Source of the DNA: Octopus vulgaris
Lineage: Eukaryota
Reading direction: 5' to 3'
Assembly (NCBI GenBank): GCA_951406725.2
Contig: OX597816.1
Span: forward strand, 149,854,001-149,918,000
DNA length: 64,000 bases
Shown: positions 1 to 64,000 of the stretch, piece after piece
Numbering within the stretch: position 1 is the stretch's first letter
Layout of the letters: each line of letters starts with the position of its first letter
Notes under the pieces: generated by a model
The model's database searches: none
Told to the model about the DNA's origin: nothing
What the model saw: only the letters and a program-made list of their open reading frames with translations
Program-made: the position numbers and the translations under genes

Positions 1-186
1 TTGGTGGCAGGACGATTCAAAACCTAGCTCTCATTCCTTGGTTGTCATCAATATTATTTTTTTACTGCACCTGAATATCAGGAGAGAAAAATGAACAAGT
101 TTAAGATTGCCAGCAGCAAATGCTTATAATCTTCTGTCTTTCCTTTTGCATTATCCCATTCTTAGTCAAGTTCAATTATTTGAACT

Positions 187-197
187 AAATATATATA

Positions 198-234
<37 letters not shown>

Positions 235-620
235 GTAATAGATATAATATATATATATGTAATAGATATAATATATATATATGTAATAGATATAATATAT
301 ATATATATGTAATATATATAATATATATATATAATGTATACATAATATATATATAATATATATGTAATATATGTATATATATTACATATATATGATACAT
401 ATATATAATGCATATATATTACATATATATGGTACATATATATATAATGCATATATATTATATATTACATATATATGGTACATATATATATAATGCATAT
501 AAATTATATATATATATATACATACATAAATAAATTCATATATATATATATCTAATACACACACATTTATAAATACATATATTGACACACATACACACGT
601 GTGTGTGTATGTATATATAC

Positions 621-682
<62 letters not shown>

Positions 683-712
683 ATATATATATATATATAT
701 GAATATATATAA
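187..712. repeat. (TA)n-rich compound microsatellite
   Basis: Directly visible. Confidence 0.95.
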
Positions 713-1321
713 TTTCTTTTCTTAAATAAAAAACAAAATAATTTTCTGTAAATGTTCTTTCTTTTGCTTCTTTTTTCTTTTTCATATTAACAGGAAACTG
801 GAGTATTTGGATGACAGCAGTAAAAATTTCATCAAAGTAAAAAAAAAAACAAAAAACTTTCCTTCCTCCTTCCCTAAATACAGAGAGACATTCTCCTTTA
901 CCTTTTTTTTTTGTCTTTTTAAAAACAATACCAGATTAATGTTTTTGTGTTACTTATTGGTTGAGATATCCACCCACTCTGACCATGTTAAAAAAAAAAT
1001 CCTTAAAAAAATGAAAAAAAGAAACAAAACATGATGTTTGTATTTCTGTAAAACTTGTCATCTTTTTTTGTTTGTTTCTTCACATTACATGTAGAAAGTC
1101 TTGTCTGATGAGTCATAAGCATTGATGCAAATGAACTTTTTCATTTAGTCATTCACCAGTGTTTGTTATAAAGAAGAAACCATCATTAAAAACATGTAGA
1201 AAATAATTAAATAGCATTTCCAACCATTTCAGAAATATAGGAAAGAGTCAGAGAAGGTGGAGATGGAGAAGGAGGAGGTGAAGACTGTGCTTGTGGTGTA
1301 AGGGTTGTTGGGGTAAGTGAA

Positions 1322-1325
<4 letters not shown>

Positions 1326-1363
<38 letters not shown>

Positions 1364-1369
1364 TATATA

Positions 1370-1454
<85 letters not shown>

Positions 1455-1465
1455 ATATATATATG

Positions 1466-1552
<87 letters not shown>

Positions 1553-1585
1553 AAGTATATATATATGTATATATGTATGTATATA

Positions 1586-1641
<56 letters not shown>
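1326..1641. repeat. (TA)n microsatellite
   Basis: Directly visible. Confidence 0.97.
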
Positions 1642-1643
<2 letters not shown>

Positions 1644-2130
1644 GAAATATAAAAATAATAAGTCTTTAAAAACTAGACATTTTGAGTTAAAAATTAGGAA
1701 CATTATAAACTGCATTTTATAAAATGATTAGTAATAAATTAAAAGAAAAAATATGATTCATATTTTTCACACACACACACATTGACACATATCATAAATT
1801 ATATAAACTTAAATTATAGAAAATTAAATGTACATTCTTTTTGTTTGTTTACAGCAATATTAAAAAACCCCAACAAACACACAAATAAAATGCTCTATTT
1901 TTTCCACACGTTTTCAATTATCATTGTTATTTGTTATTATTATTATTATTATCAGTGATATTTTTGTTTATATTCTTCTCAAACTGACATCATCAGCATT
2001 AAGACCTGAAAGGTAGATATTCCAAAAAATGGTCTCTGACCATTAACAGTATCAAGAACAGGTCAAAAGCCTTTTTCAAATTGAACGGCGAGGCTGTGGA
2101 TCATATTTGAAAACACTTAAATACACACAT

Positions 2131-2162
<32 letters not shown>

Positions 2163-2614
2163 CGATGAAGATGATAATAATAATAAAAATAATAATAATG
2201 ATAATAATAATAATAAAGGTTAGGATTAATTGTTTTTTTTAGAAAATTAGAAAAGAAAATTTTTCCTTCAGTTTTAGATCATTCCAATGTGTTGGAGCAT
2301 GAGGGGTGTCATATATTTGTGTGTGCCTTTGAACATGTGTAATGGTGTTTCCACAAAGCCTCTTCAGTGAGCGCAAACATATTAGCTTATGTGTGGAATT
2401 ATATAACACAAAGTGGTGACGTTTAGGTGTTGTGCACATGTATGTATATCTATGCACACACATATACACACACACATGCACACACAAGGAAACATGAGAG
2501 ATATTGGATATGTGCATGTTTGCAAAGAGACATACTTATGTGCATGCACTACATGCACACAAATACATCTTTAGAGGCAAATATAAATATATATATATAT
2601 ATATATACATACAC

Positions 2615-2655
<41 letters not shown>

Positions 2656-3294
2656 GGTAGCTCATCTATCTATTTTGTGGGGTTGGCAGATTCTGTTAGC
2701 CAACCCGTAAGATACTCCATTGGTTGACAACAACCACACCTATGCCTCAGTCACAAGGAAGCGACATCTGTTAAATTGTCCATGGATGGTCGCTTATGAT
2801 CCCCAAAGACGTCTCAGTTTTGGTTGAGTTTGATTTCCATTTGGTTTCAGATTTTGGTTTTAGTTTGGCAAGGAAGGAAAATTGCATTTAATTTCAGTTA
2901 ACCAGTGGTGGTAGGAGGGTGGAGTCCGTGGAGTTTTTATCCGTCGGTTGTGGACGGGTAGGTGGAATCATTGTCGTTGTCGGCGACGGCGATGACAATG
3001 ATGACAGCGCAGCTGTCACAGCAACAACACAGTGATGACAGATAATAAAGATCTCGGATGTGTAATCATCAATGATCGTCATGATCATCTTCATCATCAT
3101 CATCATCCTTATGATCATCATCATTATCAACATCATCAAAAATCGTAGTCATCATAATCTTCATCATCATCATCATCATAATGCAAACCAAATAAGACAA
3201 GATTTGTTCAATTAATTTCCTCTGCTGCTGTTGCTTTTGTTGCTGTTGGGATTGTGGTTGCTCATGATGTTATATTTCATAAGGAAAAAGCCAG

Positions 3295-3336
3295 TCATTT
3301 CTTAGGGAGAGCATGCTGGATCTGCAGACAGGGTTC
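3295..3336 (-). CDS. Cav1: Candidate terminal coding exon (EPCLQIQHALPKK* if entered in phase 0)
   Basis: Good acceptor (TTTATTTCTTGTATATGCTTTTAG) followed by GC-richer sequence, then kilobases of UTR-like low-complexity DNA; no homology support. Confidence 0.35.
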   Translation of the reverse strand, partial: EPCLQIQHALPKK

Positions 3337-4899
3337 CTAAAAGCATATACAAGAAATAAAGATAAATTACAAACATGCACACATATATACATACCTACCT
3401 ACCAACATACTTATATAAGTGTGTTTGTGTGTGTATGCATACACATGTCAAATATATATATACACACACAAATGCACACATGTAGAAATATAAACATGTA
3501 CATATAGTATATGTGTATACATGAGTACACATACATTATCACATCAATATAGTGTATAATACAGAAAAATACATATATTACATATATGTATGTTTATGAA
3601 TTTATGTGTGTTCATATCTTTACATATTTATGCGTGTGTGGTTCCACTTTAAGATATGGCTACACTGAACTATAAAAGAAAGTACTTGAGAAATCAAGGG
3701 TCTCGGGCTCCATTGCTAATCTATATACTGTGCTTGCTATCAATAAATAAATACTATTGCTTCCAGTGCATTGCTCATAATGTTATTAAGACGGCCCTGA
3801 GTGTTTGTGTGCATGTTCGTATGTGATTGCTTGTTACAACGAGGTAAAGTGACTCAAGAGAATAAACTTCCAAGCCAATATACTTAGTAGATTATGAAAC
3901 AATGCTGCTTTTCAACTAATAAGAATATAAATACTCCATTTATGTCTTGTTAAGGACCTATCAATTTCTTTACTGTTGGTGCTGCAAGAAAATGCACCCA
4001 GTATACATTCTATAAAGTGGTTGGCAAATGGAAGGACATCTAGCTGTAGGAACCAAGCAAAATGACATAAATGAACACCAGTCTATGAGAGCAGCAGCTC
4101 CCAATAAAAAATGATTCCGATAGTAACAACCTGTCCAAATCACATAAAGATGAAAAGTGGATATAAACTGTTGCAGCAGTTCTTTTGTAATAATATTTCT
4201 TCTAACAAGTTGCCCTTGCTCTTGCTAAATGTTTAACAATGAAGAAAGAATGGGGACTGTTGTTAGTAAGACAGACTGAAGAAAGCAGAAGTTTTGAGTA
4301 CAAATATTAGTAAAATCAACTCCAGCAAAAAACAAAATTCACCCTGAATCAAATATGTAGGATAGAAGTGCCAGTCATTTCACCTTTACATCACATTCCA
4401 CACTTAGAACCTGTTCCTACCAAAGGATATATTTCATTGGTTTTACAGTGAAAAAAAATTATTTTCAAAGTGCATTATTATGCAGAATATTTACAAGTGA
4501 AATTTCAGTTGTTACAGTGTAAAACACCTCCAAAACAAAACATTTGATAAAGAAATATTAATTTTTTTAAGCAACCATCAATTGAAGAATTAAATGGTGA
4601 AATGATTAAATTTTGTTATGGTCCTTGAAGAAAGCAATTAAGAGAGAGAGAGAGAGAGAGAGGAGAAAATAATTTAATGATTGGTGGATTGTTGGCAGAA
4701 ATACTAGAGAGTTGGATAAAGAAAACCACTAAATATAAGAAAAAATGTACTCCTTGTTGAAAAATATTCCTGGTTGATACACACACAAACATATATGAAA
4801 ATATATATATGTATACATATATAAACATATATATGTGTATATATTATTTACAAATGTATATATCTGTATGTGTGTGTGTATACACACACACACACACAT

Positions 4900-4950
<51 letters not shown>

Positions 4951-5155
4951 TATATAGATACACATCCCCAACTCCACAGGCATGGCTGTATGATAAAAAG
5001 CTAGCTTCCCAACCATGTGGTCTTGGGTTCAGAATTACTGAGCAGTGCCTTGGGCAAGTGTTTTCCACTGCAGCCTAGGGTTGACTTTTATATGGCGTCT
5101 ATGGAAAATTCCCAGTTTTTTGGCCCAAAATAGGGGGTCGACTTTTACATGAAAT

Positions 5156-5207
<52 letters not shown>

Positions 5208-5329
5208 CATATATTGTCACTTTTTGGGGTATGCTATTGCTGGTGTTTTGCATGTGATTTTTTCTTGGAATCAGTTATGTTCTAAAATTTATTTTAGTAA
5301 GTTTCTGTCTAATGAGATGTTTTGTTTTA

Positions 5330-5512
5330 GAAGATAACATGGATTATGACCCTTCCTCGCTTAATCTAAGTTTAACATAGCAAAGAAGTTTTCAAGAGTA
5401 ATTAACAATAACTTCTCTAAAAACCACAAATATAGAAAACTTTTTAAGATGTATAATTTTAAAACCAGTTACAGCTCTATCAACAATATGAAAATTCTTA
5501 TATCCAACATTC
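5330..5512 (+). mobile_element. Penelope-like RT C-terminal fragment
   Basis: Translates to FNIAKKFSRVINNNFSKNHKYRKLFKMYNFKTSYS, the same segment as in the 20.4-kb copy. Confidence 0.55.
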
Positions 5513-7780
5513 TACTACACCAAGTTCCAGAATGAAAGAAAAAAGATGTATGGGTATGATGAACTGTAAATTCAAACAATATTATTAAAATCATACTGCC
5601 TTTTTGAGACACACTTACAAAAGAAATGTCACAAAATAGCCAAATTTCATTTGGCAAGGGAAAAAAAAAAGCAAAATAAACTTCAACATAAAAATAGAAA
5701 ATATTGGAAACAAAGTGATCATATAAAAATGAAAATAAATGATGTGGCCACTATCCAGCTTTTTATTTACAGTTATATGCTTGTGGCTTGTGTATGCATG
5801 TATGTGTGTGTTTACATTCATGTGTGTGTACATGTATGTCTACATGGGTTCCTCAATTATAAACACAGTGTTAAACATTTTTAGTTTTTTTTAATTTACA
5901 GACAGACACGGGCACTGAATGTGGATGTGTTGTGAAGGTTGGAAATTAATAAGGAATGTGTAGTGTTGGCATGCATGAATAGCAGCACACATATGAGCTG
6001 AGAGGATAAATGGACATCAGAAGAATCACCTGTCATTTACAAGACAGAAGACTGTACTGGCACAGACATGTAATAGGTGAGTGACAAACTGCCAAACAAT
6101 TCAAGTTAAGGAAAAGATGAGAGAAGAACAGGTGAAGTCTGATCTCATGTGCTAGACTTTATAAAGGATTTGACAAGAGGCTGCACTAAGTAGTACAATA
6201 TTATGCTGAAGTAAACCTATGTAAAAACGATGTGAAATAATTATGATTATGATATAATAAAATATAACATAAAGATGCTACTTATCTCTGGATTTGGGAG
6301 TGTTGAAAATGGATGAAAGCTAAAAATCATTGTACATAAAATATTATTCCATCAAATCACTTTCAGAAAATCTGATTCTTATTCTTGACATCAAAGTAAC
6401 CTGAGGCACATAGAATTATATATTCATCCAAAAGACAATTAAACACCTTAACAGTTTGTCATCTAATATTGAATTAGTTGACACTAACTGACAAAATGTG
6501 TTACAAGGGTAAATGTTTAACTTACCCTAATAACTGAAATATTTATTTACTAGTTACTTAATCGTCAAAATTACAAGTGAGTGCCATTCCTATTCCAAGG
6601 TCTTTCACTATATCAACCCAACAGAGTTGCCGTTCTAGAGAGATAAGATTTGAAGAAAAAAAAGACTATTGAAAAGTAATCACAATGTAGAGTAGTGGGG
6701 AGAGAGACAAACAGAGAGAGAGTGAGAGAGAGGGAGTTCATTTTGAAATTTACAATATGAGAAAAAGAAAACTTGAGAGAATAAAAATGAGGGTTGCAGA
6801 AAGGTACTTCTACAGGATATATCAGGCAGTTCAGCTTGGTGGAGGTCTTTCCTTTGAAAAGCTGTATGCACAATAATTGCTGAACCTAGCACTGCAAATT
6901 AATAAACTACTCATCACTTTTAAAGATCTGCTACTGATTGCCTCAGGCCATGGCACCTGTAACAGCCAGGTGGCTTGACCAAATTGAAAGTTGTACTGCT
7001 GGTTACTTTGATATCCATTCTCTTACTAAAAATTAGATATTAGAATAAAATCAGAAATAGGAACGATAAATATAGAAAAAGAAACAAGAATTAAAAAGTC
7101 TGACATAAAACAGGAGATAGTAGATAAGGTGTGTCAGTAGAAAACAGTTAAACTAACGAGGATTCAGGTTCAGCCCTCCCATCTCTAAAGGAAAAAAATG
7201 ATGTCAAGAAGTACAAAACTCTCCATGCTCTATAGATGTTAAAGAGTAAATATGTTAAGAAAATGAAACAAACAAGAACAAAAAGTTAAGATGAGAGGAG
7301 ATATGTACCTGTGTTTCAGGATTAGCTTCCTGAGTGACAGAGTCACTGAAATAAGAATCAGAACCATAATATATATGTGTGCATGTACGTATACATATAT
7401 ACATGTATACATACATATATCATACACACCCACACAAATACTCACACACAAAGAAATGCAATGTCAAGTCTTGGACCTTTAATACTTGATGGTGTCATAG
7501 GGATGCCATTGTGACATAGACATGTCTTGGTTAATTTTTGACCTGCCAGAAGCCATACCTCTTCAGGTCTGACCACAGCTAATTTCCTCCATGAAGAGAG
7601 ATAGGCAGAAAGAGAGGAAGAGAAGAATCAACCCTAAGACAAAACTAACACCTTATTTATCTATTCCAAGAGGATGTAAGACAAAGTTGAATGCAGTGAG
7701 AGTTGAACTAAGAATGCAGGGAACTAGAACTATTACAATAGAGAATCAATTCAATGCTCTAATAACTCTGCCAATTGGCT

Positions 7781-7815
<35 letters not shown>

Positions 7816-8135
7816 TCCACTCTGCTGAGTGGTTGGTGTTAGGAAGGGTATCCGCTGTAAAAATCCCGCCAAAACAGTCACAGAAGTCTGATGTAGGCTT
7901 CGGTTGGCCAGCTCTTGTAGTACCGTCCCACCCATGCTGGCATGGAAGTCAGACATTAAATGATGATGATGATGATATATATATATATACTGTCATCTTA
8001 TTTCACTCCATAATTGCCTTCTCTGAAGAGTGGAGAGTTACATAATTGGATTGTTACATAACACTCTGTTGAACTTCAAGTGTGAAACTGATAAGTAAGA
8101 TCAGTCTTAATGGATATATAATGCTGTACACATTG

Positions 8136-8171
<36 letters not shown>

Positions 8172-8175
<4 letters not shown>

Positions 8176-8553
8176 TGTTGCCAGGGCCACAAATTGAAAA
8201 GAACCATTCGAGCATGATTGTAGCCAGCACTGTCTTACCAGCACATGTGCCGGTGGCACATGAAAAACAACATTCTAGCATGGTTGCCAGACTGGCTCCC
8301 GTGCAGGTAGCATGTAAAAACACCTTTTGAGCATGAGCGTGGCCATTGCCAGAACTGCCTGACTGGCCCTCGTGCTGGTGGCACGTAAAGAGCATCCACT
8401 ACACTCTCGGAGGTGTTGGCATTAGGAAGGGCATCTAGCTGTAGAAACTTTGCCTGACCAGATTGAGCCTGGTGCAGCCTCTAGCTCATCAGTCCTCAGT
8501 CAAACTGTCCAATCCATGCCAGCATGGAAAGCGGACGTTAAACGATGATGATG
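8172..8553 (+). mobile_element. Copy of the (ATG)n-tailed retroposon family
   Basis: Same block; further copies near 7815-7975(+), 13818-13955(+), 15085-15312(+), 38556-38930(+), 44318-44470(-), 59537-59680(-). Confidence 0.8.
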
Positions 8554-9252
8554 TCCTTAATCTCTGATCAAACACTACTAGGGTATATAGTCATAGACGA
8601 ATTATAGTCATGCTATTTAGCTATCTCTGTGTGTGTATGTATGTGTGTATGTATATATATATATATATATAAATTAGAAAAAAACCCCACCTTTTATCAA
8701 TTCAAAATGAACAAATTATACCATCTAGAAAATTACATATAATAGAAATATTAAAATTAAAATAACAATAAAAAGTCAATGATAAAGTAAATTGCAAAAA
8801 AAAAAAATAATAAAAATGTATATAATTTGTAGAATAACGGGATCTAATGAATTACATTTAATTTAATTTAAGAATTAATTTGTCAGACAATATATTATCT
8901 AATTATTAGGTGGCTTATTTATTTGTAATATTAAATTTTAAGTTAATTAGGTATTATATTATTTGATATTTCGTCAACTTTGTTATAGATTGTTATATTA
9001 AATCTATAGATACTACACATGTATATTTATTATATGGTTAGCTTATTTAAGGAGTTTGTCTATATTTGAACCATTTCTTATTTTGATTACAATTTAATGA
9101 CTTGTACAAGCTTTGTGTATTTTATTTAATTTTAAAGTATTTAATAATTTAAGTATTGTTTTAGTTTTCACTTATGTATATTTAGTATTTTCATATATAT
9201 ATATCTTAAAGTATATTTATTCATTAATTATTTTATTGTTCTAGTTTATTTT

Positions 9253-9341
9253 TAACCTGATGAGTGACTATATTTATATTGAAGTGATTTCTCTACTACT
9301 ATAATCATTTCTTCAATATAGCCACGAAACACGTGTCGTTA
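9253..9341 (+). ncRNA. Type I hammerhead ribozyme (Penelope-type, palindromic stem III)
   Basis: Stem I UAAC/GUUA; CUGAUGA 9257-9263; long stem II (GUGAC/GCCAC, UAUAUUGAAG/CUUCAAUAUA); GAAA 9326-9329; ACACGUGU palindrome; GUC cleavage triplet 9335-9337. Confidence 0.85.
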
Positions 9342-9434
9342 TTCTACAAATTATATACGTTTTTATTATTATTTTTTCTGCAATTTACTTTATCATTGAA
9401 TTTTTATTGTTATTCTAATTTTAATATTTCTATT

Positions 9435-9562
9435 ATAACTTATAACTAGATCTCAAAAAGTATAAAAATGAATTATCAATATATAATATATTAATATATT
9501 AATTAATATATCATATATTGATAATTCCTTTTTATACTTTTTGAGGTCTAGTTATAAGTTAT
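9435..9562. repeat. 128-bp AT-rich palindrome inside the hammerhead element
   Basis: ATAACTTATAACTAGATCTCAAAAAGTATAAAAA... pairs with ...TTTTTATACTTTTTGAGGTCTAGTTATAAGTTAT. Confidence 0.85.
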
Positions 9563-10919
9563 GTTTTATAAAAATATATATTATTTGTTATTTATGTACT
9601 GGTTTATGTCTATCAATGTTTGAGTTATGTAATAGTGGTTTTATCTCTAATTTATATTTTATATATATATATATAGACACACACATACATACATACACAC
9701 ACACACTTGTATATATACATAGATGCATATACATATCATTATTTAAATCTGCATATCTTTCTAGGAGTGGCTTCTATCCATCAAACTCTATACATAATTT
9801 CTTGTGTATTTTTATCTTTTTGAAGGTGATCTTTTCCATGTATTTAAAAGCTTTCCCAAATAAACATACTCTTCATTTTAAAGGCTCCAAAGAAGATATA
9901 AGGTGATGCACAATTACTCAGCTCTAAGTACACTGCATTTTATCATAGAGACAGCTGTAAGCTAATGAAGTTGATTACATAATTCTTGTTCCCTAGTCAC
10001 TCCATTAATTTTATATTATGATCTGTACTTGCCTAAGACTTTATTTTGAAGCATATGTATATTAAGTTTCAACAGTAGGTTATTAGTATTACTAATCTTT
10101 CTTTACACACACACACCCACACACAAAGTTATATTTTGGAAGACTCATAACTAATAAAGCCTATAAACACACACAGTTGTTGTTTGTTTACAGTTCTCTC
10201 CTTTTTCAAAGCAGTTGTTGTCTGTCTGCATCACCATAGGCACACACAAACATGTATTCTTGTGTTGGTAACAACAAAAGGAAGCAAAGTAAACAAATAA
10301 ACACCAACACATCATTTGCTCACACATTAACTAAAGAAATGTAACAAAAAAAACAAAAAAAAGCAATTTAAAATCAAGCATTTGAAAATATAAACTCACT
10401 GAAAAGGATACAGATTGATGTGGTGAAAATCAGTTTTGGGTAATGTTGACAAATTACTACTACTATAGAGAAAGAAGAGAAACAGACAAACAACAAACAA
10501 TGAAGGTGTTTGTAGGTTTATTACTTTACTAGCTTAAAAGCTGCACTCTGTGCAAACTTTAAACTGGCTCCTGTGGAGGGCTAATTGGGCTTGAGGTCCA
10601 AAACTAAAGAGATCTAAATAGCATGACTATAATACGTCTATAATATCTATGTGCCCTAGTGGTGTTTGATCAGAGATTAAAGACAGATGAGAATTAATTC
10701 TGCAATGCAATCATTCCATTGTTCCAGTCCTAAGTTGAATTCTAACTGTTGGCCAATTTGTCCAAAAGTTCTGATCTCAACGTAAACTTAATGAAGCGAA
10801 TGTCATTTATCTCCCTCTTGATCTCTGATATCATCTGACAAATGCCAACCATGATGGAAGGCAGATATTAAACAATGATGATGATGACACACACACACAC
10901 AAACACACACAGATATGGT

Positions 10920-11450
10920 GGTTGGCTACTCCTTATGGAGAGTTTGACCACCTCCTGTACCTACACCTTAGCACCATCATGGCATCGGATGTGGCTTTTT
11001 AAACCAGACAATGTTCTGAAAAGACACCCACATAGATTGCACATCTGATTTGGACCACCAAGAGCTGCAGATAACTTCTACTCTTTGTGCATCTTAAAAT
11101 GTCTTTTGAGGCCTCTGTTGGATTTGCAAACCTTCTGGCATACACTGCATTCAAAGGCGTGCACAGACATATAGGCAGAATAGTTGGTGGAGGTTCATTT
11201 TCCATGTGTTTGTAGATGAGATTTGAGACCAGCAAAAGACAGGTATGGTCTGTTACAGCCTGTGCACACAAAAAGGTCATTGTCATTCACCTTCTCGATT
11301 GTTACATTCTTCCTTAGATCATCCTGGCCTCTTCAAATGCTTTCACTCCACTCCTTTGTTTGCCATCCAACTCGATCTGAAGCAAGGGTTTCTGTATCTT
11401 CTGGAACCATTCAAAGTGACTTCATAGTAGTCCTTATGCCGTCCTTAAAC
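10920..11450 (-). mobile_element. RTE-like LINE 3' fragment with C2H2 zinc finger
   Basis: Minus-strand TLASDRVGW...GVKAFEEAR and FECSVCQKVCKSNRGLKRHFKMHK in broken frames. Confidence 0.65.
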
Positions 11451-13458
11451 CTTACACATACATACACACACAATGGACTACATTCAGTTTCCATCAGCTG
11501 AATTTCCTCACAAGGCATTGATGAGCCCAGAGTTATAGTAAAAGAGTTGCATAGTGAAACTGAACCTAAATAATACCAAGTGGTTGAGAGGTGAGCCATG
11601 CTTCATATACACATATCAATCAATGTATCTAAATCATTTGCCTTCAGATGAAATAGTGACTTTTCAGAATCCCAGAGAGCTATCAGAGTTTAATTGTTTG
11701 AAGAACAAAATAAAATAATGTTGCATATATATTGCTATTTTTTTATATTTACATATGGCAAAAAATTTTGAAGGTATACCTAAAACAGGTCAAATGAAAA
11801 ACACAAGAAATACATAACTCTCACCCAATTTCCTAAGTCATATAAATTGATTCCTAGTACTTGGTAGGTATTTGACTTTAATAACTATATTACCAATTAG
11901 ATAAGAAGATATTTTTTATCTTATAACCATTGAAAATTAAGAGACTTTCATAAGAATTAGCAGCAATTTATTCAAGTATACTTAATAGGACTATTGTAAA
12001 GTGGTGTAGGAACAATGAGTATGGTGGAATAAGGCTTTGAAATATTTGAAAAAACAATCAACATCAACTGAATGTAGAAAGAGAGAAAGAGAAATTCTTT
12101 GCAAATTAAAACTGATACTGCTGACATTAAAAAAGATGATAACCTTTGATAAAATTTCAGTATATTTCTTAATCCTTTTGTCATCATATTTCTATTGGAA
12201 TACACTGTCATTCTTTCATTTCAGTTTGAAAACAATGAAGAATTTAGTAAATTAAACTTGTCATTACTAAGCTGGTGTCTTGAACATAAATTAACTTGAA
12301 ATTTTGATGGATGGTTTAAATTTAAATCCCTTTAAGCAAAGTTTGCATGATAGAACAAGGGACAGTCTCAGGCAGGTTGGTATCAAAAGGGATAACTAGA
12401 ATTGGAAAGAAGCTATGTGACTCGAGAAGCTAAAAATTACAAACTACACATAAAGTACCTAAGAAAAAGAACAGTAGAAAGGGAGTCACCCACAAGATTT
12501 TAGGAAGATTTTCAGATGAATGCTTTAAGATTACTTATGATTATGTCGCATTTAGACGTTTCTGTAAGACATTTTGGATAAACACAAAACTGATGCCATT
12601 AAAACAGCTCCAGCAATATTTCCATCTCTATAGAGACACTGTTATGCTAATTGGAAATTAATGAAGAAAGAGTTAAAGTACCTTTGTTTACGATGATGTA
12701 AATACACTGATGACAGAGGTATAAGGAATCAAACTATTTAAAAAGCATTTCCATAGATGTATACCTGATGCTGTAAGTTTCACTACTTATTTACATCAAG
12801 CATCCTCATCACAGTTAACAAATAGATACAATTCTATTTCATATATTAGGTTATTTTATTTTCGTATAATAAATGACACATACACACATACATACACGCT
12901 AGTATTAATTAAAAATTTTCTGAGATTCTAGATGTTAATAATCATGTGTGCATAATTACCAGAAAATGAACATTAAAGAATATAGAAATAGCATAGACCA
13001 AATTTCCTTTATTTTTATGTGTTATGAAGTCTTAATATTAATAATTGGTATAACCATTAACCTTATACACTGTAAGTTAAAGGGAAGCACCTAGGGAGCC
13101 AAATTGGCAGCAAGGTTTTGATTCCCAGTTATGGTTATTTCATGTGTATTGTTACAGAAAGTATGAATATTAAAATATACAATCTCCCCTACTCTTTAAT
13201 TCTGATGCCACATACATGCTTACACACACATACACACACACATATGCCAAGAACAGAGTCTCTATACATTTGTTTCTTCCTTCTAGAAATAATAGCCAGG
13301 GCTCCCTCAAGTTACATTTATCATATATATTATACTTAAAGATATTGCATAAACACATACACAATAGAGAGTTAACCTTTTACATAAATGTATGCTTGAA
13401 ATATTTTAGATGCTCTCCAAAAAACACAACAGTAACTCAAAAGTAAAACATATTTTAC

Positions 13459-13770
13459 CATTCTGTCATCCATGGAATCATGATAATCATCTATAAATTC
13501 TGGATGAGGCAAATGGGGTTGCCTTCGTAACCGGTGAGTAGGAGTGGCACTTCTTGAAAATTGATTTAAATCTTTCATTTCGTGGCCTTTGAAGCCACCT
13601 AAACGCTGGTCAATGTAAGATGGGTGAATACCACCATGGACTGATGATCGGATGAGGTCATGTGCTGCACGATCAAGTTCTTCTTGTGACATACCACCAC
13701 CAGCTTCTTTGATTTCTTGTTGTAAATATTTTACGTCTACGTATTTCCGGAGACCTTCTTCTTCAAGTAC
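13459..13770 (-). CDS. Cav1: Cav1 exon with DCRD: VLEEEGLRKYVDVKYLQQEIKEAGGGMSQEELDRAAHDLIRSS...DSMDDRM
   Basis: TTTTCCAG acceptor; MSQEELDRAAHDLI resembles Cav1.2 DCRD MTIEEMESAADNIL; candidate donor ATG|GTAAAA (312 nt, phase 0 to 0), or read-through to the stop at 13372. Confidence 0.88.
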
Positions 13771-15748
13771 CTGGAAAATAAAATAAATGAAACTAAATTA
13801 AAAATAAGGGAAGTAAAAGATGTGTCCAGCTGTAGAAACTTTGCCAGATCAGATTGAGCCTGGTGCAGCCATTCTGGCTCACCAGTCCTCAGGCAAACCA
13901 TCCAACCCATGCCAGCATGGAAAGCAGATGTTAAATGACGATGATGATCATGATGTTTGATAATGTTAATAAATGTCATAGCAAACATAACAGACAATCT
14001 GGATTGGAATCTTCCTGCCAGACCATCACATTGCAGCATGTGCTGGTGAAGCTCTTTTCACATATTCTACTATGCCACAAGTTTCACTTATATTTTCCCA
14101 CACTCTTCTTTCAGTTTATACAATGGCTTACTTGCTGTCCTTCCAAACAGCACACAGTTCTATGCAGACAATACAATCTTATCTCCAGCTTAAACTTTTG
14201 TATATAAGTACCATCAAAACAACCTAAACACATGATGCCAAATATACACTACTTCTTCAATAGTAACATTATCTCTTTAAACAGAAAAAAAAAAAAGAAA
14301 AAGAAAATCCCAGACTGGTCCCTCATCCTTTGATCAGATTAATAAGGCTTAAATAAGATGCACATAAGAGTACTGCTCAAACTTATGGCCATTATACACA
14401 CAGACATCTTGTATCACAACCAAAAGCAAGCCATTTGATTGATTAGCATTGATTCACACACCAACATGCTTTAACCACAAGTTTAATTATACAGTTGCCA
14501 CTGTTTGCCTCTTCTGTTGCTACTAGAAAAGGCACTGCTTGCATTAACTAGTTAACTGCAAATCCTTTCTAACATGGCATGTCTTATTCATCTATTTCTC
14601 TTTTTCTTTTTGCCCTCACTGTATCTCAGCTTCTAGACCCAGCACAAACCACATTTTTTCTACTCAAAATTGTAACCCTTCCATATGTAACATTAATTTC
14701 ACACACCCTACTCCAATAAACCAAACTACATCTCCTTTTCTCTTCTCCATGCACAATCCTTAGCTCTCTATCTCCCCATTCCTGTAGCTCAATCCTGTCC
14801 TCCCCTACCTCTGCCAAATGTATTCTGTCATCCACCCTGTTGTGAACTCCTTACTTTGCACCCTGGGTAATCCTCAACCAATCCATTTAAATTCACATCC
14901 TTGTACCTAGAGAGTATGCCCTGGCACACTCCCTCCCTCTCTCCCTCACTCACTCTTTCTCCGACTGAGATAATCATGTATTTCCTCTACAACAAGACAC
15001 TAGCTTTTGTCCCTCTGTCACTCTAACCTCTCATAACCAGGCACAAAGCTACCTCCTTCAATACCCTTGAAGGATCTTTGTCTTGCAAATTACTTGGTGA
15101 CTTTGCTGGTGCTCGTGCTATGTAAAAAGCACTCTGTCCACTCAGTAAGATGGTTGGCAATAGGAAGAGCATCCAACTATAAAATACAGGCCAAAACAGA
15201 CAGCAGAATTTGGTGCAGTCCTCTGGCTTACCACCTCCTGTCAAACTAGCCAACCCATGTCAGCATGGAAGATGGACATTAAAATGATGATAATGATGTT
15301 GTTGATGATGATAGTATTGAATATTTGACCACCAAGTATTCAAGCTGAACATCAATTACATCAGTTTCAGCAAGCTGTAAAGATCATGAGCATTGTCTCT
15401 TATCATCCAATTAATATATTAAAGATATATGTCAACAGCCGTCAAAATTTGCAATGATACTCATTGAAGCAAGATAATATTTGAACAAAGTAAGATAAAT
15501 TTGATTATTGTTTTTAAAAACATATAAAATCTCTCTGCATGAGCTAAAGCTGCTAAGACTTAGAAAGGATGGATTAACACAAACAGTATTTCATTATGTT
15601 GTGGGTATGGAAAGGCAGAGAACTGGCAGAATAGTTAGCACATCAGGAAAATACAAAGGATCATTTTCAAATATGAGACAGTGAAACAGAGTTGATTAAC
15701 AGATATGATTGGAAGTTACTGATTCAAAGAGTAAATACTTCAGTTTAA

Positions 15749-16401
15749 CCCTTTAGCATTTAAACCAGCTGTCATCATCATCATCATCGTTAAACGTCTG
15801 TTCTCCATGCTAGCATGGGTTGGACGGTTTGACCGGGCGTCTGGGAAGCCAGAAGGTTGCACCAGGCTCCAGCTGGATGCCCTTCCTAACACCAACCACT
15901 CCGTGAGTGTAGTGGGTGCTTTTTACGTGCCAGGCGAGGCTGGCAACGGCCATGATTGGATTGGTGCTTTTTACATGCCACCAGCATGGAAGCCAGTCAA
16001 GGCGGAGCTGGCATCGGCCACGTTTGAATGGTGCTTTTTACGTGCCACTGGCATGGAAGCCAGTCAAGGCGGAGCTGGCATTGGCCATGTTCGGATGGTG
16101 CTTTTTACGTGCCACCAGCACAGGGATCATAACTGCAGTTTCCATTGATTTTTGATGTTGGTGTACTTGACTCAATGGATCTCCTCAAGCACAGGGTCGA
16201 AACGGTGTTTCTTTACTTGCCACCTGCACACGAGTCAGCTGTATCTGGCCTAAATAATTTACATGTTTTATGTTCAAACCAGCCATGTCTAACCTCTCAC
16301 AAGAGAGAGAGAAAAAGGGAAAGAGGGAGACAGAGAGAGAGACAGATAGAAAACGGTGAAAGAGGGAGGGGGAGAGACAAAGCAATCCGAATGCTAAAGG
16401 G
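15749..16401. mobile_element. piggyBac-like MITE with nested retroposon
   Basis: TTAA|CCCTTTAGCATT ... AATGCTAAAGGG|TTAA; internal insertion flanked by duplicated CAGCTGT. Confidence 0.8.
15773..16235 (-). mobile_element. Copy of the (ATG)n-tailed retroposon family, nested in the piggyBac-like MITE
   Basis: Begins with (CAT)n on the plus strand; reverse complement of the family block; CAGCTGT TSD. Confidence 0.82.
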
Positions 16402-16551
16402 TTAAAGACTATAGTATCAGGTTAATGTCTGAAACTTAAATTCAAAGGAAAACACTTTAGCTTAGTAAAGTGAAACTGATTTTAATATTAATTGTAGATA
16501 TAAATGGAAAGAAAACAATATGGAATACTGATATATCATTGCAATACTTAC

Positions 16552-16721
16552 TTTTTCAACCAAACTCTCAGCACTGCCACGTTCAAAACCATACTTTGAT
16601 CTACTGAGAACATGTGTGGGAATCACTAATGGACCACGCTCGTAGGCACGGTATGGGATAGCACTGTCAGTTCCTTCAGGGTAATCACCAGACCTAGGAT
16701 GTCTGCGAAGGTGTTCGTCAT
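16552..16721 (-). CDS. Cav1: Cav1 exon: (D)DEHLRRHPRSGDYPEG...GFERGSAESLVEK
   Basis: Inside ORF 16462..16944; AAA|GTAAGT donor; GSAESLVEK joined to VLEEEGL matches vertebrate GSAxSLVEAVLISEGL. The 5' boundary uses an AAG acceptor inferred from phase 1 and is less certain. Confidence 0.85.
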
Positions 16722-16934
16722 CTTTAGATTTTGCAAAGGACATGAAAAGGTAGGGGAAACGGAAAAAAGAAAAAGAAAAATTAATAAAAGAAAGCTTCAT
16801 TAATGCATATGTGGTTGCATATATGTGTGAGTGAATGAAATTATGATACATATAACCATATATTTTGAAAGAAATACATACAAAATGAAAGTACAGAGGT
16901 TGTATAAACATATGTAGGCAATGAGATTTTACAT

Positions 16935-17042
16935 ATGCATACATATATGTTTACATTGGACACGTGTGTGTGTGCATGTATACACATATATACACACACG
17001 CATACATATGTATTACATACACACACAAATATATATGTATAT

Positions 17043-17093
<51 letters not shown>

Positions 17094-17232
17094 TATATAC
17101 ATATATATATACATATATATATACATATATATATTATAACTTACATATATATATACATACATATATATATACATATATACATATATATATACATATATAT
17201 ATATATACATATATATATACATATATATATAC

Positions 17233-17282
<50 letters not shown>
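16935..17282. repeat. (TA)/(CA) compound microsatellite
   Basis: Directly visible. Confidence 0.95.
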
Positions 17283-17285
<3 letters not shown>

Positions 17286-17941
17286 ATAACTGTGATCCAA
17301 CAGGGCACAATACATAACCTTTACATATAACATTTAGCAATCTATATGCACCATTTCACTGAAAGACATACAACTGGAAAGTATATTCATTTTACTTCAG
17401 ATTATCATAAGGTACAGATGAACAGGCTCTAATATTCATATAGTACACATGATGCTTAAATAAATTAAATAAGAAATGAAGAATAAGAATGATTAATCAA
17501 ATATTTCATTCTTTACTTATGCTTGAATGATACAATTTGGTGAGTACATTATTTTCTTCATGGAAATAAATGCAAAATAATCAGTGAGTATTTATATATC
17601 AACAAGTACTGAAAAAAACTGTATAGACATATGATCTTGTCCAAAGATGCTATAGATATTGTATTGAAGGTAAATCAAAAAAGTTGTCAAAAGTTAAATT
17701 TTGCATCCTTAGTCACTCTCTAGCTTAATGTTTGACAACACTTTTGGCTTACATTTTGAATGAGACAATGTGTTTTTACTATATTTTCAGCACTTCTTGA
17801 TGTGTAAAAACTCTGATTTCTTGTATTTGTTTGCCTTCTGAAGAAACTGTACTCCAAAAATTGTAGTAGTGAAACATATGCAAAGGATAAAATATTTAAT
17901 TATCTTCTCATTTAATCATTATATGCGTGTGTGTATGTTGA

Positions 17942-17975
<34 letters not shown>

Positions 17976-18382
17976 CACACACACATATATATATATATAT
18001 ATCATCATCATCATTCCATGCTTGTAATAATAATAAAAATAATCAATTAAGCAGAAAACAGGTATGGTATTCAATGCTTCATAAATCATATATGCATTTC
18101 AGCAAAATGTTGAGACAGATGGGGTGAAGCACAAGACTGCATAATGTTTTCGCAACTGTTATGTAATTATTACTGTATTTTTGCTGAAATGTGTATTTGT
18201 TACCTAAAGCATTGAATACCATAATTGTTTTCTGTTTAATTATTATTATTTCTATTATTAAGCTTCTTTTCTGCACATTATCCTATCCTGAGGTTGATGC
18301 CCTATGTCATACTACACCAGAGTGAAGTGTGGAACTTACAACTGAATCCAATGTTTAGTTATATGTTGCATTTCACAGTACC

Positions 18383-18439
<57 letters not shown>

Positions 18440-19370
18440 TATCCAATATATATGACTGAGTAAGTACCAGCCTACTAGCTCAATGCTGATGCAGCTCTCT
18501 CATCCTTCAACTAGCAATTGATGTTCCACTGGGTCATATATATATATATATACACACATATATACATATAAAACCATAGCTCACTTACAAACAAGCATGA
18601 TCTGGTTGATTGTACCATACTTTCAATACTTGTTTTTGGTGTCTATGTTGTTTTGAGCAGACAGTCTCTCAAACATCCCACCTATGATCCAGTGGAACAT
18701 TGAATGCCAGCTGAAGGATACTTACTCATTCACATATCTAGGATGATATACATATATATATAATACACAAACAAATGCATAAACATACTTACATATATAG
18801 ACACACAAATGTGTGAATGCATATGTCTGTCTGTAAGTATGTATCCATGCAGGCACACATGTATGTATTTATATACCATTCTTTGTACCTGTATGTGTAT
18901 CTCTACAGATATGTGTAGACATAAGGACAAGTATGAATATATATGGATGTCAGTTCTTATTTCTCTGTACATGTACATTTTACTTGTTTCAGTCATTGGA
19001 CTGTAGCCATCATGCTGGGGACACTACCTTGAAGGTATTTTTTAGTTAAATAAGTTGACCCCAGTATTCATTTAAAAAAAGTCTGGTACTTCTATCAGTC
19101 TCTTTTGTTGAACTACTAAGTTATATGCATGAAAAACAAACCAACATCGGTTGTCAAGTGGTGGTGTGGTACAAACATGAATACAAAGGCATACAGATAT
19201 AGGCATATAAATTTACAATGGGCTTCCTTCAGTTTCTGTCTACCAGATTCAAGATAAATGAGTAAAAAATGAAACTCAACAGATGTAGTGGCAATGAAAA
19301 GTTATTTATTAACAGGTTGACTCAACCCCACGTTGCTGAAATTTTTGTTTGAGCAGATAAGTGTCTACAT

Positions 19371-19526
19371 CAGGCATGGGCAACCTTTTTTGATTAGTTG
19401 GAAGCATGAGACATGGCTCATCATCAGGCAGGCCACACATACAAAAAAAAATCAAAGTATCTTTTGTTGGTGTGTCATTCAGAAAGTCCCATGAGCTCCA
19501 TGCAACCTGCAGTTTGTCCATGACCG
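19371..19526. mobile_element. hAT-like MITE
   Basis: Ends CAGGCATGGGCAA and TTGTCCATGACCG; perfect 8-bp TSD GTCTACAT (19363-19370, 19527-19534). Confidence 0.8.
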
Positions 19527-19849
19527 GTCTACATAATTAGAAGTATGAGATCAAAAGCAAGGTTTCCAACAGAGGATATTTTAGGGCCTCAATTGGTCAG
19601 TTCAGATCACATTAATAGATTAAACCACAACAATAACAAGTAATTTTATTTGTTTCCATGTGGTTGGAGAGACAGTCTAGTTGTGCTTGATTGTTTATAA
19701 CCAGAAGGATTTCACAATACAGTCTCCATTCCTCCAAATAGGAATTGAAGCTGTGTTCTATGGTGAGATAATTAGTCTTGTGGTGTCAGGTTATGTATCT
19801 AATGGTGTATCATGCATGGATTTGAAGTTAGTTACTGGTAGGTCATGAT

Positions 19850-21300
19850 GATGCTATGTAGAAGTGTAATAATCTTTGTATGATTAAGTAGGAATTGTTT
19901 ATCCTGAAACTGTAGATGGGCCAGCTAAGGTTAAGGTGGTCTTTCCAGGGTACCAGTGACTAATGGTTAGAAGATTATTAACAAGGTATATTTTTAGTGA
20001 CAACAATACAGAGGCAAAATTGACAAATACAATGCTAGGTGAATAAGGAGGGAGCTGGTAAGAAGGATGCTCCATGTAATGTTGAGTCCTAGAGTCTCCA
20101 GATGAAGCTGGACAAGAGGGTAGAGTTTTCTCTCTCCTTGCACCTAAAGGGGTGCGTATATTGTGTAAACCTTGCTTCAAATCATTGACTGTTAGGTCTA
20201 TGTAGTGTCTTGTGATGCCATTGGATGATGTGAGGGTAGCTCTGTATACCACAACTTTGAAAGGTAAAAATCCTTCTAGTGAATTGTTAGTATGATTTTG
20301 GCAGTTATAGGCTGGAGTATGGGGTGGAGTCTTGGTAGGTGTATGTCTGTTTCTGTTGCAGTGTGAAATATTGGAAGTAATGTTATCCTAGTATGAATAG
20401 CTAATCTTAATGTTATGGGCAATAAAGACATTATAAAACTTATGGATATTTGAGAAATACTGTCTAATTAGGGACAGGAAACTTTTAGCTATATTAGTTG
20501 TTACATCTAGGTTGAATAGAGGATTGAGCCAGATCAGACTTCTCTTTCTAACTATCTTTGGTTTCAGCAGTGGGACATCCTCAATATACTCTAAATTATC
20601 AGTGAGCCCACTCTTTGCTTATGTCTCGTTATAATAGAGTATAATGATAAACTGGAGATTTTTCTATTGATACCTGTGACTAATTTCTTATTATATGCTG
20701 AGTTCCTCAGCATGTAAACTTAGACTTCAAGCTAGACAAATACTATCCCTACAGAAAATCTATAAACATGTTTTCTGCAGGGATAGTAGCTGTCTTGAAG
20801 TCTAGGATAATATTTAGTTAAATTGGCAGTAACAGTTATCTCAGGTTGAGCTTTTTGGAGACGCTTATAAAATTCTTCCTGAATTCCACCAGAGTGTGGC
20901 TACTCTCATTACTTAAGATCGCCAGGCCATTGTATAGGGTCAAGCTGTGAGAGTACATTTTTTTCTAAAGTATTCAGAATAAATATCTTGACAAGGTGAA
21001 CCTGCAAGCTGAACTACAATGCCACAGAACAAGTTGATGACAGCAGCACAGTACTCCTGCTATATCAATCCAGTTGTCCTTCTGGTATCAAAATTGATAA
21101 CATCAAGAGTATATATACTGACAATGCCTATCTCACTCTCAGAAGGGTTAATTAGCCTGCATTTAGAATTGGAAAGAAAGTTGTATTTGTGGTCCTTAAA
21201 AGTAATATATGGGAAGTCCACATATGATGGTCCACATAATCAATTTTTAGGAAAGTGGTTAGCTTCTTTGCTTCCATCTTTGTGTTGTTGCATGTTGGAA
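19850..21300 (-). mobile_element. Degenerate Penelope-like retroelement (RT plus GIY-YIG)
   Basis: Minus-strand peptides ITFKDHKYNFLSNSKCRLIKPSESEIG, RKRSLIWLNPLFNLDVTTNIAKSFLSLI...IKISYS and VYRATLTSSNGITRHYI; many stops and frameshifts. Confidence 0.8.
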
Positions 21301-21844
21301 TGTTGGTTTCATTGTATGTTCTGGTGATGGCATTAGAAAAATGTTGTTGGAGATAGTTAAAGTACTGATGGTGCTGATGTAGTGTCTATGATTATAGAGA
21401 ATGAAGAAGGTACAATCGGGTATGGTAATGAAGGGGAATTTCATGAACCAATGATGAAGGTGGTGAGGATGGGAGTGATGGAAATAGAAATGAGATTGTG
21501 CCAAAGTAGATTATGATAGTGAAGTAGGTGATAGTGGTGGTTCTGCAAGTGGCAAAGGCAGTGACAAAAGGCACAATCTCCAATCATCTTTATCACATCC
21601 ACCACCACCACCACCACCACCACTTCATTACATACCCAATTCCCTCTTCACCATCAATCACCATAAATGTAGCATCAGGAGCATCATTACTATTACTATC
21701 TCCAACATTGTTTACATCACCACCACCATTACCACAACCCTATTTCCACTATCATTTCTATCAATATTGACATCATCATCACTACCACCATCTATTCCAC
21801 ATGCTCCATCATTTCCATTAGCTCAAACACTGCAATCACTTATA

Positions 21845-22062
21845 TTGGTTTCAAATTTTGGCACAAGGCTAGCAATTTTAGTGCAAGGGATAAGTTAATT
21901 ACTTCAGCCCCAGTGCTCAACTGATACTTATTTTATTGACCTTGAAAGAGTGAAAAGGCAAAGTCAACCTTGAAAGAATTTGAACCCAGAACATAAAGAC
22001 AGATGAAGTGCTGCTAAGCACTTTGCTCAGTATGCAAACAATTCTGCCAGTTTGCCACTTTC
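21845..22062 (-). mobile_element. SINE of a second family
   Basis: GGGTTCAAATTC B-box-like motif and GGTCAATAAAATAAGTA core on the minus strand; relatives near 7620-7780, 53870-54080, 61415-61605, 62210-62380. Confidence 0.65.
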
Positions 22063-22916
22063 CTACAATCACCTATATGACCACCGTCTGCACTCACCAC
22101 ATTTAACACCATCACTATTGGATCTACATCTACCATTTTCTTCACCACCATCTTGATTAGCACCACAACTACCACTCTTTGCTTCATGATCATCATCCAC
22201 CTTTGTTTAAGCATTGATCATCACTCCTACTTCTACCACCATCACTATCATCACTACTACATATCAATCCTTCTTCACCATCCACTACCTGCCACCTTAA
22301 CACCATCACTGCCTTTTTTTATTATCTTCTGCATAGTTAACACCATCATCACCACCATTAACATATCCAGTACCAACTCAATACCATTACATCATCATCA
22401 GCAGCACAACCATGACACTTACTTCCACATACCCTTCCGATATACCCAGCATCTTGAACCAACTAACATAACTTATCTTTCTGCCCTTTTGTCTATCTTG
22501 TCTAAATTTCTGCATGTTTCTGTTTTCACCTTATAATTTAGTCCCTGATGTGCCTCCAGGTAAAACAAAATGTATTTTGTCAGACACTCAGGACACACAC
22601 ACTGAGAGAGAATTGAGAAGAAAGGCTGCAGCCTTAATAGAGATGCTTGCTACACAGCAACTCTCACATAACTATGGTTGTTGTTGTAAGTGCTGAAATA
22701 AAGGAATGACTTGACTAAACATAAACTAAAGATGATGGTAAAAGCTGGAATCTAAGAAACTGATGAAGGTCTAAGATGGCCAGAATAGTAATAAAATTCA
22801 AAAGGGTTTATAGATGTCAATAAGTTTGGTAGCCATGCAAAATAAATAAGTCTGACATTTTAGGGATATGGACACAATTCCCTGAATGGTCCTGTGTCCA
22901 TATCAGAAGAAAAATG

Positions 22917-23228
<312 letters not shown>

Positions 23229-25280
23229 CAAATAAAAAGTAACTTTTTGGACACAAATCTTTCAGTTGACCTCTGTCAGAAATGTCAGAGTTATGGCAAT
23301 CAGATTTATTGGCACCTACAAATTCTTTTATATTCTATCTATAACGATAAATGGCTAAAGAAATACTCATCTGCTAAAGCCTAAACACATAAAAACCCAA
23401 ACCAAAGGACATGCATTTCTTTGAAAGTCTTTACTCTTCAACATGCTTTTGTAAGAAAAAACCCATACAACTATATATGGCAGAGATCTATATAAGATCA
23501 AGCTATATAGCTATACATATGAATACTTACATATATCAGTCTTCAATAATTTTGTTGTTGTAATAATAGTAGCAGATAATGATGACATTTAGACAAAAAT
23601 AATAAGTAACAACTTCTGATTTAACTACTTTGTGCTAACATACTACCATACAATAGCTATAACTAACACATGCATTATAGTACACTGAAACAGCTCTATG
23701 TAAATATAGATGCTGACATCTACTATTATTAATTAATACATGCAACAAGGGTAGGAGACCTGAAGATTTACAGGTCAGAGTGAAGTACCTGACTGGTAAC
23801 CTAGTGGTATAAAGACTTATGGCTTAGGATCCTACAGTTCTGAACTGAAGCTATATTCATGATCTGATTTAACTTTCAACTGAACTCATATTTCTTAAAT
23901 TGGTAATCTGTACACTTGTAGATTCTTTTAATCTATACAGATTAAACCAAACTTAAGAGTGTACAGACTAAAATAATTAACAAATTGATATTTCATAACA
24001 ATGTATATGATAATCGACTTGTTTAAAAAGATGGTATTCCTTTATGATATCATTGGAGAGAGAGAGAAAGAGAGAGAGAGGGAGGGCAAGGAAATCAAGG
24101 ATTACAGAGAAGGGAGTTGAAGAGAGAGGTTATAAAAATGAGAGTAATGTAGACCTATACCTCTAATAAAGGAATAGCAGTCCAAGTTGAGTAAAATTGG
24201 AGGAAATAGTGAGTTGTAGAAGTGGTTCCTGTTATAACAGCACATAATTTAAATGAAGCATAGCATTTAGGTGTCTATATTGACCAGTGCCATTCTATCA
24301 TGGAAAATGGCATACACACACCACAAATAACTTTAACAATATGTTTACTAGTGAAAAAGAAAAAAAAAATCATTGAAACAGTCATAAGTTCAGTAATGAA
24401 AAGTTTAAATATTATAAACCCAGCCCATTTCAGGGTTCATAAAATTGGAGTTTATCATGATTTTAAACTGTTCTAAGAAGATGGAAGACATACTATTATA
24501 ATCTGAATAGAGTGCTAATCTATCCTAGGTTGGTTTTCTCAAGCAGTTGCTCAGACACATTTGAAATCCAGAACATGATCCATCACATGTAGTTATTTTG
24601 TTGAAAAGGCCCCCCTCCCACATAGTTTATTGTAATTGATTTATTTGAAATTAATCAAAATTGTTACTAATTCATGACTTCAACTTGACTATTTGCAAAA
24701 TGGTATAGGTTTTGAACATTTAGATGTTTGCATATTGCTGCAATTGGAATATTTTACAACTGCTTTGAAGCTAACCAAAGTTAAGTGTTGTAGGAACAGC
24801 ATCGTTGCTGAAGCAAGATTTGAACTCATATGAAGTTAATGTCAAGCTTTGTAGCCACAACTATGTGTGTGTGTGTGTGTGTAGGTACATATACACAAAC
24901 AAACAGTATTCAATGTCAAGGGTTTGCAAGTTTATAAATATTGCAGCTGGTATCCTGTATCTAGTTATTTGAATTCCCTGACCAATAGACAAGATGATTT
25001 TGGTGTACATGCTTCATTCAGTGGGCATGCTGTTCGGTTCCTGCATGAACATTCAGCTTCATGTCAAGTATCTGGTAATAGGTAATCTTAACTGTGTCTA
25101 TTGAACAACTCCCTATATTTTTGTTTTTGTGGGAAATATCTAATTTTAACTTAAGGTCAATCTTGCCTATATTAGACCTAACATTGAATGAAAAGTGGGG
25201 TGCAGACAAAATGACCATCCTGTGCCATATTCTTCAGGTGGTGCCCTGGTTGGGTTTATAGATAATCTCATCTTTAAACC

Positions 25281-26444
25281 TGTGGGATGACATCAGCGGC
25301 TGGGGAGCTGACTGGAAGAGGAAGGACGCGCAGGTGACATGCGCACAAGTAGGGGATGATTGCGCCCTTTTCGATCGGAGAAGCCGTGATTGCAGGATGT
25401 GTCATTACTTCGACAAGGTGATGGATAGCAGCAGCTATTTTTAGCGTTTTGGGATGGGCCATGTGGAAAGGTATGTTACCACCTGACAGGTCTGCGTTAA
25501 CAATAGCCATTTGGAGGGAGTTAAGGATGGGCATTGCTGATGAGATTGTGAAGATTTTGAACAAGATATTTTTAGAGAGGGGTCCCGTGGAAGAACTGCT
25601 AATGGATAATGGGGCGGCATTTTGTTCAGAAGCGTCAAGGGATATGCTCGACTGGTGGAAAGTGCGTTGCTTGTTCAGAGCAGCGTATAGGCCGAGTGGT
25701 AACGAAATCGTAGAGAGGCACCATTGGACAATCAAGGCCATGGTGGAAAGAGGGCACATTTTGCTGCTGGAAGCAGTTTTCTAGTTTAACATGCCTCCCC
25801 GATCCGGACAAGCTGAAGAATCTGTGCCACACAGAGCAGTATTTAAATATGAATGGAACATCCCAGTAAAGCACCAGAGTGCCACGAGGAAGAGAAGGAA
25901 TCTGCCTGCATGAAAATAGGGGAGGTAGTTTGTGTTAAGCCACCGAAGGCGCGCAGTACATCTCAATGGAGCAGAGGAATGGTGACAGCAGTCAATTCCA
26001 GAAACAACATCTCTGTGGATGGAATGCCACATCATGTTTTGGACCTTCGCAGGATTGTTGCTTTGTTGCATGATGATTGTGGAGAGGAGGAGCCTAGCTT
26101 CAGGAGATCTCGATGCGTAAGGTGGCTGCCCGGTTGGATGGTGGACTTTGACGTGGAGTAAGGGGGAAGTGATCTTTAAGATCAGGGAGGTGGGTGGGAT
26201 GACATCAGCGGCTGGGGAGCTGACCGGAAGAGGAAGGGCACGCAGGTGACATGTGCACAGGCGAGGGATGATCACACCTTTTTCAATCGGGGAAGCTGTG
26301 AGTGCAGGACATATCAGTGCTTCGACAAGGTGAGGGATAGCAGCTGCTATTTTTAGTGTTTCAAGACAGGTCATGTGGAAGGGTACGTCTGCGTCAACGA
26401 AGAGAAGGTAGGTGTCTTACTTCTAATCTCCTGCATTCACTACA
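25281..26444 (+). mobile_element. Internally deleted LTR retrotransposon (Ty3/Gypsy-like integrase relic)
   Basis: TG...CA ends; 5-bp TSD AAACC (25276-25280, 26445-26449); direct repeats about 25281-25500 and 26193-26444; purine tract before the 3' LTR; rve core ELLMDNGAAFCS...AYRPSGNEIVERHHWTIK. Confidence 0.92.
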
Positions 26445-26519
26445 AAACCTATGAATAGTTCTTTGATGACAGATTAAAGATTCTTCTGTTCACACTTGTT
26501 ACAATGTTTTGAACACTAG

Positions 26520-27330
26520 GCAGTGGGGGTTGACAGGATCCTATGTTAACGTGAGTTTCTCATTTTGTTTCCTAAAAGGTTTAAAAGAATCAGTACTAAA
26601 GTCTAGAGTGATGCCTAGAAAATTACTTTAAGGTTACTGTCTAAGGTTAGGGATCTAAACATCTCTATAATGTCTTTTCTTAACCTATCTAATATGTATC
26701 CATTAGAGATGGCTAGAGTGTCATCCATATTTAGGCCAAACTAGTGGAGGTGAATGTTTTAAAAACATCCACAACATATAGTCCAGTGAGATAATAGATG
26801 CCTATGTTATTGACTGAGCCTATACTCACATTAATATTACAGTTTTTTGTCAAAGAGCAAATTTTTTGTAGTATTGAATGTGACCTCTAAGTCTCTGTCA
26901 CTTATAGGAGTACATAGCATAGTGGAGCACCTTAGTAAGTCATGGGTATCTAGTATCAAAGGGTAAAACCGAGGATATCAAACAGAGTGAACCTTGTGTA
27001 TTTTTGAGTCAAGAGATAACCTAGTAGGTGTTACTTCATTAGGCAAGGTTAGAGGATTTCCAAATGCTAATGTTATGTATAAATATTTTCTTACTGATGA
27101 GTCCTGTTTCTGATTTGGTGGTTTATTAATCTACATTTAGAGTTGGTTGTAAACTTACTTTAATGGTCATTCATGGTGATTAAAGCATTGCATTTAGATA
27201 GTATTTCAGTCTGTTGTTATATCTAAGCTTAAGTTTGTGTTTAGTATCAGTATTTACATTGTTGTAAGTTTGGAGCTTAGAATAATTTTAGGTAATATTG
27301 TAGAAGTCAGTTTCTATATGAAGTAGAAGT
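26520..27330 (-). mobile_element. Degenerate Penelope-like RT fragment
   Basis: Minus-strand remnants LFDI, FGLNMDDTLAI (GLYRDDGL-like) and FLGITLDFSTDSFKPFRK. Confidence 0.65.
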
Positions 27331-29829
27331 GGAGTCGTCTCTACCAGCTCAAATGGATAATTGGAAGCAAATAATTGGTAACAACATAGGAATGGTAGAA
27401 ATCAAGTTCAAATAGTGATATGCTAACCACACTGCTTCCATCACTGACATGAGAAAATAACAGTTTTGTCTAATTAAATATGATGGCAAAAGGAGAACAT
27501 CAACTATCAAATAAAATAGAAAAACTGAGATAATGTTAGCTATGTGGGGCAGAAAAGATAACCAAACTGAATAGTATCAATGCTTCATCTAAATATTTAA
27601 AAGCACATGATTTGAGTTTTTAGGCAGATGTCACCATTTTGATAAGTAATTATTAAAATTTTAGAAACCCATTACACCACCAGATTAGTTATACTTGGAG
27701 AGGAATAATAAATGTGTTAATTCACCTGTAATCTACATTCTAGAAACTTTTAAATGTAGCCATGCCTTCCAAGAAATCTTCTAGTAATATAAACTATTAC
27801 AACTATTATAGAACTTCCTGTATCACTCCAATATAAATGTTTCATACATTTTTTTGAGATCACCTATCTAGTTCCATGCTAAACAACTATTAAATTACTG
27901 GTAACATTTATAAATGTCAATTATAAGTATTAATATTCCATGTATTTTGCAATTCTACTAGTGTAAGGGAAATAATTTAATAGACTAGCTATTAATTATA
28001 TTCCTTATATTGTATTTTACATGAAAGGAAGAAGCTGCACATGAAAATTTCGAGCTATATTGCCATGTGAGTATACAGAATTACATTAAGATCCCTTTGG
28101 AATTTTAATACTTCTGGGAGTTGTCATGTAACTAATTAGTGAGACTATACTTGAAGACTATTAATCAATACATATATACATATATTGTAAGCTAAAAACT
28201 TTACCGTTACTCTGAGTTTAGTACTTGTGACATTTGGACAAAGATTAAATGTGAAACTCGGAGTACTGTTTAGTGTAGTTTTCAGATTCCATTGAATAAA
28301 CATGAAACAAGACTTGTCTAAATCACTGATAATAACTGAAACAAATTCTCAAAAGACTGGAAAACAGTAAGTTTTCTCAATATGTACACATATCATTTTA
28401 ATGTCCCCTTTTTCATGCTTGCAACAGTCAATATTTTCCCTAGTCCCTAGTACATGAACAACATACACACATATTTAGGTGTCTAGAAATATTGAAGACC
28501 ATAATAGTAAGGGATCAGATGTAGAATTGCAGAATTTTTTCTATTTTCTGCTGACAATTATTTGCTTGTACACATTAATTTATGAACACTTTCTACAATA
28601 TGTCACTGAATTGACTTCCAAAAACACAAACATAAGACTACATTTTCTATATATTTTCTACAACACAAATAACCTACTTTTTATTAATCTTTTATAGAAT
28701 TAGTGCTGTAATTTTAACTACAACCCCAAAACATATGCTCTTTCATTACTATTAAATTATTGTACCAATAAGATTGGAAGGAATATATTTTTTTAGCATA
28801 TGAGAAGTATAGGAAAAATCATATACAATTCATTATGGCTCTTTCTCTGAACATTCTTATAATTTCTTACAACTCTATGGGTGTATAAGTGTAGTAGAAA
28901 AGTAAATGTAATAGATGAATAAATGGAGGAGACAGGCATCAAAATAATAATAAACATTTACTGAATGTAACTGATACAAACGTTTTATGAAAGTGAAGAT
29001 ATTATCTGTCTTTGTATGTACATGGTGTATTATTAGTAATTTGCTCCTCACAATTTTCCTAATATTGCAGTTTAAATATATAACTTCAATATATTTTCTA
29101 TTTAAATATCTGCAAACACAGACGCATATGTCTGTGTGTATGTGTTCATCTATATGTATCTATGTATGCATGTTATATATATATATATATATAAACACAC
29201 ATATACACATTATCATCATCATTTTAACATCCACATTTACATGCTTGTATGGGTTGGACAGAATCCTTTTGTCAAGCCTCATTTCTTTTCCAGGCAAGGG
29301 AATATTTTCCAGAACATGGAAGACTGGAATTAAATGACATTACTTGTAGGATGGTAACACTTATTTACAGCTATTGTGTGTTATCAAGACAAAGAGACTC
29401 TCATCCCCCACCTATATAAATACATACACACATAACAGGCTTCTTTTAGTGTCCAGCTACTACACCCACACAAAAGGTTTTGATCAGCCTGGGGCTATAG
29501 AAAAAGATACTTGCCTAAGGTACCATGCAGTGGATCTGAACTTGAAAAAACACACATACACACACATACTGAAGATAGTTGCATTTATTGATTCCAAAAA
29601 ATACTTATTAACATAACTATGGAGAACAATCCTACAACTACATAGTCACCTACAAAAGATCATGCAAGTTGCCTGAATTCTGAATTTATATTGTTCAGTT
29701 TGTGGTTACTTTCAGAATGGCAAGGACTCAATCTGGATTACAAAAGTGTGCATTTTGTGTATTTGTGTGTATAGCCACACACATGTACACACTTATGTAT
29801 TATTTATATATATCGGGGGGAAAGAGATG

Positions 29830-29873
<44 letters not shown>

Positions 29874-30059
29874 TAGGTCATGCAAAATATCAGTGACTAT
29901 TCATGTAAGATAAAAGGAAAGTATCTCTAAAACAAAAGTAGCAGATGAAGATGTGGCAGTAAAATAAGCTAAATATTGAACCAGATAGAAGAAAAACTAA
30001 AAGAAACAAAACAAACAAGCAAGCCTTCAAGCACAAACGTTGCACTTTTGAAAACCCAC

Positions 30060-30104
30060 CTCTTGGTCTTTTCCATCTTTTCTTAAAGAACATAAATCTA
30101 TGAC
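30060..30104 (-). CDS. Cav1: Candidate 45-nt cassette micro-exon: (G)HRFMFFKKRWKRPR
   Basis: CACTAAAC branch-like motif, ATATAG acceptor, GAG|GTGGGT donor; phase 1 to 1, matching the host intron; no stop codon. Confidence 0.5.
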
Positions 30105-31187
30105 CTATATGTGCACAAAAAGATTCTCTCGTTTAGTGAAGCACACAAGGAGGTGACAAATAAATACATTTCACAAAGGGTTCAAACAAGACAATGAAAA
30201 TTAAAAGAAAAAATGGAGTCCAGATTAAAAAAAAGGGGGTATATTCTCCCTAACCCCAATATCACCTTCCCAAAATTAAACATAGATAGGATGTTTCTAA
30301 AGTTGGTTATTTATGTTTCATAGAGAGAGAGAGAGTTAGTTCCTCTGCATTTTATATACTCTTTATAATCCTTCTAGACTAGAGAGAACATAGATAAGAA
30401 GATAACATTAATGTAGTTTATACTTGTTATAAATTGTTTCAGAACTGTGATTAGAGAAGAGAAGGAAGTATGGACAGGTAGAGGGTTTCAGAGGATTGCA
30501 AGCATGTTCAAAGAATAAAATTTAGTATGGTGATTGGGAGATGAGAAGCAATGCAAATAAAAAGGACAGGAATAATCAGATTCACTCCCCACTGAGTTCA
30601 TTATTTATTTCACACTAATTAAAATTTTGGGTTTCTTCTTTCACCTTGAAGTTATTGACTTGGCACAGTAATTTTAATTAATTAAAATTTCTTTATTTCT
30701 ATATGAAATATGATGGTCCTTACTTCACTATTAAGTAGAGAGGTGACAAGGTCACAACTTTTTGATTGGTGTGTAGATTATTTAGTGGATCAAAGTTTAT
30801 ATATGAGCAGGATGGTTTTGCTTTTGAATACAACCCAGAATATCTATATATGAATATATATATGTTCAGAAGTTGCCCTGATCCATATGTAAAATAATAT
30901 TCTAGTGTATGGCTTTTTTATTAATAGCTAGTGAATACCGAAGTACATTTAGATCTTTAAGAGAAAACCTAGCCTTTTGTGATTCATGAAGACTTGGTCA
31001 TGTACCAGTGCAAGGTCATCAATGGATGAAAGCTTTTGAATTCTCTAAAAAAACAAAACTGTATTTTGGAAAAATGCAAAATACAAATGTTTTTTTTTCT
31101 TTGAAAATATAAACAAACATAAATTTAAGCAGTAATGGTGAGAATAAAGTATAGATAAATAGATAGAGAGAGAGAGAGGTGCAGAGA

Positions 31188-31224
<37 letters not shown>

Positions 31225-31495
31225 TATGGGTATAATTTGTGTCCAGGTTTGGGGCTAGCAAAAATTTGATTCAGATTTTCATTGTTGGAAGTATATTTCT
31301 GGCGGGAGGATATATATAGGTATTAGTCAGAGATGCCTATGGATGTAGGTTTAAATGTTAGGGAAAGTTCTTTAACAAATGTTCCAAAGTCATGAGCATT
31401 AGAAAACAGAAGGTATGCTTTGTGTGATCCAGTTTTGTTTTACTACTGGTTGCAATTTCAATTCAGTTATATTGCTAATTCTCTAACAAGATGTG

Positions 31496-31628
31496 AGCAT
31501 CAATGGAGTTAAATCACCTACTGTTGGATATGTTGATTAAGAAATCAAATATATAAAAGCAGTGCTTTTATATATTTGATTTCTTAATCAACATATCCAA
31601 CAGTAGGTGATTCAACTTCATTGATGCT
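31496..31628. repeat. 133-bp near-perfect palindrome
   Basis: 66-bp arms centred on 31562 with two mismatches. Confidence 0.92.
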
Positions 31629-33087
31629 AGTTACTTAAAAATATTATTTCATCAATGCAAATAAATATTTTAAAGTTTTATATGAATTAATTTCTCTTAC
31701 TTGATTTATACTATCAAAAATAATTTAGGAGGGACTCTTAATGCCATAATTAATAATTGGATAAAATGAGAAAACATTTTAGAAAATGTAGTCATTTATA
31801 TCTGAGGTCCATTTTTTCCTTTAATGAACAAATAATTAAGACAGTTTTAATGAAGCAACAAAATCAGAGATCAGTTTGACGAAACAGAGCTGAAACATGT
31901 AGTAGTTGTTATATTGACAATTACATAAGCTTGGTAAGAATAGTTGAAATGTCAGACTAAAAAGATCAGTTAATATTACTGGGTTGTTGTGGTATAGAAG
32001 AGAGATGGAGTGATACAAAGACAAAACCAAATGTCTTAATGCATTAGAGTTGTACATTCAAACATACTGTTCACAACAGAGGTGCACAATGTACAAGAGG
32101 GTAAAATACTTTAACTCAGACACTCATTGACCAGGTAAAGGAATACTTTTCATAGGCATAGTTATATATTATATGTATTAATATAAGCACATGTGCTTCA
32201 ATTTAAATTACAAGCATAAATGCAGATCCTCGTGAGAAGACAGAATTTCAGAAAATTCGTAAATCAGTTTTATGAATGTTAAGTGGGTCGTTATTTGGAA
32301 GGGAATTTTATTTAAAATTTTATTAAAAAAAAGGTAATATAAAAACTATTCTAATAAATCATAATCAAGATAACTTTGTGTTTATGCTGTGCTTTAGAGA
32401 CTGGGATAATATTATAAAAAAGGCTACAGCACTAATGTAAATAAATAGCTATCAAATCCAGTTTAACTTCATCTTCAAATGATTTGTAGAGAGTGAAGTA
32501 CTTTAAGCAGATATATGGCATGTATACATGTATATTTTTTTATGAGTAATATAATATAAAGGATAGAAGATAGGGTTTTATTAAACCATGTACTCTTGTT
32601 ACAATTATGAATAACTGAAAGGTGTGTTTACTTTTGGAGATTTTATAAAGGCCATACTTATTTTAATTCAGTCTCCTTTAGTTTGTATATAAGTAAAAAA
32701 AAATCTACTGAGAAGACAGATATTAGATTGAAAATTATTCAGAAAAAATATTTATTAAGAATAAGTAAGAAGAAAAATAAGTTAAAAACCAAAAGCAGAG
32801 AAATTGAAAAGCAGCATTTTTCAAGCAAGATAACTTGAAAATTTGTTATTAATAAATGTTTAACGAAAGAGTTCTAGTTCTTTCAATCCAATTATATTAT
32901 GAAATAAAACAAAGTTTTAGAAGCTCAAGTGGTTAACAAAATCTTCATTACCAAAATAATATTGCATGTAGTAGTAGAATATTTATTATTAGAAAAGTTG
33001 AATTATAAAATAATAAAAAATAAATTTTAGTGAAAGATCCGCACTTTGGATAATATACAGAACATTAGGAAAAAAAAGTGAATATAC

Positions 33088-33193
33088 CTGGACTGAGGTA
33101 GGGGTATTTTTGATTAGCTGCAGGTATGGATTGATCTCGTGGATCAGTTGACATATATTTAGTTCCAGGAGGGACTCCAGCTACAGCCATAGC
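33088..33193 (-). CDS. Cav1: Cav1 exon: AMAVAGVPPGTKYMSTDPRDQSIPAANQKYPYLSP
   Basis: Manual translation; long pyrimidine tract plus CCCAG acceptor, G|GTATAT donor; 106 nt, phase 0 to 1; joined QRQAMAVAG resembles the Cav1 QxMAVAGL motif. Confidence 0.9.
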
Positions 33194-34309
33194 CTGGGTA
33201 AGAAAAAAGAAAGAAGAAAGAAAAAAGACAAAATAATTAGATCATTAGTCTGGTCTGACTGAGTAGTCCAAGGTATGGTAATATATTTTTCAGATGTAAC
33301 AGGTGTTCTATATGTGTACAAAAGTTATGAGTTAATAAGTTAGTGAATCTATTAACTTGAAATCCATAACCTATTATTAGAAACTACTCATCATAATTTA
33401 CTTTATCACCATCATCATCATTTAATTTCCACTTTTCCATGCTTGCATAGGTCAGATGGATTTTGTGGATGCAAATTTTCTACAGCCAAATGTTATTTCT
33501 CTCACCAACCTTCACCTGTTGCTAAGCAAGATATTTCCCATGGTCAGACATATTTTTCACAGAAGTCTGGAAACAAATATCATTTGTATGATGGTCATTT
33601 ACAACCATCATGTGATGTCAAGACAAGGAGACACACACGCAACTTTACCAGTTTTTGCCTACTAAATCCACTCACAGGGCTTTGGTTGGCCCAGAGTCAT
33701 AGTACAAGACACTTGCCCAAGATACTGTGCAGTGGGATTGAAACTAAGACCACATGGTTTGGAAGCAAGCTTCTTAAATACTCAGCCAAGCTTGTACCTA
33801 TTTTACTATAATTTATTAAATACGCTTGTAACACTTCATGTTCATTGACAGTTAGGCTTGCTAGTTACAAATATCTGGTTTCTCTCGCTGCTTATCCTAT
33901 TAATTCTACAATAGTATCTACTTTCTTCAATCAATTAATTGCTTAGCTGCTCCACTAATGCCACTTGATATGTATACTTTCTCTTCTTATCAAGCCCACC
34001 ATGTTACACGCAGTAGACCTTGCACAAATCCCTTTTACATGCATCTTTCTTCCCTGAGTGTTAATTCCCTCATTCCTACACTGACTGCAATTGTATTGAT
34101 TTCATCAGTCTTGAAAGGCTTAGAACTATACCTTCCTTTTGACAAAACTAAAACAAAAGAAATTAGAAACTCAGTCTTCAATCACACACAGAAGGGCTGT
34201 GATGCTGAGACCTGTGTAGTTCATGATATTGTTGACCAGGATTTTCTTTGTTTGCCTTTTCTCTACATTCATTGTGTGCCCTAGAAAATTTGTTTTTGAC
34301 AAGGAGTTG

Positions 34310-34371
34310 AGGCAAGACAAGTATTTGTACCACTGCTGCAAAGCAAAACAAGTATTTGTACCACTGCTGCA
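34310..34371. repeat. 31-bp tandem duplication
   Basis: ACAAGTATTTGTACCACTGCTGCA occurs twice in tandem. Confidence 0.8.
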
Positions 34372-34584
34372 TCCAACCTACTTGGTGGTTTACTGCGTGT
34401 CAAAGCTATTTGTCTAGAGCAGTGTACAAGATGCATAACACCTTCTGAAGAACTTTAGTTTAAATACCTGAACAGAAAAATAAAAATCACCAAGTACTTG
34501 TCCAGTTTGAGCTCCATAGGAAAACTGATGGAATTACTTTATCATATAATGTTTAGCTTTGTCACGACAGATGAGGCCAGACTA

Positions 34585-35526
34585 AAATGTTATTTTCTTG
34601 GATGAGTCATCCTTTACCTTATTTCTGACCACCAGCCAAGTATATGTGTGGAGACAGCCAAGAAGCATTTGACCCAAACTGCCTTCTTCCATCTGTTAAA
34701 CATGGAGGGTCTGTGATGGTCAGGGGGTGGGTGGGCTATATCTTGGAAATCTGCCGGCCCAATGGTTTCCTGTTATGGCAGAATTAATACTCAAGACTAT
34801 TTAAGCATTTTATCTGATCAGATTCATCCTATAGTTGCAGAACAGTTTCCGGAGGGAAATGCAATCTTTTAGGATAATAATGCACCAATTCACACATCTA
34901 AATTTGTTATCGAATGGTACAAGGATATTCTAGTGAAGTTGAACATCTTATCTGGCCACTACAGTCCTCAGATCTCAATATTACTGAACATTTATGGTGC
35001 ATTTTAGAAAAGTTAGTTTAGTTAGTTAGTTAGTTAATTTGGCTCAAAAGCAAATAGCAAGGCCATGTAGGGGGACATGGAGTTAAGTACAGGGTGGTGT
35101 TCATGTAAAGAGTTCAGGCCACTTGAGGTCCAGGGAGGCTTTGAACAAAGCGGTCGTCGGCATCTTCACCATCTCGTCTGGCAGCTTGTTCCACGGATCC
35201 GCAACCCGGACGGAGAAAGCTCCTCTCCTTCGATTGAGATGAAATCGTCGCAGGTAGAGCTTTTCGGAATGACCCCGCAGCCGACGCTCCGGAGCAGGAG
35301 TGAAGAACAGTAAGGAGTCGATATCCTCCACCATCGTCACTACAAGAACTGGAGACTGTTTTAGCTGAAGAATAGACAAAAATTCCTTTGGAAACAATTC
35401 AAACTTTGTATGAGTCCATACCTCATAGAATTCAAGCTGTAATTACTGCTAATGGCGGTCCTGCACTATATTAAAATAAATTTGTTTGAAATTTTAAGGT
35501 GTTTCCATTATTTTGTCCAATCCTTG
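34585..35526 (+). mobile_element. 5'-truncated Tc1 (DD34E-type) transposon relic
   Basis: NVIFLDESSF, VKHGGSVMV, DNNAPIH, DLNITEHLW, RIQAVITANGG; TIR-like end GGTGTTTCCATTATTTTGTCCAATCCTTG followed by TA; interrupted by a LINE. Confidence 0.88.
35011..35310 (-). mobile_element. Young 5'-truncated CR1/L2-clade LINE 3' end nested in the Tc1 element
   Basis: LRGHSEKL...FSVRVADPWNKLP...FKASLD C-terminal motif; short 3' UTR ending in a (TAAC)n tail; CpG-rich. Confidence 0.85.
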
Positions 35527-36060
35527 TATATATATATATATATACTGGCTAAAAATCTTTGTAACTCTTTTTCTCCAATTAAAAATCTCTGTACATTGAT
35601 CACTGCAGGTTTGAAAGGACTATGCTCTACTGACATGGTCTAATAAAACAAAAACATGTTGATAGTTGTCACCTTCTCTGCTAACAAAGATCGTATTTTC
35701 CCCTTAAGCATAAAAATTCAACTTTTAGGGAAATTAAATTTCTTGAAATTATTTTCCCTTCTTTTTAAGTCTCTAACAATTACCAAAGAGACAAATTTCG
35801 ATACATTAATTTTCTTGATTTGATTGTATATACCATTTAATACATCTTCACCTAAATGAATTAACTTGTCATACACTGTTTCAAAATATATATATTTCTC
35901 ATAAACATGGCAGTCCTATGAAAACAATTTGATAGCCATAATTATTTTGGTTTAGCATTTATCAAAGGAATTGAATTTACAAATAAATCTGAAATACAAA
36001 CCACACACACTATTTGCTAATTTTGATAAAGAAAATAGATTGTGGTAAAATTTTTCTTAC

Positions 36061-36241
36061 CTGTCTCTGGGCTAATTTTAAGGGTTGTGCAATCTTTTTA
36101 ACTAAGGGGTTTTCATCACTGCCCTGTTTACCTATACACGATAGTTTGATAGAAGCACCTCTCTTACTGACTTTTCTGGAAGCTGGAGGGGGAGAAGGTG
36201 GTGTTTGTTCTCTTTCATAATCACTGTCTTCTTGGGGAAGA
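36061..36241 (-). CDS. Cav1: Cav1 exon: (D)LPQEDSDYEREQTPPSPPPASRKVSKRGASIKLSCIGKQGSDENPLVKKIAQPLKLAQRQ
   Basis: Inside ORF 36010..36330; TTTTTTTAG acceptor, CAG|GTAAGA donor; 181 nt, phase 2 to 0; KRGASIKLSCI resembles Cav1.2 RRASFHLECL. Confidence 0.9.
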
Positions 36242-37216
36242 CTAAAAAAATAGAAAAGCAATGAGAATATATGATAGTAAATGTTATAATATATAACAGT
36301 GATTTCTACAGTAAAGTTATAAATTCTCATATCTGAATGATAGCTGAATAATTTAAAAAGAAAGAAAAACAGATGATAAATGAAAACAATACATTAATTT
36401 TTCCAAACAACAATTTTTTAATAATAATTCATGGAGTGCACACAGAACAGCAAGTATCCAAACTATATCATATTTATTCATTCTTAATACATTCTGGCAG
36501 ATTTGAATGTGAATGTCTAATTGCTGTTTTATGTCATTGGTGCCTTAAGGCTTTAGAAAATTACAAAGAGTTGAAAGCAGTTCCCAGATTATGAATTTAA
36601 GTGACATCTGATTTGAGTTGAGATAATGTCTACCTCTTATCAGCAAAAGAAAGTCAGGCAATTCATATCCTGCTTTTGGTAATGTATTGTATCCATAGCT
36701 AGGTCACTTATCTGATACTAAGACTAGACTAACTAGCTGCAAATAGGTGTCATAAGGTCATATAATTCAAAACTTGATGTCACATGTAGCTCCAATTCAT
36801 TATAAGAAATGATTGTTTTGTTAACAGACCTGATCAAATCCTAACATGTATATAATTTGGTAAGGGATAGGTTCTCCAACTAAGGTGTCTTGCTCAAGAT
36901 ACAATATTTTAAAATAAATTCCTTAATTAGAGCTCTTATAATTCAATACATTATAGGACTTATTTTATCTCTCACTAAATATAAAGTGGGGGATTGTATA
37001 ATAAAGATTTTTTAAGTCGACAGAAGTGGAGCAATTTCCAGAGAAAAGTATAATTGAATTTACCCAATACATGTTTGGTGTTTCTTTTATTGATCCTACA
37101 TAGATAAAAGATAAAAGTCTCTCTTACCAAGATTTGATCTTAGATGCCCTGTTATTTCTAATTGTTCATTACCTTTATGGACTGTTTTATCTGTATTGAT
37201 CAGCACTAAGTGATGA

Positions 37217-37393
37217 AACCATAACATAATTGCCAACCAAGTGTGGCATCCTATACATGACAGTGCTACTGACGTTTATAGTTCCAGAATGTTTATTGTT
37301 AGCCAGCTGGAGATGTCTTCCCGGGGCTATAAACATCAGTAGCGCTGTCTTGTATAGGATGCCACACTTAGTTGGCAATAATATGTTATGGTT
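37217..37393. repeat. Inverted repeat, about 70-bp arms (MITE-like hairpin)
   Basis: Both strands give ORFs starting MPTKCGILY; arms directly alignable. Confidence 0.88.
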
Positions 37394-37519
37394 CTGTACT
37401 GCTACTGTTTATATCTCACTACTTTTGCACAATTTTTTGTCTAGATTAAGAAGTGTAGTAGGGTTAGAATTTGTAAAATGGGTTTATATTACATTTTGGA
37501 ATGTTATTGATGTGACAAA

Positions 37520-39840
37520 GTAGTTGATTATTTAGCAACAGGAACTGTTGGGATTGGAGTTTGCTGCTACAACAAACTGTGTTTCACTTCCACATCCAGG
37601 ATGTCTTACCTTTTGGAGTATTTTGATTTCTCTGTGTATATGACATGTATGCAAGTCATTGACACAAATGTGTGCTACTTTATTTTCTTTGTTGTTTGTT
37701 GCAATTTGCTGTAGAGAAATTGGGGCCCAAGCAGGACTGGTATAATCTGTGATGGATCTAACATATTGTCTGTAACACATTTTATTGTTTATATAGATAA
37801 AATATGGTACTGTGAGTACTAGTTTACTTTCTTTACTATGCCTTCTAAATGAGCTGTGATAGTTGTAGACATGTGTATAATTCCAAGGATTTTTGTCTGT
37901 GTGTGTTATATTTGATATTCTTTGCTGTTTCTGCTAAGAAGGAAGTTGAATTTGGTAGATACTACTTTTAATCTGTTTGGAACCAAGTTTCTAAGTGATT
38001 GATGCAGAATTGGGGAAGCTGTGCAGCTGTGTTTGAGAAACCATAAGAGGATATGACTCATATCATTGGTGTGGTTGTAAGGAAGTTTGACTAGGAACAG
38101 GTTGAAAAAAAAGTGGATGACAAGGTGGATTTATTTTGGAACTCAGGATATTGCAAATTCTAAATGAGTTGGTGCTGACCTGATAATTTGCTAGACTGTA
38201 TGTTTGCATTACTTCTCAAGGTGTTGGATAGTTGGGAATAGAGTGAGATGTTTTGCTGATATTGATAGCAGTAAAAATGGTGTGTACTGAGAGTATTTTG
38301 TTGTTGAAACTGTCAGGTATTCCTTGATCATAATAAATGATAACCCAAGCAAAAAACCAACCAGTATGGAGAAAGCTTATCAAGTCATGCCAAAGCCATA
38401 ACCAGTCGTAGTCATGACAACTAACAGCAGATATGGTTATTTGGCAGGGCAGAATTATGATCAAAAGCATTTCAGCCATAACCATTCCTTATTTTTGTAC
38501 ATCTAGGACAAAACTGGCCCATATATCCCTTCTTTTTTGAGATAGTAGTTGTCATGGTCAAAGCCAGTGCCATCTGACTGGTAACCATGCCAGTGGCACA
38601 TAAAAAACACCGTTTGAGCATTGGGCCTCATGGAGGCAGTGACAAATGGCCGAGACCTTTACCAATATACCGTGCTTATGAGGACCTGCCAAGCCAAGTG
38701 AGATCATAGTCGAGGCTGATGCTGGTGCCATGTCAATGGCATCAGTGCCAGTGGCACGTAATAGGCACCCACTACACTCTTGAAGTTGTTGGCATTAGGA
38801 TGGGCATCTAACCATAGAAACCATGCCAAATCAGACTGGAACCTGATGCAGCTCCCTGGTTTGCCAGTTTTCAGTAAAACTGTCCACACCATGCCATCAT
38901 AGAAAGCGGATGTTTGATGATGATGATAATTTGGAGGAATTTGTTTGCTTTCTTTAGCGGGTTGAACAATTGTGTATGAATTCCCTAGTTGGTTTGTATT
39001 GTGGCTGATGTAGAGGTTTTAAATTACTACACTGGAAAGTAGAATGTGATATCAATAATGTATCTTCCATGATTTTGATGATGTGCATAGGGAAGTGACG
39101 GGTGTGTGGAACGATGTTCTGGTTGAACTTTTGTTAGGTTTTATCAATAAAATTGTACTTATTCTTGATTTTAGCTCTGATGCTATTGTGTCTCCTCAGT
39201 GTTATCTGTTCTATTTTGAATCAGGATGAGTTGTGTTTCTTGTATTCTTCCATGATGGTACTTGAGAATGTGTTAAGTGGTTGTAGTTGGGGATGTGTAA
39301 CCTGACACTATGGCTGGAAAATTTGGTGGTGATATGTACACACTTATGTTTATTATGCTTTTTATCTTGACTGTTTGTTTTCCTAGCATGTTGTTTTGCT
39401 GGATTAGTGTTTGAGTTCTTTTGTGATATCTATGCGTTAGACGCAGGATTTCATGTATGTTATGGGGCATCCACTAAATCTTTGATTAGATCTGCATAAC
39501 TGGAGTGTAGTAAGTGAGATTACAGGTTGAGATTATGTCTCTTGTATCATTGCAATGTGAATGTTGTGCGTGAGAGAGATGATGGTGTTTTTATGCCATA
39601 TTGTATTGTACAATGTATTTAGCTTTGCTGTATTATAGTTATGTGATGTACATAGGCTACTTCAGTAATTTTACATTTTACATGTGTAGATTGTTTTTGA
39701 TGTGGGATTTGAAGATCTTAATAGGTAGAGAATGTCAATTTTTCCAGTTATCAATGATTTGTAGTATGATTATGCATGTTCTTGATAATTTGAGTTATAT
39801 GTTTGGATATGTTTGTATTTTGGTCTGAGTGCCTCTAGCT
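37520..39840 (-). mobile_element. Heavily decayed non-LTR retrotransposon ORF2 with a SINE inserted at about 38556-38930
   Basis: YVRSITDYTSPAWAP motif in ORF 37532..37780; strand-biased composition over about 2.3 kb; boundaries approximate. Confidence 0.55.
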
Positions 39841-40815
39841 TTTCAATTTTCTTTTGATTCACTAAAATTAGGAACCATACAAAGGGGGAGAGTCATATAA
39901 AAAATCAAACTTTAAAATTAAAAGGGAAAAAAAAATCTAAACAAACTGGGTGGTGATGGCAGAACTGCCAGTCAATTTATTAAAAGTCAGTTGGAAAAAT
40001 CCTAGACCTACCAATAGATGACAAAAATCTTGTTTAGCAGCAAAGACCTACTATCTATCATAGAACAGCCAAATGCTTCTACCATTGAATGATCAAATTC
40101 CTGGTTATTTTTCAATCTAACATTTTCGTATCTTGATTTTTGTTAGCTTTTGATATTTTTATAAATTCTACATAATGTTGAAACTGTTATAACTTAAATT
40201 TTGTAAATGTCAACAAATCTGAATGCAGTTATTGTCAAACAGTTTTTCCTTTGCTAACATATTTTCCTATTATTGACCATGAATTATGGAATAAGTGGGA
40301 CCTGTTTATTAACCAAATAAAACTAAGGAAAGTAGAGATATGTCTCTTACCCAGGTGCACAATATATTGACTCTAGTGGTAATTGCCCATGTATCAGTAA
40401 TTACAGGTATGAGAGACAGGTACACAAATTTACACACACACAAAATTGATGATGTGAACAAAATATTTTTAACTGAGTTTGTTTTAGTAATAATAATCAT
40501 TGATAGTGATCACAAGAGAAGAAACAATGAAAAAAGAGGAAGGTGGAAGCAGACAAGTAGTTTTCTGGATGTTGGTAATAGTGACTGGAGGCATGCAGCA
40601 TGCATTTATGGAGGTTAAATAAATAATTAAAAGTGCTGAACATACAAAAAGATCAGTCAATAACTGCTGAAGAAAATTCATATGGATTAAATCAAAGTTT
40701 TGCTACAAAAAATATAAAATGATGGAAAATATAAAAATGAACTAATGGAAAATACTACTTTACTACTTTCAGTAACAATGACAGCAGAGACAGTTTCAGA
40801 AAAAAAAATGTATGA

Positions 40816-40816
40816 C

Positions 40817-40864
<48 letters not shown>

Positions 40865-41025
40865 CATATAGATATATATATATATCTATCTCTCTCTCTA
40901 CATATATATACACATAAATACATATATACTTACGTATATATATATACATACATATATATATATACATATAGATATATATATATATACATACATATATATA
41001 TATACATACATATATATATATATAT

Positions 41026-41058
<33 letters not shown>

Positions 41059-41182
41059 CATACATATTTATACACACACACATACACACATATATATATG
41101 TATATAAATACATATATATAAATTTAAATATATATAATATATATATACATAAATATATATATATCTATATACACACACATGG

Positions 41183-41214
<32 letters not shown>

Positions 41215-41294
41215 AACAAACATATATATGTATGTTTTCATATCAATATTAAATGAACACACACATATTTTTGTCTACATGTGTGCATGTGTAC

Positions 41295-41329
<35 letters not shown>

Positions 41330-41345
41330 ATATATATATATATAA
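40816..41345. repeat. (TA)/(CA) compound microsatellite
   Basis: Directly visible. Confidence 0.95.
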
Positions 41346-41652
41346 AATGTATCCCATAAGCCAGTTATTTTGATTATAAAACATATCTAAATTTCCCCTT
41401 ACTTATGGGACAACATATATTTAAACATATTCACAGATGTATGTATGTACATCTGTGAATGGTCATATATGAAAAAAGAAAAAAATGGAAAGCACTGAAA
41501 CTGCCAACATTTTACTGAATAACTATTCTGTGGTAAAAAAAAATAATGTACACAGGTATCACTTCCAGGTGACCAACACTGATGCTTGCTGGACAGGAAT
41601 CGAGAATGGTTTGTGGGATATCAGGAGAATGACCAATAGCCAATATACTTAC

Positions 41653-41955
41653 TCTCTATATACATATATGTCCTGCTTTTTGTCTGGAGGGCCTGGATGA
41701 GTTACTGGAACACGATCAGGCATGTGATCAAACAACACTTTGTCTGAAAATTTATCAGATATTTGGTCGGAGCCATGGTCAGGGTCACTGACCCCAGCTG
41801 CATGATCTGACTGGGGTTGTACATTCTGACTGAGATCGCTTACGACCGTTCGCATTGGAATACTCTCAGTGTCTGAATCCTGAACTTCACTCGGCCTGCT
41901 TCCGAGACCCTGTTCGTTGTCAAGAACAGAGTCAACCTCGACAGAAGAGTGTTCA
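41653..41955 (-). CDS. Cav1: Cav1 exon, low-complexity distal tail: (S)EHSSVEVDSVLDNEQG...KKQDIYVYR
   Basis: Inside ORF 41649..41975; CTAAT branch-like site and TTTACAG acceptor, GA|GTAAGT donor; 303 nt, phase 2 to 2; GC richer than flanks; phases fit both neighbours. Confidence 0.85.
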
Positions 41956-44016
41956 CTGTAAACATACGTCAACATTAGTTATCAAGAAGCTGTTTAACTG
42001 GGTTTTTTTTTTAGCAGGGTGATCAGAGCATTTTCTGGTGGATGACATTTCTTCAATGAAAACAGATTTTTATTGTCAATCTATGGGATTGGATGTGAAT
42101 GATTTTGGAAAGGTTTGATTGTGGGATCAATTTGTTTCTTTACATAAAAAAAAAAACATAGCCACCATCTATTTGTATTATCTATTTGGTCCTGATAGCA
42201 AAAACTGAAAACCATTACATTAATGGTATATTTTTAGAGTGTTGAATTCTTAGAATGTTATTTTTCTGCCTGTAAAAAAGATTCTAGTTTCCTTACTCTA
42301 GTTAGTAAACATGGTAATTTTGTTGTACTCAGCCAAACTTGCATAATGTTTACCAGTGACGAAATTATAAACATTGCAATACATAAAACGTATAGATTTG
42401 TCTTCATATACACATAAATATGGTATATTTTCATAGATTTAAAAATAATTCTGCAGTCTGTTACCAAACCTGTCTATGAATAACACCATCATTTAGAAGA
42501 ACCATCTTTAGCTATGCACTATTGTACAACTTCACTGAATCTTACCAAACTTCATCATGACCTCCCTAATTTTGCTTAATTTCCTTTCTTTAACAAAACA
42601 AATGAAAGAATATATAGTTAACTGGCACTGATTTTTTCCTATAAATCAACCACACCTATACTACACTAAAAGTTTAAGCAAAGTGGATCTGTTTTCAATT
42701 ATTTCTGAATTACAAACTGTTAAAGACTTAAATAATAAATTTGTTGACAAAACTTTAATCAAATAAGGAATACTTATTCTTTTATATATTTTAAACTAAG
42801 GGCAGTTACAGACACGTAAGACATTTGATAAAGAATCAACAGTGAGAACTAGGGATCCCTGTATCTCCACTTAGTTTAAAAATATGAAAAACAACAATCC
42901 TCTGCCACTTGTTAAATGCTTGTTTGGAAATTTCTTATAAAGAAAATACTTAGAAAGAATTAAATAAATTGAACATCTTTTAGTTGACAGATAATTGAGA
43001 TCATCATCATCAGAACTAATCCTGCTGCCATTCTTTTAACATATTTTAAAATTTTGGATGCAATGTTTTACTTAATTTCATGGCCTTCAATATAAAAGAA
43101 ATAATTTTGGCTCCTACTTAACCACTGTCTTCAGAATATGGGTTTCAGGTGACATAAGCAATCTTTGTAAAGAAAACCAGGAAAGAAGAGAGCTAGAGTT
43201 TAAATTGATTTCTGTAGCTCTAAATAGACAAGAAACAAATGTCTCTCCTCTCTAGATAGATACCATCTCCAAAATTTCTGTCACCTTTTCACTAATGGAG
43301 GGTGAACAGAAACATGTAGGATTGCAATTGCTTTCACCTAGAGAGTGAGAAAGATGGAGAATGTAAAAAAAAAAAGAAGTGAAAAAAGAGAGAAAGAGAC
43401 GGAGAATAATAAAAAAAAAGTCCCAGCCTTATTTTAAATACCAGAGTATATGCAATTAATTTAAAGATACTCACTAATCAGTTTACCTAGATATTAAACT
43501 GAAACCTATGTATTTTTGAGTCCATAAAAACTAATTATTAGCAATATTTGTAAAGATAAAATCATTCCTTAATGTGTGAAGTTTAAAAAAGATAAATGAG
43601 AAAAAGATTAATGGCAGGTGCTTAAGATCAGTCCAGCCAAAATGCAATGAAAAATTTTTCTTCTTTAGAGTGTTACATGCATTAGTGTTAGCAATTATGA
43701 TTTAGCAATTGGTATGCTCAAATATTTAACAGTGATAAATATATTAATTAAGTACAATGCAATATCAAATCAGGTTTACAATTATAATTATATAAAAATA
43801 TGAAACAGGTTTTTGTGTATATTTTTTCAACAAGATAAAATGGTTATAATTAAATTTCATAATTTTAGAGTGGCATTCAAAACATGTCAATATTAAGAAA
43901 CTGAAGAATTCAGTAAAAATCAAATATACACAATGCAACATTCAAAGAATATGACCCAGCCAAAGTTACAGAAAATCAGGTCAATTTACTAGATTATAAT
44001 GTATGATGTGCTAAAG

Positions 44017-44057
<41 letters not shown>

Positions 44058-44564
44058 AACATATATATACATGCATGTATCTTTAGTTATATATATGTAT
44101 GTAGATATGTATGGATGCATATGCAAATGTATGCATGTCTTAGTATTTGTATATGTGTAGGTATATGTATATATCTGTGTATATATGTATACCATCAAAT
44201 CTACATCATTAGCATCTTCAATAGTCTTGGATCTTTCTAATAACAATTGTGTGAAGATAAATATATTAGAATATCTTATTCAATCAGAGAGAGAGAGAGA
44301 GATAGGTAGATAGATATCATCATCGTCATTTAATGCCTCCTTTCCATACTGGCACAAGTTGGACAGTTTGATAAGGTCCAAAAAGTTGGAGGACCATGTT
44401 GCTCTCTAATCTGCTTTGGTATGGTTTTTGCAACAGGATGCCCTCCCTAATGGCAACCACTTTATAGGGTGTACACATCCAGTCACCACTTATTCTAATG
44501 CCAGATTGCAACCTCAGAACTTGCCCACTCTAAGGATTATAATTTTTTAAGGCAGTGGTATATA

Positions 44565-45735
44565 CAGGGTATCCAGGAATTAAGGCAACCAAAATTTTGG
44601 GCTTTAATAGCTATCAATAAAATGTAATAAGATATGAAAATTATATATCTTTATAAAAGTTTAGTGTGTCTTCTTTTTGTTTCAGACTAAATTAATTCAG
44701 ATTTATGTATTAGATAATGGCTATAAACTGAAATACAATCATAACCCTCCACAAAGGAGGTGAAAGTAATATAGCTATAGCAAAAAGGCTTAAAATTGAC
44801 TGAACAATAGTCTGGAAAATTGTCCAGAAATTCCAAGAGACTGATTCCACTACTGATTGACCTGGATGTAGCCAAAAAGAAGTATGTGGACCTCTCAGCT
44901 TATCAAAAGTATCAGAGAAAAGATATGGTGAAATCTTTATTGTTCCATCAGAAGACTAGCTGCCACAGCAAAAATAAGCAGAACATTGATGTACTGAGTA
45001 TTGAATGAGGATCTCAGGACCCACCTCTACAAGATGATCCATTATCATGAGCTCATGCAAGTTTATAAGGCCATGAGACTGGAGAGAAGTCATCATATCC
45101 TGCATCAGATTGATGAAGGCACACTGCCCAACCTGGTGTAAATTGATATCAAAATCCACAATCAGTTATGGTTTGGGTAGCTGTGACAGCTACTGGAAGG
45201 TCTCCCCGCATTCTTGGGCCCTTGGGTGTTAAAATTAACACCCAGTGATACATTAGTGACATTCTGGAAGTTGAACTGCTTCCATGGGCAAATGAGCACT
45301 TTTAAGGTGCATATTGGAGCCTCCAATAGAACACAACAGACACAACACTGGATTCAGAAAAAACATTCCATCGTTCATAGGCAAGGATGTTTGGCCTTCA
45401 AGAAGCCTCAATCTCAACCTGTTGGATTTTTCTGTTTGGTCCATTTTGGAGTCAAGGGTCTCAAGCACTACTCATGCTCTGCTCGATGCTCTAAAGGCAA
45501 AACTACATGAAGAATGGGCATTGATTCTGCAAGAACAGCTGTGTACCACATGTGAAACATTCACACCTAGATTTAAGGCTGTGATTCGAAACAGAGGTGG
45601 TCGTATCGAATAAATGTGGTAGTATCATAATTGTCTTTCCTTTACTATTGCATTGCAATGCTCAGACCAAAATATACCAAACTTTGCTTCGACAAAATTG
45701 ATAGAAGTTGGTTGCCTTAATTTTGGGACACCCTG
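44565..45735 (+). mobile_element. Tc1/mariner-superfamily transposon (DD37D/maT-like), decayed transposase
   Basis: TA flanks; 28-bp TIRs CAGGGTATCCAGGAATTAAGGCAACCAA and CAGGGTGTCCCAAAATTAAGGCAACCAA; SVMVW, WPSRSLNLNLLDFSVW, RFKAVIRNRGGRIE* motifs. Confidence 0.9.
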
Positions 45736-46691
45736 TATACAGCCATGATAACAGCTACTGATGGTAATGAAAGATGTTATACAGGACACATGGGGAAAAT
45801 ATCTTCATAATCAGATACAACCAACATATATTCATTTAGGTTCCAAGATAAAACGAATTCCATTCTTCTATCTCAATATGTCTGGTTGTTAATGGATAAG
45901 TGAAACCCCAAACAGTCCTATAATCTGGAGTATTATGGATTCACTCAAGTGGCACTTAGATGTAATTATCTGAGAATTTCTATATTTTAACACAACAGCT
46001 TGAATCACTGAATAAGAAATCTTAAATTTATTGTTTTGTTGCCACAGAACATAATACATATTTACAATTCATCCAGACCCAGACCCAGACAAAGTAACCT
46101 TCTTTGTCATACATCATTTGATTGCAGTTCATTCCTCACTCTCCAGGGAAGTAACTTTCCACCCTACTACAAGGATTATACCTATATACATTGGACAAGC
46201 TACACCAGCCACTAGACCATTGTTTGACTGATTAAAGTTAGGCTAACCAGTGTTTCCTATTAGCCTACACCAAGTTGTTTTCATTCATTTCCTTGTCACC
46301 TGAGAAGGATCACACAATATAAAATGGTTGCTCCAAGTAAATATCTACTACAAGTACTAAGTACATTTTCTCTTGTTTATATCTCTAAATGTATGTGTGT
46401 GTGTATAGCATAAGAATGAAAAATATTCACACACGTGTATATGTATAAACTCATATCTGTTTAAACATATTTTGTTTAAAAATTTAATATCTTTTTACAA
46501 GTAATCACTATCATAAATAATCTGTAATAAATTCATTGCTGTATTATGTCTTCATTTCAGATAATGTCTGGTACTACTGGTAACCACTTTAGGCTGGTTA
46601 CTAATTCGTTTAAGAGAAACAGCAATAAAAGAAAGCACAAAAGCAGTTAGTTGTGATGAACTTTTAAAATAAAAAGTCACCATTAAATAAT

Positions 46692-47075
46692 ATTAGCTTG
46701 CTAACCAGCCACATGGTTCCGGGTTCAGTCCCACTGCGTGGCACCTTGGGCAAGTGTCTTCTACTATAGCCCCGGGCCGACCAAAGCCTTGTGAGTGGAT
46801 TTGGTAGACGGAAACTGAAAGAAGCCCGTCGTATATATGTATATATATGTATGTGCGTGTATGTTTGTGTGTCTGTGTTTGTCCCCCTAGCATTGCTTGA
46901 CAACCGATGCTGGTGTGTTTATGTCCCCGTCACTTAGTGGTTCGGCAAAAGAGACCGATAGAATAAGTACTGGGCTTACAAAGAATAAGTCTCGGGTTGA
47001 GTTGCTTGATTAAAGGCGGTGCACCAGCATGGCCGCAGTCAAAATGACTGAAACAAGTAAAAAGAGAAAGAGAGA
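46692..47075 (+). mobile_element. Young tRNA-derived SINE
   Basis: B-box-like GGTTCAGTCCC, CCTTGGGCAAGTG core, CpGs retained, purine-rich tail; decayed relatives near 4975-5085(+), 11440-11600(-), 18975-19250(-), 29420-29545(-), 33640-33800(-), 59815-59970(-). Confidence 0.8.
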
Positions 47076-47335
47076 GAAAACATACGATATATAACTGATA
47101 TATCAGAAAGTGTAGGAATAGCCTATAAGGGGAGCATATATGATATATATGCTTCACATTATATATTTTCAAGATGACTGTTAGAAAGCATCTATATTGC
47201 TGCCATTAATTTTTATTAATTTAGTCAGAAAAATGGTGGAGAATTTACTGATTTAATAATGCATTTTCACTAACAAAGATAATTGCTAAGACTTTGGCTG
47301 AGACAATGTAATTGTGCTGCAAGTATAAATATTGC

Positions 47336-47373
<38 letters not shown>

Positions 47374-47616
47374 GTTATTATTTATTAGTTGTTAGTTTGA
47401 TAAATAAAGATGTGTTTTAACTTTTCATTGATAGTTTTATTGTGAAAAGAAGAGTGTTGTGTGTGGAAAATAGAATAATATATAATCATTGCAAATATTT
47501 CATGATATGTCAAATTGACTGTATAGTGATTTGAACCAGAGCCGGATCAAGGATAAAGGTTTGCAGAATTTCAAAGTTAAAAAAGAGAAAAGCATTCTTT
47601 TTTGCATTGCTGAACA

Positions 47617-47680
47617 TCATAGAGTGGTCTCTGCTGTAGGAATTAGCTTTAAATGACCCTTCTCTTTCTTCAATCTGGCT
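47617..47680 (-). CDS. Cav1: Candidate alternative terminal coding exon: (R)ARLKKEKGHLKLIPTAETTL*
   Basis: 105-nt pyrimidine-rich intron with no AG between the donor GTAG and ATATCAG; phase-2 entry gives 20 open codons then TGA. Confidence 0.55.
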
Positions 47681-47785
47681 CTGATATAAACAGAATATTA
47701 TAAGAAGGAAAAGAAGAAAAAGTAGATGAAAAATACATGAAAATAAAATGGAAATCAAAAGAAAATAAACAAAGGCATCACCTAC

Positions 47786-48117
47786 CTGCTTGGTTTGCTT
47801 GTGTGGCTATCTTTGCGTAAAGGCATTATTTCATTAGCAGGTGCCACTTTGACAGGACCAAGAGGTGTTGCAGATCGATTGATGGAGTTTATCAAGTCAA
47901 TATTGATATGGTTGCAAGACAATGCAGGTGATACTTTACCATTGATAGAGTTCTGAGGAGACAGCTTTGACTGGGGGGCATTTAGGGAATTTGTTGGGGA
48001 AACTTTAGGGTGAGGTTGGGTATGGTTTAAATGTAAGGATTGAGTTCGATTACTAAAGGGTATTGGTTTATGGCCAGTTAGAGCTGATACTACCGTACCA
48101 AACAAACTATGATTTCT
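47786..48117 (-). CDS. Cav1: Cav1 exon: RNHSLFGTVVSAL...RKDSHTSKPS
   Basis: Inside ORF 47782..48333; TTTTGCAG acceptor, AG|GTAGGT donor; 332 nt, phase 0 to 2; joined RRNHSLFG resembles vertebrate RRAGGLFG. Confidence 0.92.
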
Positions 48118-49179
48118 CTGCAAAATAAAATAAAAATACAATTGAATATGCATTATGCTAAACAAATGAGAAGAAAGAGTGTAAATATTTTTGGAGAAAA
48201 GGATGAAACTAATAGATTTTATATATTTATACAAGAATATTTTATATGTGTATGAATAAAGACAGCTGTATAGAAAAGTACCTGTCACTGAAAGTGGATG
48301 GTACCTGTAGAAAAGGGAGACCCAGGAACACATGGGATGAAGTGGTGAGGACTGATCTCAGGATGTTAGGGCTCACAGAGGAAATGACAATGGATTGAGA
48401 TGTTTGGCAATATGAGGTTCTTGGGAAGATCTGCCCACATTAGCAAAACTGAGTGCCAGAAGCATTGTCCCACCCACATGTAACAATAAACTTTTCACAC
48501 ACCCTACTCCAAGAAACTGAACTACATTTCCTCTTCTAAACTGCATCTTTCTCTTCCTCACATTTCCTCTTCATACACTATAATTGTCTCCCACTTCCCT
48601 GCCCTCACTGCCCTGATCACTGTACCACTGCTTTCTCCCACCCCATCTTTATCCCAGGTTTTTGTCAGTCACTGTTTGCACCTTCTTGGCAATACCTGGC
48701 TGTGTATATTATGACCTCCATACCTTGAGGGCATACCCTGGCAATTGCCACTATTTATCTCTCTCTAACTTACTCTACCATCACATCTATGCTCTGATCC
48801 TTGTTACTTGTGAGTATACCTTGGCACTTCACCACCATCTCTCTTGCACTTTTGCTGTTTCTCACACTCTCTTTCCCTTGATCTTCCCACAGGCTGGGTA
48901 GCCATGTATCTCCTCTATAGCAGCACACCTGTTTCTGCCCTCATTCTTGATCATTCTCTCTTTGTCCTTCTCTTGCATTTCTCTCTAACTAGGTAACCAA
49001 GTATCTCCTTTATATCAGCACACCTGTTTCTGTTCTCTTTATTGTACCTCTCTTTCTCTCACTCTTCCTCTCCCTTTCTTCTTACAGGCTGCATAACCAT
49101 ATACCTCCTTTATAGCAAGACACTTATTTCTGTCTCTCTATTTTTCAGTCACACTCTAGTCTTTCATCATCTGACACAA

Positions 49180-49440
49180 GATCTCAAGTACAGCAATGTG
49201 CCATATATCTCCGTCCATTGTCATCTCCTTTGTAAGGTTCAGCGTTTTGAGATTGGTTTTGAAAACTTTGTCCCTTGTCTTCCTGGGTCTCCCTCTTCCA
49301 CAATTTCCTTTCAATTTAAGTGAGCGGCACTTCTTTATGCAACTGTCCTCTGATCAAACCAGTGCAGTCTCCTCTCTTGCACACTGCATATAATTCTTCT
49401 TGTGCTTAACTTCTCCCTCAATGCATCAATGCTCTGTTGC
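49180..49440 (-). mobile_element. RTE-like LINE ORF C-terminal fragment
   Basis: EDSCIKKCRSLKLKGNCGRGRPRKT...DIWHIAV motif. Confidence 0.65.
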
Positions 49441-50666
49441 ACTTGATAGATAGAGATGTTGGTGTTGAGGTATCAGAGTATATTGTCAAAGCACAAGAAG
49501 TTGAGTATGGCAGTGCATGAACTGAAGATAATGTGTGTATGGTAAAGTTTATAGAAGTGCATGAGTAACAGGTGGTTATGAATGGGGGTAGAGGTTAATG
49601 TAGTGACTGATGTAAAAGGGTATAAAGTGTGGTTATTGGTAACTATCAGTATGAGGGGAAGTGAAAGAAATAAGAGTGGTTCAGGAAGGAGGAGGTAATA
49701 GGTGGTAATACAGGAAGGAGGTGGATAGTAGCAGTATAATAAGCCTGTAGATTGATCAGCAAATATGAAGGTAGAGATGTACAGGGACAGAGAAATAAGT
49801 CAGAGGTATGTAGCGGTGGTTATAAAGAATGTGGAACAAAGGTAGGGTGAGAAAGATATGAGGGTGATAGCAGATATGAGAGGGTGTTAGAGATGAAGTA
49901 TTGCAGCCCTAAGACAAAAAGGAAGATATACCTGATGACACAAAAAGGAGTGAGCAGTAGAAAATAAAGTGGGAAGGGATGATATTAAGAATGAGGGATG
50001 GATGTTAAAGGAAGTGGTTTCATGGGAAGGAGGAGGTAATAGCAGAACAGGAAAGAAATATGTGCAGATTCAACTAACTGAATAGTGTCATTGTTAGAGG
50101 AGTGATGGAGGGATGAGTGTCAGGAAGATGAGAGGTAGGGTAAATTTGACAGTAATGGATGAGGAGTTGGTGAGAACTTGGTGAGTGTATAGACATAAAC
50201 CTAATGCTTTTAGGACCTCACTATTGCCATGATGATGATAATGATTGAGCACTGTAAAACAGCAATCATCTTGGTCTTTTGTCATCACTATGAGGATAAA
50301 CATCTTGAGATTGATTTCACTTCCTAGTCCCATATGTGTGAGTGTGCTATAATATTTCACTCTACATTCTTGATTTAGAGTAGCTGTATATGCAAATATG
50401 CTCCTTACATCTATATATTCCTCATTTGTTATATTATTCAGTTCAAAAGGATAAAAAAAAAACCGTTGTTTCCTTCTTTATATTTTGTACCACAAACATC
50501 TTAAATCTTGTAAGCCACTTATCTTCATTGGTGATGTTAGTATCCTTCTTTTTAGGCTCTTTCTTTCTAACTACATGTAAGATTCAGCCATTCAGTACAT
50601 ACACACACACACAGATTTTTTTATAATTCTGTTTTTGTTTCTCTGTAATAGAATAAAAGTAGATTG

Positions 50667-50892
50667 GGATCTTTTCCTTTTGATGGACGGAATTTTCTAG
50701 TTAACTAAACAATTTGAAACTTCGTATACTGGTAGAATGTGTCAAAAGAAAACAATATTGTAAATAAAATTGTAATTTGTAAGTTTAACGTAGTTTAATT
50801 CTTCGAATTTTTAACCAATGAAATGCCAGCATTTGAGCTCAAATCATTTGCTGCATTATCGATATTGATAAACAAACATAGCAGACGCACGC

Positions 50893-50931
<39 letters not shown>

Positions 50932-51882
50932 TCAGATACATACACACGTACACTTGCACACACACACACTCTCTCTCTCTCTCTCTCTCAAACACATGCA
51001 TATACATTTGCACAAGCACATAGTAATTAATATATAAGCGTACACACACATACAAACGGAGATATACATACACACACATACGCACACAAGCATACATACA
51101 CGTTTGTGAGTTCACACTGGTGTCGATAGAATTGACTTAATACTTTTGTATCTCATGCTTTGTCCCCTCTGTGTTTTGCCCCTTGCCGCAACAAATTTAC
51201 ACAAAAGGTAAATAAACCAGAAGGGGAGGGGGGGGGTTCATGTTTCATCGTTTCGGGGTCGATAAATTAAGTACCAATTACGTACTGGTGTCGAGGATTT
51301 TTTTCCCAATTTATATCACAGCCTCCGACAAGCTGGGGCATCCTTTTATCAAAAAATATTTCGCAAATTTTTACAATACGACCCACACTCCACACGCACC
51401 CTCTAGACCAATTTAGGCATATTATCGTTTTGTTTTTGTTGTTTCTGGCCCTTCAAAACCATGGGAGAAGCCTTTTCGGTAAAAAAAATAAAGAAAATAT
51501 TTAAAAAATATCGTTAATATTTTTATTGGGCGACGAAATTCATCGATTTAAGAGATATAGCTGTTATTTCTAGCACATGCCTCCTCCTTCCACCTTTGTT
51601 TATCAAACAGACAGAAGAGAGAAGGATGAATAACACGTGTGTGTGTGTGTGTGTGCTGTTTACATTGCAAGAGGATATTGTCTGAGTTTTTAGACGCAGC
51701 AAATGATTTGAGCTCAAATGCTGGCATTTCATTGGTTAAAATTCGAAGAATTAAACTACGTTAAACTTACAAATTACAATTTTGTTTTCAATAATGTTTT
51801 CTTTTGACACATTCTACCAGTATACGAAGTTTCAAATTGTTTAGTTAACTAGAAAATTCCGTCCATCAAAAGGAAAAGATCC
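50667..51882. mobile_element. Non-autonomous long-TIR DNA element (Mutator/foldback-like)
   Basis: About 188-bp near-identical TIRs (50667-50854, 51696-51882) starting GGATCTTTTCC; 8-bp flanks GTAGATTG and ATAGATTG; non-coding interior. Confidence 0.85.
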
Positions 51883-52374
51883 ATAGATTGTCTGACATTC
51901 ATGCCTTTCTCACAAAAATTAGGAATGTAAGTGAAATGAAACAAAGCTGCAATCTGAAACCTAAATTCAGAGCACGTGCTATGGTACTCATCAAATTAAA
52001 ATACAAATTTACATTTGCTAAAATTAAACTCAGCTGATATATCCATTTTAGAAAGTGAGAACAGATGATATTATTATTACATAAAGTATTTAGAAAGTCA
52101 GTCATGTCCTGGTGCCACATGGAGCTGGCAACATAAAGATGAAGGTGCAACCTGTATATTATAACTCTTACTCCTACTACTATCTTAAAAAAGAAAGACT
52201 TCATTTGGTCCTTGATATGCTTAAAAAGATGGGATGGTCAGGGTTGGAATATTTTAAATCTGTTCTGTTAGAGTTGACTTGGAGTCAAACAACAACAACT
52301 AATGAAAGGGTTGTAAGTATTTGAATGAAAGCTTCCATAAATATCCTTATTCGAAATAGAACTAATCAACTTAC

Positions 52375-52485
52375 CCTATGCATAGGTTCTTCAACATCTC
52401 TTTCAGGAAAGTCTTCTTCTTCAAGGTTTCCTGATATGGCTCTTCTAATTTCTGGACCAAGATCATGCACCGCACGTAATCCAGC
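52375..52485 (-). CDS. Cav1: Cav1 exon, PCRD: [37 protein letters not shown]
   Basis: Inside ORF 52366..52572; TTTTTCAG acceptor, AGG|GTAAGT donor; 111 nt, phase 0 to 0; matches vertebrate [21 protein letters not shown]. Confidence 0.96.
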
Positions 52486-52935
52486 CTGAAAAATAGTTCC
52501 ATAAAAATATAAGTTATTCCACAATATAAACAAAGGCTGGGTAAGTGTACCACTGTAACCAGAATGGACCATTTATTTAACAAGCAGTTAATTTAGCTGA
52601 AGGCAATAAAAGTAATAAATACTAGTATTTAAGTAATAGACACCATAGCGGGAACAAAGAACTACAAAAAAATCAGTATTTGATGAACAATCACCATATA
52701 TGGAACACGAATTGGATGGGAAAATTTATCTGATATATAATAATCACAAGGATAACTGTGATATGAAGCATAACAAAGAAAAAGAAATTAATGAGGACAA
52801 ACAGATGGACAAATGATGAGGATGAAAAGAGGAATAAATAAGAAAGATAAGGATGAAGAAAAATGACAAGTAAGAATGAGGCAACATGCACAGAAGAAAA
52901 AAAAAAATACAATGATAGTGATAATGGTGTCATAC

Positions 52936-53066
52936 CTGTAAAGCATTTGTGTGTTCCTGCCCTTTTTGAATCTTTTGTATTTGTTCTTTTCGCTTTTTGA
53001 ACCGTCGGAAATAATCCTGGATTAGGAAGGTTGCATAGAATTTCCCCACTGTAACTTCATCATCCC
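52936..53066 (-). CDS. Cav1: Cav1 exon with calmodulin-binding IQ motif: (R)[43 protein letters not shown]
   Basis: Manual translation; ACACAG acceptor, CAG|GTATGA donor; 131 nt, phase 1 to 0; [12 protein letters not shown] is the L-type IQ motif. Confidence 0.97.
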
Positions 53067-56000
53067 CTGTGTAAGGCATAGGAAATAAGACCAACTTCAG
53101 TATTAAGTGTACTAATTTAAAGGCTATACAAGACAGAGTAGGACAGTATCAAATAACCTGATGTAACAGTTGTTTATTTAATAATACATTCAAATCTATG
53201 CTTAGTCATTTAACAAGTCCCAGATCAAAAACAAGTCCAATTTCAAAGCATTCATTTTCCTTTTGATATATGGATTTAGAATTTACACAAATGAAAATTT
53301 GTTGAAAACATATTATATAAGGCTAAATATTAATTGTTAAGAGATTTATTTTTGCATTTGTTTTTCATCTTTAGCATAGATAACTCTAGCTTAATGTATT
53401 TAATAAGATGAAAGATTACAGAATAGTGGAGGTGCAAAATTATATTAGTAAGTTTTCTCATAACTGATATTGCGCCAAATCCAGGACAAGTCAATATAAG
53501 GTCAGGATGAATATATGCTAGCTATAATTAATATATTCATCAGACTTAGTGGATATTGTTCATTCAATAATCATAACATATTGCATTGCCAGCATAAATG
53601 TAAATTCATCAGAATGTGTGAAAAGTATAAAGGGGGTTTTGAAGGAGATAGACAAGAGCCTTAAGTAACAAGCTCCTGTTAAGATACCCCTCTGAGCTTT
53701 AGATTCTTCATCACAAAATCATTTTGCTTCACTGTTTTTGTAAATGCTTGGGAAAAAAAGTGTTGTTACAACCTTCCATCTCTCTAATCAATTTGAAACC
53801 TGGCATCAATGTATGAAATCAGTTTTAAAATTGCAAAGTTATTATTTTTTCAACTTCAAAATGAACAAAACAGTAGAATGTTGAAGTAGAAACTGCTATT
53901 TTGCCATCTGGTATCTTACTAGTCTGAGTTCAAATCATGCCAAGGTCTATTTCATCTTTAATTTCTTTGGGCTTAGCAAAATTAATTACAAGTATTATTC
54001 ATATACTGTCATTAATTGAATCAGCTATAAATCTGTTACAAGAAAAAAAGAAACCCAACAAAATTACCTTAAGTTTAATTGAAACAAATCAAACTATCAA
54101 CATCACACTAATAGCAATAACAATAGTAATAATAAAGCAATAGATTCAGCAATTAGCCAACAAGATTCAAGTATAGAGGTAATTACAGTAGTAGCAGCAA
54201 TAGTGGCAGCAATAGCAGCAATACACATAGATATGGCAATAACGAAGAGAAAGAGAGAGAGATATATAGAGAGAGTTGCAGCAACAGATAAAGGTTATAT
54301 ATATATTGCATGTTTGTGTATGCTAACAGGTTTCACAACATAAGAGTAGTTGAAACACGCTTGTGGTAGAAGTGCAAAGACTCAGTTAAGGTGTATGTGA
54401 GTGAGAGAAAGAGAGAGAGTATGCATGTGTAGAAATAAAGTTATATGTCCTGCTTTACAGGTTTCATGCAGTTGCATGTACAATTGCAAAGAGTGGCAAA
54501 AGGATTTGATTTCTAATTTAAGATGATTTACTGCCTTGAAGCAAATATTAGCAGTAGTTTGATCACTTCCACTGTTATGTGGAGGACATTCAACTTCTGT
54601 TTACTTTCTCAGAGATTTTAATGTCAACAACTCCTACTGTCTTGCTAATTTCAGCCATTCCAATGCAATTGGTGCAGAGGCTGTAATTGTTGCCACCTGA
54701 ACTGCACACGCTAGCTTATTTTCTCCCTATGCATGTCCATCACTTGTTTACTAACTCTCTGAACATTCTATTTCTTTCTCACCTCCAAACCCATCCGTAC
54801 TCAAGCAATATGCATACTCTAGTTCTTGAAGCACAGAGTATTTTTTCTATAAGTAAAAGCCTTGGTCTTACATGTAAATACACAAGAATATTTACATATA
54901 TATACATGTATATATATTTATATACATAAATGATGTGAGGATTTAACAATATAACTTATATAACATGGCTAAGTCAAGGCATTAAAATAAACAGCAGCTC
55001 ATCACTCTCTATGGCCCAATACATTTTGCATTAATTATTCAGTGTAATTGGCCAAAAGTTTTCTCTGCAGGACTAGCAAGAATATTTTCAGGTAGAAGTA
55101 GTTATTAAATTAACTGCTTCATTATCATGATTAAAACTAAATCCATTACATCAAGAAAGAATACCAAGTCCTTTGTTAAACAAATTAACAATTAGAAATT
55201 TCTCACACTGAAACGAAAATTTAATAATTGAATTTATGTTGGAATGCCTTATGAATACTATAATGATAGAAACAGAGTAACAGAAGAAAGTACGGAGAAA
55301 AATAAGAGAGAAAGAATACAGCTTGACCAAGCAGACATTTTGTTCAATGAAAATTATCATTATCATTCAAAACTGTATGTAAAGAACATTCTCAAAGCAA
55401 TTGTAGATTTATTTGGTTTAGCTGTCAGCAAGACATGTCATGCAGAATTTTCTTTTCAAAGCAATTTTATTTTATTGAAATATCAGGGGTAGAAAAAATT
55501 TCTAGAATTGTCTTATTTTATCTATTTTTTCTTGAGAAATTTTTCACAAAAATGTTATTAACTTTCACATTAGTTTCGAAATAACTTTTAGAACAACTAA
55601 GAAAAGAAAAATTGTCTTTCTTAAAGGAAAATGAAAATGAAAAACTATGTAAATTTCAATATTGATTATTGATTAAGAAACCATTATAACTATTTATTAT
55701 TATTATTACTTCTATTTTTATCATTTGGTCAGTGAGGCATTCCAACAGTGAAAGTGAATTTATCTGATAATTGTTTACACATTTCACACTTCTTTATTAT
55801 TAAATGGACAGCTACCATTGACTTTTGAACCAAATAATAATGGATATTATACAGAAGTGAATGGTAGATGTCTTGATCACGTATGTTGGTCTCTGGGGTT
55901 GATAGGGGTAACATGAGGGAGGGAGGGAGGGAGGGATAGAGGAAATGATGTCCATGGATAATGAAAGGGAATAACAAATATATAGAAAGGGTTTACATAG

Positions 56001-57750
56001 AACAAAAGACAAGGGAAATAGTATTTGTACCATATGATAAATAATTGTGCAACTTTTATTTCTTTTTTCAAGTCTTACTCAATGTGTTGTATGTGAATAT
56101 TGGTAAATTGGTACATGTGTCTTCAGTTATTGTAGATGTATAGGGTTATCAATTATACATCCATTAATTATGTACATGTAAGGGTAATTATGAATAGTTC
56201 TTGTCTTTGTGTTTGTCTTGTATTGAACTTCTTACTTTTTTAGGCATAAACTAAATGCCTTTTAACATGCTTAAGTTAGGTGCTTTTACCAAATATCTTA
56301 GTGAATATTTTCTTGAAACATTAGATTAGTATGTAATATAGAAATAAATTTTCCCCATGATTCATTAGTATTCAGTACCTGTTTCTTACATCTGTTCAAT
56401 TATTTCAAATAATAACTCAGATTACATTTAGAAACATCAGTTAAAATGTTAGTACAGTGATTTTATTGCAGAGAATGTATGCTCTACAGTAAGTCTAGTT
56501 AAGTGCCTCGTGGATATGAACTGAAATCCAGTGGATGGGTGATTTTAGTCTTTCATCATTTTTATCACTTTGACATTGATAGCAGATTTATCATTGATAT
56601 ATTAAGACAGAAAGAACAAAGACACAACCTCATCAAATTAGCATTTTTTTTTTTATCTAGATGCTAGCTGGAAAGAGTAACTGACCCTTTTAGGAACTTA
56701 AAGTAGGAAGTGTCAGTGGACAAAGTTGGAGGCTTTCATAAGGAATCACGTCCTTTAGGCAAGAAACACAGATAGTAAGGATATTCACACTTAATACTTG
56801 GGAAGTCAAGAAAGGCATTCAATATAATAAGAATAATGGAAGATCAGCACAGAATAATATTATTAAACAAATGTCCTTAAAAATATCTTGGGAGTATGAT
56901 ATTTTTCTTTTCACTGGTCATGAATTGGTTTAAACCATGGTGGCATTGCTGGAGTACCTCCATGGATGTATTTATGAAATAGATCACAATGATAGCTTCA
57001 CAGAAATAATAATAAGCAATGTGGTTTCAACTTTTAGGCTAACTTTATATATATATGTGTGTGTGTGTGTGTACGTATAAATATGTATATTATTATTATT
57101 ATTTGATTGAATACCACACATCCATTTCCAAGTATATGTATGTATGTATGTAAGTATGTATGGATGGATGAATATTAAAAAGATACACGAAGAGAATTGC
57201 TTTGATCAGTGACTGTAGAAGTACCAATAAAGTAGGCAGAAACAAGCAAACATAGGCAAGCAATGCACAAGAGATTGCAATTTGTATCATATCTTACAAC
57301 TACAGATCCTAAATGACACAGTAAAAGTGGTTGGGACAATGGTAAGTATGTTCTTAACAAGGTTTTTTCCCCTCAAATATGAAAGAAAACTTGCTGGACT
57401 AATTTTCCATATTTTCTAAAAGGATACTATAGTTTTCTTAAGAGATATTAAAATTACAATTTTATTGAACAAAGTTTTGATTAATTTATTAGAGCACTTC
57501 TCTTTCTGCCTTTAAGAAAAACAAAAGATCTTTGAAAAGATGATCCTTGTTTTGCTGAAATAAGGCAAATAAATTGTTACCAATAGTTACCAATAAAAAA
57601 ATGCTGCATCATATATTATGCATAAGGATGCAACCTTATCAGAAACCAATTTAACCCAAAGAGCCTTGCTAAAATGTTATGTTATCTCTGATAGTGCCTG
57701 GTATCACAGGTTTTTCATTTAACATAAAAGTATCACCTTATCATTTCCCT

Positions 57751-58920
57751 ATAAGCATGCTCTATAAACATGTTTGCAAGGAGATTCTTAGAAAATAGAA
57801 TATAATAGTTCACTATTACAGAGTTGGCAGAATTCTTTGCCTTTAACGTATGGGAATATTAGTCTGTTAAATAAGAATCCAATTACTGAAAATAATAACA
57901 TTAATTTAGCTAATACTAACCATCCCCCTAGAAATATTAACAACAAGGTTATTGTCTCTGAAGTCAATTCCAACAGAATTAAGTTTATGTCTAGTAATTC
58001 TAAGACTAAAAACTCTATATACCAGTGTAAAATTACTTCCAGTACTGATGTCTTTTTTTTATACAGGTAGTTCTTCTTCTCAATTATCTAAAAGAATTTC
58101 TAATCATTACTCTACATTTAGGCATAGTAATAAATGCGACAGTACAGGGCTTAGTAAATTAATTTGGTATCTAAAAGATCATAATAAACAATTTAAGTTA
58201 GATTGGTTGATTCTCTCCATTTCATTCCCATATGATAAAAGCAAAGAATTCTGCCAACTCTGTAATAGTGAACAATATTATATTCTATTTTCTAAGAATC
58301 CCCTTGTAAACATGTTTATAGAGCTTGCTTATCGATGTAAACATTGGTAGAAACATACCTTTAGTTCATATAAGTGATATCTACCAGTCTATACAATTTG
58401 AACATTGGTTTTTCTTACATTTCACTTCCACTAGATATATCTATTTCCAAGCCTTTAAGCTTTTATTTTAATTCACATATTGCTCTATATTTCCCCTTTA
58501 TTAGTTTTCTGCTTATTTCTTTCCTTTACCCCTTCTCTTTCTATAGGCTGCCTTTGACGTTATAAAAAAAACGTTTAAAAAAACTAAACAGCATTCTGTT
58601 CATCATTATACACATCCATCACATTCTGTTAAAATGTCTTACTGATGAGTTTGGTTTCTTTCTTTCCTTCCCTGATGAGAAGATTACATTGTTTTACACC
58701 ATTTTATTCCTTTTGGAATAATACCAATGTTGTCTTTGAAACATGTCGGAAGTAGAAGAATTTGCATAACACCTGCGTTTAACTCTATTTATTTATATAT
58801 ATTATACAAAATATTTCACATCAACCCAGAGTTTCTACCTTTACAAACAGGGTGTTATGTCATTATTTGTGTGATTTTTTGCTGCCCTGGTAAGTGTTTA
58901 TTTATTTCTTTTCATGTTAA
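57751..58920 (+). mobile_element. Penelope-like element 3' portion (GIY-YIG endonuclease relic) with inverted 5' segment
   Basis: KNSIYQCKIT...FFYTGSSS...KRISNH...CQLC...CKH across a poly-T frameshift; 57751-57857 is an inverted copy of 58224-58332; downstream hammerhead. Confidence 0.85.
58667..58752 (+). ncRNA. Type I hammerhead ribozyme at the 3' end of a Penelope-like element
   Basis: Stem I CUUCC/GGAAG; CUGAUGA 58672-58678; stem II GAAGAUUACAUUG/CAAUGUUGUCUUU with inner UUAUUCC/GGAAUAA hairpin; GAAA 58738-58741; ACAUGU palindrome; GUC 58745-58747. The stem II closing pair is G-U rather than G-C. Confidence 0.75.
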
Positions 58921-58949
58921 TTGTAAACAAGGGAAAAATACACACATCC

Positions 58950-58985
<36 letters not shown>

Positions 58986-59308
58986 GTATATATACATACA
59001 TAAATGAGTAGTATAAGATGTGGATTCAGAGAATCATGTAGCTATCACTGAAAGCACCTCTTACAAACTCGGCTAACAGTCCACAAAGTAATTCAATACC
59101 AACCAGTTTAATGTAGAGTGTCCAAGCAACTGAAATCCAGAAGATCCAGTCAATGAAATTATTTTATGAGGAGTATATAAACCATAAAAATCACAAAGTA
59201 AGAGAGGTGAATATATATCTAACCATGGGACATTCTCAGGATTACAGCCATTTTGCAACCTTCTTCATGTAGTATTAATTTCCGTGTAGAAGAAATTATG
59301 CTAATATG

Positions 59309-59536
59309 TTTGCATTAATATGTATGCCCAGTATTATACAATTGTATACTCACAAATCAATGCAAATAAAGAAAGCTCACAGAACGCCATGGTTACACCA
59401 ACATCTCAACTCAAAGTTGAAGTGTTGATGTAACCATGATGTTCTGGTGATCTGATGAGCTATTTTCCTTTTACTAGCATTGATTTGTGAATATACAATT
59501 GTATTGCATAATGCTGATCATACATAATAATGCAAA
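59309..59536. repeat. Imperfect palindrome, about 100-120-bp arms
   Basis: ATACAATTGTATACTCACAAATCAATGC pairs with GCATTGATTTGTGAATATACAATTGTAT; CATGGTTACA with TGTAACCATG; loop near 59411-59415. Confidence 0.8.
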
Positions 59537-60260
59537 TCATCATCATCATCATCATTTAACGTCCGCTTTCCATGCTAGCATGGGTTGGACGATTTGACTG
59601 AGGTCTGGCGAACCAGACTCCAATCTGATCTGGCAGAGTTTCTACAGCTGGATGCCCTTCCTAACGCCAACCACTCCAAGAAGACCACAATGCTGTTAAT
59701 TATGTGTCTAAAAGCAGTAGACTTTTCACTAGGACAAGGTAGTAAAAGGGTGGTTTTTCTAGCCATTATTAACATTCAGTATACAGGCCTGTACTGTGTG
59801 TATTTGCATAAAGAGTAAATCCAACGGACTTCCACACAGTTTCCACTTGTTTGATTTCATTCGCAAGACATGAGTCCATCCAAGCCTGACACTCATCCAA
59901 GATGTCACATACTGGTATTGAACCAGAGACTTCATGATTGTGAAACAAACTTCTTAACTATTCGGTCATGCTTATTATGTCCTCTACATGTATTTCAAAC
60001 AGGGGATTAGACTAAGGATACTGGTGTCATTGAAATAATCAAACCTCTTAGGATTTGATAATTTCTTCCACATGGAAATTAATACTACATGAAGTAGTTG
60101 CAAAACAGCTGTAATCGTAATGATATCATGCAGTTTAATAAATGTATATTCACCTGTCATACCTCCTCACTTTTATGGTATATGTATGTGTGTGTGTGTG
60201 TGTGTGTATAATGTACATACCTATATATCCTCTTAAATTTTATCTATTATTGTATTCTCC

Positions 60261-60298
<38 letters not shown>

Positions 60299-60824
60299 AC
60301 ACACCCATCTATCGTTTAATTAACTTGTGTTATCTGACAGAAGCATTTTCTGATAAAAAATGTAAGAAAGAGCAATTATGCAATTTAATATGTTGGAGTT
60401 GTTTTGCTTTTAGATAAAGCTAATAGTGAGTCAAGGTAGCAGAAGCAATAGTAATTTGGATACATATGCACACATACATATATATACATATACACACACA
60501 TACATATGTACACATGTGCACACACGCACACATAAATACAAAGGTTTTGGATAGGAAATAATGCTGATTCAGGAAAGAAGGAAGAAGAGACTGGTGGAAG
60601 ACTGACGTGAAGTAACATGCAAGGAAGTTTATCTGCTGCCATAGCAGTAGCAGCAAGTTTGATACAAATACAAGCACAAAGAGGAGGTGAGAGTAGAAGA
60701 AAAAAAAAAGATAGAGAGAGAGTAAGAAATAGAGAAAAAAGGTGAGAGAACCAACATTGATGGTAGCTTTACACAGCTGTCTAAACGTGATCCTCATTAG
60801 CCTTATTAGAAAACGAAAACTTAC

Positions 60825-61029
60825 TACCGGCTGGGGGAACAACTTGGTCCAGAAGTTTTGGACTGGTTCGTTTCCAGATTTTCTTTATCACAGCTCTAAG
60901 TTCCTCATTTGCTTGGTCTATGTTTCCCTCAGTTTTGATTTTGAGGGATGTGCGTACCAAGGCAAACAAGGTGGCATTAAACATAACTGTTCCATCACTG
61001 TTAAGTGGCATGTTCATACTGACTAAACG
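60825..61029 (-). CDS. Cav1: Cav1 exon, pre-IQ: [68 protein letters not shown]
   Basis: Inside ORF 60781..61155; TTTTCAG acceptor, GTAAGT donor; 205 nt, phase 0 to 1; diagnostic Cav1 pre-IQ sequence. Confidence 0.97.
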
Positions 61030-62528
61030 CTGAAAATAAATATAGAAAGACAAACAAATGGATAAAGAGATATAGAGATAAATGAGAGAAAAGAGAAGAG
61101 AAAAATGAGATGACATGCAGAAAAATCTCTCTTGAAATGATCTATCAAAAGTCACACTGGATGCTTGGGTTGCCAGTAGTGCCAGTATGGTTTCAATTAC
61201 ATCATTAACATGATTAAAACACCTAGTTTGCTGTAGCTCACAATTTTTTTACAAGTAGGGTCAATTAGAAAGAGGAGTAACTCAACTAGTACATGGTCAG
61301 TGGCCTAGAAGGTCATGGCGGGACCAATGATATCTGATGGCCCTCTCCCTCCAAAAACAAAACAGAAAATAAACAAAAATTCTCTTCCCTTGCATTATTT
61401 CGTAAAGGTTTAAGGTAGTGAACTGGAACAATTGTTAGAATGTTGAGAAAAATGCCTGTTCCAACTCATGTTTTGATTTCAAATCTTGCAACAGGCAACT
61501 TCACCTTTAATCTTTTTGAGGTCAATAAAAGTCAAGAACTGGGATCAATGAAATTGATTAACCACCTCCTCTCAAAACTGCTGACCTTGTGCCTAAATCA
61601 GAAATTGTTATTTTACAAAGGTTAGCAAACACTTAGTTCTTCAGTTAAATTTTTGTGTCTTTTACTAGGACCTTTCTATTTTTTCAAAAAGATGAGTGGA
61701 TCATTTTATGTGAGCTTCCATTTAAGATAGTTAGGTGTGATAAGAAGGAAATTTAGTTGCTATTTCTATTTAGCAGGTGTGGTGGTCATGTAGGTACTGC
61801 CTTGTTAGCTTGTAGAGAAAGAAGTAATGGGAATTGTAGATACACATACTTTTCTCAAGTAATATATTCCATGGGTTTTGAAACTGATTATTTCTAGAAA
61901 TTTTCAACTAGTTTGCTCCTGCAATTTTCTAGTTTCAAGTAGCTTGTTCCAAGTTAGAGAAAAATGGTTTTCCAAAGAACTTTTGTATTATCCCTTTTAA
62001 TGAGGTCTCCTTTTGTGTTTGTATGAGTGGGTGAATGATAAGATGTGTGTGCGTTGTTGGCAGCAATATTACAGGTAAATAATACTGATGTAATTGCAAT
62101 GTATTTTATCAGGTGTATCATTTTACCTGTAGTTTAAAAAAAAAGACAACTGGGTGGGATTTTGGGTTTTATTATACAATATTATCTCACTGTATATATT
62201 GACACTGATCAACACATGATTACATTTAACCCTAGTTCTTGATGGGTACTAGATTTTTGTCAACCCCAGAAGGACAAAAGGCAAAACTGATCTTGTAGGA
62301 GTTGAATTTAGAACATAAGAGCAGGAACAAACACTGTAAGGTCTGCTGACCTAACAATTCTGCTAACTCATCACCTTGGTTCTACAAAAAATAAACCATC
62401 TTTATGGACTTCTTGTTGACAATTCTTATTCATTAGATTTTGGCTGCTGAAACTTTTCGCAATAATACAGAACATTTTCAGTTTCTTATGTGAATGACAT
62501 TCTGTACTTTATAAGCATTTTGCATCTA

Positions 62529-62696
<168 letters not shown>

Positions 62697-62899
62697 TCAA
62701 GTTAGGAAGTGGTAATGTCATGAAAGTTGGAATAAAATTTTGAAAATTTAAAACAAAGCTTCAGTGAGTCATCTACATGTATTTAGTAAAAAATTCAATT
62801 TAAAAAAAAAATAAAACACAATACACACCCTAAATTTCATTTGACCAGGCAATTTTCTAAAGTGAGAGATGTATAATTAATTCGTTAATTGTAATATAC

Positions 62900-63580
62900 T
62901 GAAGCATGACCTTTGAACATTGGGTCTCACAAAGGCAATGACGAAAGACCGAGATCTCTGGAGATGTGCTGTGACAGAGGACCTGGCAAATAAAGTGAGC
63001 TCACAGCCTACACCAGTGTTGCATAGCAAGCCCACTCAAAAGTACCTTTGAATCGTAGGGTGACATGCCGTGCTTGAGGAGACATACTGAGTCAAGTACG
63101 TCATCAACATCAAAATCAAATCAAACTACAATCAAATGGAAATTATAGTTGTGGTTGATGCCAGTGTCACCTTGACTGGCTCCCAATGCTGGTGGTATGT
63201 AAAAAGCACCATCCAAACGTGGTTGATGCCAGCCCCCTTGTCCCCACTGGCTCCTGTGCCGGTGGCACATAAAAAGCACCATCCGAACATGGCTGATGCC
63301 AGCGCCACCTTGACTGGCTTCCGTGCTCATGGCATGTAAAAAGCACCATCCAAATGTGGTCAATGCCAGTCCCCTCTGGTCCCTGTGCTGGTGGCATGTA
63401 AAAAGCACCTACTACACTCTTGGAGTGGTTGGCATTAGGAAAAGCATACAGCTGTAGAAACATTGCCAGATCAGATTGGAGTCTGGTGCAGCCTCCTGGC
63501 TTTCCAGACCCCAGTCAAACCGTCCAACCCATGCCAGCATGGAAAATGGATGTTAAATGATGATGAATAATGATGATGAT
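62900..63580 (+). mobile_element. Retroposon with (ATG)n tail (SINE or RTE-type 3' end) and internal tandem units
   Basis: Shared block GGCACGTAAAAAGCACC...GTTGGCATTAGGAAGGGCATCCAGCTGTAGAAAC...CCAACCCATGCCAGCATGGAAA...GTTAAATGATGATG seen in many copies in the window. Confidence 0.8.
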
Positions 63581-64000
63581 TAATTTTGACAAGGCACAAG
63601 AAAGATAAACCTTTGACGGGGAGATATGTAATTGACTTAACATCAATGTATCATTGGTACTTATTTTATTGATCCTTGGTAGATTTGAACTCAAAACACT
63701 GAGGGACAGTGCTCTAAAATATAACCATATCTTAACAGATATAGCTCCCACCATCTGCCTATCTAAAAAAATGTAAATAATCTTGAATAAGATGCTATAA
63801 AGGGGCAATAAATGCCTACCCCAATAAAAAAAACTGAAGCTATGACTCAATTTCTTTTCCCAGTTCTGTTTCGTTAACTTAGCAAATCTTGTATATATTA
63901 TCAATGACACAACTTCCCATTTTCATATTCAATGAATATGAAGTATTATATCAGGGAAGGAAATTACAAAATTCTATAGAAAAAAATACATAGTATGAAA

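Follow-up and report, generated by a model that had tools for sequence, protein, structure and literature searches.

A unit of about 1 kb in the genome of Octopus vulgaris is probably the 5'-truncated 3' end (pseudo-LTR) of a Penelope-like element (PLE) that inserts into (TA)n, carrying a complete hammerhead with a stem II of 62 nt, together with a partial copy in inverted orientation whose start coincides with the predicted cut site. The unit lies in a stretch of 64,000 nt (contig OX597816.1 of assembly GCA_951406725.2, positions 149,854,001 to 149,918,000), which we call the window and whose own numbering is used throughout (Table 1). Its G+C content is 19%, its longest stop-free frame has 57 codons and its longest frame from Met has 25, in agreement with an earlier sequence-only reading that had described an AT-rich unit of about 1 kb without open reading frames between (TA)n runs. 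A six-frame search with a Hydra-type profile and an ORF scan found no reverse transcriptase (RT) or GIY-YIG ORF in the unit, as is expected for a truncated or non-autonomous copy.

Table 1. Features of the unit, of the second hammerhead-bearing element and of their surroundings (positions in the window)
Feature	Position	Strand	Basis
Left (TG)/(TA)n microsatellite, target tract	8628-8671	.	sequence
Inverted 5'-truncated copy of the 3' end	8670-8839	-	self-alignment
T-rich non-coding body, 3' UTR-like; 5' end abuts the inverted arm	8840-9252	+	composition; six-frame profile search
Type I hammerhead	9253-9341	+	descriptor search, fold prediction, base-by-base assignment
Long stem II	9264-9325	+	predicted fold: helices of 3, 7 and 9 bp, separated by a 1x1 mismatch and a 6x3 internal loop; loop of 13 nt
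Post-cleavage sequence, common to the inverted arm	9338-9437	+	self-alignment
124-nt palindromic insert	9438-9561	.	61-nt arms, 95% complementary
Right 3' tail ending TCTAATTTA	9562-9654	+	alignment
Right (TA)n/(CA)n microsatellite	9655-9706	.	sequence
Hydra-type PLE relic	5350-5708	+	endonuclease profile
Hydra-type PLE relic	20083-20633	-	endonuclease profile
Hydra-type PLE relic	24995-25141	-	endonuclease profile
Hydra-type PLE relic	27302-27457	+	endonuclease profile
Hydra-type PLE relic	45730-46121	+	endonuclease profile
Hydra-type PLE relic: endonuclease C-terminus, 3' UTR, hammerhead, (TA)n end	57751-58945		
Frameshifted C-terminal GIY-YIG endonuclease fragment, Hydra-clade type	57837-58350	+	profile and protein alignment
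Second type I hammerhead	58667-58752	+	descriptor; fold z -4.75
Voltage-gated calcium channel alpha-1 gene exons, spanning the window	60781-61245, 13460-13770, others	-	IQ domain PF08763

The hammerhead was assigned base by base. On the plus strand, the core CTGATGA (CUGAUGA in RNA) occupies 9257-9263 and GAAA occupies 9326-9329; stem I consists of 4 bp (9253-9256 with 9338-9341), stem III is the palindrome ACACGTGT at 9329-9336, and C17 is position 9337, with cleavage predicted after C9337. All conserved core positions (CUGANGA, GAA, A15.1-U16.1 and H17) are present, and the core is predicted to be surrounded by three helices, with stem I open: stem I of 4 bp, stem II of 19 bp and the palindromic stem III. 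The intact motif of the sequence-only reading, with its core, stem I, long stem II and palindromic stem III, is thus present in every part.

To set the chance level, we searched both strands with a loose and a strict version of a hammerhead descriptor that allows stem II to reach 120 nt, and used block-wise dinucleotide shuffles of the 64-kb window as the null model. The real window contains two matches, against 0.05 loose matches per shuffled window; the strict descriptor had no match in any of 300 such windows. When the unit alone was shuffled 3000 times, one loose match and no strict one appeared. Two other candidates, at 8023 and 1996, did not satisfy the stricter descriptor and were dropped. 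An Rfam search, which the earlier reading had proposed as a check, returned no hammerhead at the gathering score and none at E up to 10. However, Rfam also missed all eight of eight control loci with short-stem PLE hammerheads, and this null result is therefore uninformative and carries no weight against the motif. A chance match in AT-rich DNA, for which the silence of Rfam and a core left unformed in the minimum-energy fold might speak, is thus largely refuted by the strict shuffles of both kinds and by the blindness of Rfam to short-stem PLE hammerheads, and we regard its probability as negligible. In other words, the hammerhead at 9253-9341 is a real PLE-type type I motif.

We also computed how readily this hammerhead might fold. 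The active monomer fold sits 6.1 kcal/mol above the minimum, whereas for a double-hammerhead fold the gap is 3.3 kcal/mol per dimer; pairing of two stem III palindromes (ACACGTGT) into a homoduplex was estimated at -10.3 kcal/mol. In the minimum-energy fold, positions 9335-9344 pair with the core, which is not formed. These calculations suggest that cutting by the monomer would be poor and that the ribozyme would perform better as a dimer joined through its 8-nt palindromic stem III, or with the help of a protein. The metazoan PLE hammerheads of Cervera & de la Pena (2014, PMC4209133) are alike in their predicted activity as dimers, as well as in the stem I of 4-5 bp, the G10.1-C11.1 pair and the palindromic helix III; in most cases they are described as occurring singly in truncated PLEs, and at times as two opposed motifs. 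It has also been reported that metazoan PLE hammerheads with a palindromic stem III are weak in vitro and act as weak dimers, and, for the PLE protein PAc, that its hammerhead needs protein (Frangieh 2024).

What sets this hammerhead apart is stem II, which is long and structured and has roughly fourfold the typical length. The domain of 62 nt has 19 predicted pairs and a folding energy of -13.2 kcal/mol (z -3.73). For comparison, we took the best 80 of 178 Hydra-type loci in metagenome contigs, located with 9 of 162 proteins; the tight alignment of these nine replaced a first one that was too diverse for the locus search. With the same descriptor, 40 of the 80 loci yielded 46 hammerheads, 39 of which are distinct and a few of which belong to other families in the flanks; the remaining 40 loci had no match. 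In all 46 the stem II domain measures 10-24 nt, with a median of 14.5, against 62 nt here and 59 nt in a second hammerhead of the window. ACACGTGT is a short palindromic stem III of the canonical PLE kind, whereas stem II departs from the canonical 4-8 bp. By our own count, no Hydra row in File S2 of Craig et al. (2021, PMC8557442) has a stem II of more than 26 nt, and the main text of PMC4209133 describes a helix II of 7-8 bp at most, in comparison with 19 bp in three helices in our unit. Two rows of the same File S2, both for PLE-X1 of Selaginella, reach about 50-54 nt by our count, and a long stem II region therefore has a precedent among PLEs; PLE-X1, however, is an endonuclease-less element of a plant, targets 28S rDNA and has a non-palindromic stem III, all unlike the unit. 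The 'long helix II' of viral hammerheads was rejected as a precedent, since it comprises merely 6-8 bp in the published account (PMC13725137). Our literature search found no report of a long-stem-II form in animals, and Lunse et al. (2016) may describe long variants.

Self-alignment of the unit revealed a feature absent from the earlier reading: positions 8738-8839 are an inverted match of 9337-9437, with 94% identity over 102 nt. In the sense of the element, this left arm begins at C17, or at the base with which the predicted 3' cleavage product starts, and extends over 168 nt up to TCTAATTTA-(TA)n, while the cleavage site and (TA)n are about 195 nt apart on the right when the palindromic insert is excluded. 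The inverted arm lacks a core because it starts at the cut site. When the arms were compared without the insert, 98 of the first 104 columns were identical, followed by 48 of 94 in the tail; this divergence indicates that the arms come from non-identical templates. The two tails have in common a terminus of 9 nt, TCTAATTTA, beyond which their alignment scored no better than shuffled sequence, and they differ in length and sequence in a way that is not a simple extension (an optional tail of 30-40 nt is a trait of PLEs). Related outward termini had been claimed for the unit, and the claim is correct for these last 9 nt and fails for the rest. Therefore, the 'related termini' are two outward-facing 3' ends, probably of two subfamilies, and are explained by the inverted truncated copy and not by true terminal repeats.

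Composition and insertions were analyzed in the same way. The body (8840-9252) is 51% T with 18% G+C, and the T-rich strand switches at 8839/8840, as opposed 3' ends would predict. The palindromic insert, which the earlier reading had likewise not mentioned, shows an apparent TA duplication and is missing from the left arm, whose sequence matches the empty site. It is likely a later, separate MITE-like insertion or a fold-back, and no other copy of it was found within the window. We also considered that the entire unit might be a MITE, the derivative of a TA-targeting DNA transposon, bounded by short terminal inverted repeats and containing a hammerhead by accident. Its two ends are indeed inverted over 9 nt and set in TA; however, on the right side the long inverted match lies inside the unit (9337-9437), outside those 9 nt the tails are unrelated, the strand switch fits two opposed 3' ends and the hammerhead is of PLE type, which together make a MITE very improbable.

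Next to these internal features, we looked for further copies. Self-comparison of the 64-kb window showed no second copy of the unit, and within the unit self-comparison and the descriptor search showed a single hammerhead and no tandem repeat. A family-specific hammerhead pattern had no match in metagenome contigs and none in viral contigs. Among the 24 rows listed from a sequencing-run index, 20, from 9 studies and under 4 organism labels, contained parts of the unit, none of them as much as half. Ten rows shared a fraction of 0.23-0.42 of it, which may stem from orthologues or from paralogues, and smaller shares are no evidence; none of the 24 listed rows was an RNA run containing parts of the unit.

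The second hammerhead, which the sequence-only reading had also lacked, belongs to a neighbouring relic at 57.8-58.9 kb. It starts about 320 nt past the stop of the endonuclease fragment, (TA)n follows about 200 nt further on, and its stem III is the palindrome ACATGT. The predicted stem II of 59 nt consists of 6 bp, a 1x1 mismatch, 6 bp, a 12x3 loop and 7 bp. Both long stems therefore have 19 predicted pairs in three helices laid out alike, with no stem sequence in common: a 1x1 mismatch separates a short first helix from the second, and an internal loop, which in each case has 3 nt on its 3' side, separates the second from the distal one. Pairwise comparison found little shared sequence beyond the core, and the flanks of the two elements showed no significant similarity. 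On the 5' side of the relic, 57751-57857 is an inverted piece of 107 nt that stops short of the hammerhead. A second copy of CTGATGAG lies at 58645-58652, ahead of this hammerhead and 27 nt from its core.

The endonuclease fragment of this relic had 1710 relatives at E up to 0.001, including an Argonauta protein; these came from a full protein scan, as word-indexed protein searches gave nothing useful. It aligns to proteins that combine RT and endonuclease, of which the RT part is absent from the relic. In members of the Hydra clade, the C-terminal endonuclease has a CxxC ahead of the conserved E and a CxH behind the conserved N, and RWK and DKT are found among the RT motifs (PMC8557442). In the consensus of the neighbour, CxxC precedes the E and CxH follows the N, which is the endonuclease part of the Hydra-clade signature, whereas the unit itself has no ORF by which a clade could be assigned. 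The neighbour thus combines the C-terminus of a Hydra-type endonuclease with a hammerhead whose stem II has 59 nt, which supports the PLE reading of the unit. Because the two elements share no significant sequence, the Hydra clade for the unit rests on analogy, and by this analogy its driver was likely a Hydra-clade PLE.

Similar relics occur elsewhere in the window. Penelope-type (Hydra-type) endonuclease remnants were detected in four places at iE < 0.001 (about 5.5, 20, 45.7 and 58 kb), the number that the earlier reading had given, and more weakly in two more, at about 25 and 27 kb. A decayed hammerhead with a short stem II, an altered core and a Hydra-type stem III is seen at about 28222-28266 (plus strand), 0.8 kb behind the relic at 27302-27457. 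The window also contains an integrase-core relic at 25422-26161 (plus strand; PF00665, E 5e-6) and, at 35101-35442 on the minus strand, a sequence without a Pfam hit that we take, from its likeness, to be probably a relic of a LINE 3' end. A splice donor marks the end of the calcium channel exon at about 13460-13770, and the hammerhead at 9253-9341 is therefore likely intronic and antisense to that gene.

The anatomy of the unit corresponds closely to that described for PLEs. Inverted 5'-truncated copies and (TA)n targets are typical, and nearly all Hydra families are found in (TA)n (Craig et al. 2021, PMC8557442). The unit shows the traits of endonuclease-bearing (EN+) PLEs, with an inverted 5'-truncated copy beside its 5' end and a hammerhead near its 3' end. 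With Hydra-clade PLEs in that account it shares the inverted 5'-truncated copy, as in Penelope-13_HM, and a (near-)palindromic stem III, as well as the (TA)n target and the position of the hammerhead, 50-200 nt from the 3' end. Insertion into (TA)n is, however, not diagnostic of the Hydra clade, because it is common to Naiad and Neptune. Taken with the Hydra-type relics in the window, this anatomy supports the proposal of the sequence-only reading that the hammerhead is of PLE kind and that a (TA)n-targeting unit was mobilised by Penelope-like enzymes. Known octopus families were tried as parents. Hydra-1_Obim was rejected on account of its hammerhead and 3' end, which differ from those of the unit. 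The octopus Naiads (Naiad_Obim, Naiad_Ovul and Naiad_Omin; PMC8557442) are alike in the (TA)n target and a long AT-rich 3' UTR; in a motif search that can miss line-wrapped text, and by eye, their consensus 3' ends contained neither the hammerhead nor the terminus of the unit, and they were rejected as well.

The T-rich body bears on whether the unit descends directly from an autonomous element. The 417 nt upstream of the core gave no match to the Hydra endonuclease profile in six frames. The 36 Hydra-type distances measured from the end of the endonuclease to the core, along the 3' UTR, were 72-525 nt, and 417 nt exceeds 35 of them. Given this range, the body could be the truncated 3' UTR of an autonomous element, and the long AT-rich 3' UTRs of octopus Naiads allow the same. 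It is also possible, though on our estimate doubtful, that the unit belongs to a non-autonomous, retrozyme-like family and that its right part (about 680 nt without the palindrome) is one whole monomer, copied in trans by a PLE protein that went once around a circular or tandem RNA. This would account for a stretch without coding remnant that is longer than nearly all Hydra-type distances, and retrozymes have been reported to be derived from pLTRs (bioRxiv 2026.07.22.740005). In addition, the start of the body, GGATCTAAT, shares TCTAAT with both tail ends, a weak hint given that 9 of 403 starting points in the body would do so, and one that was noticed post hoc in a short match of 6 AT-rich nucleotides. 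On the other side stand the single hammerhead, the lack of a tandem repeat and the several hundred AT-rich nucleotides of octopus Naiad 3' UTRs, which show that long non-coding 3' ends occur in autonomous PLEs.

The comparison with retrozymes, which the sequence-only reading had drawn, can be made more precise. Animal non-LTR retrozymes (PMC7229834; bioRxiv 10.64898/2026.07.22.740005) resemble the unit in being non-coding, in their low G+C content and type I hammerhead, and in their proposed origin from and mobilisation by PLEs. However, they are described as tandem units with a hammerhead in each repeat and circles of 170-400 nt, a range that 680 nt exceeds, whereas our unit has one hammerhead and an inverted arm. 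The comparison thus breaks down on tandem organisation, and the unit is not a retrozyme as defined.

The inverted arm begins within 1 nt of the predicted cleavage site, and it includes the complement of C17, which leaves an ambiguity of 1 nt. This start may be a genomic trace of cutting by the ribozyme in the cell, as suggested by a single junction that was spotted post hoc. Alternatively, the insertion of the PLE end may have been the same and the coincidence due to chance, or to a pause of the RT at the base of a hammerhead helix, with a ribozyme that is inactive or irrelevant in the cell; we hold this to be possible but no better than tentative. The minimum-energy fold agrees with a pause in placing a helix exactly there, through the pairing of 9335-9344 with the core, and metazoan PLE hammerheads cut weakly in vitro. 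However, the boundary falls within 1 nt of the scissile bond and not at the predicted outer end of that helix (9344), and the intact core in two unrelated long-stem families of one window suggests selection.

Inversions in related loci have varied start points, which also favours chance or a pause. All three inversions near a hammerhead begin elsewhere, at +44 (L006), at +21 (L045) and upstream of the core (L067), and one of 35 listed boundaries, many of which are microsatellite or divergence edges, falls within -2 to +3 of the cleavage site. That one boundary belongs to L011 (1-107 against 2537-2643), where a 5' pseudo-LTR copy with 91% identity begins 2 nt past H17. It coincides with the start of the contig and may be owed to a cleaved template or to chance. 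Partial copies of one family (L047:1797, L065:2706 and L071:1962-1995) begin 34-40 nt past the cleavage site, where there may be a fixed transcript start or the edge of a tail. For PAc, Frangieh (2024) reported that no RNA-seq reads end at the cleavage site and that cleavage is dispensable in vitro.

Based on these observations and on previous reports that PAc cuts and extends both target strands and begins reverse transcription internally, in the RNA tail (Frangieh 2024), we propose how the truncated PLE end with its inverted copy could have formed. A GIY-YIG/RT protein would cleave the two strands of the TA tract, and the 3' end thus freed on each strand would prime a cDNA from a start site in the tail. 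One cDNA would copy uncut RNA through the hammerhead and stop at 8840, while the other would run off an RNA 5' end made by the hammerhead, giving the left arm of 168 nt. The two cDNAs would then be joined head to head, and the 124-nt palindrome would enter in a separate event. It is also conceivable, though rather unlikely as a combination, that all of this belongs together: a PLE lineage with an undescribed three-helix stem II of 60 nt, a non-autonomous family, about 680 nt in length, to which the unit belongs, and arms that record PLE hammerhead cuts in the cell, which set the 5' end of the RT template.

These possibilities bear on the role of the hammerhead in PLEs, for which cutting in vitro is weak and the report on PAc saw no cleavage in vivo. 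Should the starts of inverted arms prove to cluster at the cleavage site from copy to copy, counting them in the genome would be enough to reveal cleavage in the cell. The length of stem II also implies that descriptors made for short stems undercount PLE hammerheads in this lineage, and some PLEs recorded as having no hammerhead may deserve re-examination. In the combined reading above, long-stem hammerheads would be an undescribed variant that Rfam misses and that short-stem descriptors would miss. If neither the clustering nor the undercount holds, the unit amounts to a truncated PLE end of the ordinary kind whose loop happens to be long.
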